A DNA stretch of 64,000 bases from Bispira polyomma. Lineage: Eukaryota. Under the pieces are notes generated by a model. That model had not been told where the DNA came from. It saw only the letters and a program-made list of their open reading frames with translations, and did not search any database. Position numbers and translations under genes: made by a program. The stretch covers positions 36,022,001 through 36,086,000 of the forward strand of contig OZ287758.1 in assembly GCA_965649765.1 (NCBI GenBank), read 5' to 3'. Numbering within the stretch: position 1 is the first letter of the stretch; each line of letters starts with the position of its first letter. Positions 1 through 64,000 of the stretch are shown here, one piece after another.

Positions 1-25
1 CTGCCATATTGTCTAATTGACATTG

Positions 26-185
26 AATTCAGTTTGGGGTTTACGTCACTTTCAACAGCTTTGGTCATATCACAACGACCGGATTTACTGGTGGGAGAAA
101 CCGCTGCTAAAGGACTGTGTAAACTACCGACCCTACAGCAAGTCCCTGACAAACTTTCTCACACAAAGGAATGAAACAGTCAAGA
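26..185 (-). mobile_element. tRNA-derived SINE family A, 3' part (antisense)
   Basis: Reverse complement matches the body and tail (gtttgtcagg...ggtttc...gctgttgaaagtgacgtaaacccc) shared with copies at ~9897, 23530, 45143, 45730, 50385, 52863 and 59750. Confidence 0.75.
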
Positions 186-311
186 GTTGTAAACATTTGC
201 TGCTGAAAATTATTGAATTTTTACATAAATTTCATGACAAATCAAATAAGACTTAAATTAAGCTCTATATGCATCGCTAATACACTCTACCTCTTTTGTT
301 TTTTGTAACAA

Positions 312-435
312 TTATCTCTGCCAAGGAGGCTGTGTTTTTGGCCCTTGTTTGTTGGTTTGTTTAAAAACTACTAAACCGATTTACGTGGTGGTATTCGCCA
401 GAGGGACACAGTATGGGCCAGGAAAGAATCCATTA
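312..435 (+). repeat. Interspersed repeat fragment (ccaaggagg...gtttgttt...gggccaggaaagaatccatta family), truncated at ~435
   Basis: Similar to the reverse-strand copy at ~19630-19770 and to fragments near 38985-39090 and 40905-41120. Confidence 0.55.
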
Positions 436-2018
436 CGCCCTTTTCAATCGCAAAAGAAAGCTATTGCTGGGAACAGATAATACTTCCGGCATTCAATAAT
501 GGCCTCGCCTATATATTTTATAAATGGGGAAGTCAGTGCTGTACTAACAATTTCCTGGTGTGAGGAAAATGATTGAAAATAAAATTATATTTTGGGAATG
601 TCGACAAAGTAGGGGAAGTAAGCATTATATTTTTTAAGGAAGTCCATGCACTAAATTTTATGGCACTTTGGTGGAAATATGCCTATATCAACTGAATGCC
701 CCTCTTTTGTCACAACCTACTGAATTAGAGATATTTTTATAATGTAAAAAAAAATCTAGCTATTAAGCTATAACATCAGGCAAACTAAATTAGATGTTTA
801 TGTGTTGATTTAGTCATTTTTACAACTGCAAAAAGCTCTTTATTGCACGTGGTGTTTTTTGTAACAATAAAATAAAAAGGTGAATATGTGTTTTTTCTCC
901 TAAAAAATTAACTAGAATTACTTTCTGTAAACAAGAAATAGAGGATTTTTTTTGTTAAAGGTTCCATTCTAATAGTAGTAAGTACATTACAGTCATCCAA
1001 ATTAAGTAGAATGGGAGTTAATGTTTTTTGTCTCTTCTTTTGTTTAAAGAAGCCATTCCATGAGATATAAAGCAGCAGGCACATAGCCCTACCAAATGTA
1101 GGCGATTAGATTAATGCACTTTACTATTCCATAGGCACAGTGCTGAGATGTTAATGCCTTCTGTTTCAAGGAAATTCAAGAGGTGTTGTGGAAATCATCC
1201 TGGGACTAGTTAATCAGCTACAGGCTAGTTACTGTAGTTACTAGCTTATGTAGGACACTTCTAGGTTGTTGTATAGGATGTGTGTCAGGTTCCAGTTTTT
1301 AGGACTTTTTTATCAGGCCTTATGTTGTTTTCATTTTTAAAGGGGCTCCGCAATTTAAAAGGGCACTGCCATCTTAGAAATAATATGCAAGGCTTTCATG
1401 GATTGGTTTAAAAACAAATGACCTGTCCAAAACTGAGGCGTGTCAGATTTGCCTGAGTATATAGTAGCCATTTCAACGTTAGTGTTCACACTTGTGCGAC
1501 TGTGTCTTTTTAAAAAAGACAACTCTTGTTGGGTGCTGTATGCCGATGACCAAATCCAACTGATGACGTACATATATACAAAATGTATCTCCCAGAAATG
1601 GATCATGAAGGGTTTTGATAAGGGGATGACATTGTTTACATTAAAATCTTCTTGGTTGGTGGGTATATGGATACACTAAAGTGAACGAGGCCGTTATGGC
1701 TCAGCGTCAGATGTCAGTTTCCCCTGGCTGGTCAATAAAATAAAACACTCATAAAGCCTACATTGGGCGCCAAAAAATTCCCACCAAAAGTTCTAGCCAG
1801 TGTGGGCTTGCTGGCCCCCTACCTTCATTCAGGAATTGGTTGTCAAAGAGGAAACAACGAACAATTTTAAAGGCTCAAAAGAGACTATCAAACAGTTTAT
1901 ATACAGATTTTAGTTTTGGTTTTATGTTAACATATTTTAGTGGCCTTTTACATGCTAACTCATAGTGAAATACTAAGCTGGATATAAAACATAAAGACGT
2001 CAGGAGTTATTAGTTCTG

Positions 2019-3279
2019 ATGGGATCAAAACACCACAATATACGAAGCAGCACATGGGAGAGGTGTTCAAAGTGCGAAACTAGCCACAGACCACCCATAG
2101 GGGACGCTTGTGAGAGAGCGACGACAGCGCACACATTATCTTCAGCTGGATCTGAGGTGCAAGGTCAGATGCAGACAGAAAAGACAGCCGCGCAACAGCA
2201 GGTAGCAGGGGGTTCACAACAAGTCAAGTTTAACTCAACAGTGGGCGACGAAACACACTCTCAAATGCAGTCGAATTCTAAGAAAGGGAAATCACAGGGT
2301 AAGAAGCGTGTGGTTAATGTAGACGTTTTGGCCAAGCTTGATTTAGTGCTAGATAAAGTCACACAATTGGAAGATAGATTTAGTCGACAGGAAGAAAGGA
2401 ATAACAGTGCATTGTCTATTTCATCGCGTCCGTCGGCACACAGCTCGCCCAAGGCTCATAGATCCACTCGTGTACGCACAGACGACCACTGTGAAAGCAG
2501 CCAAATTACCCACACTGGACTTCTTGAGGGGTGACTCAGTGATCCAGGATGAGGTGGACCGCAGGATTAGACAGTACCAAGAAACATCGAGGGAGGACAT
2601 TTCAGGTATTGTGATTAATAAAAAGTCAATTAAATCAGGCAGACTTAGAGTCGGAGATCAAAAAGTTAAGGTGACTGTGGCATGGCCACATGAGAACTGT
2701 ATTTTAAACGAACAAATGAAAATGCCGACTTACAAGGAACTTACTATGTGCCAGTGGGTTCAAGGGTTTTCTAAATGCGTACTTCAGGAAACTGAAGAAG
2801 AAATTAGGAAAAACATGTTACAGTACCAATACGTTCTTATGCAGGACGCCATGGATCTTTCATGGCCAACTGCTAAATGGGCCCATGCAGCGGTTTTAAC
2901 CGAAATTGAGAGGGGTAACCTAAGTTGGGATAACCCAGGGGACGTTGATAGAGTAAGGCAGCGTTTCACTCAAAGAGTCCTTAAAAGTTCAGACTCAGGT
3001 GGTTACAGTTCACAAACAACATATTACAACGGCCAAAGTAGAGACAAAGATCAGTCAATTCAGGGGAAAGTAACAGTTTGTCAAAAGTATGCGAAAGGCA
3101 TATGCAAATTTGAATCAGATCATTTTGAAGGGGGGAAAATGCAGAAGCATTCTTGTGGTTTTTGCTACAAGGTGGTGCATAAGAACTTTGACCACCCAGA
3201 GAATAAATGTAACCGTAAATTAAAGGAAGGGAATGGAAAAAACCACAGCAGTGGTGACAGGGCTGAACAGAGAGTTTAG
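2019..3279 (+). pseudogene. gag: Gag-like protein of the YR retrotransposon (one frameshift near 2480-2495)
   Basis: ORF 2019-2534 has an N-terminal CxxC-x3-H...C knuckle and a coiled coil. It continues in ORF 2407-3279, which ends in a Cys/His finger (CQKYAKGIC...H...HSCGFC...HPENKC) of the kind seen in Ngaro-type Gag. Confidence 0.8.
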
Positions 3280-5840
3280 CAACAGTGACGTCACTCCCAG
3301 TTCCAATAACATTTCTAGACAAGAAACATGTTTAGAACAAAAAACACATGGGTCAGTAACCAGGTTACAACAAAGTCTTTCTGGGGTAGTAAGCACCTTC
3401 AGATATGTAATTGTTTTTGGTGTACAAAAAGTTCACAATATAGTCTTACCAAAAGAAAAGGAACTGGGGGGGGGGGGGGGAGGAAAAACCCCCTCTCGTG
3501 CTAAGAGAAGCACAACATTGGGCCACTGAGAGTGAAGGTCATATTAAAATGAACAGTGTGCCTATCACACAACAAAGTTTAATTAGTATAGGCAATAGCC
3601 AAGTTAGTAGTGTCCATATTACAGATGTTAAGGATAATAGTGTCACTTTGGTTAGCACGTATCAGTAATGCCAGTATAGCGAGATTGATAGTAGTAGTAA
3701 CTACACATGTTACACGCCACAGGGAGAGCAAAGTTTAACAGGTGAAAGTTATGTCAATGACGAGTTGACAATGAGGCAAAATATTACGTTTGTCACATGT
3801 ATAGGGGGAACACCCCACTTAGAGAGTTTCATTAGTCATGCTAGCTCTGAAAGGTTAAGTTTAATCACAACAACAAATGCAGCAATGGAGTACACATTTG
3901 ATACCACAGCCAGTCATTCTTTTAATGTAAATAGGGACATACAGTAGGGACAATTTGGCTGGGATATCAACACCTGCCAATTAGAACATTCAAGGGCGGG
4001 ACACAGGTCAAGCTATTGTTCTTATATAGAAGGGGAAGGCATAAGCCACAACAGTGGGGGCAAATGGAAAGAATGGCTAAGGGGCTTTATTCTAATAGAC
4101 CTCCCCCTAGTGAGGCAAATTACAATCAAAACACAAGCACTCGAGCTACAGTCTAGTGATATGGTACAGTGGGTTAGTGAAGCACACAACATAACAAAAC
4201 AAACTGGCCTTCCAAATTACAAAGGGGCTAGACTCCCCGTGCCTTCACAATTAAATATCACAGCCTGGCGTACATACTTAAAAGAATATGACTTGGCTGT
4301 GGTCTGTGATTACCTCCAGTATGGTTTTCCGTTGTCATTAGACTATACTCAATTCGAATACAACACAAATGTGGAAAATCACCCCTCAGCATTAAGATTC
4401 CCCAAGGAAGTTAGTGAATACTTTGCTACAGAGGTAGGCCATAAGGCTATGGTGGGCCCAATGCAAAAAAGTCCTTTCCAACAATTACATGTTTCACCCT
4501 TAATGTCAAGGTCTAAGCCGAATGGAACAAGGTGGATAATTGTAGACCTTTCGTGGCCACATGGTAATAGTGTAAATTCATGTATTCCCCGTAATACTTT
4601 TGATGATATAGAATTCCAACTCAAATATCCCACAATAGATAACATAGTACAAAAAATAGCCTTGCTAGGGCCTCAATGTTTATTATATAAAATTGATTTG
4701 CAACGAGCATATAGAAACCTGAGGACAGACCCTTTTGACTATTCAGTTTTAGGATTAAGTTGGAATAAGGAACTGTACGTTGACGTCAGTGTTCCCTTTG
4801 GCCTGGCCTCGGGCGCATGTGCGTGCCAAATGGCCACCGACGAAGTAACCTACCTCATGCATAGTTATAATTACTGGGTTTGTTCGTATCTGGATGATTG
4901 CATCGGAGTTACGCCTCCTGGAAAGGCTAACCTAGCTTTCGTTACATTGCGCAATCTGATAGAGAAATTAGGGCTCCCTATAAACCAAGACAAGGTAGAC
5001 CCCCCAACAGAAGAGCTTACATGCTTAGGCATTAGCATAAACGCGCGAACAGGGCGGCTCACAATACCAGAAAAGAAATTGCTAGAGGTTAAACAATTAT
5101 GCCTTCAATGGAAAACAAAATGCATAGGCACACGGAGGGGCCTGCAACAATTGTTAGGAAAACTATTTATACATAGATGTGTCAAACCGGCAAGGCTTTT
5201 TGTGAATAGAATTTTGGGTGTGTTGGGGAGAACCCCCTCCCCCCCTCCCCCCCCCCCTCCCCCCCCCCCTCCCCCATACGACAATACCCCTAGGCGAAGG
5301 CTTTCATAAAGACGTTAATTGGTTTTGCGAGTTTTTGCAAGATTACAATGGGGTCACTGAAATGCATCAGATGGAGGGTAATATTAAGGAAGTGTATATT
5401 GACACGTCACTTAATGGTTTGGGGGCCTACTGGGGAGGACATGTTTATACAGTAGACATCCCTGATTACTATAAGGACACGCTAATAATAGTTCACTTTG
5501 AAATGGTAAACGTCATAGTCGCTTTTCATATGTGGGGGAAAGAATGGGCCAACACAAAAGTGTGTGTTCACTGTGACAACTTAGCAGTTGTCCATATACT
5601 TAACAGGTTCAAATGCAGAGATGTCTTTTTAAATGCATGTGCCAGGACGTTATGGCTTTTGCAGGAAAAATGTAACGTTGAAATTAGAATCATATTAGAG
5701 GCGTGAAGAACACCTATGCAGATATCTTGTCCAGATGGCCTTATTATGAGAACACAGACAAAGCTGAAGTTAAATATTTAAAAACGTGTACTTGGCATGA
5801 AGTAAAACCAGCATGGCTGAACCCTAACTATGATATTTAA
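3233..5840 (+). pseudogene. pol: Pol: reverse transcriptase + RNase H (disrupted)
   Basis: RT motifs YGFPL, NHPSA, IVDLS, KIDLQRAYR, PFG and YLDD in ORF 4110-5309. RNase H motifs YIDTS, HFEM and HCDN in 5218-5706, then HIRGVKNTYADILSRW after a frameshift, ending at TAA 5838-5840. Disruptions: frameshifts at the G-run 3466-3480, the C-run 5233-5275 and ~5685; in-frame stops at 3666-3668 and 3945-3947. Confidence 0.9.
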
Positions 5841-5850
5841 ATATTGTAGG
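5824..5850 (+). promoter_or_regulatory. Putative branch point and 3' splice site feeding the YR frame
   Basis: CTAAC at 5824-5828, then AT-rich ...tttaaatattgtag|G with AG at 5848-5849, 9 nt after the RNase H stop. Confidence 0.6.
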
Positions 5851-6903
5851 TCATCCACTTATACAGGGATTACTTCGAGATGTGAATGCACGGGTGGCCT
5901 CAGGATTTCGGCCTCGCACCTCAGCGGCTTACCAAGGGAAATTCAGGCTCTATTTAGCATTCCTAGCACACCTAAGGATAAGCTCTCCCTCTGAGTTAAA
6001 ATCTATACTATTATTTTTAGAGTTTTTAGCACAACAAGGTTACAAAGCAGGTACACTCCTGGGATACACCTCAGTGCTTAAGCATTTTTTCCAGTTATAT
6101 AACTTGCCCACAGTAGCACTACAACACAAAAAAGTAGCACTCGTGCTGAAATCGGTTTCACACAATGCTCCGCTGACATACAAGATAAAAGGGGTCTTCC
6201 CACCAGCTAAGCTACAACAGTTGATAGAGTTAGCTCAAGGGTTTCCAGGGGCTCACCACTACAAGACAATTATATTACTGGGGTTTTTCGGCTTCTTCAG
6301 GTTAGCCACATTAGTTTCACCCACAGCAGCAAAATTTCAGGCATCCCAGTTTCCTACACAAAACGACGTAATTTTGGGGGCCCCAGGGGCACATATAATA
6401 ACAAAATGTGCTAAGAATATGCAGGTCTCGGGTCACCTGCAGGTGGTGCAAGTCCCAGCGCTGACAAGATCCCCACTATGCCCAGTTAAGGCATTGCTCC
6501 ATATTGTACCTGAAAAAACCTCAAAGTGCATATCACTATTCCAGTTTGAACAACAATGGCGTAACACTATAATAACAGCATATCAGGTGCGCAAGGTCCT
6601 CGCCTCGCTGGTACAAAAATTAACCTTCCCCCTGCTGAGTTTGGATTTCACGCTTTGCGATGCTCAGGAGCGTCATGGGCATTCGACCACAATGTAGACC
6701 TCCAGCACATAAAGGTACACGGCGGCTGGCGCTCTGACGCCATTTGGAGATACTTAGTCAAAACACCCAAAGCAGCAGGGTCGGTAGCCACAACCTTCAC
6801 AAAGCACCTAAATAACGAAAAATCAGACATACCCACTACAACAATTTGGGTTTGGCCTTTTTTAACTTTTACATACATATACATACATAACATTTACAAG
6901 TAG
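5850..6903 (+). pseudogene. Tyrosine recombinase (YR/integrase), one frameshift near 6620; no upstream ATG in frame
   Basis: Catalytic motifs FFGFFR (R), then after the frameshift FGFHALRCSGA (HxxR) and HGGWRSDAIWRY (W...Y). The frame is open from 5834 with no ATG before the domain start. Confidence 0.9.
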
Positions 6904-6958
6904 TGTAGAAAATTAGAATGTAGAAAAATTAGAATGTAGAAAAATCACTTGGGGTTGG

Positions 6959-7154
6959 GGTCACCTCAAACCAGTAAGGTTTACTTACCTGGGAATAACC
7001 TAAAAACTCAAGTTAAGGTAACCACAGGCAACTTTAAGGTCACCTCTAATTAAGGGCGACCTCAACCTTAGAAGTGCACGTAGTAGTAGTTAAACATTTA
7101 AGGTCACTTTAAGCTCGCAGTACAGGTTCATGGGGTTTGAGGTGACCTTAAATG
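6959..7154. repeat. Nested inverted and direct repeats in the element 3' region
   Basis: ggtcacctcaaacc 6959-6972 is the perfect inverse of 7134-7147. catttaaggtcac 7095-7107 is the inverse of 7142-7154. The taaggt(c/a)ac motif recurs at ~7014, 7035 and 7099. Confidence 0.8.
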
Positions 7155-7335
7155 ATGTATGTTAATGTTGTATATATAAATCTTTTAGTTGTTTTAATAA
7201 ATGCCCAAAGATGTAACAGACTTGTGTTCTTCTTTTAAAAAAACTCCACCAATGTCCAAAGACTAGATCAGTTCGATCAACCTTCTTAACCAGCCTGGGG
7301 AAACTGTGAAGTTTTTGATCATTTTTATTTATACT

Positions 7336-7440
7336 AGGTGCAGTATTTTAAGAACATTATTAGAATGTAATTCTTGGAATTTTCTTAGTATCAGCCAATC
7401 AGATTCCTTTAGAATAAGAATCTTTGTAAATACCAGCCCT
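7336..7440 (+). mobile_element. Short MITE-like repeat (..tattcacaaa....ctttgtgaataccagccc family)
   Basis: Matches the fuller copy at 26497-26646 and reverse copies near 25670-25810, 43896-44030 and 51270-51400. Confidence 0.6.
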
Positions 7441-9896
7441 TTATATTTTCAGCATATACACAAGTATCCCTGTTAAAGCCAGAGTTTTCTGCTTGTTTCA
7501 CAGCAGTGTATGCCTGCTAACTCTGTAGGTAGCTCCTGTATTTTTAAAGGATTCACTTATTACATGTGTAGTTAAGTAAGTCTTTACATCTATTGGGCTT
7601 CATTAAGAACAATCACTACAAGGTTTTTGGCTGGATACTTCTCAGCTCTATTTTATAGGTGTTTTTGTTGTTGGTGTGGTTTTTTTCTTGGGGGGGGGGG
7701 GAGGGGGGGAGCAACCCCTCCTCTTCGATTACCCCTCCCCACCTTTTTTCCCCAATCTATTTTGTGCATTGTTTTTGTTTATCCAAAACTCACACCAGAA
7801 TATATTGAAGCACTGACACAGTTCACTTGTAGTGGGGCTGTAAATTCTCTATCCCCTCCTCTCCCTCCCCCATACAATAAGTAAATTATCTAGATCTTCC
7901 TGCAATAAGTCAAACACTGTAATTTTGTGAGAAATTCATCAGGTCTAAATTGACCTAGACTTGCTTAAGGCTCAATGTTAGAGACTTTTTGAACAACATA
8001 TTAGCATTTTTAACGCACGTTATTGATGCGAGGCAGCTTCTAAAATGCCACAACTGAATCAATTACTGATTTAAGAAGTGAAAAAAACAAAACATAGCCA
8101 AGGTCGTAAGGAAGGAAGTGGAGGTGTAAAAGGAAGGCACTAAGGGTTGTAAGCGAGTTTGAAGAAATAGGTTAAAAGCTTTTTTTCCTAAACCCAGAAA
8201 ATGTTTCAAATGATCTAAGCTCAACTGGAAGACTGTAACATAACATAAGGGCAGCAACAGGGATAGCGCTTGATCCAGCCCTCTTGGTTTTTCAGGGGAA
8301 ACTGAAAGTAAAACTCTAACCGCACACATAGAACTCGAAAATACAATGTTCTGAAACATTAAATGTGAAGGCTTCCCTTAAAGTTTTATTAATAATAGTG
8401 GCAACGAAATGCAATATACCTTATTGATATTATATATCATATGAGGCATTATAACCTATCCTAGTGACACAATGGAAACCCAGTAGAAAGGAGATTTTAC
8501 GACAGCCATTTACAAGAGGGCAGCTTCTTCAAATTTTTCAACTGTTTAATACAGATTTGTCGAGATGGATCTATTTTGAATGTTATGGTTGTGGAGATTT
8601 CGCCAGAATGCGTGTGGGGTTTATCGTTTGACTTAAAAACATTAGGCGAAAAGTGCATTATGTCAGAAAGTCTATCTCAAGACAGGAGAGTAGCTAAGAT
8701 ATTTCATTTGGTACTCACCAAGTTATCAAAATATTATGTTTGTTTTTGTGCTCGTTCTGTCATTTTTTTTATTATGTTTTTCATTAAATTGGTAGGCCTG
8801 GGCGTACTACCTTCTACACAAGCTACGCCCCTGACTTTTAGATGATTTATTAACATTCTGTAGTCAGTCTGCTAATAATAGATGCAGAAAATGCTGATAA
8901 AGACTTTCTTGATGTTCCAGTTTATGGATCCATTGTTTATAGGTGTAAGGCCCATTTTGGTGCTAGTTTTGCTCATGGCTCACGCCTGTGAAACGATTTA
9001 ACTCAGGATGTTGGTTCTGCTCCGTCTTTGGGCAGTTCTATTTTAGGAAAAGATTCCAGTCGGATTTGTTTTAATTGCCCTATCTTCCATCATAGTCATT
9101 TCACTGGTTAATGGTAACGTTTCTACTTCTATAGCGAGACGGTCGATGATCAGGCATCCTCTGTGGCACACATCCCACATCCCAAGACTAGTCCAAGACT
9201 AGTCAATAGGAGAGAAGGTTCATCAGGTAACCAGAGTTCAGTCGTAATGTGTGTTAAAGCGGAAAAGCGAGTTGATGCAGACGTATTTTAACTTTTTTCT
9301 CAGAAGCTTGTAATCCTTGTCTCATTGAAAAACCTGGTAGGGAGACCATTCCATTCGGCAGGTGCTGCAACTTCAAACAATTTTGATTATGGTAATTTTT
9401 ACGTAAGAGTTGGACAGACGATTTCCTTTGGTGATTATTGTGGAGAGATAACATAGATTTGACTAGATTAGATATATTAGGTAGTGACTATGTATATTAA
9501 TGGTAACACACTTACCTGCGACCTCTGCCTCAGTAGGTTCGAATCCATGATCTAGTGTGTTTTTATGAAAGTTGGAAGTAGACTCTCTAAAGACTGGTGA
9601 TTTGCAGAGCAGAAAATTCTGACCACCTACCGTGTTATGATATTCTTCAGTAGTGTGAACAGCTGCCTGTCATGATGAGATAGCAAACCTGTTGAATGTG
9701 ACGTTAAACCCAAACTTATCTGTTGGAATGAATTCAAAGTGCGGTGTTACCCCTAAGGATATCAGATTCATATCATGTAAGAATGGTCCAACTTAAATAA
9801 TTTAACAAAATGATTTTAACATAGTTTCAAAATTATGTGGATGTAAAGATAAGGGGTTGTATTAGAGATAGCTTGCGGTTTAGCTAAAGTATCACT

Positions 9897-10118
9897 GGGG
9901 CCCGCGGTTACCTAGTGGTTCGAAGCACCTGCTTCATAAACACTGGCCTCTCACCAATGTGGGTTTCAATCCTGTTCGTTCCTTCATATCGGACAGTTTG
10001 TCAGGTACTTATATAGGCTGATGATTTACAATGCTTCAGCATCCGTTTCTGCCACCCTTAAATTTGGCCATCACAATATAATCGTACATATTCAAAGCAA
10101 CCAAAGACCCAACCAAAA
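9897..10118 (+). mobile_element. tRNA-derived SINE family A, near full length
   Basis: A-box-like (ggttacctagtggtt) and B-box-like (ggtttcaatcc) head, followed by the shared body and tail. Confidence 0.75.
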
Positions 10119-13100
10119 TATTTCTCCACGATAATCAAATGTTAGCCATAAAGGTAAGGCTAACATTGAACCCTGGTTGCCAGGGGTAAGTGCTAGATGG
10201 TTTATATAAAATATCTGGAATTAGTTCCAAATTAATTGAGGCTTTTATCTGACAAAACATAAGTCTTAAGCAAGACTATGATAGAACCCCAGTTGGCAGG
10301 TAAGTTATAGATAGGTTATGTGTGGGAAGTGTTTCTCCTATCTCTGTAGATATAATATATCAAGGGTGGATGAGGAAGTAGTTACTAAGCACTTGTTATT
10401 GATGGCCTAGAAGTGATCAGTCTTGTGTAATATATAGTTTAGTGGTACATTCCCTTGTACCTCATCTATTCAATGAGATGGGCGGACATCCTCTCTATAT
10501 GGTACAAATTATCATAGTGTTGTTTTATTATTCTATTTGAACCTCCCCTTAAATCGAATCTCAAGGGAACAGGGAGGAATAGCTCTACTTAAGCAGGATT
10601 TCCTCCTAAATGGGTACACAGTTTGATAGAATATGTACCTTTTGGGACCTTACTTAAAGATGGTTTTTGACTGTATTATCATTTCAAATATAGTTCTGTC
10701 ATTTTACAGTTTTTAGTGACAATAACCATTCCCAAACCATACCTTGTCTTATAGGCATTACAATTTACAAAGAGCATGCATATGTTTGCTCGCAGATTTT
10801 AAACATATCTGTTGGGGGACTCAGGAATCATGGAGAATTTTAGTCCAAAAGTAAAAATACAAGTCTAAAACACTTCAATACACTGATAACAAACCCAAAC
10901 AATCTAGAGCAGTTACCTCAGTGTTCTTAGAGATACACTGTTAGTTTAATTGTGTTGAAGTTTTAACTACAAAGGGTCCATTGAAAAAGATCATATGAGA
11001 TTATTGGAAGTTAGAAGTTTGAGAGAAGATTAAACAAAAACAAATTTTCTCCATGGCTTATTGCCTGTTAATGAAACCTACAGCTAATGATATAGAGAAC
11101 ACTGCTTGTGTAACCCATGCAATCAATTAATATTAAGATAGTGGACATGATAATCTGACAATTGCCAGTTTACTGTGTAAAGTGTAAATTATTTTAGTGG
11201 GCAATTAATTTGAGCTATTATAGCTAATGAGTTTTGTTAGTGTCCATTAATTCCTAGCCAAAAAAAAAAAAACAAAAAAAAAAAAAATTAAGTTGACAGT
11301 TTTAACTAAACAAAATACCATTGGTGAAAATTAATAGCATTGAACTTTAAATTAGTAAAATTTTCTTCCAGCCTAAATTACTACATAAATAGAGTATATA
11401 TACATGTTAATTAACTTCCCCTTGTGGCTGATATCCACTTTTGTAACTCATATATGGTGGTATTTACCTCCAATTTCCCCACTAGTTTATTGATTGTGAA
11501 GTAGGACAACAAGTCAAACCTTCTCAGCCTTGTCTGCCAGCTGCAAATTTAAAGGAAATGGTTTTTGGCAAGCTGTGACGTCATCATTAGTGTTGAGATG
11601 GAAGGTCACAAACCCCAAATACACATTACACAGACTGCATCTAAGAGCCTTTCCAAGGCGCAAAAATAGAAAAAAAATTAATAGGAAGTCAAGTAAAATA
11701 CCAACACATTTGGTTGTTGACTTTTGCTTATGGTAGCCGCTCTCTGTCGGTAAAAGCTGCACATCAGTAAAACACGGTTGTTTTAGCGACAGAGAACTAG
11801 GTCTACCATTTAGCAAACATGTGTATTCTTAACATTGAATCGTACAACCGTACAGTGATCCTTGTTAAATGACCTTGTACTTTTGGCATAAGTTATCATT
11901 GACATTGTGAATGTACCCTTAACTCTACCTTCAATAAAACCACACACAAACCATAGATATTTATGCAGATAGCAAAATTTGTCTCAATTGAGGGCTATTT
12001 GTCCATGACAACACTAACAAATTAGCAATTGTTGCTAATCTTTGCAATCCACTGGTTGCTCCATGGGACTTCTTTCTATGTGTGACCTAGGCATCATATT
12101 AGCACTATATTCCCTTACCCAAAAACATCACCATAATAAGAAGATTATATTTTAAACTTAAAATTTTATGGCAGTAAAAAAGTCAGAAAAATCACTTGAT
12201 AAAATGGTTCGGAGTGGTACCGACATAAGACATATGGGACCAAGTTGACTTTTAAAAACCATCCGACAGAATTCTTTAAGAAACGTTATAGCAAATAGAA
12301 ATACAATTGGTGGTATTTTAGTTTTAGCCAAGTACACTTACAAACTAACTTATTTATATTCTTAATAAAACCTTCTTCCATCAATTATAAGTTACCTCCA
12401 TACTAACATTCTTATATTAACATAACATTGTAATTTATAACCACAATAAAGAGGTCTGTTGTAGTATGTTCAGTCTTATCAAAGCCTATTTACATTAGTT
12501 AAAGATAGCCTATTTTAATCCAACCACGTTAAACCTTAGAAAAGATTTCTCCTCTCCACATATGTATAAAACCACAGATTTGCGCCTATGAAAGATTAGC
12601 ACGCAGAATTAAAAAAGATTCTTTCGCCTAAGTTTGTTCCCTGTAAACTCAACATGACACTGTGCTCATTTCGCCGCTGACAAAACACGACCTGCCTTAA
12701 TTGGAATCAATAAAACCTAAGACAGTTTGAGGGATGGTTTTGGTTAACAGGGTGGGTCACTATCCGACCTGTATGGGGCATCACATACCAACAGCTTATA
12801 CCAAGGTGAGAGTCTGGGTGTTTAACTTTAAAGAACACTTCGAACGCTATCGTTAAAAAATGTGAATTAGATTTAGTTATTGCACACGTTTGACAAAGTA
12901 ATGCTAACCTTTTAAAGGCCACAGAATAAAAATGTATCTATTTGCTTGGCAAGCTATGGTTAAGAAAATTTCATTATTTGTGGGTATTGCACACATTTGA
13001 TAATGTAATGCAAACTAAAGGTAAATTCAGTTCATTAAAGAGTGTATGCTTTGAAATGCTATTGTTATGTAATGCTACCTTTTAAAAGTAATTCCAGGCC

Positions 13101-14489
13101 ACAGAATAAATCTATGTATTTGCTTGGAAATATAAAGAACAGCAGCAAAACCTTTAATTAAGACATCACAATGCAAATCTGAAAGCTTAGAAGCACAGAG
13201 TTAGTACCATAAAGAATTAACTTCAAATTCGTATTTATAAATTATCGAACAGAACATAGTTTAAGCCTCATATTTTATGTTAGCTACAACTTTTATTAAC
13301 TTTCTACTTGAAATATTACATAAAACTGGGACTAAAACCTGGGAAATACTACATGATATGGTTCATTGTATCACCTAGCCCGTATCAGCCAAATATAGAT
13401 ATATAAATCTGACCTCATATTTCAATTTACTGTTGACTGCACTATTGAAATGAAAGACTTGAATGGTCACAAGTACAGGTTATTTCCACCTACAAGGATT
13501 TCCACATAGCCCATATTTGAGTTGAGTATGAGTTTAAGCATGAGTTTACCAGCCCATAATTTACATCAATATCAGTACCATGTGTATATGCCATCACAAT
13601 TAGTAGCTTAGTTAGAAATAATTTACCCAACCATACACAAAAATACGGACAAGAAGCCATTTTTTCTCAAGTAGTTTATTTAAAAACAGACACAATGCTA
13701 TTTGGACAGGATCACTCACACTAAAATGTGCAACAGTTACTTCTAAATAACATGTAGACTGTAGACTGTAGACCATTCATCTTTAATTTATTCTCATAAT
13801 GTTTAACTTGAATAGGAAACACATGTGTTATTAGTCTGGGTCATTCACTTCATTCCCAGAATGTGGAACGTCAACAAACAGGCCTTTGATAGTTTACTTC
13901 AACAAAATAGAGGTTAGTCCACATATTTGGATAAAATGTGATAAAAGGTGTTTGCAAAACTGAGGTCATCGATTAAAGATTCTGATCTAAACAGTGTAAT
14001 AATTTTTTAGTGATGCTTGTTTAAGTCAACTAGCAAAAATATTAAGGTATAAGTCCTCAACTTGGAAGTACCAAATGGATTTTGCATAAGAAAAACATTC
14101 AATTTCTGGATAAAGTCCCTTTTTACACCAATGGGATGTGTGTGTACCATTACTTTTATATGACAGGTTGGGACTAATGTCCTCTAGGTTTGTTTTACTC
14201 AGTCCATTTATCACACAAGGTAGCTGTTTTAGTTATTACGTAATTTTTTTTCCACACCTGCGCCAGTGTCACTACCATTAAAAGTGAAATTATACTCAAA
14301 TGCTCATTCACACAGCTGCGAAATGCTATGTTAAAAAAATGTTTTTGTATCATGGAGAATCATGCTACAATGAGAATATATGTTTTCAAATGACCTGCCC
14401 AGACTATTTATATTCATGCTCCAGTATCACCACCTATTCAAAAAAGCTACTATAACTACCTATGCAGGGTTATTTTTCACCTGGGTAGT

Positions 14490-14952
14490 CTCACAGACGT
14501 CACTCCTTATCTGAAAACAAACTACACTGACTGCCCATTCACTCTATAATTGGGTTCAAAATCCATGTTACCACTTTTAAATCTGTAGTCACTCTACAGC
14601 CCTCCTACCTCGCTTTCCTTCTCTCTTTCAGTAACCTAAACAGAGGCTACTGACTCTCTGATTCTTTGGTCAGACCCACCAGGATTCGGAATCCAGAGCT
14701 TTCTCTACTGCAGTTTCCTTGGTATGGAATAGTCTCCCTGTTGACCTCAGATCAGTACATACACTCATCGGTTTAGGAAAAAGCTCAAAACCTATCTTTT
14801 TAACCTTGCCTACCCACCTTATTTTCCATCCAGTACACCCCCACATCTTTTCTTACAACCTTGCTATGTCCATGGAGTTTACGATTGGATCACTGATTCT
14901 ACTGTTGTACTTTCGATGATGCCTAGCATCAACTAAGCATAATAATAATAAT
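14490..14952 (+). mobile_element. L2/CR1-group LINE 3' fragment
   Basis: Decayed ORF2 C-terminus (LH.LPI...FKI...P.YL; RAFS.A...WNSLP..LR), 3' UTR and (AAT)n tail. Same family at 31955, 47068, 55612 and 58790. Confidence 0.8.
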
Positions 14953-15031
14953 AGTAAAGGCTCACTCACACAACTGCGAAATGCTATGTTCACAAGTTTC
15001 TTGTTTCATGTAGGAATAAATGCTACCAAGA

Positions 15032-15035
<4 letters not shown>

Positions 15036-15069
<34 letters not shown>
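15036..15069. repeat. (TA)n microsatellite
   Basis: Direct reading. Confidence 0.95.
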
Positions 15070-15072
<3 letters not shown>

Positions 15073-16040
15073 AAATAAACTATTTAGGATATGCTAAAAT
15101 ATCTTACATAATAAGGTATGGAAAGATGATTGAAATATATTAAAGCAATATGAAAAATGACTGTCGTAGCCAAGTATTTTGGATAACAAGTCAATATGGT
15201 TTGAAATTCACAGGAAATCTACTGAATACCTGCCATTCATCCTAGTACATCTTTGTCGGGTACTTGCTGTCTAACTAGTGGTTTATAATTCTTCATCACT
15301 GGTTTCCCCTTCCACTATTAAATATGGTCTTCACAATATGACCCCAGCTATTGCAGGCAACGTTAAATTCAAATTATATCTTTAAGTGGCAGTAATGTTT
15401 TACCCCTTAACCCTTTCGAGCCAAGACGAATCCATGAAATGTTTGAGCATTTTGGGACAGAAGGTCAGATCGAGGCATTTCGTTTTTTAAATTTTGGATC
15501 ATATGACGCCTTGGCGAGGGTATGTACACTTTTGAGTGCCTTATTCTGGTCTTTGGTAAATACTCAGGCCTCATTTATCTTGCCCCTTTCTCCCTGACCA
15601 AGTTAACCAAGTCAAGTTAACCAGCATTGGTCTATTAAGAAGGTCACACTGTTATGTGCCCATGTGGCCATCAACCCTTCTCACTTTGATTAAAAAACTG
15701 ACAAACTCCCCTCTTCTCCTTAATGTAAAGCCAATTTGCTGTAGTATCGCCCTGCATGGGCAAAACAGAACACCCCCCCCCCCAAAAAAAAAAAAAAAAA
15801 AATCTGAGTCCATTTGTTCTCTCAATTCTCCATAGACAATGAAACATGGTTGTTTTAGTGTCATGGATCTGCTTTAACACCCATCTCTAATTGAAGTTTG
15901 AGTCTTTTTTTTTACTCACCAGTCTTGTTAATAGTCTGTGGCAGCACACCTGTTAGCCTGTGACTGGTTCAGTTAGCCTGTGACTGGTTCAATTGTGTCT
16001 AACCAGCCTTGATAAAGCCTCACATTTATGTGTTCTACAT

Positions 16041-16160
16041 TGGTGTGGCCTAGTGGTCAGGAAGGTTGTCTGGTGGTCAGAATGGTCCAGTTCGACTTCC
16101 ATTTACACTATAATGGCTGCTGGCGTAAGATGTGAACACACAATCGTCATTGATGGCAAC
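16041..16160 (+). mobile_element. tRNA-derived SINE family B
   Basis: ggtgtggcctagtggtcag...gttcgac head and agatgtgaacac body. Antisense relatives at ~38470-38595, 61235-61350 and 63050-63170. Confidence 0.55.
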
Positions 16161-17199
16161 ACAGGGGCTATGAACGTAAACACAAAACTGCGCTGCCGAG
16201 ATATTATGCTACATTTACGAATATTCATTTTAGAGTATATACCTAATACAGCAGCCATAAAATATCTCTTTGGTCACAGTTTTAACCATTTCCATTTGCA
16301 AAAAATATTTAAAACTTCAAAATTTCATTGCAAAAAATGATTAAAACAGTAGTATAGCGAATCATGTATTGTGACGTCACACAATTGAAAATCTATGGTA
16401 GAGTATCATGTTTGTAAACAAATCTTAGAGAGAAGGCTTTCTATTGTGACATAATACGGGTATTGAACGAGCATATATGATGATATTATATACACTACCC
16501 CATTATAGAAAACCTGTATATTATTTTGTGATTTGCTTTTTCGAATATCTTTCCTTATTTTATAAAAACCAAGAATACAAAAGACATTGATGTTTACATG
16601 GAAGTATTTTAAATGGTTTTCAAAAATGATCTATGTTTGTGTGTTTAATTAAAAAACAAAATCATTCAAAATCATGCTGAAGGGTTTTTTTGTAGTGATG
16701 TATAATATTTCAATATTGATTCTACTTTGTGTGTGAATTGTGTCACGTTTGTGAAGCACGTTCTTTAAAAAATATGAAACATTTTTGATACAATTTTACG
16801 CATTGTTACATGTATTTTATGTCAAAAAATGCATATTAAGATGCCACTTGAAATGTATTAATCAGCACACAATTAAAATATATGTCTTTCTTTTTTGATT
16901 TCTACTCTTAAAATGTAAATATGTTTCGCATGAATTGAGTTTAAGGTCACAAAAGTGAAGTAGTAAAGTCCAAAAGAAGTTCTTTCACACGAAATATTAC
17001 ACATCGGTGATTGATTTAGGTATTTATGATCATAGCCCCTCAACTGGTCTTTCCGCTTATTTTAAAATCGACTGTTCCATTTGGGGGAAATGTACCTCCC
17101 TGAAACTTGTTTAGATACAATTCACAGACTGAAACAGATGGTTAATGGTGATATGGAATTACTCGGAAATAGTTGGAAACTGGTGGAATGGTTAGCCAA

Positions 17200-17800
17200 C
17201 GCTTCATTTTAGCACATTCCAAATTCGGCTGATTTGTGTGTGTCCGATTAGATCCAACGTCGGCCAATGTGCTTCCTTAGAGCAGAAAAAAAAACTAAAA
17301 TTTCGTCGGATGTTCATGTTAAACATGGCTTATTTTATTGTGATTACAGTGCTTTCCACCAAAATTCGTTGAGAAACGCCTGAGATATATACAGTTATGT
17401 AAGGACACCCATTTTTACTTCCTGGTGTGTAAGCTATTATGTAGCTACAAAACTGACGTCATTTTGATGTTATGTGACAAATTATTTACACTAAAAGGAG
17501 GTATCCATCTATCAACTTAAATATCCGAGCCGTTTCTTACCCGATTTTGGTGGGGGAAAGCACAGTAATCCCAATAAAATAACCTTTCTCATGCCATTTT
17601 CAACATCAATATCTGACGAATATTGAGTATGTATGGGATGAAAACTATACCTGTAATAGCATTTTTGCAGACATTGTTGTTTCAAAATCAGTCAGTCTTC
17701 CCGATTTTTTCGCTCCCTGACAGGTAAAATCTGTTATCCAAACAGACTCCAGGCGACGTCAGATTGGATCTGATGTAAATATGCTAAAAAGAAGCGCTTA
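17200..17800. mobile_element. Foldback / long-TIR non-autonomous DNA transposon relic
   Basis: Inverted arms, e.g. gcttcattttagcacatt (~17201) against aatatgctaaaaagaagc (~17780), and ttattttattgtgattacagtgctttcc (~17330) against ggaaagcacagtaatcccaataaaataa (~17555). Confidence 0.7.
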
Positions 17801-19129
17801 GTTATATTATGTAGTAAGCAAAGAAATCGGCCAAAGTCGGCCAAGAAAGACATGCTGAAAGGAAGCGTAGGCTTTCTTGTGATGCAAGGCTATTTTCTTA
17901 TGTCTGTGACTGCATGTACATACCGTCATAGTGTGAACTTCACATTAATTTTGGTGCAAAAATAAGCCTTTTAGTGCCTAGCAGATAAATATAGACTTTA
18001 TGGTAAAGCTGTAAAATTCTAACCAATCAGTATAATATACTATATTAAGCTTCTGGAGTCTTGGGAAGACTAACTATTGAGTAAGAGTTTTCTATCTGTG
18101 TTGATGGGAGTGTTATGGAGATGGTGAGAAAGTTATGGAAGAACTTCTGGGCTACAGATCACCAGGTCAATGTACCACAGAGATAAAAAAGAGACACATA
18201 CTGGGTTTTAGTGTACTATGTACACAGTCAATGTATGGGTAAGAAGTATGGTCTTCTACAGTGTGGGAAATAATACCACAAGATTTCTAACTTCAGACAT
18301 TTGACGAAATTATCTCAAAAAATCTCAAACTCACCAATTTTGTCTCTAACAAAGGAAAGATATCTAAAGTCTGACTGCATATTTAAAATTCAGTGTTGAC
18401 AGCTCTATTAAAATGAATGGTCACAAGTATAGGTTATTTCCATAGACGTAAATTTTATATACCCATCACTTAAGTTAAGTACGAGTTTGTGGAAACTGTA
18501 GGCAGTTAAAAATAAACAAGGACTAGATATATATCCTTGGTGTGATCACATAGTGACATATGCATCATTTATCACGATTTAAATAGAATTGTAGAAGCAG
18601 TAGCAGACATATGAATCACTGATGATGGTTGTGTAAAATGTAATGCATCTGTTTGTTTGCTGCCTAATACACAGTAAACAGTATCCAAGAGACACAACCA
18701 GAGCCATACTCAAGAAACTCAAGCCAAAAAGTCCCAGGACATAAAATATGTAACCTTTCTTAAATGATATTGTTTAATACTGTTGTAATCTTTTTATGAT
18801 TGGTTAGATATTTTCTATTTAAAGGAATAACTTTTCAATATATCAGCATGTATGTTCACTGTCCTGTTCTGTACCTCTGGAATAAGGAAGCCTGTTGGAA
18901 TATTTGTCCTATTCATTTTAAGCTGAGACTGATGGTCCCATTGTAACTGGCTTTATTGGTCACTACTGTATCTGTCGGCAACAGGATCGTACCCAGGTGT
19001 TCCGTGTTGCACTGCCAGTCTAAAGAAAGCTAGACTGCATAAGTTACATGTCAGCAATATGTTAAGATGGTTTTAATTGTGAGTTAATTTGTTAAAATAA
19101 AGGTAAAAGAAACTATGTATTTAAGGGAT

Positions 19130-19535
19130 AAGAAGTAAATACTTACATATAAGACTTTTATTTAAAGGTTAAAGCTTGTAGGTGCATCTTATACCTAAAG
19201 GTTAATACAGGTAACACTTATATTTAAAGGTTACTACTTACAGGGAACACTTATATTTAAAGTTAAAACTTATGGGTAACATCTATATTTAAGAGTTAAT
19301 ATGTATTGGTAACATCTATATTTAAAGGTTAATACTTATTGGTAACACCTATATTAAAAAAGTTAATGCCTATAGGTGTCACTTGTCCTTAAAGATTAAT
19401 ACTTATATGTAACACTTATATTTAAAGGCTAATGCTTGTTAATATAACTTGTACTTAAAGGGTAATATTTACAGGTAACACCTATGTTTAAAGTTTTATA
19501 TTTACAGTTAACACCTGTACCTAAAAGTTAATACT
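19130..19535. repeat. Minisatellite, ~33-bp unit (taacacttatatttaaaggttaatacttatagg-like), about 12 copies
   Basis: Periodic recurrence of taaagg/ttaat/taacac. Confidence 0.85.
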
Positions 19536-21380
19536 ACTTATCTGTTTAAAATAGAGGCCTAAAGTAACGTCAAAATGTTGTAAGTATCATTTATATTATA
19601 GTTTTCAACAACAATCCTTGATTTGTCATCCACCCAGATTTACTCCAAACTTTAATGCGTTCTTCCCTGGCCCATCCCTCCACTAAATTTCATGTGAATC
19701 GGTTCAGTGGTTTTGTTTAATCATCTTGACAAACAAACAAACCACCCAACATAAACAGTAGCGGTAATAAGTAAATGTATTAGATCTAACCAGAAGCCTA
19801 TCCATCCTTATCCAATGTTAGCCTTTACCAGGTATGGGTAACCTTGGGGGTCACACTTGATAGTCTCAGGGACATGAACACACACTTCACACATCTATTG
19901 CTTGCCCTAAACACCTGAGTTTATCTGGGGCCAAAGTCAAAACAGCTTAATTGGCTCATTAAGTGCAGTCATCCATCACTTATAATCTGAACACTTAGGC
20001 TGCCAGAGTAATCACTGGATGGTTGAATTTCGTGAGATTTAATTCAGCCTTAATTTGTCAAACTTTACTCTACCTTTATATTTAATAATAATTGTCACAA
20101 TTAAATATTATGTCTTATATTTAATCATGTGAAAATGGCATATTAATTTGTAGCTATGTGTTGTCATTTGATCCTCTATATATTTACATAAACACACATT
20201 TAAAGACCTACTTTAGAATGTAATCCTAGTTAAAGTCCAGTTCCTATGATAAAACAGGAGCATTATTACTGCAGTGAAAATGGCCAATATTTGTTGTAAA
20301 CCTCTGATATTTGCTTGAGTTCTTTGGGGGCTTTGAAAAAGGCAATAATTTCCAAGCATCTGATTTGTTTGATCTGGAATACTGCAATACCAGAGCTTTG
20401 AATATTTTTCTGACTTTCTCAACAACTTGGTGTTTGTCAGTTACACAGCAACACACTCTATTTGACAGGGACAGGATTCTCAAAAAAAAACAACAAAAAA
20501 ACTTAAACTCAACCCAGATTCAATATCAACTTTAATATATCTTGCTTTCTCAGGCTAGGGTAAAGTAATATAGAATATGACTTCATATTTAAATTTAGCG
20601 CCGAAAGCTCTCCTAAAATCAATGGTTACAAGTATAGGTTATAATATCCCTTTGGAGGAACTCTCACATATCAATTGTTTAAGTTGAGAGTGATGTTTTC
20701 TGAGAACACATGGCCAGAGAATCCTCTGCCAAAATATTTACTACATTGAGAGAGAGTTACACACAGTTTTTACGGTCCACTCGTTTGTGTCAGACCATGA
20801 ATAAAATGGTTCCACTTGGTATAAACCATGTAATCGGGGAGAAAGTCTAAAGTCATCACTTCAGTCATCACGTGATGTTTACGTTTTTTAGGAATTAAAT
20901 GTTGTAAACAGTACCAGATCTACTCAGTTATTGAAGCCAATCAAATGTTACAGCTTTGAAAATTAATGCCTTGACTCTGCTTGGAAAATGTTGTACAAAG
21001 TATAAATTATACTGTGGCATAGAAAAGGCCAAATAACTAAGCCATAATCCAATAGTACATCAATACCCTATGTCTCTTCGTTTTGCGGTACTATTTTTGT
21101 ACGGCCACCAATGTCATATATTTTATCAAGAAATACATTATTATACTAATGGTGTATACAAATATATATTTCTGTATTTTTTTAAGTTTGTGATTTCGGT
21201 ACAATACTGGTATGGGTACCCCTGTCATGCAAGTGTATTTCTGTACTCTAAACCTTGTATTGACTATACTAACCAATTTATTCCTGTGCTAAAATAAATG
21301 ATGGTGTACAAAAGTGCATTACTGTATTTTAACCTTTCGATTGAGTACACTAATCATTGTATACCTATATGTGTTTACAG

Positions 21381-21518
21381 TGCAGTGCTGGTGTTGGCAC
21401 TAATGTGATGTACAGAAGGCTCTATGAAGCACCCACCAAACTGCTGGTCCTTGGTGCTGGTTGTTCTGCCGTCTCCCAGGCAACGGCTCAAGCGTCACAC
21501 CTCTGGAACCTGGTACAG
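21381..21518 (+). CDS. GABA-B-like exon (VFT) CSAGVG...GCSAVS...WNLVQ
   Basis: tttacag| ... |gtaagc, 138 nt, phase 0/0. Confidence 0.9.
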
Positions 21519-24500
21519 GTAAGCGGTCTCTTGTAGTGTAATCCCAGTGCAAAAGTGAAAACAAACTTACCAACCAAACAGATTTTTAAATCTCAGACTA
21601 ATATATTAAACAGCTGACTAATAGTTCAGAAGACCTTACATTCACAATTATTTCTGAATTATGTCTTGATGTACTAAAACAAATTTAAACCCCGACTGCA
21701 TATTTTAGTTTCTTATTGTCTTAGGGTTACTGCCATTAAAGAAGTTCAGCTATTTCTGGTATTTAACGATAAAGATGATATTAAGGCCTTTGATCAATAT
21801 GGGGCTTGGTCATTAATGGTTTTTGTACCATAATTCAGTTCCACTGATAAGATTAAGACAAGGCACTGATACCAGGGAAGTAATACATCATAAATAGTAA
21901 CCAGCTCAGAAGGCCACCACACATCAGTGCTTGATTTGACCACTGAAGATAACCACTATGTTTACTTCACTGAATTTCGCCTGGTTCTCTCTAATCTAAA
22001 CCAATTGTTCCCTCCACACAATACACTCCAGTAATACTTTGTAATAACACAAATTACTAGTTTCCTCCCCTGTGATCCTCCTATGATCTCTAACACAAGC
22101 TTGAAGAAGTCCAGAGCCTTTCTAACTTGCAGAAACTAGGGTGCCTTTTACAACCCCTTTGCCACCAAGGGAGCAGTATTCCACTACACTGAGAGAAATT
22201 CCAGTCTAAGTGGGGAACTAGACCTATCCGTGGTCACCTGTATCTGTGTACATATCCATATAATCATTCAAGAAAGGTAACCATATATTTAACCATTGAA
22301 AAGCAGTCATAATTATTTTACGCCACACCTGCCAGCAGCCGTAGCAAAAGCTTCCAAACCCTTTTTTAATGGATGAGCACAGGAATGACACAAATCCATT
22401 GTGCTTGCTTGTTATATGGATTAAACAAATAGGTACCTTCTGCGAATATTTTTATGTATATTTGTACATGGGTGACCACGGATAGGTCTAGTTCCGAACT
22501 AACTAGTTGTAGATAGCTTGAGTCACTAAAACACATATCGTAGGCAACCTCCGACATTTCGAAATGGCCTGCTATATAATATATTTTTAAACCAACAATT
22601 TTGCAAGTGCCAACATGCTGCTTTTGTCTGATAATAAAGGAAAGTTAAATGTTAATATAGAGGTGTCGACGGCTTGCTCACAGACATGATACTGGCGAAT
22701 GCACTTTTTTGTCGACTGCTAGTTGACAGACATGGTCGAGATATTATCTATAAGCACAAGGTGCAATAATTAAAACAAACCGTTTCCGGACCCTGGATTT
22801 GCCAAATGTCTTAAACTTTAACACACAATAATTTGTATTGACAAAATTAGGCATACCTGCCAGTTCACTATGTGGTCCCTCTTGAAGTGACATCATAACA
22901 CAACCTTGATTTGACCTATTCATTCGTGGTCACCCTGACTTGAGTGTTGAGATATAACAAGTGTAGCTAAATGTGTGTTCAAACAAACTAGTTTGGTCAG
23001 TTTTATCTATTATAGTGCTGATAGGATGTCACTGTTTTGTATTTGTTTGAAACTAACAAGTGAATGAGTTCAGACATGTTGTACGTAATAACTGCCTTTT
23101 TTTAAAGTCTGTGTTTAGCGATACTGCTGTTTGAATTAACCTATATACAGCGGAGTAATATCTTATATGTAACTTGTTTATTACACTGTTTTATTTTAAT
23201 AGGTCTGTTGTATTGGCTTGACTTTTTTCTTTTTTGCTAGTCCTGTCTGAAATTCCCTGTTGGAATTACTAAAAATAAAAAAAATAAATTATTTTCATAT
23301 ACATGTATGTTATGTGTGCACAATCATTTACTAAGGTGTACATATTAAAAACCTTCTGGCCTTTTGGTCAAGTCTCACCTACCTCAACGGCTACATTTGA
23401 CCTTCTGTGACCTTCGGGTCACATTCCACTTAGCAAAATATTAATTTACTTCTACCCTTTCAAGTTTGTCATTATAATACAATGTTGACCACAATTTTTG
23501 TGAACTTCCCCAGTAGCAGCTAGAAAAGAAAGCTAGTCAAGCATTTGCCGTAGGCCGATTGTTTACAGTGGCTTCAGCACAGGTTTCTTCCACCATTAAA
23601 TCTGGCCCTCGTGATATATCTATAGCTGTTGCAAGCGACATAAAATCCAACTAAATTCTATTAAAAAGAACGGTAGCATGTCTAGGTTATTGTCGCTAGT
23701 ATCATTTGACCCTGGTGCTGGTGAGATGACCTTTAATAAAGATGTGCATTTAAGAAATGTTTTATTTAGCTAAAAAGCTTTAAAACCAAGTTTAATGTAA
23801 AAATAATTCAATTACATGGGCAAACCATGAGAACCGTCAACATTGGTTCATTAAACTAAGTTGTAATTAGAGTCAAAATAATTATAGAACACTATGGGCA
23901 TTAGCCTTACATTCAAATAGAACCCTTCTCAAACTTGGCATAGTTTTGTTTCAGTGTATGAAAATGATTTTCTATGAAAATGGGCTGGTGGGCTGGATAT
24001 TTTGTTTGATTTAGTGAATTTTTTCTAATAAGGTCAACAATACAAAAGCCGGCAAGAGGCCCATCATTTAGAGCAGTTCATAGACTGATGCTTGACCTTT
24101 TTTCTGTCCCTGGATATTGGTTGTGGGTAATATGTAAAAATTGTGCCACTGAATAGCCATATCTGTTCTATCTGCAGTGACACACATGATTGCAACATCA
24201 TCAGACCTTTGATCAATTCGATCCAAGGAGCTAACTGTAACACTTCAGGGGGTGTAAATTACCTCCATTTGTCAATATTCCCACTAAAAAAGGCCATACA
24301 TGTGCACCATTTATTGTCAAGTTAAATGTCATATTTGACAACAAAAGAACATCCTTCATTTAACCAATGAAATCTAGGCTGTTTTAAAAAAGAAAAAAAA
24401 AAACATGCCAAGTGCAATTCCTTGAAAAGTGTAAGTTTCAGCCAATCACTTTCTGACAAATGAGCCATACCATTTTTTGGAATGAAAAAGGTCCTGCTCT

Positions 24501-27500
24501 GGGATATATCCTGTTTCCTATGCATCCTTTCTGAAGCAAACCCTCCATGTTGCCAATCCGGATCTCTTCATACTGTTGTGGGTCGAACCATTCAATTAGA
24601 AGGACGTAATGACCAATAATAGTAGAAAGTTATTGGCAATATAGCGAGTCACAAGGGCGTATGTTATTAGTTGTAGCTTACACAGAGATAAGCCCTTCTG
24701 TGGGAGAGACGAGTTGTGATGGAAGTCATTGGGAAAAGAGGTGAACCAATAAGGGTGTATCTTGTTTACTGTTCTATGACATCAAGTTAAGCCCTTCTGT
24801 GAGTGATGAGTAGTTATGATAGATTGCTGACAAGGTGCAGAGAGTTTGACATTGTCCATAATAAGCTGGACTTATCTCCCAACACACACACACCACCCAT
24901 ATGCAGAGGGAGAAATAAGACCCAGTTCAAACAAGCCCTCAAAAACAACATCATCTCTGTCCAAATAATGGGCCAAATAATAAGTTCTTAAACTCCAGGG
25001 CCCCATATTCTCCAATGAAACTCAAAGTCAACTTAAATGAAGGCTATCTGTTATTAGTGTACATGGAAATGACCTATAGTTGTAACCATTCATTTTAATA
25101 GAGTTTTAAGTGCTGAATTCAAATATGTAGTCAGAGTTTTTTTTACCTTATCTTCACTTTAACCTGAGATATTTGTTCCTCAGACTTGAATTTGAGCTGT
25201 TTGGAGCTTGATGAAGCATCAGGTCTTCTCCAAAGACACTTAAACTCCAGTTAATGTCTTGTAGACAAGAAATATGCAGATATATGCAAATGACCTATAT
25301 TTGTGACTATTGATATGTAAAGAGCTTGCAGGGCTAAATTGAAATATGTCAATCATATTTGAACTTGCTTCATTCTAACCAGAGATAAGTCACCAATGAC
25401 TTGAGATTGAGTCTGGGTTGAGCATGAGATTGTTTGTAGAGGGTCATATACTAAACCTTTTAGGACAATTTCATTGTTTGGATAGGGTTATATATTCATT
25501 TATTTCGTACCATCAATACAATTAACATACAGGGTTAAGGAGGCAGGGTCCGTTGATTTTCATTTGCATGATATTATAATTGTTCAAGGTTTATTTCAAT
25601 GCCATCAATTTTTGTTGCCATGAGTGTACCTTATAGACGCCATACTAAACTATAAAACTAGCAATGGACTGCTGGTATTCAATCTTACTCTTAAATATTT
25701 CTTTCGATCAATTAGATTGGCTGGAAATATTGTTTCAATGAATTTGATTGAATGTGATTTGGCTTAGACTTCTATTAAGAATTTTTTCTAAGATTATTGG
25801 TAAATGTGTTCCCTGGTTTACATTCCATGTAAAGCAAGTTATATTTGCTACCACATGAGCCATCCATTCATTGATCTTCAGCATTTAAAAGCATAAGAAA
25901 ACAAGGCCATATAAAACCAGGCCCTTGTGTAAAATAAGAACCTAATGCAAACAAGTCCAGGGTTCACTGGCACTATATAGATATACCTGGGTAATCCTAA
26001 TAATTGTAGTAGTAAATATACCTAGACCACCACATTACCATGGCTTGCGTCAAGTACCTGGCAAACATTCCCACATAAAGAAACAAATAGGATTCAAACC
26101 CACATTGGTAGGAGGCCAGTGATTGTGAAGCTAACACTACTAACCACTAGGCCACCGTGGACACAACTCGCCATTAAAGAGAAACTGATGAGTAAAATCT
26201 TCACCCAGTGATCCAAGCATCCCCAAATTATTACTACACAGAACTTTATAATGTCTGCTTAATGGACACTATTTGTGTTTCCTTTTGATGTGCTTGGTGG
26301 GTCAGTCCCTGTGTGTGTATATATAGACACACTACTATAATATCACACATAAAAAGGGGATTAAATCTGGTATTTTTATGGCATAAGATCAAAGCAGCTG
26401 ACTTGATGAGTTTCCTGTATGGGAGGGTTTGGGCTGCAGTTTGTACAAGTCTGAAATAGGAACCGGTGAGTTTCCTTCTCAGTGGGCCACATACCAGGGG
26501 CTCTATTCACAAAACAATATTAGAATGTAAATCTTACAATTAAATTTTCTTAATGTCTCAATCTTATTTTAAAACCATATGTTCAGCCAATAAAATTGCT
26601 TGAGACAAAAATTTTGAGAAAAAGAATCTTTGTGAATACCAGCCCTTATTGACAGGTTTACAGGTGTCAGGGTGTGGTCTTAATGTCACAAATTGTTTTG
26701 CAGTTACTGAGAACTACACTTAAGTTTACCATTATATTTACAAGTGGTGGTTCTATAAACTATTTAGTAAGACGTGAGGTACACATTCAAGTCAGGATTT
26801 GATACTAGACACGTTTAGGGCAAATTTATTTTCTATAAATTGGCAATATAAGGATAATTCTGTAATTTAGCAAAACAAGATTACTTTCTGCATCTTTAAA
26901 GGCTCTATCAATTTTGTGTATATTTAGGTGTATAAAAGGGGCTTTATACCCCCCCCCCCTCCCAATCCTGTGTCAAGCAGTGCCCCAGTTAAACTGGTGT
27001 TTATGACCCAGCAGCAATAAAAAACTGGTTTATGTGGCATTTCTTACTGATCAGACACCCCCAGCTTGAAATGCATTTTACTCTTATTTGATTGGTCATT
27101 GATTGATGAACATGGGACTACTTTGGGCAGAGGGTGGGTGGCCAGAGGGGGGGGGGGGGGGGGTGTGTAATAAGGGATTTCAGCTAACTAAGAGGTACAT
27201 GTAATCATCATGCCTAGGCGGGTCTCGGATTTTGTAAAATAGGGGGAGGTGATTCCACTACTAGAAGAGGTAAAATTTAATTGTTAGAATCCCATTTTCC
27301 ACAGGGAAAATATAATTTAAAAGTGGTCCCGAGCTTTTGGATCCCACCCCCTTGATATGAGACTCTCACCAGAAAACTTTCAAGAACTTTTAAAGCCAGA
27401 AGTCTAAGGGCTTAAGGCCTTTACACAACACCGACTACATACCAAGACACAATACAACAAAATATTAGAAATAAGATAAGATATAATAAGATTATATAGA

Positions 27501-30500
27501 CTGCACCCTACACTGCTCCACACAGCAATTGAACTTGGATAAATCTCTAAAAAATAATTTTTGTTATGCTGTATTTACCTTACTAATGTGTACAACGAAA
27601 TAAATCTCAAAACCTATCTCTCACTATGTTACAACTTCTACTTGACTTTCAACCTTCAAACTAATTTCATCGAAATTATTCATGCTTGACTTGGACTGTG
27701 TCTAGCACGGGACTGCTACCTCAGTATTAGTAAAGTTTTGTCCACCTTAAAAATCCCTGTAGTCATTATGCAAATCACTCTCTCTTAACAACCAATCAGA
27801 TATCAGTATTTGGCATCCATGTTTATTATACCTTCAAAGTCAAACAGTAAGGACGTTAAAATTATTTTACTTCCCATCACCCTTCCTTTACCACAACAAA
27901 CTTTATCTATCCTGGTATAGTTGCTCAAATATACAGCTATTGTTAATATGTGTTTTATATGGATTAAGTAGTGTTTGATGTGAACAATACTGTTGTGCCA
28001 TGTCATATTGTCCCCTGTACTGCCGTGTAGTGGGCTGTGTACGAAAGCCTTTACTTTAACAAATTTTCAAAGGCTATAAAGTTGACAAAACTAAATATGT
28101 GGATTTCATAGAAATTAACACAAACAGGCAATAGAGACGGACATGTAGTCACTTCCTGTGGGGCATTAGTCCGGAAAAGTGAGAATATCACATTTTTTTT
28201 TGCTTAAAAGATTTAATACAGCAATAACTCAGAAGGTCAGGGGTGAGATGGGGGTGGGTGGTTGGGGGGGGGGGGGTGCCCTGGTTATCGACATTGTATT
28301 ACCCTTGTCAACCTCAAGGGTAACAATTCTCACTTTTGACGAGTGAAGGAAGGGAAGGGGTGTGTGGATAGATTTGATTTTACATAAAAGAAGGAGTTTT
28401 TGTTTCGAACATAATCAGGTTTCTGGTAATTAAAGGTGTATTATATATCCCATATTCTGGTTATTTCATCTCTCTCATATTCTGGTTATTTTTCTCTCTA
28501 CTTGGTTAATTGACCTACTATAGGGTTATTTTTACAAAAGAAAGATTATAATTAAGACCTTGCTTTAGACTTTATTAAGAGTTTAAGTATAGGGTCTTAA
28601 GATAAATATCCAGTAATCCCCAATGGACAATCAAGCATATTCTTATTCAGGGGCTTCAGCTTGTTTTAAAGATTATCGAAGAAAATGCAGAATTGGGACC
28701 TACATTGAAATAAAGCAAAAACTAGTAAAAAAAATAGATAAAACTGGGGCAAACCCCAAGTTGGTGTAGTCACGGTGGGTCTGGGGGGAAAAGACAGAGG
28801 GAACCTTGTGACGTCACAGTGATAACTGGAACAAGAGCTGGGGCCTGCATTTATTAAAGGTCAGACACTGACACAATTACCTAGACTCAAATACCATACA
28901 CACATATATATATATATATATAGATTTTGTTAATTCGTAGAAATAAACCTGGACATGTTACCCTTCATTTTGATAAAGCTTTCAGCGAGGAACTCAAATA
29001 TGTAATCATACTTTATATATACATATTACTTGTACACAAAAGAGAAAAACAGCAGGGCAGATATTGTGGGTTTAAGTTCATGAACCTTGAGATTCAATAC
29101 GTGACTCTGGATGTCATATCCTTTAGATCAAAGACCTAGAGAGGCTTAAATCATTCACATGTGATGTGTAAAACAATGGGTGTTACTGTATGTTATTCAA
29201 GGCTTTTCTTTTCTCAGATATTCTATGTTTGGGTTGAAATATGATATCATAGTAGAACACCGAACCTCTTGTGTTCTAAGTATGATGTTACCATGTGGTG
29301 GTCCAGGTAGATTTAATACTACAACTACTACTAGTTACTGGGTGTATATATGTATATGTGTGATGGTACAAAGTCCAATTTGGTAGAATTTCAGATTCTA
29401 CCGGGAATTGGATTTCTACTGGTAGAAAGTCCAATTTTGTTTATTAAAATAAGAAAAAATCAAATTTTACATTACTGACACAATACTCTTTTTTGGTATC
29501 ATAAATAAGATCACTTTTTCAAAGTATCTTATACTTTACTGACAAAGAAATTATTGTTGTAAAATGTTGTAAAAACACTGGGAATCGTGTTTTTTCCACA
29601 GTCTTATAATATGATAATATAGTTGATGAAATTGTTGCCAAAATATACTCTGTATAAGTATGTAATACTTTTCAAAAAAAAAAAAAAAAAAATATTCAGA
29701 TAACATTGATTAGTCAAAGTATCTTTTAGTATTTAATAATGTCCTGAATTTATTTAAACAATAAAACACCAATCACAGGTTGTGTTTTCTTTTTGTTTCT
29801 TTAAATGTTCTAATTGGACTTTCTACCAATAGAATTTCAGATTCTACCAGATTGTACTTTCTACCATGACATGGACATACATCTGTCAGAGAGCCCTGGA
29901 CATTTTTTCATTGTTCCTATTTTAAATCCACTCCCTGGATATTTATGACGGGGGCACGGAATCAAATTGGCGTTAACCTTTTCAACCCCTAGGCGTCAAC
30001 CCAGTAGCTAACAACATTTGTTACTCCCATAACCTATGTCTGTCTGTAAGCAATGGACACCCCTAAAATATTATTTCATTTTCCTTCAGTTCCTCGCAAT
30101 AGGAAATTGTTAGTATAGCAGACTTCCCTGCTTAAAATTATATGTGAGGCCATGACTGAAAGACGGAAGTAGTTTGTGGTGTGTGTTTTAATGTGCTATC
30201 TGTGACTTATTACTCCAAAAATTCTCTTCAGTTCCAGGTAATAGTTTTCGCTTGAGGTCGAAAGGGTTAATGTCCTATTTCCATGTATGCGTAAACAGCA
30301 TGTTTAGATGTCGGATTTAGAGCGGTTATAAACCCTTTCCTGACTGTAACAGTCAACTGCATCAGTTACTTTCTTCCCCTAACTGAAGAGAGAGGCTTTT
30401 TTTTTTTTTTTTGTTTATTTTTTTCTTTCATTGACATATACATTAGCACAATTCACAAAAACACAGTTACAATAAAGAACACACTGTTACAATACAATAA

Positions 30501-33500
30501 AGACAAAAAACCAAACACAACAAGATACCAAAAACCCTCTCCCCCCCCCCCCCACCCCCAATTTTTTTTTTTGAAGAGAGAGGCTTAAGGATGAGCTTTT
30601 ATCAACGTCCCCAAGGCTCTTTAACCTGCCTCTGGGGACAGGACCCAGTGACAGAAAACCGCCATTTGAAGTGGTCATCCGAGCCACTAGGCAAACACAT
30701 GCACACATCTTGCTCAAGGATCTTATCCTACCAATGAAACTAGCGGCCAGTACCAGGATTAGAACCAGGATAACCAGAAACAAAATGGTAAAAGAGTTTA
30801 TGAAAATATCAGACATAAAATAAGAAACTTATGCCTTCAAATGCAATATTATAAAATACCTGTCCTTGCTTCATTCATGGAAAGAATTGATGTAGACATT
30901 TTGAAATGTGATTATCACTGTCATTTAGCATCCATTACAAATGGATGTAAAAAGCTTATCATATGGGTGAAACTTTGATCCCACAAATAATATAGTATCA
31001 GCAACGAGTGGGGAAAATAAGTCGTAAAAGATACACAACGTTTAATGAAATTACCTCTAAATCAGCTGACAGACAGTAAACTATAATATTTTTAATACAA
31101 ATGAAATAGCAAAATATTGAAACTCCAGTAACCATAATTTGCAGCAACCACAATTCGATAAAAGAATATTTCTATTGGGATCAAATACTTTAATGAGTGA
31201 TATCTGGTATATGTGTAGTGACATTTTAGACTGTTGCTTGAGAATGACACCTTCTATTAATATCCTCTAATGGTATTTAGCCTGTCACTGATGGTTGGAC
31301 CCAAATGACAGAGACACCACCATTTCTAAGGTCTTATCGGAACCTCTATGCATCAGCTTGTACATGGTCACCACTTACTGTGATCAAACTAAGGTTATCT
31401 GTGTGCCCTAAGCAAGTGTGTCACACAATATGCCACAGTGACAGATACACTATATAGGTTCTAGATTACTACCACTATATATAGAATATGACATGGTAAT
31501 AACAGTGGCAGTATATTCACCTTTCTCTTCACTTCCAAGTCCTATGTGATACACAATTACTAAGCCCCTGTCCCCTAGCTCTTTAAACTAATGGGGCACT
31601 GTTTCTCTGAAGCCTTTTTAGCATTACCAGTAGTCTACCCCTTTGATCTGTGACTGGAACTGATTGCCCCATTAACAGTCTTCTGTAAAACATAGGGAGG
31701 CTGGGGGGGGGGGGGGTAGCTGGGGATTGAAAGACATACACTACAGTATGGGAAACCCTCTGTCAAAGGGCTACTGTCTGGAAACAGTGGCCATATGTGT
31801 CTCCCACTTTGTGTTTGAACAAAAGCTACCTATAATGGAGTGGTAGTTAATGGTGGGATCATAAATGACCTAGAAATAGTTAAAAACTCGAGAAGGGGGT
31901 AACATTAAATGGTTTTACCAGACAAAGCAAGAGAGAGGCAATAGACTCTTTGTTAGTTCTGCTAAACCCTCGAGGAAGGCTGGAACCAGAGATTTCTCTA
32001 TTGCAGCTCCTTTGTTATGGAATAGTGATCTAGTCGATCTTTGGTCATCAGAAACACTTATCGGTTTTAGGAAAAAGCTTAAAACCTATCTTTTCCACCT
32101 GACCTTCCAACCATAGCTTCCCTCCTTGCTATGTTCATGGATCACACAATTGAATCACTGATTCTTCTGTTGTGTGTTAGAAGATGCCTAGCATCAATAA
32201 AGCGCGTTAAAAATGCATAATAAGAATAATAACTTTCAGCCTCATGTTTAATTTTCAAACAGGGGATTCTGTTTCACTAACAATTTCATATTGCAAAGAA
32301 GGGAAGGGAGATAAAGTACTAATGTCAGGGGTGTCAACTGTTTACCGAAAGGTTCTGGGAGTAAGAAATATTGTCCGCTGCTACCGACAACCTAGGGGTC
32401 AAAAAGGTTCAACAACTTTTACACAGTGACTTATTAATAGCCTGAACTTATGCCTAAGTCTAAGTTAAATCTGGAGTTTGAGAGAAAGAGGGGGGGGGGG
32501 TATAAGCCCTCTGTAAACATTCTCAAAATACAATTTCTAATATTTTCAATGTCGAATCTATAAGCCAAAATCATTGTTTGAGACAGTATTTTTAGCCAAT
32601 CAATGTGGTGGAGACGAGTATTTACCAATATATCTCTCTTTCCAGCTGTCCTACTCCAGTGCTAGCCCGGCTCTCTCAGACAAGTCCAAGTATCGCCGTT
32701 TTTATCGTGTCTTCCCTCCGGAGTCCTCCTTTAACCAAGCCAAGCTGGATCTTCTGCAGACCTATGGCTGGAAGAAAGTGGGCGCTTTGTACCAGGAGGA
32801 TGAGGCCCTCTTCAAACTGGTAAGGAACAGTTCATAAAGGTTCAAGTGCTCTTGTAAAATGCTGGTCTATGTGACATGGCCGATAAGCACTATTTGTGTG
32901 TATGTTTATGGATATTAGGAAAGCTGTATAAAGTATCGTTCACATACACATGAGGTTATGCTATTCCAGTAATATTTTGGCTAGGAGACTTCATCATAGT
33001 AATTGATTACTTTGGTTTTACAGCCGTAAACTTTGCATTTTGCTATCGATTTTAATAATTCTTGTACACATGCCTATTGTTTTCAGAATTAAATGGTGCC
33101 TTTTAATACAAAGTATAATTATATATACCAGGAAATATGAAGTTTTATTTGTTTGCTATACACGTAGTTCGTTAAAATTGCTCACAGTATTATTTTTGAC
33201 AGATTCGCAATCTGTACTGGTATACATGCTGTGTAAGGAATAAGGAATATAAGGAATATATAATTTCGTTTAAAACTAAGTTGTCACACTGGTTCACCCA
33301 ACCGTACACAGTATGGAATCCGGACATTAGACCTTGGCATTAGCGATCTGCATCACTTTAGTGTTGTACAAAGATCTCATTTAAAAATCACTGAAGTGAG
33401 ATCTAGGCATAAAAAAAGAACGTTTAAATCAAAACAGAATCCCATAATGTTTTTGTCTTTTAGACAACAGATGACTTTATTAGCAAGGCCAGAGCACGTG

Positions 33501-36500
33501 ATGTGCAGATTCTGACGTCAGAGGGGTTTGGAAAGAGCCCACAGCTTCAGATAGCTAACTTAAAGGTAGGCATACATGATGTAATGTTGTAGTGTACATG
33601 GAAATGTATGTACATGATCACTTTGACAGATTTGTTACATTGAACAGTCAGTTGTTGTTTGAAGGTTCGCGTTTTTTAAATGTGTCATGCTTATTTTTAT
33701 TTATCACACGCATGTTCAGAGAGCAGCAAATACTATATGTATATTAATTGACACTAGTTTTTTTATAGGTTGTTTTCTCAGTGGTAGTTTTTTTATCCCC
33801 CAAATAGTGTCATAATACATGTCTATGGTAGGGTTGTAATACATAATAAATTGTATTGAATTAATGAATTAAACCTTTGGCAAATGCATTACATCTCCAA
33901 CTTCACTTGCATCATAGTGTAAACCTATATACGAGCAGTAAGTTAAACCAATTGTATGATATCAAATGTGTGCCATCATTTGGTATTATTATTATAACAC
34001 ACACTAGCCTTTAGTTTATATTTGTTAATAAATATTGCTGTGCTATATTCTGATAACCTAGTTCTTATGCTACAAATATTTCACCAGCTTAATACTGCCT
34101 ATTTGTATAACTATGACTATGTTGTGTACCTACATCTTTTTCTAGAAACACGGTGCTCGAATCATCATAGGTAACTTCTATGAGAACAAAGCCAGACTGG
34201 TGTTCTGTGAGGCTTACAAACAGCAGATGTATGGACCCAAGTATGTCTGGATCATCACAGGTTAGTTTGGGTTTGGGTTTATTTAATGCCACTTTCATGG
34301 TTTTTAAGACATTGTCACCTGGTAGTCCACAACAGTTTTTGTTCTCAGGAATCACAGTGTTGCTACACTAGCAGATACACCTCCAGAAATGCAGAACTAT
34401 AAATTTAACTCAATTTGTTTGCAAAAAAGAAACACATTGAGATCATCTTAGACGATATATCAAGAGATGTAAAACCTTTAAATTTTAAGTGAACTGAGAA
34501 CAGGTTTACAGGAAGAGGGGGAAACAGTACTCCTTAATCACCTGACAGGTCCTTTTTGAGAGCATGCCTTGAAGGATGGCAGGATGTTGTATCGGACAAA
34601 GGTTTTCATACAAAATACTGAACAAATTAACTAGCCATAGTGAGTCAGTGTTAGTCGAATGTCTGATACTTAAGTTAAGATGAGGTTTTATTTTGTGAAA
34701 ACATTACTTTCGTAGTGGAGGTAAATAAAAAAATGTAATGCATACTTGGATTTACTTCATGGAGGATTTGGAAACATTAACTCTCCACAGCCTAAATTCT
34801 TAAATTTTACTAACCAACAGTGTTAATTTAAAATCATTTAAATACCTATATGTTGGGATGTCAGCCTCCACATTACATGTCCATGAAAAAACTATACTGC
34901 AAATGCAGCAATATCCTGTTGACAAATGCATCTTTATTGATGTGACATTACCATTAAACATGGCGGTTTATAGTATGAGTTTTATTTATTACCTTATGAT
35001 GATCAAATTACAGATATGTGGGCAATAATCACATGTATACTTAGGAGAAAACATTAGCCTTTTATGGTGTGTACTAAATAATTTGTGTAAAATGTAATTA
35101 TCTGACGACAGTGACATAGTCTCGTTGTCTAAAGCCACAGCAGTGAGTGATCGACTAGGGCCAGTCCTCACATTTGTCACCATATACAAAGGCCCAAGTG
35201 GTTTTTTTTATCAAATGTTATAAAAGTTTAACTTCTTGCTTAAACTTAAATACCATACACAAGGATAGAATCAGATAAACTAGTAAGCATTTATTGTAAT
35301 AGAGATTATAGTCAGAGACTCCAAAATGTAGTCAGGATTTAGATATGTACTAATATTTTTTATACAGAAAGATACAGCAATTTCTATTTTTAGGTTATTA
35401 TAAGTTTGAGTTGCTGACCTTTGGATATGTATATATGAAAAGCCTTAAACTCACTGTCTGCCTTCATATTAGATGTCCTCAGTGAAAGTCTGTTAAATTG
35501 AATCATTGCATGTTCTGGTAATCAACAAAGCAATCTGAGCAATCTATACTTATGGTACTTATGGTATTTTCAGGTGAAGTACTTGTGATAAAACATAAAA
35601 ATGCATTTAAGAATCTTAATAAATACAAACCCAGATCCAGATAAATCATGTAATGAATAATGCCTTTTGTAATGTGTCTGCCATGTTTAGTCAACTGGAT
35701 CCATGCTGCCACTTAAATCCCCCCTCCCATAACCCGCCATCTACCCCACTTCCCTGAAAAAATGTCGTCTGCTGACTGTATGGGCCAGACAGTCATTAAA
35801 CATCAGAAGCTGGTAAAGCTTGAGAACTAAGATCAGACTTAAGAAACCCTTCATCAAATGATTACATTTACATACAGGGTGAAAATCGCTATAGGGTGGC
35901 AAATGGCAACTGTAGCTCATTTAAACAGGTGTTTTGTCAATTTGTACATTTCAAGCTGATTTTTGATTTCAGGTGAAGTTTTACAAAGATGGCCTGATAG
36001 GTTATTTAAGTCTTATTTTCTAAAGTTTACAATTCTACCTCCATCTTCATATTGTTTGCACTTATTTTGGTGACACAAGTCTGATTACATATCTCGGTTT
36101 ATACTGCTGAATGCTCTGCTTCCATTTAAAAAGTCATATGTGTCTGCCCTTATTTTTATGTTAAAATATCTGCCTAAACACATAGGCATATGTGGAACTT
36201 GTTCATGGCTTTAAAATACATAAATTCCAATTTCAGAGAATATTATCCTTTTTAACCATGCTAATTGTCAGACAATAGACACATTACAATTGACATTAGC
36301 ATGTCTGCAGTTACTGTAAAAGAGTCTTAAACTAAAGCCTTGAGTAAAAGTCACCTTAATCTGCTCCTTACACAATTACTTGACACCCTCCCTTTTAGAG
36401 GGTGTATATATCTCACAACTGTCATATTGGAGCATTACCCAGATATAAGCTTTTTTAATTTATTTTAAAAATGTCAGATTTAAACAATGTCATCACAAAG

Positions 36501-39500
36501 ATAAATATATAGCTTTAAAATGATAATTCATGTCTAGGTGATACCGAGTATTTCTAAAACAAAGTTCTCCTCGATAATGCCTGGATGCTAACTCAATGAC
36601 TATGGAAATCAAAAGGTGATATGGGGGACATGGCTTTTTGAAGCTCTTTCAGTAACAGGGTCACTACCTCCCATTGGGGCCAGGCTGGCGGTCCCTTAGT
36701 GGGAATAGATAGTTGGGGGGGAGGGAGTAAACGTCTGGCCATTGTGTATCCAGTCTAACCTGTATATCTAATTGATGCATGTCAGGAAATAATGTAGATA
36801 AACTATCAACTGTTACACTAGCATTCTGTGGGGGGTGGGGTGCAGGTGGATAGAATTTAGAGTTGGTGGAATTTGGAGTTAGATCAAGGATGTGGGGCTT
36901 GCTTTATTTGCCATGCTAAGCAAGTGTCGATATTATGTCATGTCAATGAATGCAAGGTTATTTTAGTGCTTTTTACATGACTAGCAACATATAAGGTTAT
37001 ATCACTGTGACCAGATTAACTCCTTTGACCCTTATGTTGTCGACAAGTAGTCAATGGCATTTCTTACTCCCAGAACCTATGTCTATCGACATGCAGTCGA
37101 CACCCCAAAATATTTTTTTGTTTTGCCTCAGTTCCTTGTAATAGGAAATTGTTAGTATAGTAGACGCTTTTTGTTTAGAAAATTAAACATGAGGCGGTTA
37201 TTAAATACCAGATGTAGTCTGTGGTGAGTGTTTTAGACTGTGTGACCCCAGCTTTTGTAATCTATTAACAAAAAATATCATTCAGTTCTCCCCAAAATTT
37301 TTCTGTCTTGGGATCGAAAGGGTTAATTGGTGCAGGAGTTCACTACAACCGTGATGTAAAGCACCGAACTGTATCCAATACCCTGACATACTTTACCATA
37401 TAAAGGAAGAAGTCAGATTAGATTCCATGTCATTGACAAGTTCATGAACAGATGTACCAAGGGTGATTGTAAACTGTGCATAATAGCATTTGGGGCAATA
37501 TGACAAGCGGTAAATCCATACCTTTACTATTTCCCTAAAACCAATGCCCTCATATATGCAAAATTTGGTTTACTGTTCAATGGATTATCAGTGACAAAGT
37601 CTACCCCTGAAGTTCTTATAATCTTACAAATTAGTGAATACTATAACTTAAGCATCCATAATGTTCTTGTGAAGGTTTTAGTAGTTTAATCTTTCTGAAA
37701 TTCATAGTATCAACTTGTATTAAAAATGGTAAAACCATAATATCCTCATGAAATGGCTCCATAGTTAGATAATTTAGCTAGTATAAAAATTTAGTTAGTA
37801 TAAAATCCATAATATTCATTTGTATTTGGTTAAAAAATATTTAAAACTATAATTTTCACTTACATATTTTGACAATAACATTTGGTTTCACGCATTCAAA
37901 TCCATAATATCATCCTGCAAATGTATACAGTTAAGTCAGAGCACAATACATAGTATTAAAATACGTAAATGCATAAAGTATATTAAACAGTTAAAAATAC
38001 AATGTTCTTGTCCCGGTTTCTACAGTTAAGTCTCTAAATAATACATATAATATTATTTGCATGACAGCACAAAAATTATTTTAAATTTTTTAATCAATAA
38101 TGTCTTCCTGTAGGTGTTTACAATCATGGTTGCATACAATACAAAAATTATGGCACATAATTTCATTCCGCATTTTAAAACCGTAATACCCTTGTCCACA
38201 GTTAATTCTGTAAATATAATTACCAGTGTTTTAGTTACAAGAAGTTATAAAAGTTAGAAAAATACTTAAAACCATAGTGCCATCCTGTGCCATTGTGCAA
38301 ATTGTATTGCATTAATTTGCTTCTATAGCATGGTACAAAAATATTGTATTGCATTCTGTTGTATTATATATTTTTAACATGCCTTTTTGATGCGATTTAT
38401 CTTCTGAAGTGTAATAGCCAAATCAATCAGCCTATCATGTGTTCTACAACATAGTCTAAGTCGTCACCAGTAGGCAATGGCATGTTCACATCTTGTTTAA
38501 CGATGTTATATATATATCACACATGAACCTAGCAGCATCAGCAGGTGTTGAACCAGGGACCTTCAGATCACTAGCCCAATCTCCTAACCACAAGACAAAA
38601 AACTCAAAAAGATACCTATGAAAACAACTATACTATCCTCTTGTAGGTTTCTACAGCCCGGCGTGGTGGCGTAGTTGGAGTAACGATGATCCCCACGAGT
38701 GTACTACAGCCCAGCTAGAAGAGGCCATACAGGGCTACTTCACTGCTGACGCCCTGCCACTGAGTTTGTCAGAGAAACCTGGCATCTCGGGAAAGGTGAG
38801 GCTCAAATAGTGGTGTATTCTATTTCTTGACTGTTGGACATTTTTTGGCTGTTGAGCACATATCGTATTTGCTTGACCATTTTGAACTTTTAAACTGAAT
38901 ACAGGAATTGTGGAAATGCATTGAAATAGGTGTAATTGGTGCTTTCACAATGTGAAACAGAAGAACTCCTAAATACCTTGAATTCTACCTTGGCCCTTGT
39001 CCCTCCATCTACCAAATTTTATGTAAATTTAATCCAGTAATCCTAATCTTGACAAATGCATAAATTGACACAGGTTAAAACAAAACCTCTCTTCAATTGT
39101 ATGAACCTTTTTTTATCCGCCCCCCCCCCTAAAAAAAATCCAAAAAAAACCCCCAAAAACACTATGTTCGGATGATACAGATGTTTTATTGTCCGATGTC
39201 ATAAACCTTTTTATGGTCTTTATCCTTTCATAAAATTTTGATCTTAATTATTAGCTATGACAAAATATCACCAAAAGTCAGATTTTCTTCGATCCCAACA
39301 ATGTTTACTTGAAATTACCAAAAATTAAATAAAAAATCCATTAAGGGCAGCGGTGGTCTATTGGCCGGAAGTTCTTGTTAATAGTCACTGGTCTCTCATT
39401 TATGTGGGTTCAAATCATATTTTTTCCTTCATGTGGGTAAGTTTGGGTTAGGTAATTGCACTTCTAACCACTAGGTCACCGCTGCCCTAATTGCCCAAGA

Positions 39501-42500
39501 AATCTTTTGCAATTTTAAGTAAACATTTGTTTTTTATTTAGGATATTTTATCGCAGCTAATAATTAAGATAATAATTTTACAAATATTTAAGACGCTTCC
39601 AAAAATGGACAAATTGGACATATGTTTTTTTTCCACAGCTGTACTCCTAGTTTATCATAGCATAGCAAAAAAGGACACAGAGCGAGGACTTGATTGGTCA
39701 CCAGGAGCCTTTTTATGAAAATTATTATCTTAATTTTTAGCTCCGATAAAATATCTTCAAAACACAGATTTGATGAAAGATTTTTAACTATATTTTTTTT
39801 AAATATTTAAGAAGCTCCTAATTTATGACACTGTACAAGTTGATGACAATGGGATGACTATCTGTTTGTTTTTACACAGCTGTACTCGCAGTTTATCAGA
39901 CAATACCAGGAGAGGACACACGGTGAGGACCTGACTGGTCACCAGGAGGCCCCCTATGGGTATGACAGTGTATGGGCAGTGGCTAACATGCTACACAACA
40001 GTCTCACAGAACTCACCAACAGAGGTAAAGTGGGCCATATAAACACGTGGTCTCGCATGGTCCATTATTATTATTATACATTATTATTATTATACATTAT
40101 TAACGTGGTTGGTTGATGCTGGGCATCTTCTAAATCGCAACAGCAGAATCAGTAAGCCAATCATAAAATCAATGGGCATAGCAAGGTCGCAAGGGTAGGA
40201 TGGTTAACAGCTTAAAGAGAAAGCAACCAGATTGGGTGTTAACCCACCCTGTTGTGTCCGGCAGCAAGGAGAGCAACTACCTTTCACCCTTCAGATGGTA
40301 AAGGTTGCCGTAGCCAGAAATATATGTATTCACGAATAGTCTTCTTCTTAAATGTTTCTATCAAGATATTTAATTGGCTGGTCAAACTATCTGAAGCAAT
40401 CTGATTAGCTAAAATAGCTAATTACAAACAATCATAGTCTTTGTCTCAACCAAGTTTATTGGGTCACGATACCATTTGATAAATGTTTTAAAGCAATTTC
40501 ACAACGATTGGAGGCATAGTAATAGGAAGTTGAAGGCATTCCTATTTTGGAATGGGTTATAAGGATTGTACCATGACAAACTATTGATGACAAAACTATT
40601 GATGATAAATTGTATCTATTACAATTCCGTCTATTTATGTAGCGTCCTTATTGTATCTACTGTTCATAAATTCTCGAATGCTCATAAATGAAGGAGATAT
40701 TTTAGTAGAACACACGACTTAAAAAATAATTTAAATTATGGAGAGTTTAAGCTCAGTTTCCTAAAATCAAACATTTAGATAATAGAAGCTCAGGTGGTAG
40801 ATGTTTTAGTGTATTTAGGTAATACTAGAAAGATAATCGTCTCCTCAAAATATGTCTTCCAATGCATCTCAATTTAAGACTGAGCAATCTGAGGACTTTT
40901 TCTAACCTCCACCAAAGAGGTTATATTTTCGCCTGGTTCCATTAGCAATACATTGCCTTCACAGTTCCAGGAGTCTGATAAGGTCAAAAGAGTTAAAGAG
41001 TTTAAACATTTTTTGATACACTTTTAACTGGATTTTTCATCAGCCCAATCCGTTCATCAAATTTTATTGAAAGTGGTTCAGTATTTTTTTTTGTGTAATA
41101 TTAGTGACAAACTAACAGAACACCAATCAGTCAATGTACATATAACATATAAAAATATAAGCTATTCAAGAATTGAGGATAATGGAAGTATTATTTAATT
41201 CTACAGGAGAGGGTAATGCTAACTGTATTTTTGTAGGCATTAATAAAGGTCTTGAAGACTTCACATACGATGACTCAGAGATGGCAGATATCTTCCTTGA
41301 AGAGATGAACCACACCTCCTTTGAAGGGGTTTCTGTAAGTATAGGTTGTTTTCTTATTAGCGTTAATATTTTCACTCTGTGTAGTAGTATCTACCCTGCC
41401 TTTTCTCCCCAAATACTTTAGCCCATATCTCACCCCTTACTCTCAGCAAGTCAATACCCATTGCGGTATTATGTCTCAATGATCCTACCTTTGCCCCCAG
41501 CATACATAGATCAAAAGTCCTTTTCAATTGTAGTTTCTCATACGCTGCACCCAAGTCATGGAATGACCAACCACAAGATATTAGATGCTCACTTTCTCTT
41601 TCAACTTTTTGAAACAAGCTCAAGCCCTATCTCTATCAAAAAGCTTATCCCTCCTGACACTTACCATCACCGACTTCCTCCCTGGTAATGACCCCTTTTC
41701 CGTCCACCATAACATGATTACTGAATAATGATTATGATTGTTTGTGCCTAAGAATCCTCTAGTACATAGATTAAGCACCATTAAAGAATTGATTAGATTA
41801 GTCTATTGTGGTAGATAAACTATTCTCCCAAAAAGGATTATACAATAAGGAAATCATTTGACATAATGCAGGTGACCAAATGATCTGCTGACCTTTGGAA
41901 TCATCCCAGTCGTTGTTGGAGGTTATAAACAGCCCAAGGATAGTTATTATAGCTTGAGGGCTATACAAGGTGACCTCTATAAATCTGATAAAGGACCCTA
42001 AGAAATGTGTTAATCTTTTCAATATACCATTATATTATACCTCAGCAGAGAATCGTGAAAGCTCATTGGCTTAGAAGTGGTCACATGACCTCTTCTATTC
42101 TAATTGAGAGTCTTCATTCTCAAATTGGAGGGAACTATAGAAAATAAATAACTTTTAAGATTTTAACAATTAAAATTTTCTCATAGAGCAGTTTACATTG
42201 TATAATGTGCCTAAAGCAAATTGCCTTGACCAAGGACTGTTCAAAATTCCTATGGTGACCCAAATAACATAAAATTAAATCGTAAATATCATTTATCAAG
42301 TACAAAAACCCCAATAGACCAGACTGCAGAAGAAAACTGTACAGCTCATGGCTATACCCTTTAATTTTAGCATATGTCATGTAATCTTTGTGCATGTGAA
42401 TTGTTGATTGTTTTCAATTAAATTAAACATCATATGCAGATAATTCGTAGGTGTGTTTCATCTGTGATTGTCAGTCAAGTATCAATCTTAAGCCATCACT

Positions 42501-45500
42501 TATCCGCTTAAAGTACTTGTAATCTCAAGACGTTTATCTTGATGTATCTAGCTTCACATGACCAAAATATCTTTAATGCTGACTGCCTAAATTACGTGAG
42601 TTCCTTGATGAATACATTACAATAACTATTGGTATTCTCTTGATTTAAACAAATTGTATTGAACAATTGGCAGTAACAATAATGTTATATTAAGCCAAAT
42701 GCTTGCATTATCTTCAATAGGCAATCACTGAATCTAACAATTGAATGTGATTATGAATCTGAAACTGTAGAATATCTCGTAAGTACTGTAATAGAGTGCA
42801 TTCTTTGTTACTGATTTGGAAGTCAATGTTTTTACACAAAAAATAAGCCTATTTTTTAAGTCTTATGTCAGAGACTGCTGATAGCTGACACACACAAACA
42901 AATGCTTGTGTTCCCATGTGTCTGATAATCTTATTTTTATTTTATATTATTTGGTCAATTATTGAATTCTTTAGTATTGTAGGTCATCAGTATATTATCC
43001 TCTTAGGTACCACACAGTCCTCGTCGTCATCAGCAGGCCATGTTCATATCTTTGTACAAGAATGTTATCCCATCAATGAAACTAGGAACATTAGCAATTC
43101 AACAAGGAACCTCTGATTACCAGACCAACTCCCAAATCACAACATCCGATGTGAAAAAATTGTTTTATCTAAAAAAATATGGCATTCCCTTTTAATGTTT
43201 ACTGGTTAATAACTGATGGAGACTGATTTTATCAGGTACATAGTTTATGGCGATAGATTTTCTATCCTCATATCTAACCAATGTGATACGATCTTAGCTG
43301 TTGAAAGAGACGTAAAAAAAAAAACTAAATTAAAATTTACACCGACTGATACTGTAAATTGGCTCAATGGAAAAAGAATTTGGGCTGGATATCGGCTTAT
43401 TGGCAATCAGCTGTTGGTCACATGGGAAAAAAAGCAAAAAAGATGTACTTAATACAAAACTCTCAACTAGTTGGTGTTGATGTGAGCCTTTGTTGGCAAT
43501 GGTTTGTCCTGGCATCAGTTCTTGGTTAATTATGTTTTTTATATATAAGAGTGATACATGCCTACAAAACAGACATACAATCATCTGAAATATGCTACTG
43601 CATAACAACACTGAATTATGTGGGTGCTCTATTTATAAGTGGTCTTAAACTCATGCTCTTAGGCTGAAATGCTGTTGAGCCCGTTTTGGCTGAATACTGT
43701 TTCAAGTCAGTTTTCCTCCTAAATGTTGAGACATCTGTAGTAGTGTCAAAAAGGCATGAATATTGAAATCTACCATTATGCCATTAAATAAAGGTATTTT
43801 TCCTGGTCCCGCAAATTTTTTGACCTCAAAGAAGTCTAATTTAACTGTACCAGACTTGGATATGGATTACCTTTTTAATATGAATAACCTAGACCAGGCT
43901 GGTATTCACAAAGACTCTTATTTTTAAATTTGTGTTAATCAATTTGATTGGCTAAAAATATTTTTGTTTATTGAATGTGATTGCTGAGACCCAGAAAATT
44001 CTAATAATTATATTCTAAGCATACTACTATTTTTTTAACAGAGTTATTAGCAAGCAACTTGAATATGTCGTTAGATTTTAGAGATATTCATTGTACATAA
44101 AAATACAGAGAAACATACATCATACCTGTTTTTGAGATTCTTGTCAGTTTGATCAATCCAGGCACTGTAGGAAGTTGTTTAACTAAGAAAACACACTACC
44201 ATTGGTTCTAAATTTCTAAATATAGAAACTTACGAGGCTGTATATATAATGCAAGTGGCATCTGAGTGATCTATCTATTGTGTTTTTAGGGCAGTATAGT
44301 TTTTAGTGACATTCATGTGTCATTTAATGGAGACAGTATGTAAAACTAGGTTTTGGAACGTGATGAAGAATTAAGTGTTTAATCTTTACGACAAAATATG
44401 AATAGAGAATGTGTTGTTGACTTGTTATGTTGTATTGCACAGTAAACAAAGCGAAGATATTTTATCTAGAGCAGAGGGAATGAAATTTCAGCTGACATTT
44501 TGAGGATAATGTTAAGATAATATATGTTAAACAGTATATAGTTAACAAAATAAACAATAAAAGTGGGGCTATTTATTCACAAACATTTTAAGAATACAAT
44601 TTCAACCAACTAAGACAATGATTTATCATCTGTGTGAAAATCAATTAATATATAATAGAGGTATATTACCATGACAAAATGGAGACACCTTAAAATCTTT
44701 ATAAAGTGAAATAAAAACAGATCATGGTTAAATTCTTAAAAGTGGCCAAGAGTGCGTAACAATTTTGACCGGTATTTTGAACTAAAACAAGTAGTGATAT
44801 TTTAGCTGGGAAGGTTTTTATAAGTAGTAGTTTGTTTTCCTCCAAGATCCTATCTGTGATGTATGATGGGTTGGGTGACAGACAGAGTTTGACTCAGTAG
44901 TACATTGTTAGCTGGGAAAAACTATTCAAGTATTGCTGTCTTTTAACTCCAGGGCCCTGTGATGTATGATGAACTTGGGGACAGACAGGGTTTGACTCAG
45001 ATAGAACAGCTCCAAGGGAAGAAAGAGGTGAGGGTCGGTGTGTATGACCCCACACTGACCACTGACAACAAGATTGTGTGGGAGATAAATACGTCAGTCA
45101 TCTGGATAGGTGAGAGATTATATATATATATATATTAATGCAATGGCTGTGGTGGCTTAGTGGTCAGAAGTGCCTGCTTCACAATGACTGGCCTTTAACC
45201 AATGTGGCATCAAGTCCCATTCGTTTGTTTGAACCTTAAAGTTTGTCAGGTATTTGTTGACGTAGGTTTGTGGTCTTCAGTTGTACAGCTCTGGTTTCTT
45301 TCACATTTAAATCTGGCCATCGTCATATGACCTAACCTGTTGAAAGCGATGTATAACCCAACCAATTTAAATATATCAGTGCGTAAATTCATCAAGTTCT
45401 AAACAACAGACCTAGAAATTGTTTTCACTTTGTTGTCACAGCAATGTTTTTGTATGTTGTACAATAGTTTGAAAATATTGATAAAATCCTTGAGCTTTTG

Positions 45501-48500
45501 ACTTTATATGGCTATCAATGTAGAGCTTTCTAGAATAATGACTCGGTACAGTGGGAACAATCTAAAAGGTCACAAACCAACCAATCAGATTCAAAATCAC
45601 TTGTTTATTCCCAGTTCTCATAGCCCAGGGGTGGAATATCCAAAGCTGATAAATTTACTATTCTAAGGAATAATTCGTCACTGTGCCAAATACCAAAATA
45701 TATCGAACATGTAATCTTTTCACTAACGAGGGTTTAAATCATGTTTGAACCTTCACGTAGGAAAGTTTGGTACTTTCCGTAGGCCGGTGGTTTACAATGG
45801 TTTACAATGCTTTAGCACTGGTTTCCTCCACACCATTAAACCTGACTTTCGTGATGTGACCTAAGCTGTTGAAAGCAACATACAAACCCAACTAAATTCA
45901 AATGTATCTTAACTAACTTAGTTTTAATTGTATCTAGTAGATGGAGACCCTATATTAAGTTTCTATTTTTCTAACTAGATAGACACAATACTTTTAGTTT
46001 GAATTTTACCCACTAGATGGAGACCCTCCACCAGACAGTATCACAGAGAAAGAAGTACCGGAACTGGTTTCCCTGGGCCTGTTCATCACCATGACGATAC
46101 TAGCATCTATGGGAATTGTCATCTCTTGTCTTTTTCTGGCCTTCAACATCAAATACAGCCACAGAAAGTGAGTAATCAAGCAATATCTAGGCCTGTATTA
46201 CTCAAATGAACTTGGTTCAGAGCAAGTGTACTATTGGCCTTCATTCTGGCCTATATAAAAGTCCTAAAGTCTGGACTTAATCCCTTATGACACAACACAG
46301 CTACTGTTAATATCAATGTATATATAAATATGTACATGTATTGAAAGATCAATATAAAATATAGGCTAAGTAAGTCATTTTAAGAATGGAGCTGCTTAGA
46401 TTGTAACCATAACAAGTCTACAAGCTTAGCCAAATTTGAGATGACATTGGCCATTTGACTGTCTCAAACTTGAGCCAAAACCTTAACCTATAGCTCTAAA
46501 CTGAATAGACATCTCAGTTTGAAGATAAACTCATTTAAACACCAAGTATGAAGCAGCAACCATACTTATTTGTGAATCTAGATCCAGGTAAAATATACCA
46601 TCAAAATCAGACACTTGTGTTGAATGTAAGTTTGGTGTTAATATTGAAATGATAAGCTGGCCAACAGTTATGAATAAAAATATATTTTGTAAAATTCTAT
46701 GAAAATGGGACAAAAATCTGCAGGATTGATTTAATTTTTTTTTATATTTTACAAAGTCTTGTCTTAAAAGACAGAACCAAAAAAAAAATACTGGTTATAG
46801 TGCAATCAAATAAACTGTTACAATTAATGCTACACTGTTGTATCTTTGGGACTAATTCCAGGTATATTAAGATGTCCAGTCCTAATATGAACAACATAAT
46901 CCTGACAGGGGCTGTGCTGGCCTATCTGTCTATCATATTCTGTGGACTGAACAATGCACTGGTTCACCCCAACAATCAACTCATCATGTGTAAGGTAAGA
47001 GCAAAAATCTCAGTTCAAAGAGGTTGTTAGGTGGCCATTGTGTGCATTGGTATACCTTTAAATAGTCTCACCAGAAAGGCGGCATCCAGAGCTTTTTTCA
47101 TTTCAGCTCCCTTGTTATGGAACAATCTCCCAGTTGACCTGAGATCACACTTATTAGTTTAAGGAAAGAAGCTCAAAACCATCTGAGGCATATCAATGAT
47201 GCAGAACAGATTGTGAAATAATTTCATGGACAAAATACCATATTCCTCCAAACTTCTGTTTTTTTAAATTTGGTGATTGCTAATTGCTAATGCTGTATTG
47301 GCTGCACTTATGCAGTCAGGAAAACGTAACTTGGTGGTTTAGATACCGGAAAGTAATGAGATTCTGCGCTGAAAATAAAACAATTGGAATAAAAACCCAA
47401 GTGTTTGTAACTTCCAGTTGTGTTTTGTCTATTCCAGTTCTACCACTGGACCCTGGCCTTGTCTTTCTCACTGGCTTTTGGAGCCATGTTCAGTAAAACC
47501 TGGAGAGTACACAAGATATTCACCAACAAGAAAATACAGAGAATGGTGAGTTGTGTACATTTTTGCCGAATGATATTAGCAGGATATAACATAATGTAAC
47601 ACCTGGTCCATGGTCTTATAGTTTAATTCTAGAATTTAACCAGAGGTGTACTCAATAAAGCGCATACTGTGATGATGGCCCTGATTTATATTTGGCCAAG
47701 GAAAGCAATATTATTTTAATCATACATGATTCCACATGAAAAACCCCATAAGATTGGATTTCTTCCTAAATCAAAGAGAAACATGAATTAGCAAAATGTA
47801 AAGTCAGGACCATGATCTCTCCAATGTATACCAACAAATTGCTCTTTAAATACAGTTGTTTGCAAGTTTTAAATTTTACTAACAAACATGGCTAACTTGG
47901 CCAATGTATACTAACAAATTGTTCTTTAAATATAGTTGTTTGCAAGTTTCAAGTACCCACTAGAATCTCTAGGACATTAGATTTGAGGACAGTAGAGTGT
48001 TGTTAAGATAATAACATCTCATGAAAATAGATTAAATAAATTTAGTATAAAACAAAAGAAAAGTGTCAATTTAAGACATGTGTTGATAGCATAATGAAAT
48101 AATAGAATACTTGGGATAATGGAGTCTTTTTTGCTGTATTTGTAGATTATCAAGGACTACCAACTGATGGCCCTGGTCTGTGCTCTGGTGGGGTTTGATG
48201 TCTTACTGCTGGCAGTGTGGGAGTTTATTGATCCTCTAGAAGTGGTCTCCTACAACAAGACACACCAACAGAGAGTATGTGTCCTGTATAAACTATAGTC
48301 ACTACATAGCTAGAAATATAGGACCAGTAAGTGAACACTGTCCCAACCAGATGCTGTTTCAGCTTTCCAAACTTTGGTCAAGTTACTAGATTGTTTTTTA
48401 CTAGGAAAAGCTACTGTGTGCTGTTTTTTCAACCTGTATTTTGCAGAATGATGTTCAACCTGTCAGTAATATTAGTCTCAGAGAAAGACTAGGCAGAAAA

Positions 48501-51500
48501 CCTTGATGTAGATACTATACTATACATTTTTGGCCTTTTTTTTATAATATCCCACCTCAATATTTTTTTTTTTTTAATTAACATGGTAATAATAATATTC
48601 TGCCACAATATTCAGTTTGTCAGTAACATGATGTTCAATACTTATCTCTTCTTTTTCACCTTGTAGGCAGACCCAGAGAATGACAACCAGATGCTGATAC
48701 CACAGGCCAGATTCTGTGAGTCACAACACATGTGGTACTTTACTGGAATACTCTACGCTATCAAAGGTTTGTTTAATGTTCATGTACAGATGTCATCCAA
48801 TTGAGTCATAATGTAAATAAATATATCTCCCAGTGTTGTTGATGATTTGGCCCTCCACTTGCATCTCTACTGTTCTCCAACCCTACTATAATCCGACCAT
48901 ATTGTGAGTCTGCCTTAAAGATCGGATACTAAAGGTTTTACAGTCAGGTAACTGTATCAAATATATATAGTTCCGGACTATCAAAAGAATATATGATCCT
49001 TTATTTGTATAACTCTATGCTATCAAAGGTTAGTACCAGTAATTAAATGTGTCAATTATAACTAATTACGCACTATCGAAAGAATGTATTATCAGTTTTG
49101 GTAAAACTCTACCATATCCAAGGTTTGGACCAGTAACTGTGTCAATAATAACTGGTTCCGCACTATCAAAATAATGTATGATCAGGTACTTGACAATGTA
49201 TAACTCTACGCTATCAAAGGTTTGTACAAGTAATTGTGTCAATTATAACTAGTTCCGCACTATCGAAGGAATGTATTATCAGTTATTTGTAAAACTCTAC
49301 GCTATCAAAGGTCTTTACCCAACAGTTATGGGGTATTGATGTCAACAGGGGCTGTCCACTTTGTATGGACCAGTTCTTAGAAACTGTGAGGCCATAATTG
49401 TACAAATATATAGGTATAGGTGTACAACCTCATGCTCTCATTTTACCCAACGGCTGTGGTGTTTGGAAATCTCTGATGCTATTTTATTATTATTAATATT
49501 TCATTTATTTTCACCTGGTTATACCATGTATACAATATTTATTTAGTAATACTGCCAACTAAGTGGCGTACATGAAACCAGTAGGCAACTTTTGACCTAC
49601 CGGACATTTGGGATATAGTTGTTACAAATTTATATTTAAAAGTTAACCTATGATATTTGATACTAACAAGTTAGAGTGAATGATGGATAAAATAGTTATA
49701 GAAATGTACATAACATGTATCAGTGATTGTCTTATATTCCAATAGTTCACAATACATTGTCCAAAGCCTTTAATTATGCTAGTTTGTGTCATTATAAATT
49801 CCCATGTATCTTGGACAGGCATACTAGTAAATGATTGTTCTAAGGTTATTGCTTGGTCAAATAAAATACTCCTATTATTGTCCTACACATGACATTACAA
49901 TTAAATACAAAATGTTCCTTATCCTATTTCGAATCTGTACCAGAGATCTTGCAGCTCCTATTTAACAATTGTGTGTTGGTAAACCGACCTGCTAATTTTA
50001 TTTAAATAGATCTACACTATTACATGTGTGACCAATAAGTTGTATGTTAGAGTACATTATTAAAAGTTTGTACCACAGCAGAATATTTATTACCTGTTAT
50101 CTATATATTGGTGATTTTATGAACTTATCTCCACTCTCTAACTTATGTCTTCTTCTTGGTTTATACATAAATTCCCCTCTATTTCATAAACCATCATCCG
50201 AATAATATCTGGCTTTTCTAACATGTTCGGATAATGGAGGTTCTATCCATTTTTTTTATCTAAATTAGCTCCTTGATACTGTGGCCTCCTTGACAGAGTT
50301 ATGCACGCCACTAAGTCCACATGGGTTTTCACCGTTGTGACACCACTACATGTATTTTCTGGCTTTACCTCCATCACTCTGTGTAAGGTGGCACAGTGCT
50401 TATAATAGCTTGCTTCAAAATCACTGGCTTCTTTCTCACCAATATGTTTGTCAGGTACTTGTCACAGGTCGGTGGTTTACAGGGTTACAGTGGCTTTGAG
50501 CACTGGTTTCTTCCACTTTTAAATATGGCTGTCGTGGCATGACTTGAAATTTTGAATGTGATGTAAAACCCAACTAAATTCAAGTCCATATTCATCACCC
50601 TGTATTTACACTTCAGGCCTGTTGCTGGTATTTGGTGCCTTTCTAGCATATGAGACCAGAAAAGTTACAGTCCCTGCACTCAATGACTCCAAGTTTATAG
50701 GTAGGTGCCTTGGAGTCATATATCTATCAAATATCTTCAGCCTATTTTAATGTTTGAAAGAATAAAATCCACATCTATAAATTTCCTTATCAATAGAAGT
50801 TAGACTATAGATTTTAGTGTACAAACATGTTTTTTAGATTTTAGATGGTTTTCTACATTAAACCCTGAGTAAACATCAATGTAATCTATCACATGTCTTA
50901 GTTTGTACTGCCATACATTAAATTATGAATGCCTGTGTAAATCAATTTCAAATGTTGTGACGAAACCATTCCAACATGACAAGCTTGTGTGTTCCTGATT
51001 CTGCTTGGTTCAAAAGTATGGCATAAAATCTACGATCAACACATAAGAATGACTAAGACAGTTTCTCCTCCATACTCATTTTAATGCCAAGTTGAATAGT
51101 TCCTGTAGTGACACGATGTAATTTCAAATACAGCACCCTTTTAGGTATTACTGTTTAATCGGTCACACTAGAATAAAAAAATTCCATTCCAAATCATGTG
51201 TATGTAAATGTTCGCTTTTGCCGTTCTGTGTCTCAGACTCTGGTAAAATGACCAGAAACGGAGACTTCACTTAAATCTTTTATTCTTAAATTTTTGTCTT
51301 GGCCAATTTGCTTGGCTGAAAATATTGTTTCAAAGAATCTGATTAGCAGAAACTAAAAAACATGTTAAAAATTACATTCTAGGAATATTTGTGAATACTG
51401 CCTCTGGTATATCCCTGACTTATCATGGGATATTCCTTCTATACATTGTAACTACGATGTAGCTGTGTAATGATTGGTTTCAAACTGACAGCTTTCTTCT

Positions 51501-53708
51501 ATTTCAGGTCTGAGTGTGTACAATGTGTTTGTACTGTGTCTGGTGGGAGTGCCCGTGTCTTTAATGATGAAAGAAAACATCAATGCAAGCTTTGCCTTAA
51601 TCTCCCTCTTCATCCTCTTTGCAACTACACTAACTATATGCCTTGTATTCATTCCAAAAGTAAGTTCAGGGAAGTTTTTTAATAAATTAAGGAGGTTCGT
51701 ATCTGTTTATTCTGTGTTTTTTTAGCAGTAATTCTAACCCCTGTCTTGTGTCTGTTGGTTTTTTATTATATATTTGGTTGTCACTTGGATGACACAAAAA
51801 CTTGTAAATTGGTTTACATGAAACTTTTGGGGACATGGGCCGAGGAGAAATTCATGTATTTTTGCAGCAGATCTGTTTGGTTTTTAATATTTCATAATAT
51901 GGTATTAAAATTTATATTGAGCACATATAGGTTACCTTGGATTAAGTACATATTCTAAGCAGAAAAGCGAGGGATCAGCAATATTACTGGCATAACAATA
52001 AATCAAAATAATTATCCCCATCAAATGAGTTTTGATGTCAGACACAGGACTAATGTATTATGATAAAAGTAAAACTCATACATTTCTAAGACCTAATTAA
52101 TTGTGATAATAGAACTTTGTGTGCAATTACCATTGAGTGATTTTGGCCCCCCTACCAAAATGTTACAACCAAAAGTTTTCTTTGCTTTATATTGGTAAGG
52201 ATTTTGAAGTATTAATAAAGCTCATACAGTATTATGATATAGGTTATTTGTTGTGTGCACAAGTACTATGAGTCATGTATTATTTTTAAGATTATGCACA
52301 GAAACCACGCGCCACATGCAGGCCAGATGTGGAACAAGACAGTGGATGCCAACTCTCCGAACAATCGGCAGAAACTATCAGCAGTGTGTATGTATGAGGA
52401 CCAGGAGTACAAGACAGTGAAAGATGAGAATGCCAGACTGAAGGTGTCACTAGAACAGGTGAGGGACATGTGTATAAACAGGTGGGAGACAGGTGTATAA
52501 ACTGGCTAAATATGTCTCTAGAACAGGTGAGAAACAGGTGTAAATACAGGTGTGAGAAAAAGGTGTAAAAAAAAGTGTATATATAGATGTGGGAAATAGG
52601 TGTGTAAGCAGGCTAAATATGTCACTGGAACTGGTTAGAAACAAGTGGGAAAAAACAGGTGTGTATAAAAAGGTATCAAACCGTTGTGGAAACATGTGTA
52701 AGGCATGTGGGTCAACAAATGTGAGACAGGTGTATAAATAGGTGTGACACAGGTGTGAAATAGGTGCTACAAACAGGTGTGAGAAAGGTGTGCATGAATC
52801 ATGACCAGGATTATATGAGAGTAAAAGAGGAGAATACCAGGCTAAAGCTGGCACTGAAGCAGGTGAGTTTAGTTTAGTTTTGAGTTTAGCTTCACTTTCA
52901 ATACATTGTGGGCTATAGTATGACAACCAGATTTAACGGTGACGGAAACAAGTACTGTAAACCACCCGCCTATGGCAAATTTCTGACAAACTTTCCCACA
53001 AGAAGGAACGGACTGGATTCTAACCTACATTGAGTAGAGGCCAGTGATCTAACCGCTATACAAATATGCTATATATTTGATTACAACATTTTCCTCCTGT
53101 CTATCCATGTCTAGTATCACCTGTACTAACCAGTTCTTATTACCTCCGTCAGTGAAAAGCCTATCTAAAGTAAACCGAACCTTAACCCTTTTAACAGTTA
53201 TGTTGTCAACAGGAACTTTTATCCCCAGAACAGCTGACACCCCCAAAATAGTATCCTATTTTCCTTCAGTTCTTTGCAGTAGAAAATTGTTAGAATAGCA
53301 GACTTTCCCGTTTAAGAATGACGGAAGCAGTCTGTGGTGTGTGTTTTAGTGACTTCAGCTATCTGTAACCTATTACCTGAGAACTTCCTTCAGTTTTCTC
53401 CCTGTTGCGAAAGGGTTAATCATACTTACCTCTTTTGTTCATCCATTTGTTTTCAGTGTCGAAGACGTCTTCACGAGCTGGACAGTTGTAATGGTGGCCT
53501 GCTGCCATCACCAATGACCATCTCTGACCAGATGGGGTCAATAAGTGAGCCCAACACTCCCGTGGTGTGCCGCAGCCTGCTTGCCCAGGGGTCAGTGGAG
53601 GAAGATTTCCCACTGACCACTACTTACACCACACTGACCACCAGACTACATAGCTCAGCGTCTGAAGAACAGCTGAACTGTGTGAATACAGACGGTCCCT
53701 CTCTCTGA
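21381..53708 (+). CDS. GABA-B receptor-like class C GPCR (Venus flytrap + 7TM + C-terminal coiled coil); 17 exons visible, 5' exon(s) not found
   Basis: 17 GT-AG exons join in phase to 2355 nt (784 aa + stop). Motifs: GCS...[74 protein letters not shown]. Exact orthology not determinable by eye. Confidence 0.93.
22214..22495. repeat. Foldback with perfect 25-bp inverted termini
   Basis: ggaactagacctatccgtggtcacc 22214-22238 is the exact inverse of 22471-22495. Degenerate inverted similarity extends ~60 bp further inward. Confidence 0.85.
23530..23660 (+). mobile_element. SINE family A, 5'-truncated
   Basis: ggtttcttccaccattaaatctggcc...gctgttgcaagcgacataaaatccaactaaattc. Confidence 0.75.
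24998..25440 (+). repeat. Interspersed repeat (aaatgacctat...gtaaccattcattttaatagag...aattcaaatatg), two internal units
   Basis: Related copies at ~13400-13550 (-), 18280-18500 (-), 20540-20710 (-) and 55338-55500 (+). Confidence 0.65.
26497..26646 (+). mobile_element. MITE-like element with imperfect TIRs
   Basis: ggggctctattcacaaa ... tttgtgaataccagccct. Confidence 0.65.
29359..29871. mobile_element. MITE-like element with ~30-bp imperfect TIRs and subterminal repeats
   Basis: tgtgatggtacaaagtccaatttggtagaat is the approximate inverse of attctaccagattgtactttctaccatgaca. AT-rich interior. Confidence 0.7.
29973..30270 (+). mobile_element. piggyBac-type MITE (TTAA target, CC..GGG termini)
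   Basis: ttaa|ccttttcaacc ... ggtcgaaaggg|ttaa; interior shared with 37016-37326 and 53182-53419. Confidence 0.75.
31955..32230 (+). mobile_element. L2/CR1-group LINE 3' fragment
   Basis: Same 3' end and tail as 14490-14952. Confidence 0.78.
32646..32819 (+). CDS. GABA-B-like exon [12 protein letters not shown]...ALFKL
   Basis: ttccag| ... |gtaagg, 174 nt, phase 0/0. Confidence 0.92.
33464..33565 (+). CDS. GABA-B-like exon TTDDF...IANLK
   Basis: ttttag| ... |gtaggc, 102 nt, phase 0/0. Confidence 0.88.
34146..34260 (+). CDS. GABA-B-like exon [13 protein letters not shown]...YVWIIT
   Basis: ttctag| ... |gttagt, 115 nt, phase 0/1. Confidence 0.92.
37016..37326 (+). mobile_element. piggyBac-type MITE copy
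   Basis: ttaa|ctcctttgaccc ... gggatcgaaaggg|ttaa; same interior (aataggaaattgttagtatag). Confidence 0.75.
38647..38795 (+). CDS. GABA-B-like exon GFYSPAWW...ISGK
   Basis: ttgtag| ... |gtgagg, 149 nt, phase 1/0. Confidence 0.9.
39880..40024 (+). CDS. GABA-B-like exon LYSQF...[10 protein letters not shown]...TNR
   Basis: tacacag| ... |gtaaag, 145 nt, phase 0/1. Confidence 0.9.
41237..41334 (+). CDS. GABA-B-like exon [11 protein letters not shown]...FEGVS
   Basis: ttgtag| ... |gtaagt, 98 nt, phase 1/0. Confidence 0.92.
41385..41790 (+). mobile_element. L2-like LINE 3' fragment (second subfamily)
   Basis: Decayed RSF..AAPKSWN...FETSSSPI-type ORF2 end; starts 50 bp after a donor site. Confidence 0.55.
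44953..45109 (+). CDS. GABA-B-like exon GPVMYD...IEQLQG...VIWI
   Basis: ctccag| ... |gtgaga, 157 nt, phase 0/1. Confidence 0.92.
45143..45370 (+). mobile_element. SINE family A, near full length
   Basis: ggctgtggtggcttagtggtcagaagtgcctgcttc head; tail gttgaaagcgatgtataacccaaccaa. Confidence 0.8.
45730..45901 (+). mobile_element. SINE family A, 5'-truncated
   Basis: Shared body and tail ...gacctaagctgttgaaagcaacatacaaacccaactaaattc. Confidence 0.78.
46017..46167 (+). CDS. GABA-B-like exon, linker + TM1
   Basis: cactag| ... |gtgagt, 151 nt, phase 1/2; GDPPPD...[11 protein letters not shown]. Confidence 0.92.
46862..46994 (+). CDS. GABA-B-like exon, ICL1 + TM2
   Basis: ttccag| ... |gtaaga, 133 nt, phase 2/0; [11 protein letters not shown]...IMCK. 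Confidence 0.93.
47438..47545 (+). CDS. GABA-B-like exon, TM3 + ICL2
   Basis: ttccag| ... |gtgagt, 108 nt; [15 protein letters not shown]. Confidence 0.93.
48146..48274 (+). CDS. GABA-B-like exon, TM4
   Basis: ttgtag| ... |gtatgt, 129 nt; IIKDYQL...WEFIDPL. Confidence 0.92.
48667..48766 (+). CDS. GABA-B-like exon, ECL2 + start of TM5
   Basis: ttgtag| ... |gtttgt, 100 nt, phase 0/1; FCES...GILYAIK. Confidence 0.9.
48920..49320 (+). repeat. Minisatellite (~94-bp unit) containing copies of the preceding exon 3' end and donor
   Basis: actctacgctatcaaaggtttgt at 48750-48772 is identical at 49203-49225; variants at ~49012, 49106 and 49294. Confidence 0.88.
50385..50582 (+). mobile_element. SINE family A
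   Basis: Head ggtggcacagtg, body gtttgtcaggtacttg, tail gtgatgtaaaacccaactaaattc. Confidence 0.78.
50617..50700 (+). CDS. GABA-B-like exon, TM5 + ICL3
   Basis: cttcag| ... |gtaggt, 84 nt, phase 1/1; [20 protein letters not shown]. Confidence 0.93.
51508..51659 (+). CDS. GABA-B-like exon, TM6 + TM7
   Basis: tttcag| ... |gtaagt, 152 nt, phase 1/0; SVYNV...LVFIPK. Confidence 0.93.
52291..52458 (+). CDS. GABA-B-like exon, cytoplasmic tail with coiled coil
   Basis: tttaag| ... |gtgagg, 168 nt; ...[14 protein letters not shown]. Confidence 0.82.
52459..52790 (+). repeat. Degenerate CAGGTG-rich tandem array derived from the exon donor
   Basis: Many (c)aggtg(t/a) units, plus longer copies of gtcactagaacaggtgag at ~52514 and ~52621. 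Confidence 0.8.
52863..53060 (-). mobile_element. SINE family A (antisense)
   Basis: Reverse complement of the family tail, body and head; the tail abuts a donor-like CAG|GTGAGT. Confidence 0.75.
53182..53419 (+). mobile_element. piggyBac-type MITE copy, ending 37 bp before the last-exon acceptor
   Basis: ttaa|cccttttaacag ... ttgcgaaaggg|ttaa; same interior. Confidence 0.72.
53457..53708 (+). CDS. GABA-B-like terminal exon CRRRLHEL...DGPSL*
   Basis: Strong acceptor ttgttttcag|, phase 0; continues the coiled coil; TGA at 53706-53708. Confidence 0.75.
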   Translation, partial: CRRRLHELDSCNGGLLPSPMTISDQMGSISEPNTPVVCRSLLAQGSVEEDFPLTTTYTTLTTRLHSSASEEQLNCVNTDGPSL

Positions 53709-54490
53709 TAAGACTGGCCACCAGATTACAGAGATTAGTGTCTGAAGAACAGCTGAACTGTGGGAACACAGACGGTCCCTCTCTCTGATAGGACTTGGTG
53801 TAAAACAGTGGAATCTCGGTTATATGAACAGCATCTGAGACCCCTGAACTGAGAAAATACAGATGTCCCTCTCTCTGATAGGACTGACCACTACTTACAC
53901 CACCCTGACCACCAGATTACATAGCTCAGTGTCTGAGCAACAGCTGAACTGTGTGAATGCAGAGGGTCCTTCCCTTTGATAAGACTTGTGTTGTAGTACA
54001 GTGAAAACTCCATTGCATAAACTATTTCTGGGACACCTTAACTGTAAAAACACATCCTTCCCTGTATCCTTCCCTTTGATAAGACTGACCACCAGATTAC
54101 ACAGCTCATTGTCTGAGGAACAGCTGAACTGTGGGAAGTTTGTGTACCACAGTGGAAAATCGGTTATATGAACTATATCTGGGACAGCTCAACTGTGGAA
54201 ATACAGATATCCCTCCCTATGATAAGATGTAAAGTAAAAAAAAATATTTGTAGCTACACAATAACAGGACGGGAAAACTGTCCCTGCACATAGGTTAGGC
54301 TATTGGCTATTTGTCACTTTGATGATACACAAGTGTATTATATTATTACAGTAAGGAAACACCTAAACTGTGAAAACACAGACCCCCCATGATAGGACAC
54401 AGAGGGTCCCTCACTTTGACAGGACTTGTTGGTGTACCATGGAAACTCCATTATATGAACCACGTCTTGTCCACCTGAACTGTGGGAAGA
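53612..54490 (+). repeat. Tandem repeat (~80-100-bp units, two variants) whose first unit includes the last ~31 codons and stop of the receptor
   Basis: ccaccagattacatagctc..gtctga.gaacagctgaactgtg..aatacaga.ggtccctctctctgata recurs at ~53612, 53715, 53883 and 54084; variants at ~53795, 53985, 54140 and 54425. Confidence 0.88.
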
Positions 54491-55611
54491 TTAGACTTAG
54501 ATTGTATTACAGTGGAAACACAAGTTACAAAGAAGAAGAAATTGATAGAAGAGTTGAAATTAACTCTGACAATACATATAAAACCAGTATGCAAGGGGTG
54601 TCTCCATGTAGTGAACAGGGTTTGGGGGATAGTATTAATTGCCGGAAGTTGACTGTGGTGTGTTTTAGTGACACCAGTTATCTGTAGCCTTTTTTTAAAA
54701 AAAAATATCCTTCAATTTTATGCAATAGCTTTAATATTATAATGGTGACATGTTTAGATTATTTCTAGTGTAGTGCATAGTGACGACAACACTGGTCAAC
54801 TGCGTGAAGGGCAGTGTACAAAGAACAACTTTTGTGTATAGCAGAAAACACTCTGTTTTATGAACGACATGGGGTAATTGTAAAGGATGACTATGATAGA
54901 GGAATTAGCATTTATATTTATACCTGGATTGGAAAACACTCAGATTTTAGTGACAACATATTTGAGTAGAAGTGCAAGATTCATACCTGGGTACAAAAAA
55001 TACCTGGATTAAAAAATATCTTCGAAATCAAATTAATCAAGTTAATGTACGATGTGAAATAAATGTTCTTAAGTTTACAAACTTGTTAACATAAAATGAC
55101 AATTTGGAACATACATATTCATAATACAGAATAGGTTATAATACTGGTTAATGTAGATATTAGTACTCATTTAGTACTAAGACACATGTATATTGCATTA
55201 CTATAGTTTAATGAGTGTTCTTCTACAGGTATCACCTGTTACTGTCAAATAGTTGTCAGTGGTTTAGGACTGAAGCATCATTTGGATGGAATAATGCCGA
55301 TTATTATGCCTGTGCAATGGTAGTGGTTTCGATCGCCAGGACCCGTCTTCTCCAAACAAACTCAAGCTCAAACTCAACTAAAATGAAGGCTATCTTGTAC
55401 ATGTGATAACATATGTACCCTCCATTGTAATAGAGATTTTAACACTAAATTCAAATATGCAATCAGATTTTATGTTACTCCACTCTGGCCAGAGATACGG
55501 GGAATTCAAATTTCATCTTGATATCTTACGAGAATACTACCCCTGGACTCAAAAATAAATTTAACACTTTGTCTTAACTTTTTAGAAAAAAGAGCTCAGA
55601 CTTTTGTCTTA

Positions 55612-56036
55612 CAATTTTCAAGGCTGTAGTCACTCTACAGCCCTCCTACCCCACTTACCTTCTCTCTTTCAGTAACCTAATGAGAGGCAGTACACTCTCT
55701 GTTTCTTCAGTTAGACCCACTAGGAAGTTGGGATCAAAAGCTTTCTTCATTGCAGCTTCCTTATATGGAACAGTCTACCTGTTGAGCTCAGATCAGTAGA
55801 TACCACACTCATTGGTTTTAGGAAAAGCTCAAAACCTATCTTTTTAACCTTACCTACCCCCCACCCCACCCCCTACCAACTACCCACCTTACTTTCCCTC
55901 CAGTACCCCTCCCCCCACACACATCTTTCCTTACGACCTTGCTATGCCCATGGACTTCACGATTGGATTACTAATTCTGCTGTTGCGCTTTAGAAGATGC
56001 CTAGCCTCAATAAAACGTGTTAAAAATGCATAATAA
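55612..56036 (+). mobile_element. L2/CR1-group LINE 3' fragment (within the probable 3' UTR)
   Basis: Same family 3' end as 14490-14952. Confidence 0.8.
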
Positions 56037-56719
56037 ATAGTTAAAAAAATTCTACTAAGCAGCTAAGCATAATGTTTGGCTTAGCCAAAGGCTTAAGAGA
56101 GGTACATAGTAGGTCAAACTTTACAGTAAAAAGTCTTAGATTTTTAAAGTATTTTTTTGGACATAAAACACTGTAACTTGTATAACAAAATTAAAACATA
56201 TAAATGTAATATCATGGTATAAACTATCAAAAAGTAGTATAATTTCGGACATAATTTAATATAGAAATTTCACCAGTTTTTAAGTCTAGGTCCAATGAAA
56301 GAAAAATTTTTTTGTTTATTAAAATGGTATCACTGAAGCCAAAATTTAGGCCAAATACTCATATATTTAACATTTGGCTTGGCCCTTCATTTTGGCTAAC
56401 TGTACGATGTTTTATGAATACCGGCTGAAGGTCTTTAGTTACTGAGTAGATATTGCAGCATTTTGTATTGAACGTTTAGTGAAGTTGTATTATTGTATGT
56501 AAAGTATGTAAGGCAAATAGTGTTAAATATTGTGCAGAGTATGTCAATGTATATAATGGCTCAGTGTCTCTGTATCTGTGTTTATATAATGCTGCTACTA
56601 CTGCTATATAGCGATTAGGAGGTTAATGTTCTCGCTCGTATACGCTTTCTGTCTTTTTTATTGTGTCAGTGCAAATGTGTCAATTAATTTAACTTGTAAG
56701 TCAAGAAACAATGTGATAG

Positions 56720-56758
56720 AATAAATACATCAAAACTTAAACTGCTGCTGGCTTTATT
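56720..56758. terminator. Candidate back-to-back polyadenylation signals of the two convergent genes
   Basis: AATAAA (+) at 56720-56725 and TTTATT (AATAAA on -) at 56753-56758. Other candidates exist (+ ~55058; - 56657 and 57889). Confidence 0.35.
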
Positions 56759-58238
56759 TGTATGTTTAAACATGAACAATATCCACATTTTTATGAAAGG
56801 TGGTTTCCTATTGATTAGGGTCTGGTAATCATAATGTCTCTGGTTCAACTCTCAGATAGGGAGTTAGTCGGGTGATCATAAAATGCCCGTTCGACACTCG
56901 GTTGGAGAGTTTGTCTGGTGATTAGGAGGTCCCCAGGTACAGAGGGTACCAACCCTGGACATGATGTCACAACTGTTACAACAAATAACGATGCACAATT
57001 TAGTTATATTTTTGTCTTATTGATACATCAAAGGTTAAACTGTTGATACAGTATTGGTAAGTTGAGCTTTGATACATTGGGCTGTTGAGATACAACATCT
57101 TGTTTAGAAACCAAAAAATGCTAAAGTTATCAGCTTAAAGTAACTCTCGTCACCTTATTAGTATGAGTTTAAGGTCAGTCAATTGGTCTGTGTGAACACA
57201 GTTTGACCCTGAATCCAAGGTAACTGTCAAATTTGACCATTGCATTCCATTTTAAGTTTACAACTTAAAAACACTCTAAACACATAAATTTGGCACAATA
57301 CTGCTTAACTTTCTCAAACCATTCCTTTTTCCTTCAATTTTCAAAAATGTATCCACACTTGGAGAGCTGTATGTAAGATTGTGATTTATAAATCATGCAA
57401 TTGGTTATACCTTCTTAACTTTGTATTTAGTAACAATGGTAACAAAATGTATGCGTGTAGATAATAATTACACAATAATCTTAAAGATGTAGCACAATTT
57501 GCAAGGTTTCCACAATCAGGTTCGTATTTCGGTGTTGTGTCCATAACACATCGTCAAGTCCACACGGACAGGAAATGTTGCATTAAACACAACCACCTGA
57601 GTTCATCTGCATACTTAAATACACACACATACTTCTCTCTACGCCTTGGTGTCCAACTGTCTAAGATAACACAATAATCTTATAAAACCTCTCCATTGTC
57701 TAAATATGTTGTATTGTTTTTGAATAATGGTTCATAAAAATAGAAAATGCATTTAAGCATCTGCCAACCAGAAATCATAAATATGGCAGGGAATTACAGA
57801 TTGGGATTATCCACAAAAAAAATCAAATATTCAGATGATAAAAGGTCAGACAATAGGGTAGACTGAGTTTTCTGTTCTCGCTGATGCTTTTATTAACTGA
57901 CGACACAATAAGGGACAGAGTAGTTACCGTCAGCAAAAGTCAACAAATCTGACATGGCAGTTGTCTTTAACAGGAAATATAGGAAATATTTTCAAATATT
58001 GATATTTAATTAATCAAATATTTTTAGGTTTGTCATAAGTTATAATATTGTGCATGGCTATTGTATTATGAGTATTTGGTTTATGGCTAATAGCTCTGCT
58101 CTTCACCATGTGTACCATCGGTAAAAATAAAAGCATGGTCGAGGACAGAAAACTCTGTTTACTAATAGGCAGGCTCTCACATTTTCCTCACAGGAGCACA
58201 TAAAATCCAGGGTGTCAGTGCATGTTGAAGTCCATGGC

Positions 58239-58473
58239 TTAGAAGTGATATACAAGTGTCACAGAGAGCAGAGAGTAAGACATACTTGCTGCCATCACCG
58301 CAGTGGCTCCAGCCTGGGAGTTGGCTTGACTACCTGAGTTATCATCATCTATGTCTGCAGCAGTGGGAGCTGGTGTACACGGTTCTGCCTTCCGCCACCA
58401 ATTGTCGTACAGGGCCTGAACAGTACCATTGTCCAGGAGTATCTCAATGGCTTGGCTGAATTCTTCTGTGTAT
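58239..58473 (-). CDS. iGluR-LBD protein terminal exon: end of S2, spacer and GPI-signal-like tail
   Basis: cctgtag| on -, phase 2; YTEEFSQAIEILLDNGTVQALYDNWWRKAEPC-TPAPTAADIDDDNSGSQANSQAGA-TAVMAASMSYSLLSVTLVYHF*. Confidence 0.88.
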
Positions 58474-59981
58474 CTACAGGATAGAAAAAAGTTTATACCA
58501 AGATCATATTATATAGGCCACGTTTCTCAAAACAAGCCCATATTTTTTCCATAGAATGGCCATATTCTGTATAAATTCCTCCAAAAAAATTGCTATTTTA
58601 TTGAATGTTGATGTTTTGTATGTAAACACACCTTATACATATATCATACTTATTTCTCCAAGAGTCTTCCTAGCCTACTTATGAGACTAAAGTTGACAGT
58701 GATTACAAAGTACAGTATTATTGGAATCAAAAATTGACTATTAAGTAGATCAAGGGTGATTGCATAAGGCGGATAAACTCTTGACTTCATCAATGCATTG
58801 GATATGCCCATTTACTCTCGAATTTTGTTCAAAATTCACGTTAAGGCTGTAGTCAATCAACAGCCCTCGTACCTTGCTTCCCTTCTCTCCTTCAGTAGCA
58901 GTAAGAGAGGCAACAGACTTCGGTCAGACCCATCAGGAAGGCAGGATCCAGAGCTTTCTCTATTGCAGCTGCCTTGTTATGGAACAGTCTCCCAGTTGAC
59001 TTCAGATCAGTTGATTCACTCATCAGTTTTACGAAAAAGCTTAAAACCTATCTTTTTAACCTTGCCTACCCACCTTAGCTTTCCTCATGCATGCTCCCAC
59101 ATGTTTTCTTATGACTTTGCTATGCCCATGAACTTTACGATTGGATCAATGATTCTGCTGTTGAGCTTTAGAAGATACCTAGCATCAATAAAGCACGTTA
59201 AAAATTCATAATAATAATATTTGGCTTTCCACTATAGAGGTCTTGGGGCAAGAATTGTAGCCATCATGTAATAAAACCAAGACTAACTAGGTATCTGAGT
59301 TAGCTGGAAAATTAACTTCTGTTAGAAAAAAAGACAATGGTCAAGAATGCATAATGAAAGGTTTATATACCACTTAAGACTATTCTATGACAGAAGACTC
59401 TCGTCTATGTGTTGGTGTTTCTGGTATTAAACCTTAAGCATGCATGGTTTTATTATTTTTGACTACTTTCTTTGGAGTACTTACTTGTATTGCACCTTAA
59501 TTATATGTCATTACATCTTAATTAAATCTTACACTAGATTTTAGAAGCGGCTTTTTTCAAGCACTAATAACCAGTAAGACTCTTTAATCCCTACCTGCTG
59601 CCCTTCTCCAGAGCTATGGAGTAGTTTTTGTAGTTCATGAAGGTAAATGTCATGAGGTCACAGTTCTGTACTGCCAGATACTCCAGGGTGTCACTACCAC
59701 CAATAAAGGCATAGTCATCAGTCAGGACCTTCTCCAAACCTAGAGGAAAAGTTTGAGTTTGAATAGAATTTAGTTAGGTTTTACGTCGCTTTCGACAGCT
59801 TAGGTCATATCATGGTCAGGTTTAACAGTGGAAGAAACCACTGCTGAAGCACTGTAAACCAGCAACCTATGGCAAGAACCTGACAAACTTTCCCACATAA
59901 AGCAACTAACAAGATTTGAACCCACATTGGTGCTTTTAACCGCATATATGTCCACTGTTCCTGGGGCCAGAGTGGCCTTGC

Positions 59982-60029
<48 letters not shown>

Positions 60030-63000
60030 TGTATTGTAGCCTATGATCAGTTAAATGTTCATGTGACTCATACACTGCAATTGATGTTCTTTGTCGTTAT
60101 AATGAGTGTACCTACTCCAAGTTAAGACACCTTTACTGATGCCATAAATATGGCCTTTATATACCGTTGATTGCATTACACAGCAGGGGGCGACACGACA
60201 TATCACAACAGTATTATTCACATCAAACATTACATAACAATACCTAATCTATATCAAATATAACGATTTTTATCTCAAAAGATGTGCTACATATTACATA
60301 TGGGGTAAAATAACGGCAATGTTTCTTTAAAACATTATCCAGTTTAATGTCTGTGTCATGGTGTAATCTAACTGCCAATTAAAGAATAAGCACAAGTCAC
60401 ATATGCTCATATGTTATCCTTAGATTAATAAACGAGATATGATTCGAACAGAATAGTTTTGTATTATAAGTACCAAATATAACCATTGCTCAAGATCCGT
60501 TATCAAAATCATGGGTAAGTGACACCAAATATAAATGTGATTTATATCTAAACAGCAAAGCTCATCATAGGAAGAAAAGGGTAATACTTGAATACAGAGG
60601 TTTTATAGGTAAGAACAATGCACACTAAAATTAAAATTGTCTATCAAACCAATGGCATCAAGGAAATTGTCCCAATGTATTTTAGCCCCACCCTTCACAG
60701 AATCCTGTATTCGGCTGTGGGTAATTTCCGTTCTATTACACTCACCTTGACTGGTTGTGGCAACCAACACGAACGGCCCCTGTGTGGTCATGTATTTATC
60801 CATTCTTCTCAGAAGTGGTTTCTTACTGTTGGCGATTACCTTCCTCAGCACATGTGACTTGTCATAGCTCCCATAATTTACCTAGATTGCAAAAATACAT
60901 TGTGGTAACAGTAAACATATTGAATAGTGGTGCATGGCATATCCAGTTTAGCACTAAAAAAAATTGATATCGAAATGTGGACCTCATAAATATGATCAAT
61001 ATTTCAAAATCGATGTATGATGCCATAATGGGATATATCTCAGTTTATAACGTGTCATGTGATGTAGCCTAAACCAATGAAATGGTTAGATACTGAGGTG
61101 TCGTAAGTAAACTTTTGACATGAAGTTATAGAGTAACAGATGGTAACATGAAGTACCAAACAATGTTATTATTATTTTTAAAGTATATATCAGCCTCTAA
61201 GATGGTCCATTCTCTGAAAGGGATAGTCCTACAACATAGGCAATGGTGTGTTCACATCTTGTCCAAGGATTTTATCCCACCAAATAGACCTTGCCGCATT
61301 AGTACGAGTCAAAGCTGAGACCTTCTGATCAACAGACAAACTCTCTCAACTGGGAGTCAGACTGGGAGCCGAACATATAACATACATTGTAAACAACATT
61401 ACTTTGAGAAGCAGGTACTTGCCCCTCAAAAATGTAGCAATACCACTATATGGAGAAGCCTACTTTGTATACCTTTGTACTGTCCATGAGTTCTTCAATA
61501 CTAGATATGTTCAGCTCCTTCCGCACCAGAACTGCCATTGAAATCTGTAGGAAGGGTATAGTAAAGTCCACAGCCTCCTCTCGTCTATTGGTCACGGCTA
61601 GCGGTGCCATGGCAGCATCCGCTTTCTGTAAATAAAAGAAAAAATACTGTTAGTGACGCCATGGCTGCATCCGCTTTCTGTAAATAAATAAAAAACACTT
61701 TTTTTAAAATATCTCTTAGGCATCTCTTGGTGTACCATCAAAGGATGCACTTTCGGTAGAATATGAAGACAATTTGTGTCAAATCTTTTGGTCACTGCTA
61801 GTTTATCATGGCACCTTTTTTTGGAAAATTAAAAAGGCGGATTGTGTTATATGTCTTGGTCGTATGTCATGGCAGCATCCATGTTCTGTAGTTTGAAAAG
61901 ACAATTTTGGAAATATCCCTTCGTCACTGCTAGGGGTGCTATCGCAGCTTCCGCTTTCTGGAGATTAAAAATGGAAAGTTTGTGTCATATGCCTTGGACA
62001 CTGTTTGCGGCTAATGGCTTCATCCCCTTTCTCTGTATTAAAAAGACATTGAAGTTATTGAAACATTGCTTTATCAAAAATCGAGATATTAAAGAAAATG
62101 GCGAGAGAACTCAGACAAAGTTATGGCTTAAAAATGAATTATTATTTTATGATCATCCCTGATATTGGGAAAGAAAAATTACCAATACGGCTGACAATGT
62201 CACAGGTTTGAAAGAATAAAGCATATTGCAGTACCGAAATGACCTGTTTCAATGGGCCTTTGGTTCAGTAACACTGACTACCTTCCCTTGTATTGCCTGA
62301 ATTACAACTTACCCCAGTAAAGACTTCCCCTATCATTCCAGACCAGCTACCATTTTCATACAGTCTACCATACATGTTGTCCCTCACTGGCTGGAATCTG
62401 CAAAGTAGCACAGTATTGATCTGAAGCATTAGTAGAAGCCCAATTTATTTAATATTTGTTCTTATCCAGTAATTCCTCGAGAAGAGATGGTCTGGAATTT
62501 ATTATTGCTTTAAACAACAAATAACCACTTGTTTCAAATGGGCAAATTCAAATATATAATTTTTGGCCAGCCACCGGAGTAATTATTATTATAATCAGAC
62601 TTTTTGTTTATTTTTGACAATATCAAATTCCTAGGCCCAAGATTAAATGATAATTAGAATCTAAAAATCATAATTGGTGAACGAAAAAAAGATAAACAGC
62701 AATGGAGGAAATGTATCGGTAAACAAATATGTTTTTAATCAGAGATGGAAGGAATGCAAAGCAGGAGTTGTCCTGATCAAATTAGGTAAACTATTCAACA
62801 GGATCCATATTTAAAGTACAGATTCAAATACGTTGGCAGTCTTAAATGCACAATGTAGATTGAAAGGTTTACGACATGTTGGTTGATGCCTGGTGGTGCT
62901 GGGATGTGTAATTTGAAAATCCAGTCAAACTCGAGTCCAGCTGAGACTAATTGTATTGTATTATATGTTTTCAACATGTTTTATTAATTCACATAATTTT

Positions 63001-63417
63001 CTAAAGCGTAACAACCAAAATCAATGAAACAATAATTTCTGGATCATCATCAGTAGGCAATGGCGTGTTCACATCTTGCCACATCACGTTTCCCCATGAA
63101 TGAACCTACCAGCATCAGCAGGAGTTGAACCATTCACCAGACATACTTCTTTATCAGATGAGACCACGAGAGACCACAAAAATTTTGTCTGGGTTCGTAA
63201 ATCTGAGTGTACACCACTCTAGCACAGAAAATATATTTATAAACCTTTTTATTTCCCATCTATGTGCATCTATGTAAATGCATCTTATTATTTCTTACAT
63301 GTACTTGTCATACGGTTGTTCCATCACATTGTTCATTTCCTCCCACAGCTCTACCATGAACCCAGTAAACCGGAACAATCCGGTTGGGGATTGCTCTAAC
63401 ATCACGAAAGGCTCAAT
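58239..63417 (-). CDS. Pore-less iGluR-derived ligand-binding-domain protein (S1 fused to S2) with GPI-anchor-like C-terminus; 6 exons visible, 5' end outside the window
   Basis: Six GT-AG exons join in phase (873 nt; 290 aa + stop) with no internal stop. iGluR LBD motifs: EPFVM, F.GF.VEL, D.MYG, WSGMIGEV, KADAAMAPL..T..REEAVDFT.PF, ISSIEEL, V.YG, YAFI, NCDL, YSIAL.KGS, WW....C. No M1-M3 and no SYTANLAAF. Confidence 0.88.
58790..59218 (+). mobile_element. L2/CR1-group LINE 3' fragment
   Basis: HW.MPIYSRILFKIHV...PSYL remnant, family 3' UTR and (AAT)n tail; explains ORF 58798-59211. Confidence 0.8.
59595..59739 (-). CDS. iGluR-LBD protein exon (S2) GLEKVLTDDYAFIGGS...NCDL...YSIALEKGS
   Basis: ttcctctag| ... 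|gtaggg on -, 145 nt, phase 1/2. Confidence 0.9.
59750..59980 (-). mobile_element. SINE family A (sense to the iGluR-like gene), tail ending ~10 bp before an acceptor
   Basis: Reverse complement of the family sequence (gctgtcgaaagcgacgtaaaacctaactaaattc). Confidence 0.78.
59983..60027. repeat. (GT)n microsatellite
   Basis: Direct reading. Confidence 0.95.
60746..60881 (-). CDS. iGluR-LBD protein exon (S2) VNYGSYDKSHV...LVATTSQ
   Basis: caatctag| ... |gtgagt on -, 136 nt, phase 0/1. Aligns to the S2 segment IAYGT...SK...KMW.YM...FV.TT.EG. Confidence 0.88.
61473..61625 (-). CDS. iGluR-LBD protein exon spanning the S1-S2 junction: KADAAMAPL...VLVRK-ELN-ISSIEELMDSTK
   Basis: tttacag| ... aag|gtatac on -, 153 nt, phase 0/0. 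Confidence 0.88.
61590..62045 (-). repeat. Degenerate tandem array of the acceptor and 5' end of exon 61473-61625
   Basis: gccatggcagcatccgctttctgtaaataa (61606-61635) recurs at ~61658, with weaker copies at ~61735, 61800, 61866, 61937 and 62010. Confidence 0.82.
62313..62397 (-). CDS. iGluR-LBD protein exon (S1) FQPVRDNMYG...WSGMIGEVFTG
   Basis: tttgcag| ... |gtaagt on -, 85 nt, phase 2/0. Confidence 0.92.
63299..63417 (-). CDS. iGluR-LBD protein exon (S1) IEPFVML...PYDKY
   Basis: ctgtttcag| ... |gtaaga on -, 119 nt, phase 0/2. Confidence 0.88.
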
Positions 63418-63840
63418 CTGAAACAGAAACACCCACCATAAACCAATAAACTGAAACAATCTGGTTGGAGATTGCTCAAACATCCCAAAAGGCTCACTCG
63501 GAAACACATTTACTGTGTGATTAAAACACATTGCACTTTATTGCTATATCGATTGCACTCTTATCCAGTCAGATTTTTTTTTGGCTTTTGGTGGTTTGGA
63601 ATTACCAGGTTATTTCCGGGCTTTCTGAAAATAAGCCCATGCAATTATATATTTGAAAATTCACTATGCCTCAAATATCCCACAGGCTTAGATTTGGTTT
63701 AAAAAAGATTGCTCGCACATAACTGTACTTAATCTTTATCTAGAGAGTTTTCTCATTTACTTATCATTTTTTTCATTCCTATACACGTGCACAACTAATG
63801 TCCACCGTTGACTTTTAAAGCTGATAAAATGTTTCAATTT

Positions 63841-64000
63841 TACTGCCAAAGGTAAACGTGGGTTACTGCTAAATGTAAGTATGGGTCACTGCCAAATGGA
63901 AGTATGGGTCACTGCTAAATGTAAGTATAGGTCACTGCTTAATGTAAGTGTGGATCACTGCTAAATGTAAGTATAGGTCACTGTTAAATGTAAGTGTGGG
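63841..64000. repeat. Minisatellite, 23-bp unit (tgggtcactgctaaatgtaagta), about 7 copies, runs off the window
   Basis: actgc recurs at 63842, 63865, 63888 and onward. Confidence 0.92.

Follow-up and report, generated by a model that had tools for sequence, protein, structure and literature searches.

The minus strand of our window (the whole stretch of DNA analysed, 64 000 nt of Bispira polyomma contig OZ287758.1) carries a gene for a ligand-binding domain (LBD) of the ionotropic glutamate receptor (iGluR) type, in which segment S1 runs directly into segment S2. The block of M1, pore loop and M3 that separates the two in receptors (PF00060, with its SYTANLAAF motif) is absent from the gene, whose product, as judged from the sequence, is a channel-less iGluR derivative and not an ion channel. 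Our preferred reading, held with moderate confidence, is that this S1S2 domain is a non-conducting protein predicted to bind a small ligand and probably tethered to the outer cell surface by a GPI anchor. A first-pass annotation had dwelt on the GPI-like tail and the loss of M4; it omitted the weightier fact, that M1-M3 are missing as well.

Gene model

Six minus-strand exons with AG acceptors and GT donors join into a single open frame of 290 codons. The first (63299..63417) begins S1 at an xxPFV motif in phase 0 and matches PF10613 positions 11-47 (E 0.04). The second (62313..62397) continues S1 with Tyr450 (62372-62370) and the G.WSGMIGE motif (positions 50-75, E 5e-4). The third (61473..61625) holds the end of S1 fused to the start of S2, with Pro478, Ala480 and Arg485 (61583-61581), a junction near 61518 and no M1-M3 (positions 78-114, E 8e-9); these three exons match PF10613 in order. 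S2 occupies the fourth exon (60746..60881), with Ser-His-Val at pocket positions 653-655 (Ser at 60857-60855), and the fifth (59595..59739), with Gly-Gly at 704-705 (705 at 59698-59696) and the first cysteine of the S2 pair (59662-59660). The last exon (58473-58239) comprises the S2 end, a polar linker, a hydrophobic tail and the stop TAA; its S2 part (58377..58473) includes the final helices, the WW motif and the terminal Cys (58379-58377). Both the PF10613 S1 and the S2 of the LBD are thus present. The model is collinear with the Helobdella robusta protein XP_009011281.1 (32% identity over 236 aa, E 2e-41), and its exons have 45-49% GC, whereas the stretch of flanking intron that was measured has 29% (the window is ~36% GC).

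DNA contigs from three runs show 0 differing letters across 58000-58833; the runs come from one study, possibly the window's own source, and the agreement speaks to the absence of an assembly error at the stop. The first AATAAA 3′ of the stop, a candidate polyadenylation signal, is at 57889..57894, within one arm of a repeated element. This element is MITE-like, a 37-nt inverted repeat (84%; 57858-57894 and 58126-58162) flanking a high-copy stretch.

Whatever exon or exons encode the first beta strand, and a signal peptide if there is one, lie upstream, outside the window. Sixteen candidate donors in the window's remaining 580 bases gave a best score of 0.3 as the end of an upstream exon, where 12-22 is expected (6 of 12 reference proteins were usable for this scoring). 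A 34-nt candidate exon at 63820-63787 was rejected at -4.3 versus 12-22 for real exons, as was a start at the in-frame ATG 63531, which reads through a degenerate duplicate of an exon start. Such duplicates copy the acceptor and opening codons of two exons at 76-84% identity and are found on the minus strand at 63440-63506, 61646-61695 and 61926-61975, in introns, a short way upstream of the real exons; the ones ahead of exon 61625 retain an AG and are possible decoy acceptors.

Word-indexed searches with single exons found no relatives (47 and 1 candidates). An ESM Atlas search with the last exon returned short clusters and one weak NMDA-like lead (0.83).

Missing pore

In the third exon the end of S1 continues straight into S2. 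All 51 of its residues align by phmmer, gapless, to the S1S2 crystal constructs of GluK3 and GluK2, in which an engineered Gly-Thr link stands in place of M1-M3. Because the S1/S2 junction lies inside one exon, no skipped exon could bring the pore back. Scanning both strands for motifs revealed nothing of M1-M3 or M4 in a receptor-like context anywhere in the window; the scan returned a lone YIANL and eleven short matches of M2 type, and the M4 pattern was absent.

The internal donor pointed out by the first-pass annotation, cag/GTAGTC with an intron start at 58333, is real and agrees with the consensus at 6 of 9 positions, against 6-9 of 9 in the five real donors; a second candidate, caa/GTATGT at 58285, agrees at 7 of 9. 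With these donors and a 5′ end outside the window, the six exons might be the C-terminal part of a longer protein, whose amino-terminal domain or further modules would be encoded upstream of the window, or an internal donor might lead to a downstream M4 exon. We give this little probability. The Owenia and tardigrade relatives have short N-termini ahead of S1, none of 19 downstream acceptors (those giving at least 19 aa ahead of a convergent GPCR gene) yields an M4-like segment from either donor (best Kyte-Doolittle mean 1.64, M4 motif absent), and, with M1-M3 lacking, an M4 exon alone would not make the protein a channel again.

Relatives with the same layout

A phmmer search with the junction exon gave 29 matches, of which 14 were fetched. 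Nine of these have the same S1-to-S2 junction, and three exon-level ORFs with the same start motif (P0022, P0026 and P0030) run into M1; a repeated fragment (P0007) and a bacterial-type protein (P0020) were set aside. The P0005 exon, from another assembly, is 72% identical over 46 aa and ends at the same place. In both P0005 and P0014 the junction exon seems to end at the same codon as in our gene, so that they may mark the sub-lineage to which our gene belongs; P0052, P0054 and P0062, unlike them, run on without introns past the junction exon.

A profile search gave 26 matches, nine of them without PF00060 and five of these complete at the C-terminus: Helobdella robusta XP_009011281.1, Owenia fusiformis CAH1773235.1, P0052, P0054 and P0062 (P0057, also without PF00060, was dropped as a fish delta-type fragment). 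All five stop 26-69 residues past the last Cys, after a hydrophobic or semi-hydrophobic tail, and within 1-4 residues of their most hydrophobic window. In P0052, P0054 and P0062 a single ORF spans everything from the junction through S2 and the tail to the stop, which makes the layout independent of exon joining. A tardigrade protein, Paramacrobiotus XP_055338421.1, has the junction, and its record ends within S2. In the tardigrade protein and the five complete relatives Pfam finds only PF10613 and PF00497, and an ESM Atlas cluster of 147 members lists the same two families and no PF00060, with Annelida the commonest phylum among the 26 members that have a record.

The Owenia protein has, by eye, a signal-peptide-like stretch before S1, and its tail is textbook-like. 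A predicted AlphaFold model of this relative, not of our gene's own protein, matches GluA2 and GluA4 LBD structures (E 6e-23, ~40% identity); it derives from a 12-row alignment, with mean pLDDT 68 and part of S1 below 50.

Another set of matches from Haliotis and others (P0046, P0048 and P0059/P0060/P0065) are ATD-less iGluRs with a signal peptide, a full membrane domain and a degenerate SYTANLAAF. They are possibly the nearest channel-bearing relatives of the channel-less proteins.

The C-terminal tail

The terminal S2 Cys is followed by 45 residues and then TAA (58241-58239). As the first-pass annotation had quoted it, a polar spacer leads to the run TAVMAASMSYSLLSVTLVYHF, which extends to the stop. 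The linker (58311..58376) places 21 polar residues between the Cys and the small-residue cluster AGA, whose first Ala (58313-58311) has 23 residues after it. The remaining segment (58239..58310, stop included) is uncharged and moderately hydrophobic, with no D/E/K/R in the last 20 residues and a best 19-residue mean of 1.53 on the Kyte-Doolittle (KD) scale. The stop comes right after it and leaves no cytoplasmic tail. All these details of the earlier description held up.

According to the NetGPI preprint (10.1101/838680), a GPI signal consists of a polar linker, an omega residue, an omega+2 residue that is mostly G/A/S, a spacer to omega+9 and then a hydrophobic stretch starting at about omega+10, with C/D/G/N/S as the conservative omega set. 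The tail's layout matches this five-part definition. The layout and the weak hydropathy, below that of 7 of 7 true M4 helices, speak for the GPI reading. The omega residue of the first-pass annotation, an Ala in AGA, does not belong to the conservative set. Nine candidate omega triplets are present, among them S-Q-A with 29 and with 25 residues after it and A-G-A with 23. Ser261 (58331-58329, placed by counting four codons back from Ser265; 29 residues after) appears to fit the published layout best, with Ser265 (58319-58317) and Ala267 (58313-58311) as alternatives; either serine would suit it at least as well as the Ala of AGA. Among 452 window ORFs (stop-to-stop, at least 45 aa) three, the tail included, passed four crude GPI rules, whose thresholds were set after seeing the tail, so that their specificity is overstated. 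At 0.84 the tail's small-residue fraction is the highest among all 452. By the same four rules our gene and Owenia pass 4, P0054 3, P0052 and P0062 2 and Helobdella 1.

The first-pass annotation held that the tail lacks the M4 consensus and that a GPI-like signal had replaced M4 and the cytoplasmic tail. GG.F and the cytoplasmic tail are indeed gone, but to call the tail unrelated to M4 would be wrong: it occupies the position and register of M4. With GluD2 it can be aligned almost without gaps from the terminal Cys onward into M4 (E 0.15); it also falls in M4 register in a multiple alignment that includes a mite kainate-like receptor, and keeps AG....AA and S.SL-like residues of M4. Its M4 match has an offset of 20 residues after the Cys; in full receptors the offset is 15-25. 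Against a profile built from seven M4s it scores 6.4, the highest among six channel-less tails; shuffling gives a p of 0.0065 for the whole tail, of 0.019 when done within halves and of 0.081 when confined to the last 24 residues. The register and shared residues (p 0.02-0.08) are no more than suggestive; they make 'replaced' doubtful, and the tail may be an M4 cut short.

Since it resembles M4, the tail could serve as a weak transmembrane anchor. The protein would then be single-pass, with about three residues inside and no GPI, its degenerate M4 still spanning the membrane. The alignment register, the profile score and the offset all speak for this. We nevertheless consider it unlikely, as true M4s score 13-34 (leave-one-out), reach KD 2.11-2.73 in 7 of 7 cases and each have 2-5 Lys/Arg behind them, whereas three residues, none of them Lys/Arg, come after the tail's hydrophobic window. 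The 45 residues are also very rich in small residues, and the tails of the five relatives show no significant M4 match (p 0.08-0.30).

The weakness of the same stretch, which is Ser/Thr-rich and in several relatives weaker still (KD 0.89-1.31), could instead indicate a secreted soluble binding protein, comparable to AChBP, with a tail too weak to anchor it or cleaved without lipid. Yet a terminal hydrophobic tail, needless in a purely soluble protein, is kept in 5 of 5 complete relatives, and we regard secretion as quite improbable. A GPI signal is the best reading of the tail, and the probable one from its layout; this signal may be derived from M4.

Ligand pocket

Pocket positions follow PMC6307864 and were mapped by motif; positions 653-655 of full receptors were read from the multiple alignment. 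Tyr450, Pro478, Ala480 (as in GluK2) and Arg485 are kept, while His654, Gly704 and Gly705 deviate. In that paper, Ser653 combined with a non-polar 655 goes with glycine binding, and position 705 serves the alpha-amino group. By these assignments Ser653/Val655 is a glycine-type signature, and Gly705 is without the acid that holds the alpha-amino group. With the carboxylate anchor Arg485 kept and the amino anchor lost, glutamate is unlikely as a ligand. Position 705 differs among the relatives too (Asp, Pro and Glu).

The altered pocket (His654, Gly704, Gly705) means that binding may have been lost. Together with the long branch of the gene in our tree and the duplicated exon-start fragments in its introns, Gly705 and His654 could point to a decaying copy or a non-binding pseudo-receptor, its frame open and its ligand binding gone. 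We see a slim chance of this, given the open frame of 290 codons with its five canonical introns, the presence of both cysteines of S2, the intact Tyr450, Pro478 and Arg485, and the 72% identical exon of P0005 with its shared end point.

Origin

Against animal iGluR LBDs the gene reaches 28-35% identity, against two bacterial binding proteins 21-23%. The tree splits the two bacterial rows from all animal rows (98/94). Both results, obtained with two such rows, leave a horizontal origin from a bacterial binding protein without support. The channel-less rows do not form one clade in the tree, although a single clade is not rejected (AU p 0.284, 8 rows vs 9). Four rows around Helobdella are a supported group, Owenia pairs weakly with Haliotis (81-87 bootstrap), and our gene has a long branch (1.2-1.3). 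A second tree was built without the long-branched rows, which were the two bacterial ones, P0009 and Mytilus; both trees sample the references thinly, without NMDA, epsilon or lambda. We suppose that an ancestral animal iGluR would have lost M1-M3, and that a stop close to the inner end of its M4 would have truncated the helix, which then drifted into a GPI signal.

Proposed function and known systems

In the preferred, GPI-tethered reading, an upstream exon would supply a signal peptide for ER entry, GPI transamidase would cut at Ser261, Ser265 or Ala267, 23-29 residues from the end, and the protein would be displayed on the outer leaflet. There the clamshell might close on a small carboxylate through Arg485, with a ligand that is probably not glutamate. 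Because the protein has no pore and no inner tail, it may buffer its ligand locally or present it to a partner receptor. The first-pass annotation adds that phospholipases could shed it.

To our knowledge, iGluR LBDs occur solely as channel parts or as laboratory-made S1S2 constructs. Mollusc AChBP is a ligand-gated channel's ligand-binding domain freed from its pore, but it is a soluble pentamer of the Cys-loop family with an unrelated fold. CEACAM is a precedent for a change from transmembrane to GPI anchoring; our literature search found no paper in support of it.

The closest likeness is to the engineered S1S2 cores of GluK2, GluK3 and GluA2 (PDB 3u92, 3g3j, 1ftj), which share the gapless S1-S2 link of the same two-residue length and, by the predicted model, the fold of the Owenia relative. 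Our gene differs from them in being natural and having introns, an extra 45-residue tail and a pocket altered at 654, 704 and 705. Animal iGluRs (AMPA, kainate and delta types and the ATD-less kainate-binding proteins) and IRs share the PF10613 S1, the S2 Cys pair, the WW motif and the exon start before an xADxAxAP motif; they have the M1, pore loop, M3 and cytoplasmic tail that our gene lacks, and M4 is in our gene at most a remnant. The Owenia, Helobdella and Paramacrobiotus proteins share the S1S2 fusion, and the first two also stop past a short tail, but identity to them is only 31-32% and position 705 differs. Bacterial solute-binding proteins of family 3 (PF00497) have an unbroken clamshell with the same hinge length (P0016), but no S2 Cys pair and no G.W.GMIGE motif.

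Surface clamshells without a membrane body are known in two other organisms. Two papers report SmGBP of Schistosoma mansoni to bind glutamate (PMC3206071) and EhVFT of Entamoeba histolytica to be GPI-anchored (PMC12965686); as described there, both differ from our protein in being class C GPCR-type Venus-flytrap domains and not iGluR S1S2. The literature that we searched, PMC12837371 included, contained no description of an iGluR S1S2 protein that is naturally channel-less or GPI-anchored, although sequence lists in supplements may hold some. One iGluR survey was a PF00060 HMM screen (PMC2924276), another dropped sequences without SYTANLAAF (PMC6307864) and a third removed those with fewer than two transmembrane helices (PMC12226733). 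Each filter excludes channel-less proteins, which may explain why they have escaped notice.

We tentatively suggest that these proteins could be an overlooked invertebrate class of GPI-tethered, sheddable, pore-less iGluR clamshells, analogous to AChBP, that might capture transmitters or chemical cues on the cell surface; in our gene the anchor would have been born from a stop at M4's inner end, and the rebuilt pocket would read a non-glutamate ligand. A natural surface-tethered S1S2, if true, would represent a novel means of buffering, presenting or sensing extracellular small molecules, and would supply a ready soluble domain to structural work and ligand screening. A tail that does derive from M4 would be a clear case of a transmembrane helix turned into a GPI signal.

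Rest of the window

A multi-exon class C GPCR gene, which we take to be GABA-B-like, lies on the plus strand at ~30500-53700, convergent with the S1S2 gene. Its 7tm_3 matches (50562-50747 and 51489-51722) are under the curated cut-off, and repeats occur within its 3′ region near 52400-52900 and 53600-54200. A functional link between the two genes was considered and set aside, with adjacency as its one support. A retrotransposon-like element with interrupted frames is on the plus strand at ~1995-6903; it has RT and tyrosine-recombinase-type ORFs (RVT_1 E 4e-8, integrase SAM-like E 5e-4) and is presumably DIRS-like. High-copy interspersed repeats, with very high contig depth, occur in the introns of the S1S2 gene at ~58800-59220, 59810-59930, 61237-61261 and 63044-63092, and an element similar to them is found near 55700-56030 and 14660-14920. 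A 23-nt tandem repeat and a (CA)n microsatellite are at 63819-63979 and 59976-60038.

What the first reader, a model, noticed from the sequence alone, without database searches (positions are those of the whole stretch)
58239..63417. Intact iGluR-derived gene encoding a channel-less, probably GPI-anchored ligand-binding protein (AChBP-like concept for glutamate receptors)
Seen: six in-phase exons with no stops encode a complete iGluR bilobed ligand-binding domain (S1+S2). Both cysteines of the S2 disulfide are present (QNCDL and WWRKAEPC), but none of the membrane segments M1, M2, M3 or M4. Established: iGluRs interleave S1 and S2 with M1-M3 and follow S2 with M4; soluble S1S2 proteins are normally lab-engineered; molluscan AChBP is a natural pore-less nicotinic ligand-binding domain that modulates synapses. 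Inference: this is a functional extracellular ligand-binding, buffering or co-receptor protein made by deleting the pore from an animal iGluR. I know of no characterised example, but could not search. Whether an ATD and signal peptide exist lies outside the window.
Basis: partly seen in the sequence, partly recalled or inferred. Interest (0 to 1): 0.95.

Follow-up and report, generated by a model that had tools for sequence, protein, structure and literature searches.

The report
Channel-less glutamate-receptor clamshell gene
This animal gene keeps only the ligand-gripping clamshell of a glutamate receptor, with no ion channel and probably a lipid anchor. It is a natural copy of the fragment that labs engineer, one of at least seven such genes in this genome, and its pocket looks rebuilt for something other than glutamate.

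Summary
Confirmed and extended. Six in-frame exons encode a whole iGluR ligand-binding domain. S1 joins S2 inside exon 3, which aligns without gaps to engineered GluK2/3 S1S2 constructs across their GT linker. I found two more exons upstream of the window: a signal peptide and the first S1 strand, so there is no ATD. An orthologue in an independent assembly has the same eight exons and junction (69% identity, dN/dS about 0.12), so this is neither an assembly error nor a pseudogene. No M1-M4 sequence lies nearby. The uncharged hydrophobic tail fits a GPI signal (hand heuristic only). The pocket keeps Arg485 but has T480A, T655L and E705G, so glutamate is unlikely. Helix-J Leu751 is kept in 12/12 full receptors but only 2/24 pore-less proteins, suggesting monomers. 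This genome has at least seven pore-less genes in three pocket types. Relatives occur in annelids, as two intronless probable mRNAs, and as a tail-less cluster in a mite. The scan found this family before on other DNA of this genome (s1-616381, a paralogue in a different subfamily). No paper found; two major iGluR phylogenies filter such proteins out. Ligand, function and expression are untested.

The parts
63299..63417 (-). Two further exons lie beyond the window end: a 59-nt exon with the first S1 strand (G000:C11:36087352-36087410, L001:3352-3410) and the signal-peptide exon (G000:C11:36092114-36092186, L001:8114-8186)
   Evidence: upstream exons
62313..62397 (-). Exon 2: S1 loop-2 hairpin with Y450 and WSGMIGE; the 3' intron before KAD is shared with full iGluR genes
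61473..61625 (-). Exon 3: end of S1 (P478, T480A, R485) fused directly to the start of S2; the pore deletion junction lies inside this exon
60746..60881 (-). Exon 4: S2 with the remodelled 653-655 region (one extra residue, T655L)
59595..59739 (-). Exon 5: S2 with E705G, first disulfide Cys and Y732
58239..58473 (-). Exon 6: helices J/K, WW motif, second disulfide Cys, polar spacer, GPI-like hydrophobic tail, stop

Best explanation
A stand-alone, cell-surface iGluR ligand-binding clamshell. SHOWN: an 8-exon gene for a 330-334 aa protein made of signal peptide, S1 joined to S2 by a minimal linker, the S2 disulfide Cys pair, a polar spacer and a hydrophobic C-terminus with nothing after it; under purifying selection. 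INFERRED, origin: a non-NMDA iGluR or IR gene lost its ATD and its M1-M3 block, and M4 was replaced by, or converted into, a GPI signal. INFERRED, mechanism: the protein enters the ER, is GPI-anchored on the outer leaflet (and may be shed), and folds like S1S2J. It is probably a monomer, because the D1-D1 dimer face is polar. It closes on a small carboxylate held by Arg485/Tyr450/Tyr732 but lacks the alpha-amino and gamma-carboxyl contacts used for glutamate. With no effector of its own, it most likely captures, buffers or presents that ligand next to a channel, receptor or transporter.
For: Exon 3 matches engineered S1S2 gap-free. The orthologue has the same lengths for the six internal exons, 69% identity and dN/dS about 0.12. 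No TM or ATD match lies nearby. Two introns are shared with full iGluR genes. Ten of 11 pocket columns are identical between the orthologues against 69% overall. Uncharged hydrophobic tails with small-residue omega candidates occur in most relatives. Two relatives exist as intronless full-length ORFs in read assemblies, SP-S1S2-tail (P0041, P0042). The leech relative folds confidently (pLDDT 83) and matches GluA2 S1S2J at rmsd about 1.4-2.3 A over about 226 columns. Leu751 is kept in 12/12 full receptors and 2/24 pore-less proteins.
Against: GPI was judged by a hand heuristic, and this gene's tail is the least hydrophobic of the set (15-residue KD 1.47). Ligand binding is inferred from residues only. 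The role of Leu751 in the dimer face is from my own knowledge, and the sequences counted are not independent. The fold was predicted for a relative, not for this protein.
Confidence: 0.55

Rival explanations
1. Strict AChBP analogue: it binds glutamate, glycine or another transmitter amino acid and buffers it at synapses.
For: R485, Y450, P478 and Y732 are kept. An Asp two residues after position 705 could partly stand in for E705. Other members keep a canonical pocket (L018, L035, P0042, mite genes).
Against: E705G, T480A and T655L occur in both orthologues. PMC6307864 names Arg485 and an acidic residue at 705 as the key backbone-binding residues, and says changes there would prevent amino-acid binding.
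Confidence: 0.12
2. Ligand-free surface scaffold or adhesion protein: the clamshell is used as a protein-interaction module.
For: The pocket is degenerate relative to glutamate receptors, and there is no effector domain.
Against: Pocket columns are more conserved than the rest between the orthologues (10/11 against 69%). R485 is kept in every pore-less protein in which the column is covered, which argues for a bound carboxylate.
Confidence: 0.15
3. Pore-less auxiliary subunit that docks on the ligand-binding domains of full iGluRs or IRs and changes their gating or trafficking.
For: The genome has many iGluR and IR genes. E486 and the EEAVD stretch are kept in this gene.
Against: The canonical dimer face is polar or charged (L483N, K493I, L748Q, L751E). 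There is no M4 or ATD to drive assembly.
Confidence: 0.12
4. Horizontally acquired bacterial family-3 solute-binding protein rather than a pore deletion.
For: Bacterial binding proteins have the same S1-S2 continuity, and SBP_bac_3 hits exon 3. An AU test does not reject placing this gene next to the bacterial rows (p 0.44).
Against: It shares two intron positions, the S2 Cys pair, the WW motif and the loop-2 hairpin with animal iGluRs. Identity is up to 33-34% to kainate-like iGluR LBDs against 21-27% to bacterial rows. All listed PDB hits for exon 3 are animal iGluRs. The bacterial rows are split off with 100/95 support.
Confidence: 0.02
5. Assembly artefact, pseudogene or mis-modelled fragment of a full receptor.
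For: There are no reads for this locus.
Against: The junction lies inside one exon and recurs in an independent assembly of another species. dN/dS is about 0.12. Six more such loci exist in this genome, and two intronless full-length relatives exist.
Confidence: 0.02

Closest known systems
Engineered iGluR S1S2 / S1S2J constructs (GluA2 1FTJ, GluK2 1S50, GluK3 3U92)
   Same: Same domain boundaries and, in exon 3, the same linker length with no gap; same predicted fold for a relative
   Different: Natural gene with signal peptide, GPI-like tail, remodelled pocket and polar dimer face
Non-NMDA iGluRs (AMPA/kainate/delta) and vertebrate kainate-binding proteins
   Same: LBD sequence (about 30-34% identity), S2 disulfide, two intron positions; kainate-binding proteins also lack the ATD (own knowledge)
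   Different: No M1-M4, no pore, no cytoplasmic tail; E705, T655 and T480 changed
Protostome ionotropic receptors (IRs)
   Same: [quoted passage not shown]
   Different: IRs keep the channel; this gene has none
Acetylcholine-binding protein (AChBP) of molluscs and annelids
   Same: Concept: a natural pore-less copy of the ligand-binding domain of a ligand-gated channel (own knowledge)
   Different: Unrelated fold. AChBP is a soluble pentamer that binds the parent transmitter; this is probably an anchored monomer with a different ligand
Bacterial family-3 solute-binding proteins (GlnBP-like, often lipid-anchored)
   Same: Continuous two-lobed clamshell with no effector; works by capture and hand-off
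   Different: Animal intron pattern, disulfide and GPI-type tail; no ABC transporter context

Membership tests
iGluR/IR ion-channel subunit | Bilobed S1+S2 ligand-binding domain | tested here: met
iGluR/IR ion-channel subunit | M1-P-loop-M3 pore between S1 and S2 (SYTANLAAF) | tested here: not met
   junction inside exon 3; no TM match
iGluR/IR ion-channel subunit | M4 helix followed by a cytoplasmic tail | tested here: not met
   KD19 1.53 against 2.5-3.0 in full receptors; protein ends 3 residues after the hydrophobic stretch
AMPA/kainate/delta iGluR | Amino-terminal domain | tested here: not met
   signal-peptide exon joins the S1 exon in frame in both species; no ATD match
Glutamate-binding LBD | R485 plus acidic 705, G653/T655 | tested here: not met
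   R485 kept; E705G, T655L, T480A (criteria from PMC6307864)
GPI-anchored protein | N-terminal signal peptide | tested here: met
   hydrophobic first exon in both orthologues; SignalP not available
GPI-anchored protein | Omega site, spacer and terminal hydrophobic tail with no cytosolic extension | tested here: inconclusive
   pattern present by hand heuristic, clearer in the orthologue; no GPI predictor run
GPI-anchored protein | PI-PLC release / glycolipid attachment | not testable with these tools
   needs bench work
AChBP (Cys-loop family) | Cys-loop pentameric ligand-binding fold | tested here: not met
   domain hits are Lig_chan-Glu_bd / SBP_bac_3; analogy only
Bacterial SBP family 3 | Bacterial ancestry, no spliceosomal introns | tested here: not met
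   introns shared with iGluR genes; tree
Pore-less iGluR-LBD proteins of annelids (s1-616381) | Signal peptide, fused S1S2, hydrophobic tail | tested here: met
Pore-less iGluR-LBD proteins of annelids (s1-616381) | Membership of the main clade (S1b-S2-tail mostly in one exon, mostly Pro at 705, bulky residue at 480) | tested here: not met
   this gene lies outside the 98/98 clade, is intron-rich and has Gly705/Ala480; joint monophyly neither shown nor rejected (AU p 0.18-0.39)

The most novel reading that the evidence does not exclude
Protostomes carry an unrecognised, diversified class of stand-alone iGluR clamshells: GPI-type forms in annelids with at least three pocket chemistries, and tail-less forms in mites. 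They act as extracellular ligand buffers or co-receptors, the iGluR counterpart of AChBP. This gene would define a conserved subfamily for a non-amino-acid carboxylate.
Probability: 0.5. Interest if true: 0.85.

Novelty: new variant of a known kind. Interest (0 to 1): 0.76.

Why it matters
The isolated S1S2 clamshell has been the workhorse of glutamate-receptor structural biology and is normally treated as a lab construct. Here evolution made the same cut, with the same linker length, and kept it under selection. That implies a channel-independent use of iGluR domains in animals, much as AChBP revealed for nicotinic receptors. The proteins are small and should be easy to express, so ligand screens and structures are directly feasible. 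That would also give a tractable route to how iGluR and IR pockets switch away from glutamate. They have probably been missed because major phylogenies discard sequences without SYTANLAAF or without transmembrane helices (PMC6307864, PMC12226733).

Tried and rejected
1) A first signal-peptide candidate at L001:6375 looked convincing but has no in-frame donor and lies in a high-copy repeat (923 candidates); rejected.
The message did not say human-like and said to go on with other tools. I later sent single coding exons from that stretch, by reference, to protein-level tools.
3) The joined spliced model was never sent to a search or fold tool; it was used only inside local scripts. A homology search, fold and SignalP/NetGPI run of the joined protein are left out.
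4) A single-sequence fold of a paralogue failed (pLDDT 33).
5) The metagenome scan with exon 3 returned only a full-length iGluR.
6) Exon 4 alone has no PDB match.
8) Ten paper searches found no description of such proteins, nor a citable source for Leu751. The library lacks most subscription journals.
9) The tree does not resolve which iGluR class was the parent or how many origins there were.
Full report
OBSERVATION. The window is G000:C11:36022001-36086000 of a 1.035-Gb animal assembly. The six minus-strand exons are real: 63417-63299, 62397-62313, 61625-61473, 60881-60746, 59739-59595 and 58473-58239. They have canonical AG/GT sites, matching phases and one terminal stop. Exons 1-3 hit Lig_chan-Glu_bd, and exon 5 aligns to GluK2 S2. 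The key point is that the S1-to-S2 junction lies inside exon 3. That exon aligns over all 51 residues, with no gap, to lab-made GluK2 and GluK3 S1S2 constructs: their two-residue GT linker faces EL here. M1-M3 would have to be spliced into the middle of this exon, and no pore, M4 or ATD sequence is detectable within extended coordinates 48000-100000 or in the orthologous loci, while control iGluR loci score down to 1e-22. A genome-wide PF00060 search has no match at this locus.

ORTHOLOGUE AND SELECTION. Searching exon 3 alone found a 72%-identical fragment on a 444-kb contig of an independent assembly (ENA ERZ22147071). That locus has all six exons, with the same lengths for the first five (119, 85, 153, 136, 145 nt), the same phases and the same junction. 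Over 244 codons, identity is 69%, dN 0.19, dS 1.59 (near saturation) and dN/dS about 0.12; the bootstrap range of pN/pS is 0.19-0.33. This removes the assembly-deletion and pseudogene explanations.

THE MISSING 5' END. Walking upstream in both genomes gave two more exons, both beyond the window end. One is a 59-nt exon (G000:C11:36087410-36087352) that is conserved in the orthologue and carries the first S1 strand. The other is a single-copy signal-peptide exon (C11:36092186-36092114) with a strong phase-1 donor; the orthologue has a matching exon, and a conserved non-coding block lies about 400 nt further up. The full model is 334 aa (330 from the second Met, which gives the same 61-nt first exon as the orthologue); the orthologue is 321 aa. 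So the architecture is signal peptide, S1S2, spacer, hydrophobic tail, with no ATD. An earlier candidate turned out to be a high-copy repeat.

ANCHOR. After the WW motif and second Cys come a polar spacer, small-residue omega candidates 20-33 residues from the end, and an uncharged hydrophobic end with 0-3 residues after it. Full receptors have a more hydrophobic M4 and 20-160 residues after it. This fits a GPI signal by eye; no predictor was available, and this gene's tail is the weakest of the set. A weak alignment to GluD2 pre-M4/M4 (E 0.15) suggests the signal could be a recycled M4 (inference).

POCKET AND DIMER FACE (GluA2 numbering; residue roles from PMC6307864, and own knowledge). Y450, P478, R485, Y732 and the disulfide are kept. 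T480 is Ala, T655 is Leu (this region has one extra residue, so the register is less sure) and E705 is Gly, in both orthologues. Ten of 11 tabulated columns are identical between the two species, so the altered pocket is itself under selection. The simplest reading is a carboxylate ligand without the glutamate amine and side-chain contacts; divergent IRs likewise lack glutamate-interacting residues (PMC2924276). On helix J, Leu751 is present in 12/12 full receptors but only 2/24 pore-less proteins; here it is Glu, with L748Q and L483N. I read this as loss of the back-to-back LBD dimer, that is, a monomer. The structural role of these residues is from memory, and the rows are not independent.

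FAMILY. In this genome six more loci have fused S1S2, a hydrophobic tail and no PF00060 match: C11:16.72, C11:26.79, C11:43.26, C7:53.25, C4:7.37 and C2:73.09 Mb. Relatives occur in Helobdella robusta and Paralvinella palmiformis and in several unnamed assemblies, so the host is probably an annelid; I did not establish this directly. Two Logan contigs are intronless, complete ORFs of the form signal peptide-S1S2-tail (P0041, P0042). P0041 is the close relative of an intron-containing gene (L036), so it is most likely mRNA, which indicates that family members are spliced this way. The leech protein folds at pLDDT 83 and matches GluA2 S1S2J. Three pocket types appear: mostly Pro705 with a bulky residue at 480 (a clade with 98/98 support, which includes the gene of earlier finding s1-616381); Gly705/Ala480 (this gene and its orthologue only); and canonical Glu/Asp705 (L018, L023, L035, L036, P0041, P0042). 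The mite Dinothrombium tinctorium has a tandem cluster with a longer linker, canonical pockets and no hydrophobic tail. A single origin is neither shown nor rejected (AU p 0.18-0.39). The same minimal linker spacing recurs in several subfamilies, which could reflect shared descent or structural constraint.

ORIGIN. The introns before xEP(Y/F) and before (K/E)AD are at the same positions and phase as in full iGluR genes of this genome. With the Cys pair, the WW motif and the tree, this supports descent from an animal iGluR or IR gene by deletion, not bacterial transfer. The tree alone cannot reject a basal position. The two S2 intron positions I compared (after the YG motif region and before helix J) do not match those of the kainate- and AMPA-like paralogues.

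KNOWN OR NEW. The paper searches found no description. PMC6307864 excluded sequences without a recognisable SYTANLAAF motif, and PMC12226733 removed those with fewer than two TM helices, which explains how the family could be overlooked. The search covers open literature only. The scan itself had noted the family at a paralogous locus; I tested that locus and agree. It works like AChBP in concept and like bacterial binding proteins in mechanism, but is a member of neither; it is not an iGluR channel subunit.

LIMITS. The joined model was not sent to any search or fold tool; searches were made exon by exon, by reference. Ligand, anchor, oligomeric state and tissue are inferred.

VERDICT. A real, conserved, apparently undescribed architecture: new variant of a known kind, interest 0.76.

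Noticed in passing
L041 (Dinothrombium tinctorium, NCKU01003360.1) 1-6040: Tandem cluster of at least three (probably four) pore-less S1S2 genes in a mite, with a linker of about 20 residues, canonical R485/T480/T655/E705 pockets and no hydrophobic tail; candidate secreted glutamate-binding proteins, possibly an independent origin.
   Followed up: partly
L018:2648-9146 (G000:C11:26.79 Mb): Intron-rich pore-less paralogue with a nearly canonical glutamate pocket and a GPI-like tail; it pairs with P0042 (100/95). Best candidate for a strict AChBP-like glutamate buffer.
   Followed up: partly
window 61630-62030 and 63430-63500 (minus strand): Degenerate tandem copies of the acceptor plus first bases of exon 3 (about five copies) and of exon 1 (one copy); use of the nearest exon-3 copy would shift the frame. 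Similar exon-edge repeats occur in L024 and L029.
   Followed up: no
window 32541-32834 and 46674-47027 (+): Exons of a class C GPCR (ANF_receptor and weak 7tm_3 hits; looks GABA-B-like) convergent with the pore-less gene; synteny in the orthologous contig was not tested.
   Followed up: partly
window about 2000-6900 (+): Long ORFs resembling a DIRS/Ngaro-type retroelement (RT/RNase H and tyrosine recombinase-like), judged by eye.
   Followed up: no
G000:C6:12.29-12.80 Mb: Cluster of about ten intronless ORFs of about 700 aa with LBD and pore matches, probably an expansion of divergent ionotropic receptors.
   Followed up: no
L012 (Helobdella HELRODRAFT_72217): The public gene model seems to have a wrong N-terminus: an xEPY exon start is present in the locus but missing from the annotated protein.
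   Followed up: no

What the first reader, a model, noticed from the sequence alone, without database searches (positions are those of the whole stretch)
61473..61625. S1 and S2 fused within a single exon through a 3-residue linker that creates an N-glycosylation sequon
Seen: the exon reads ...VDFTIPFLQISMAVLVRK-ELN-ISSIEELMDSTK, with the junction at ~61506-61520. VDFT.PF...I.VL.RK is the end of S1 and I.S.EEL is the start of S2. No intron lies between them, so the pore cannot be hidden in skipped exons. The linker forms an N-I-S sequon exactly where pre-M1/M1/M2/M3 would be. This mirrors the short linker of engineered S1S2 constructs and the continuous topology of bacterial periplasmic binding proteins. 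However, the W.GMIGE motif, the WW....C disulfide and spliceosomal introns point to an animal iGluR origin, not bacterial transfer (inference).
Basis: partly seen in the sequence, partly recalled or inferred. Interest (0 to 1): 0.85.

Follow-up and report, generated by a model that had tools for sequence, protein, structure and literature searches.

The report
Natural pore-less glutamate-receptor binding domain
This worm gene keeps only the ligand-gripping clamshell of a glutamate receptor, with its two halves joined directly and the ion channel gone; it is an intact member of a conserved annelid family for which I found no description.

Summary
Confirmed. The exon at 61473-61625 (minus strand) joins the end of iGluR S1 to the start of S2 and aligns without gaps to engineered S1-GT-S2 constructs. 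Short-read contigs from two samples span the junction unchanged. An ortholog in another organism has the same six exons (70% identity, dN/dS about 0.14). A relative's spliced transcript also lacks a pore. The gene encodes a probable signal peptide, one clamshell domain and a GPI-type tail; no pore or N-terminal-domain exon lies nearby. Trees place it in a clade of pore-less proteins inside animal iGluRs, not with bacterial binding proteins (AU p 0.02-0.04). Corrections: the linker is two residues, and the junction sequon is incidental (absent from the ortholog, 1 of 19 members). The carboxylate-binding arginine is kept in 19 of 19 members. This gene has lost the glutamate-contact residues E705 and S654/T655, and the family has lost dimer-interface residues. 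Most likely it is a lipid-anchored, monomeric binder of a small carboxylate. Ligand, anchor and expression of this gene are untested. No paper found. The scan noted this family before on other DNA of this genome (s1-616381).

The parts
63299..63417 (-). Coding exon, first part of S1 (phase 0 in, 2 out). Its acceptor intron position is shared with full-length iGluRs.
   Evidence: (66% identical in ortholog)
62313..62397 (-). Coding exon, middle of S1 with Y450 equivalent and the W-x-G-M-I-G-E motif (phase 2 in, 0 out). Its donor intron position is shared with full-length iGluRs.
   Evidence: (86%)
61473..61625 (-). Junction exon: end of S1 (P478 and R485 equivalents, R at 61583-61581), 2-residue linker, start of S2
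   Evidence: (73%)
61512..61517 (-). Two-residue linker E-L in place of pre-M1, M1, M2 and M3
   Evidence: ungapped alignment to S1-GT-S2
61503..61511 (-). N-I-S sequon at the junction; not conserved, judged incidental
60746..60881 (-). Coding exon, S2 lobe; S654/T655 equivalents replaced by hydrophobic residues
   Evidence: (60%)
59595..59739 (-). Coding exon, S2; E705 equivalent is G, C718 and Y732 equivalents kept
   Evidence: (79%)
58239..58473 (-). Last coding exon: helices J and K, W-W then second cysteine, small-residue spacer, hydrophobic C-terminal tail and stop (GPI-type signal, inferred)
   Evidence: (45%)

Best explanation
An AMPA/kainate-like iGluR gene lost its N-terminal domain and the M1-M3 pore segment in an annelid ancestor or earlier, leaving S1 joined in frame to S2. 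The product (about 334 residues) is sent into the secretory pathway by a signal peptide, folds as one two-lobed clamshell with its disulfide, and is tied to the outer cell surface by a GPI anchor. It works as a monomeric, non-conducting binding protein: the kept arginine grips a carboxylate and the lobes close. It most likely captures, buffers or presents a small extracellular acid. For this gene the ligand is probably not glutamate, because E705 and S654/T655 are lost in both orthologs. Shown: gene structure, fusion, absence of pore, conservation, ancestry, fold of a family member. Inferred: signal peptide exon, GPI anchor, monomer, ligand class, buffering role.
For: Open frame across six exons with canonical splice sites. 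Same exons and intron phases in an ortholog; dN 0.19, dS 1.33. Junction spanned by short-read contigs. No pore or N-terminal-domain match in the window plus 40 kb upstream, with a positive control. Spliced transcript of a relative runs from signal peptide to hydrophobic tail with no pore. Leech member folds as a clamshell, pLDDT 94, TM up to 0.93 to GluA2 S1S2. 14 of 15 tails examined end in a hydrophobic stretch, most within 12 residues of the stop. R485 kept 19/19; dimer-interface E486 1/19, L751 2/21, E755 4/21, against 11/11, 11/11, 10/11 in channels. Fused clade 96/98 with junction columns removed, inside animal iGluRs 100/99.
Against: No RNA run holds this gene. The two 5' exons lie outside the window, were picked by splice and hydrophobicity scoring, and were not found in 14 kb upstream of the ortholog. 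No GPI predictor was available, and this gene's tail is only moderately hydrophobic (1.4-1.5 Kyte-Doolittle). No binding data exist. Some members keep a full glutamate set (L036, P0047), so the family is not uniform.
Confidence: 0.55

Rival explanations
1. Trans-acting partner of a channel: the anchored clamshell docks on full-length iGluRs or ionotropic receptors (IRs) and passes on ligand or tunes gating, as a chemosensory co-receptor or modulator.
For: The genome holds many full-length iGluRs and a cluster of single-exon IR-like genes. A diversified pocket with a fixed arginine resembles acid-sensing IRs (own knowledge). Several paralogs exist.
Against: The back-to-back dimer surface that channel LBDs use is eroded across the family. 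No expression data link them.
Confidence: 0.2
2. Released, soluble ligand sink in the manner of acetylcholine-binding protein: secreted or shed into synaptic cleft, mucus or body fluid.
For: Same logic as AChBP, a binding domain freed from its channel, which also occurs in molluscs and annelids (PMC3423370 abstract; own knowledge). One member, P0037, has no hydrophobic tail in its called sequence.
Against: Nearly all members keep a C-terminal hydrophobic signal, which a purely secreted protein does not need. Shedding from a GPI anchor remains possible.
Confidence: 0.13
3. Ligand-independent surface protein (adhesion or scaffold) that reuses the fold.
For: Most polar pocket residues are lost. 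Delta receptors show that iGluR-derived proteins can act structurally (PMC10084454).
Against: R485 is invariant in 19 of 19 members while surface residues vary freely.
Confidence: 0.09
4. Assembly collapse, decaying pseudogene, or gene transferred from bacteria.
For: The junction has the same spacing as bacterial family-3 binding proteins. No RNA for this gene.
Against: Short-read contigs span the junction. The ortholog is under purifying selection. Two S1 intron positions are shared with animal channels. AU tests reject grouping with bacterial proteins (p 0.044 and 0.019).
Confidence: 0.03

Closest known systems
AMPA/kainate iGluR ligand-binding domain and engineered S1S2 constructs (GluA2 S1S2J, GluK2, GluK3)
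   Same: Fold, S1 and S2 motifs, disulfide, R485, two intron positions; junction length identical to the G-T linker.
   Different: Natural gene. No N-terminal domain, pore or M4 with cytoplasmic tail. Pocket and dimer interface changed.
Acetylcholine-binding protein (AChBP)
   Same: A ligand-binding domain freed from its ion channel in lophotrochozoans; works-like analogy.
   Different: Unrelated Cys-loop fold; pentameric and soluble. This one is probably monomeric and lipid-anchored.
Kainate-binding proteins (KBP) and variant ionotropic receptors (IRs)
   Same: iGluR derivatives without a full N-terminal domain; IRs have diverged pockets.
   Different: Both keep M1-M4 and the pore.
Bacterial family-3 solute-binding proteins (GlnH, HisJ type)
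   Same: Continuous clamshell, same junction spacing, membrane tethering by lipid in many bacteria (own knowledge).
   Different: Separate lineage in the tree; the resemblance is a return to the ancestral topology.

Membership tests
Ionotropic glutamate receptor (channel subunit) | S1 and S2 ligand-binding segments | tested here: met
Ionotropic glutamate receptor (channel subunit) | M1-M2-M3 pore with SYTANLAAF motif between S1 and S2 | tested here: not met
   S1 and S2 in one exon; no PF00060 or tblastn match nearby
Ionotropic glutamate receptor (channel subunit) | M4 followed by a cytoplasmic tail | tested here: not met
   Hydrophobic stretch ends at or near the stop; only weak likeness to M4
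Ionotropic glutamate receptor (channel subunit) | N-terminal domain | tested here: not met
   No match in 40 kb upstream with one query; transcript of a relative has none
iGluR superfamily by descent | Nests among animal iGluR ligand-binding domains; shared introns | tested here: met
   NMDA, epsilon and IR references were missing, so the parent class is not fixed
Glutamate-binding site (GluA2 numbering from own knowledge) | R485, T/A480, S654, T655, E/D705 | tested here: not met
   R485 and A480 kept; 654/655 hydrophobic (register uncertain by one residue); 705 is G in both orthologs
GPI-anchored protein | Signal peptide, small-residue omega site, spacer, terminal hydrophobic stretch | tested here: inconclusive
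   Pattern present by inspection and hydropathy; no predictor or experiment
Bacterial family-3 solute-binding protein | Groups with prokaryotic binding proteins; no spliceosomal introns | tested here: not met
AChBP-like soluble ligand sink | Released from glia or tissue and binds transmitter | not testable with these tools
   Needs expression and binding data

The most novel reading that the evidence does not exclude
Annelids have an undescribed family of natural, GPI-anchored iGluR ligand-binding domains. The family is a glutamate-receptor counterpart of AChBP that arose by deletion of the pore and diversified into binders of different small acids, some still able to bind glutamate, and it shapes transmitter or chemosensory signals without a channel.
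Probability: 0.5. Interest if true: 0.85.

Novelty: new variant of a known kind. Interest (0 to 1): 0.7.

Why it matters
Isolated iGluR binding domains are known to me only as laboratory constructs. A conserved natural family shows that the module can be freed from the channel and put to other use, as AChBP was for nicotinic receptors. The two main iGluR surveys removed such sequences by design: PMC6307864 dropped those without the SYTANLAAF motif and PMC12226733 dropped those with 0-1 transmembrane helices. The proteins should be easy to express and screen, so ligand and role are directly testable.

Tried and rejected
Assembly collapse: rejected. Bacterial transfer: rejected. Pore exons reachable by alternative splicing: none found in the window or 40 kb upstream. 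Functional sequon at the junction: rejected as chance (background 0.9 sequons per 100 residues). Delta-class origin, suggested by C-terminal likeness: not supported, the clade sat with AMPA/kainate-like rows. Ortholog 5' exons: not found in 14 kb. RNA for this gene: no run on record. Ten paper searches found no description; the library lacks most subscription journals. The joined protein was built only inside scripts for frame checks, pairwise alignment and trees and was never sent to a search or fold tool, so the fold shown is that of the leech homolog P0022. One careful tree run was killed for time and replaced by a quick tree.

Full report
OBSERVATION. The window is part of a 1.04 Gb animal assembly. 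It covers the end of Pfam Lig_chan-Glu_bd. It aligns over its whole length without gaps to engineered kainate-receptor S1-GT-S2 constructs. E-L lies on the artificial G-T and N lies on the proline that begins S2, so the linker is two residues. The N-I-S sequon is present at 61511-61503.

NOT AN ARTEFACT. Contigs assembled from three short-read DNA runs (two samples, one study) cover 61254 to 63045 or beyond with no difference and no gap, at the same depth as neighbouring unique DNA. These may include the source sample. Independent support comes from a contig of another organism (L015, ENA ERZ22147071) that carries all six exons in order, with the same intron phases and the same junction length. 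Over 244 codons the two proteins are 70% identical, with dN 0.19 and dS 1.33, which indicates purifying selection.

GENE MODEL. Six exons in the window (63417-63299, 62397-62313, 61625-61473, 60881-60746, 59739-59595, 58473-58239) splice into an open frame of 290 residues ending in a stop. Beyond the window, a 59-nt exon at about 65410-65352 supplies the first strand of S1, and a candidate signal-peptide exon ends near 70115 (extended coordinates). The same layout, a signal exon, a phase 1 intron, a short exon and a phase 0 intron, is seen in relative L037. These two exons were not confirmed in the ortholog. No pore or N-terminal-domain sequence is detectable in the window or 40 kb upstream, while the same pore queries find a real channel gene easily. 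After the W-W motif and second cysteine come a small-residue spacer, a hydrophobic stretch and the stop. This is the pattern of a GPI signal; it is clearer in the ortholog than here.

FAMILY. The genome holds at least five more genes with S1 and S2 in one exon and a hydrophobic tail (L016-L020). Named relatives come from Helobdella, Paralvinella, Lamellibrachia and Owenia, all annelids. An ESM Atlas cluster of 147 members lists no pore family and has Annelida as its commonest phylum. Several other hits come from samples I could not assign to a taxon, so the range outside annelids is open. P0041 lies on a 1558-nt Logan contig that matches five exons of genomic locus L037 end to end with the introns removed (76-87% identity). 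It is therefore a spliced transcript of a relative, running from signal peptide through fused clamshell to hydrophobic tail with no pore. No RNA run was on record for the window's own gene. Linkers vary from two residues, as here, to about 15. The leech gene has an intron at the junction.

ORIGIN. Two intron positions in S1 are shared with most of the genome's full-length iGluRs that I modelled; the other four in the window match none of them. In maximum-likelihood trees the 15 fused proteins form one clade (98/98; 96/98 with the junction columns removed) inside animal iGluRs (99/99; 100/99), next to AMPA/kainate-like rows (86/97; 91/89). Grouping them with bacterial binding proteins is rejected, though not strongly (AU p 0.044 and 0.019). 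Adding two long branches (Owenia, P0047) lowers support for a single origin to 72 in a quick tree. NMDA, epsilon and IR references were missing, so the parent class is provisional. The match in junction spacing to bacterial proteins is best read as a return to the ancestral topology.

SEQUON. The ortholog has G in place of the junction N. Only 1 of 19 junctions examined has a sequon there, about what the background rate of 0.9 per 100 residues gives. The other three sequons of the protein are conserved in the ortholog. The junction sequon may be used, but nothing marks it as important.

STRUCTURE AND POCKET. The leech member was modelled at pLDDT 94 and matches GluA2 and kainate S1S2 structures with TM about 0.82-0.93. 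Positions were read off the alignment with GluA2 numbering from my own knowledge. R485 is kept in 19 of 19 members, and P478, C718 and Y/F732 are kept wherever covered. In this gene and its ortholog 705 is G and 654/655 are hydrophobic, so the glutamate contacts on the second lobe are gone. A large subgroup has P at 705, while L036 and P0047 keep a full glutamate set. Residues of the back-to-back dimer surface are kept in channels (E486 11/11, L751 11/11, E755 10/11) and mostly lost in the family (1/19, 2/21, 4/21), which points to a monomer.

MECHANISM. The most likely reading (0.55) is a GPI-anchored, monomeric clamshell that binds a small carboxylate other than glutamate and buffers or presents it at the cell surface. 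Rivals are a partner of a channel (0.2), a shed or secreted sink like AChBP (0.13), a ligand-free scaffold (0.09), and artefact or transfer (0.03). The architecture itself is much surer than the role, about 0.9.

KNOWN OR NEW. It fails the membership test for an iGluR channel subunit but descends from one. Ten literature searches found no description; the library is incomplete. Two surveys excluded pore-less sequences by their filters (PMC6307864, PMC12226733). An earlier agent of this scan reported the same family from the paralog at C11:16.7 Mb (s1-616381). I treated that as a lead and tested its claims here.

LIMITS. The spliced model was searched exon by exon; the joined protein was not sent to any search or fold tool.

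Noticed in passing
window 2019-6697 +: Overlapping ORFs with reverse transcriptase and tyrosine-recombinase matches, the layout of a DIRS-like retrotransposon.
   Followed up: partly
window 61627-61700 and 63353-63506: The acceptors of two exons are tandemly duplicated just upstream (52-nt and 81-nt units). Use of the 52-nt upstream copy would shift the frame.
   Followed up: partly
G000 C11:26.76-26.80 Mb and C10:36.12 Mb: Two more S1 matches with no pore match nearby; probably further pore-less members, not fetched.
   Followed up: no
G000 C6:12.29-12.80 Mb: Cluster of about ten single-exon IR-like genes with open frames near 690 residues, some broken.
   Followed up: no
L021-L024 (G000 C1:99.52-99.62 Mb): Tandem cluster of four full-length iGluR-type channels; the fourth appears damaged.
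   Followed up: partly
L044/L045, P0047: Full-length pore-less member on short intron-free contigs from an organism I could not identify; it keeps the complete glutamate-binding set and has a long branch, so it may come from outside annelids.
   Followed up: partly
ESM Atlas: Clusters of binding-protein-like sequences with weak iGluR S1 matches in giant viruses (Nucleocytoviricota); scores under 0.9, a lead only.
   Followed up: no
window 63842-64000 and beyond: A 23/46-nt tandem array runs across the window end inside the intron upstream of the first in-window exon.
   Followed up: no
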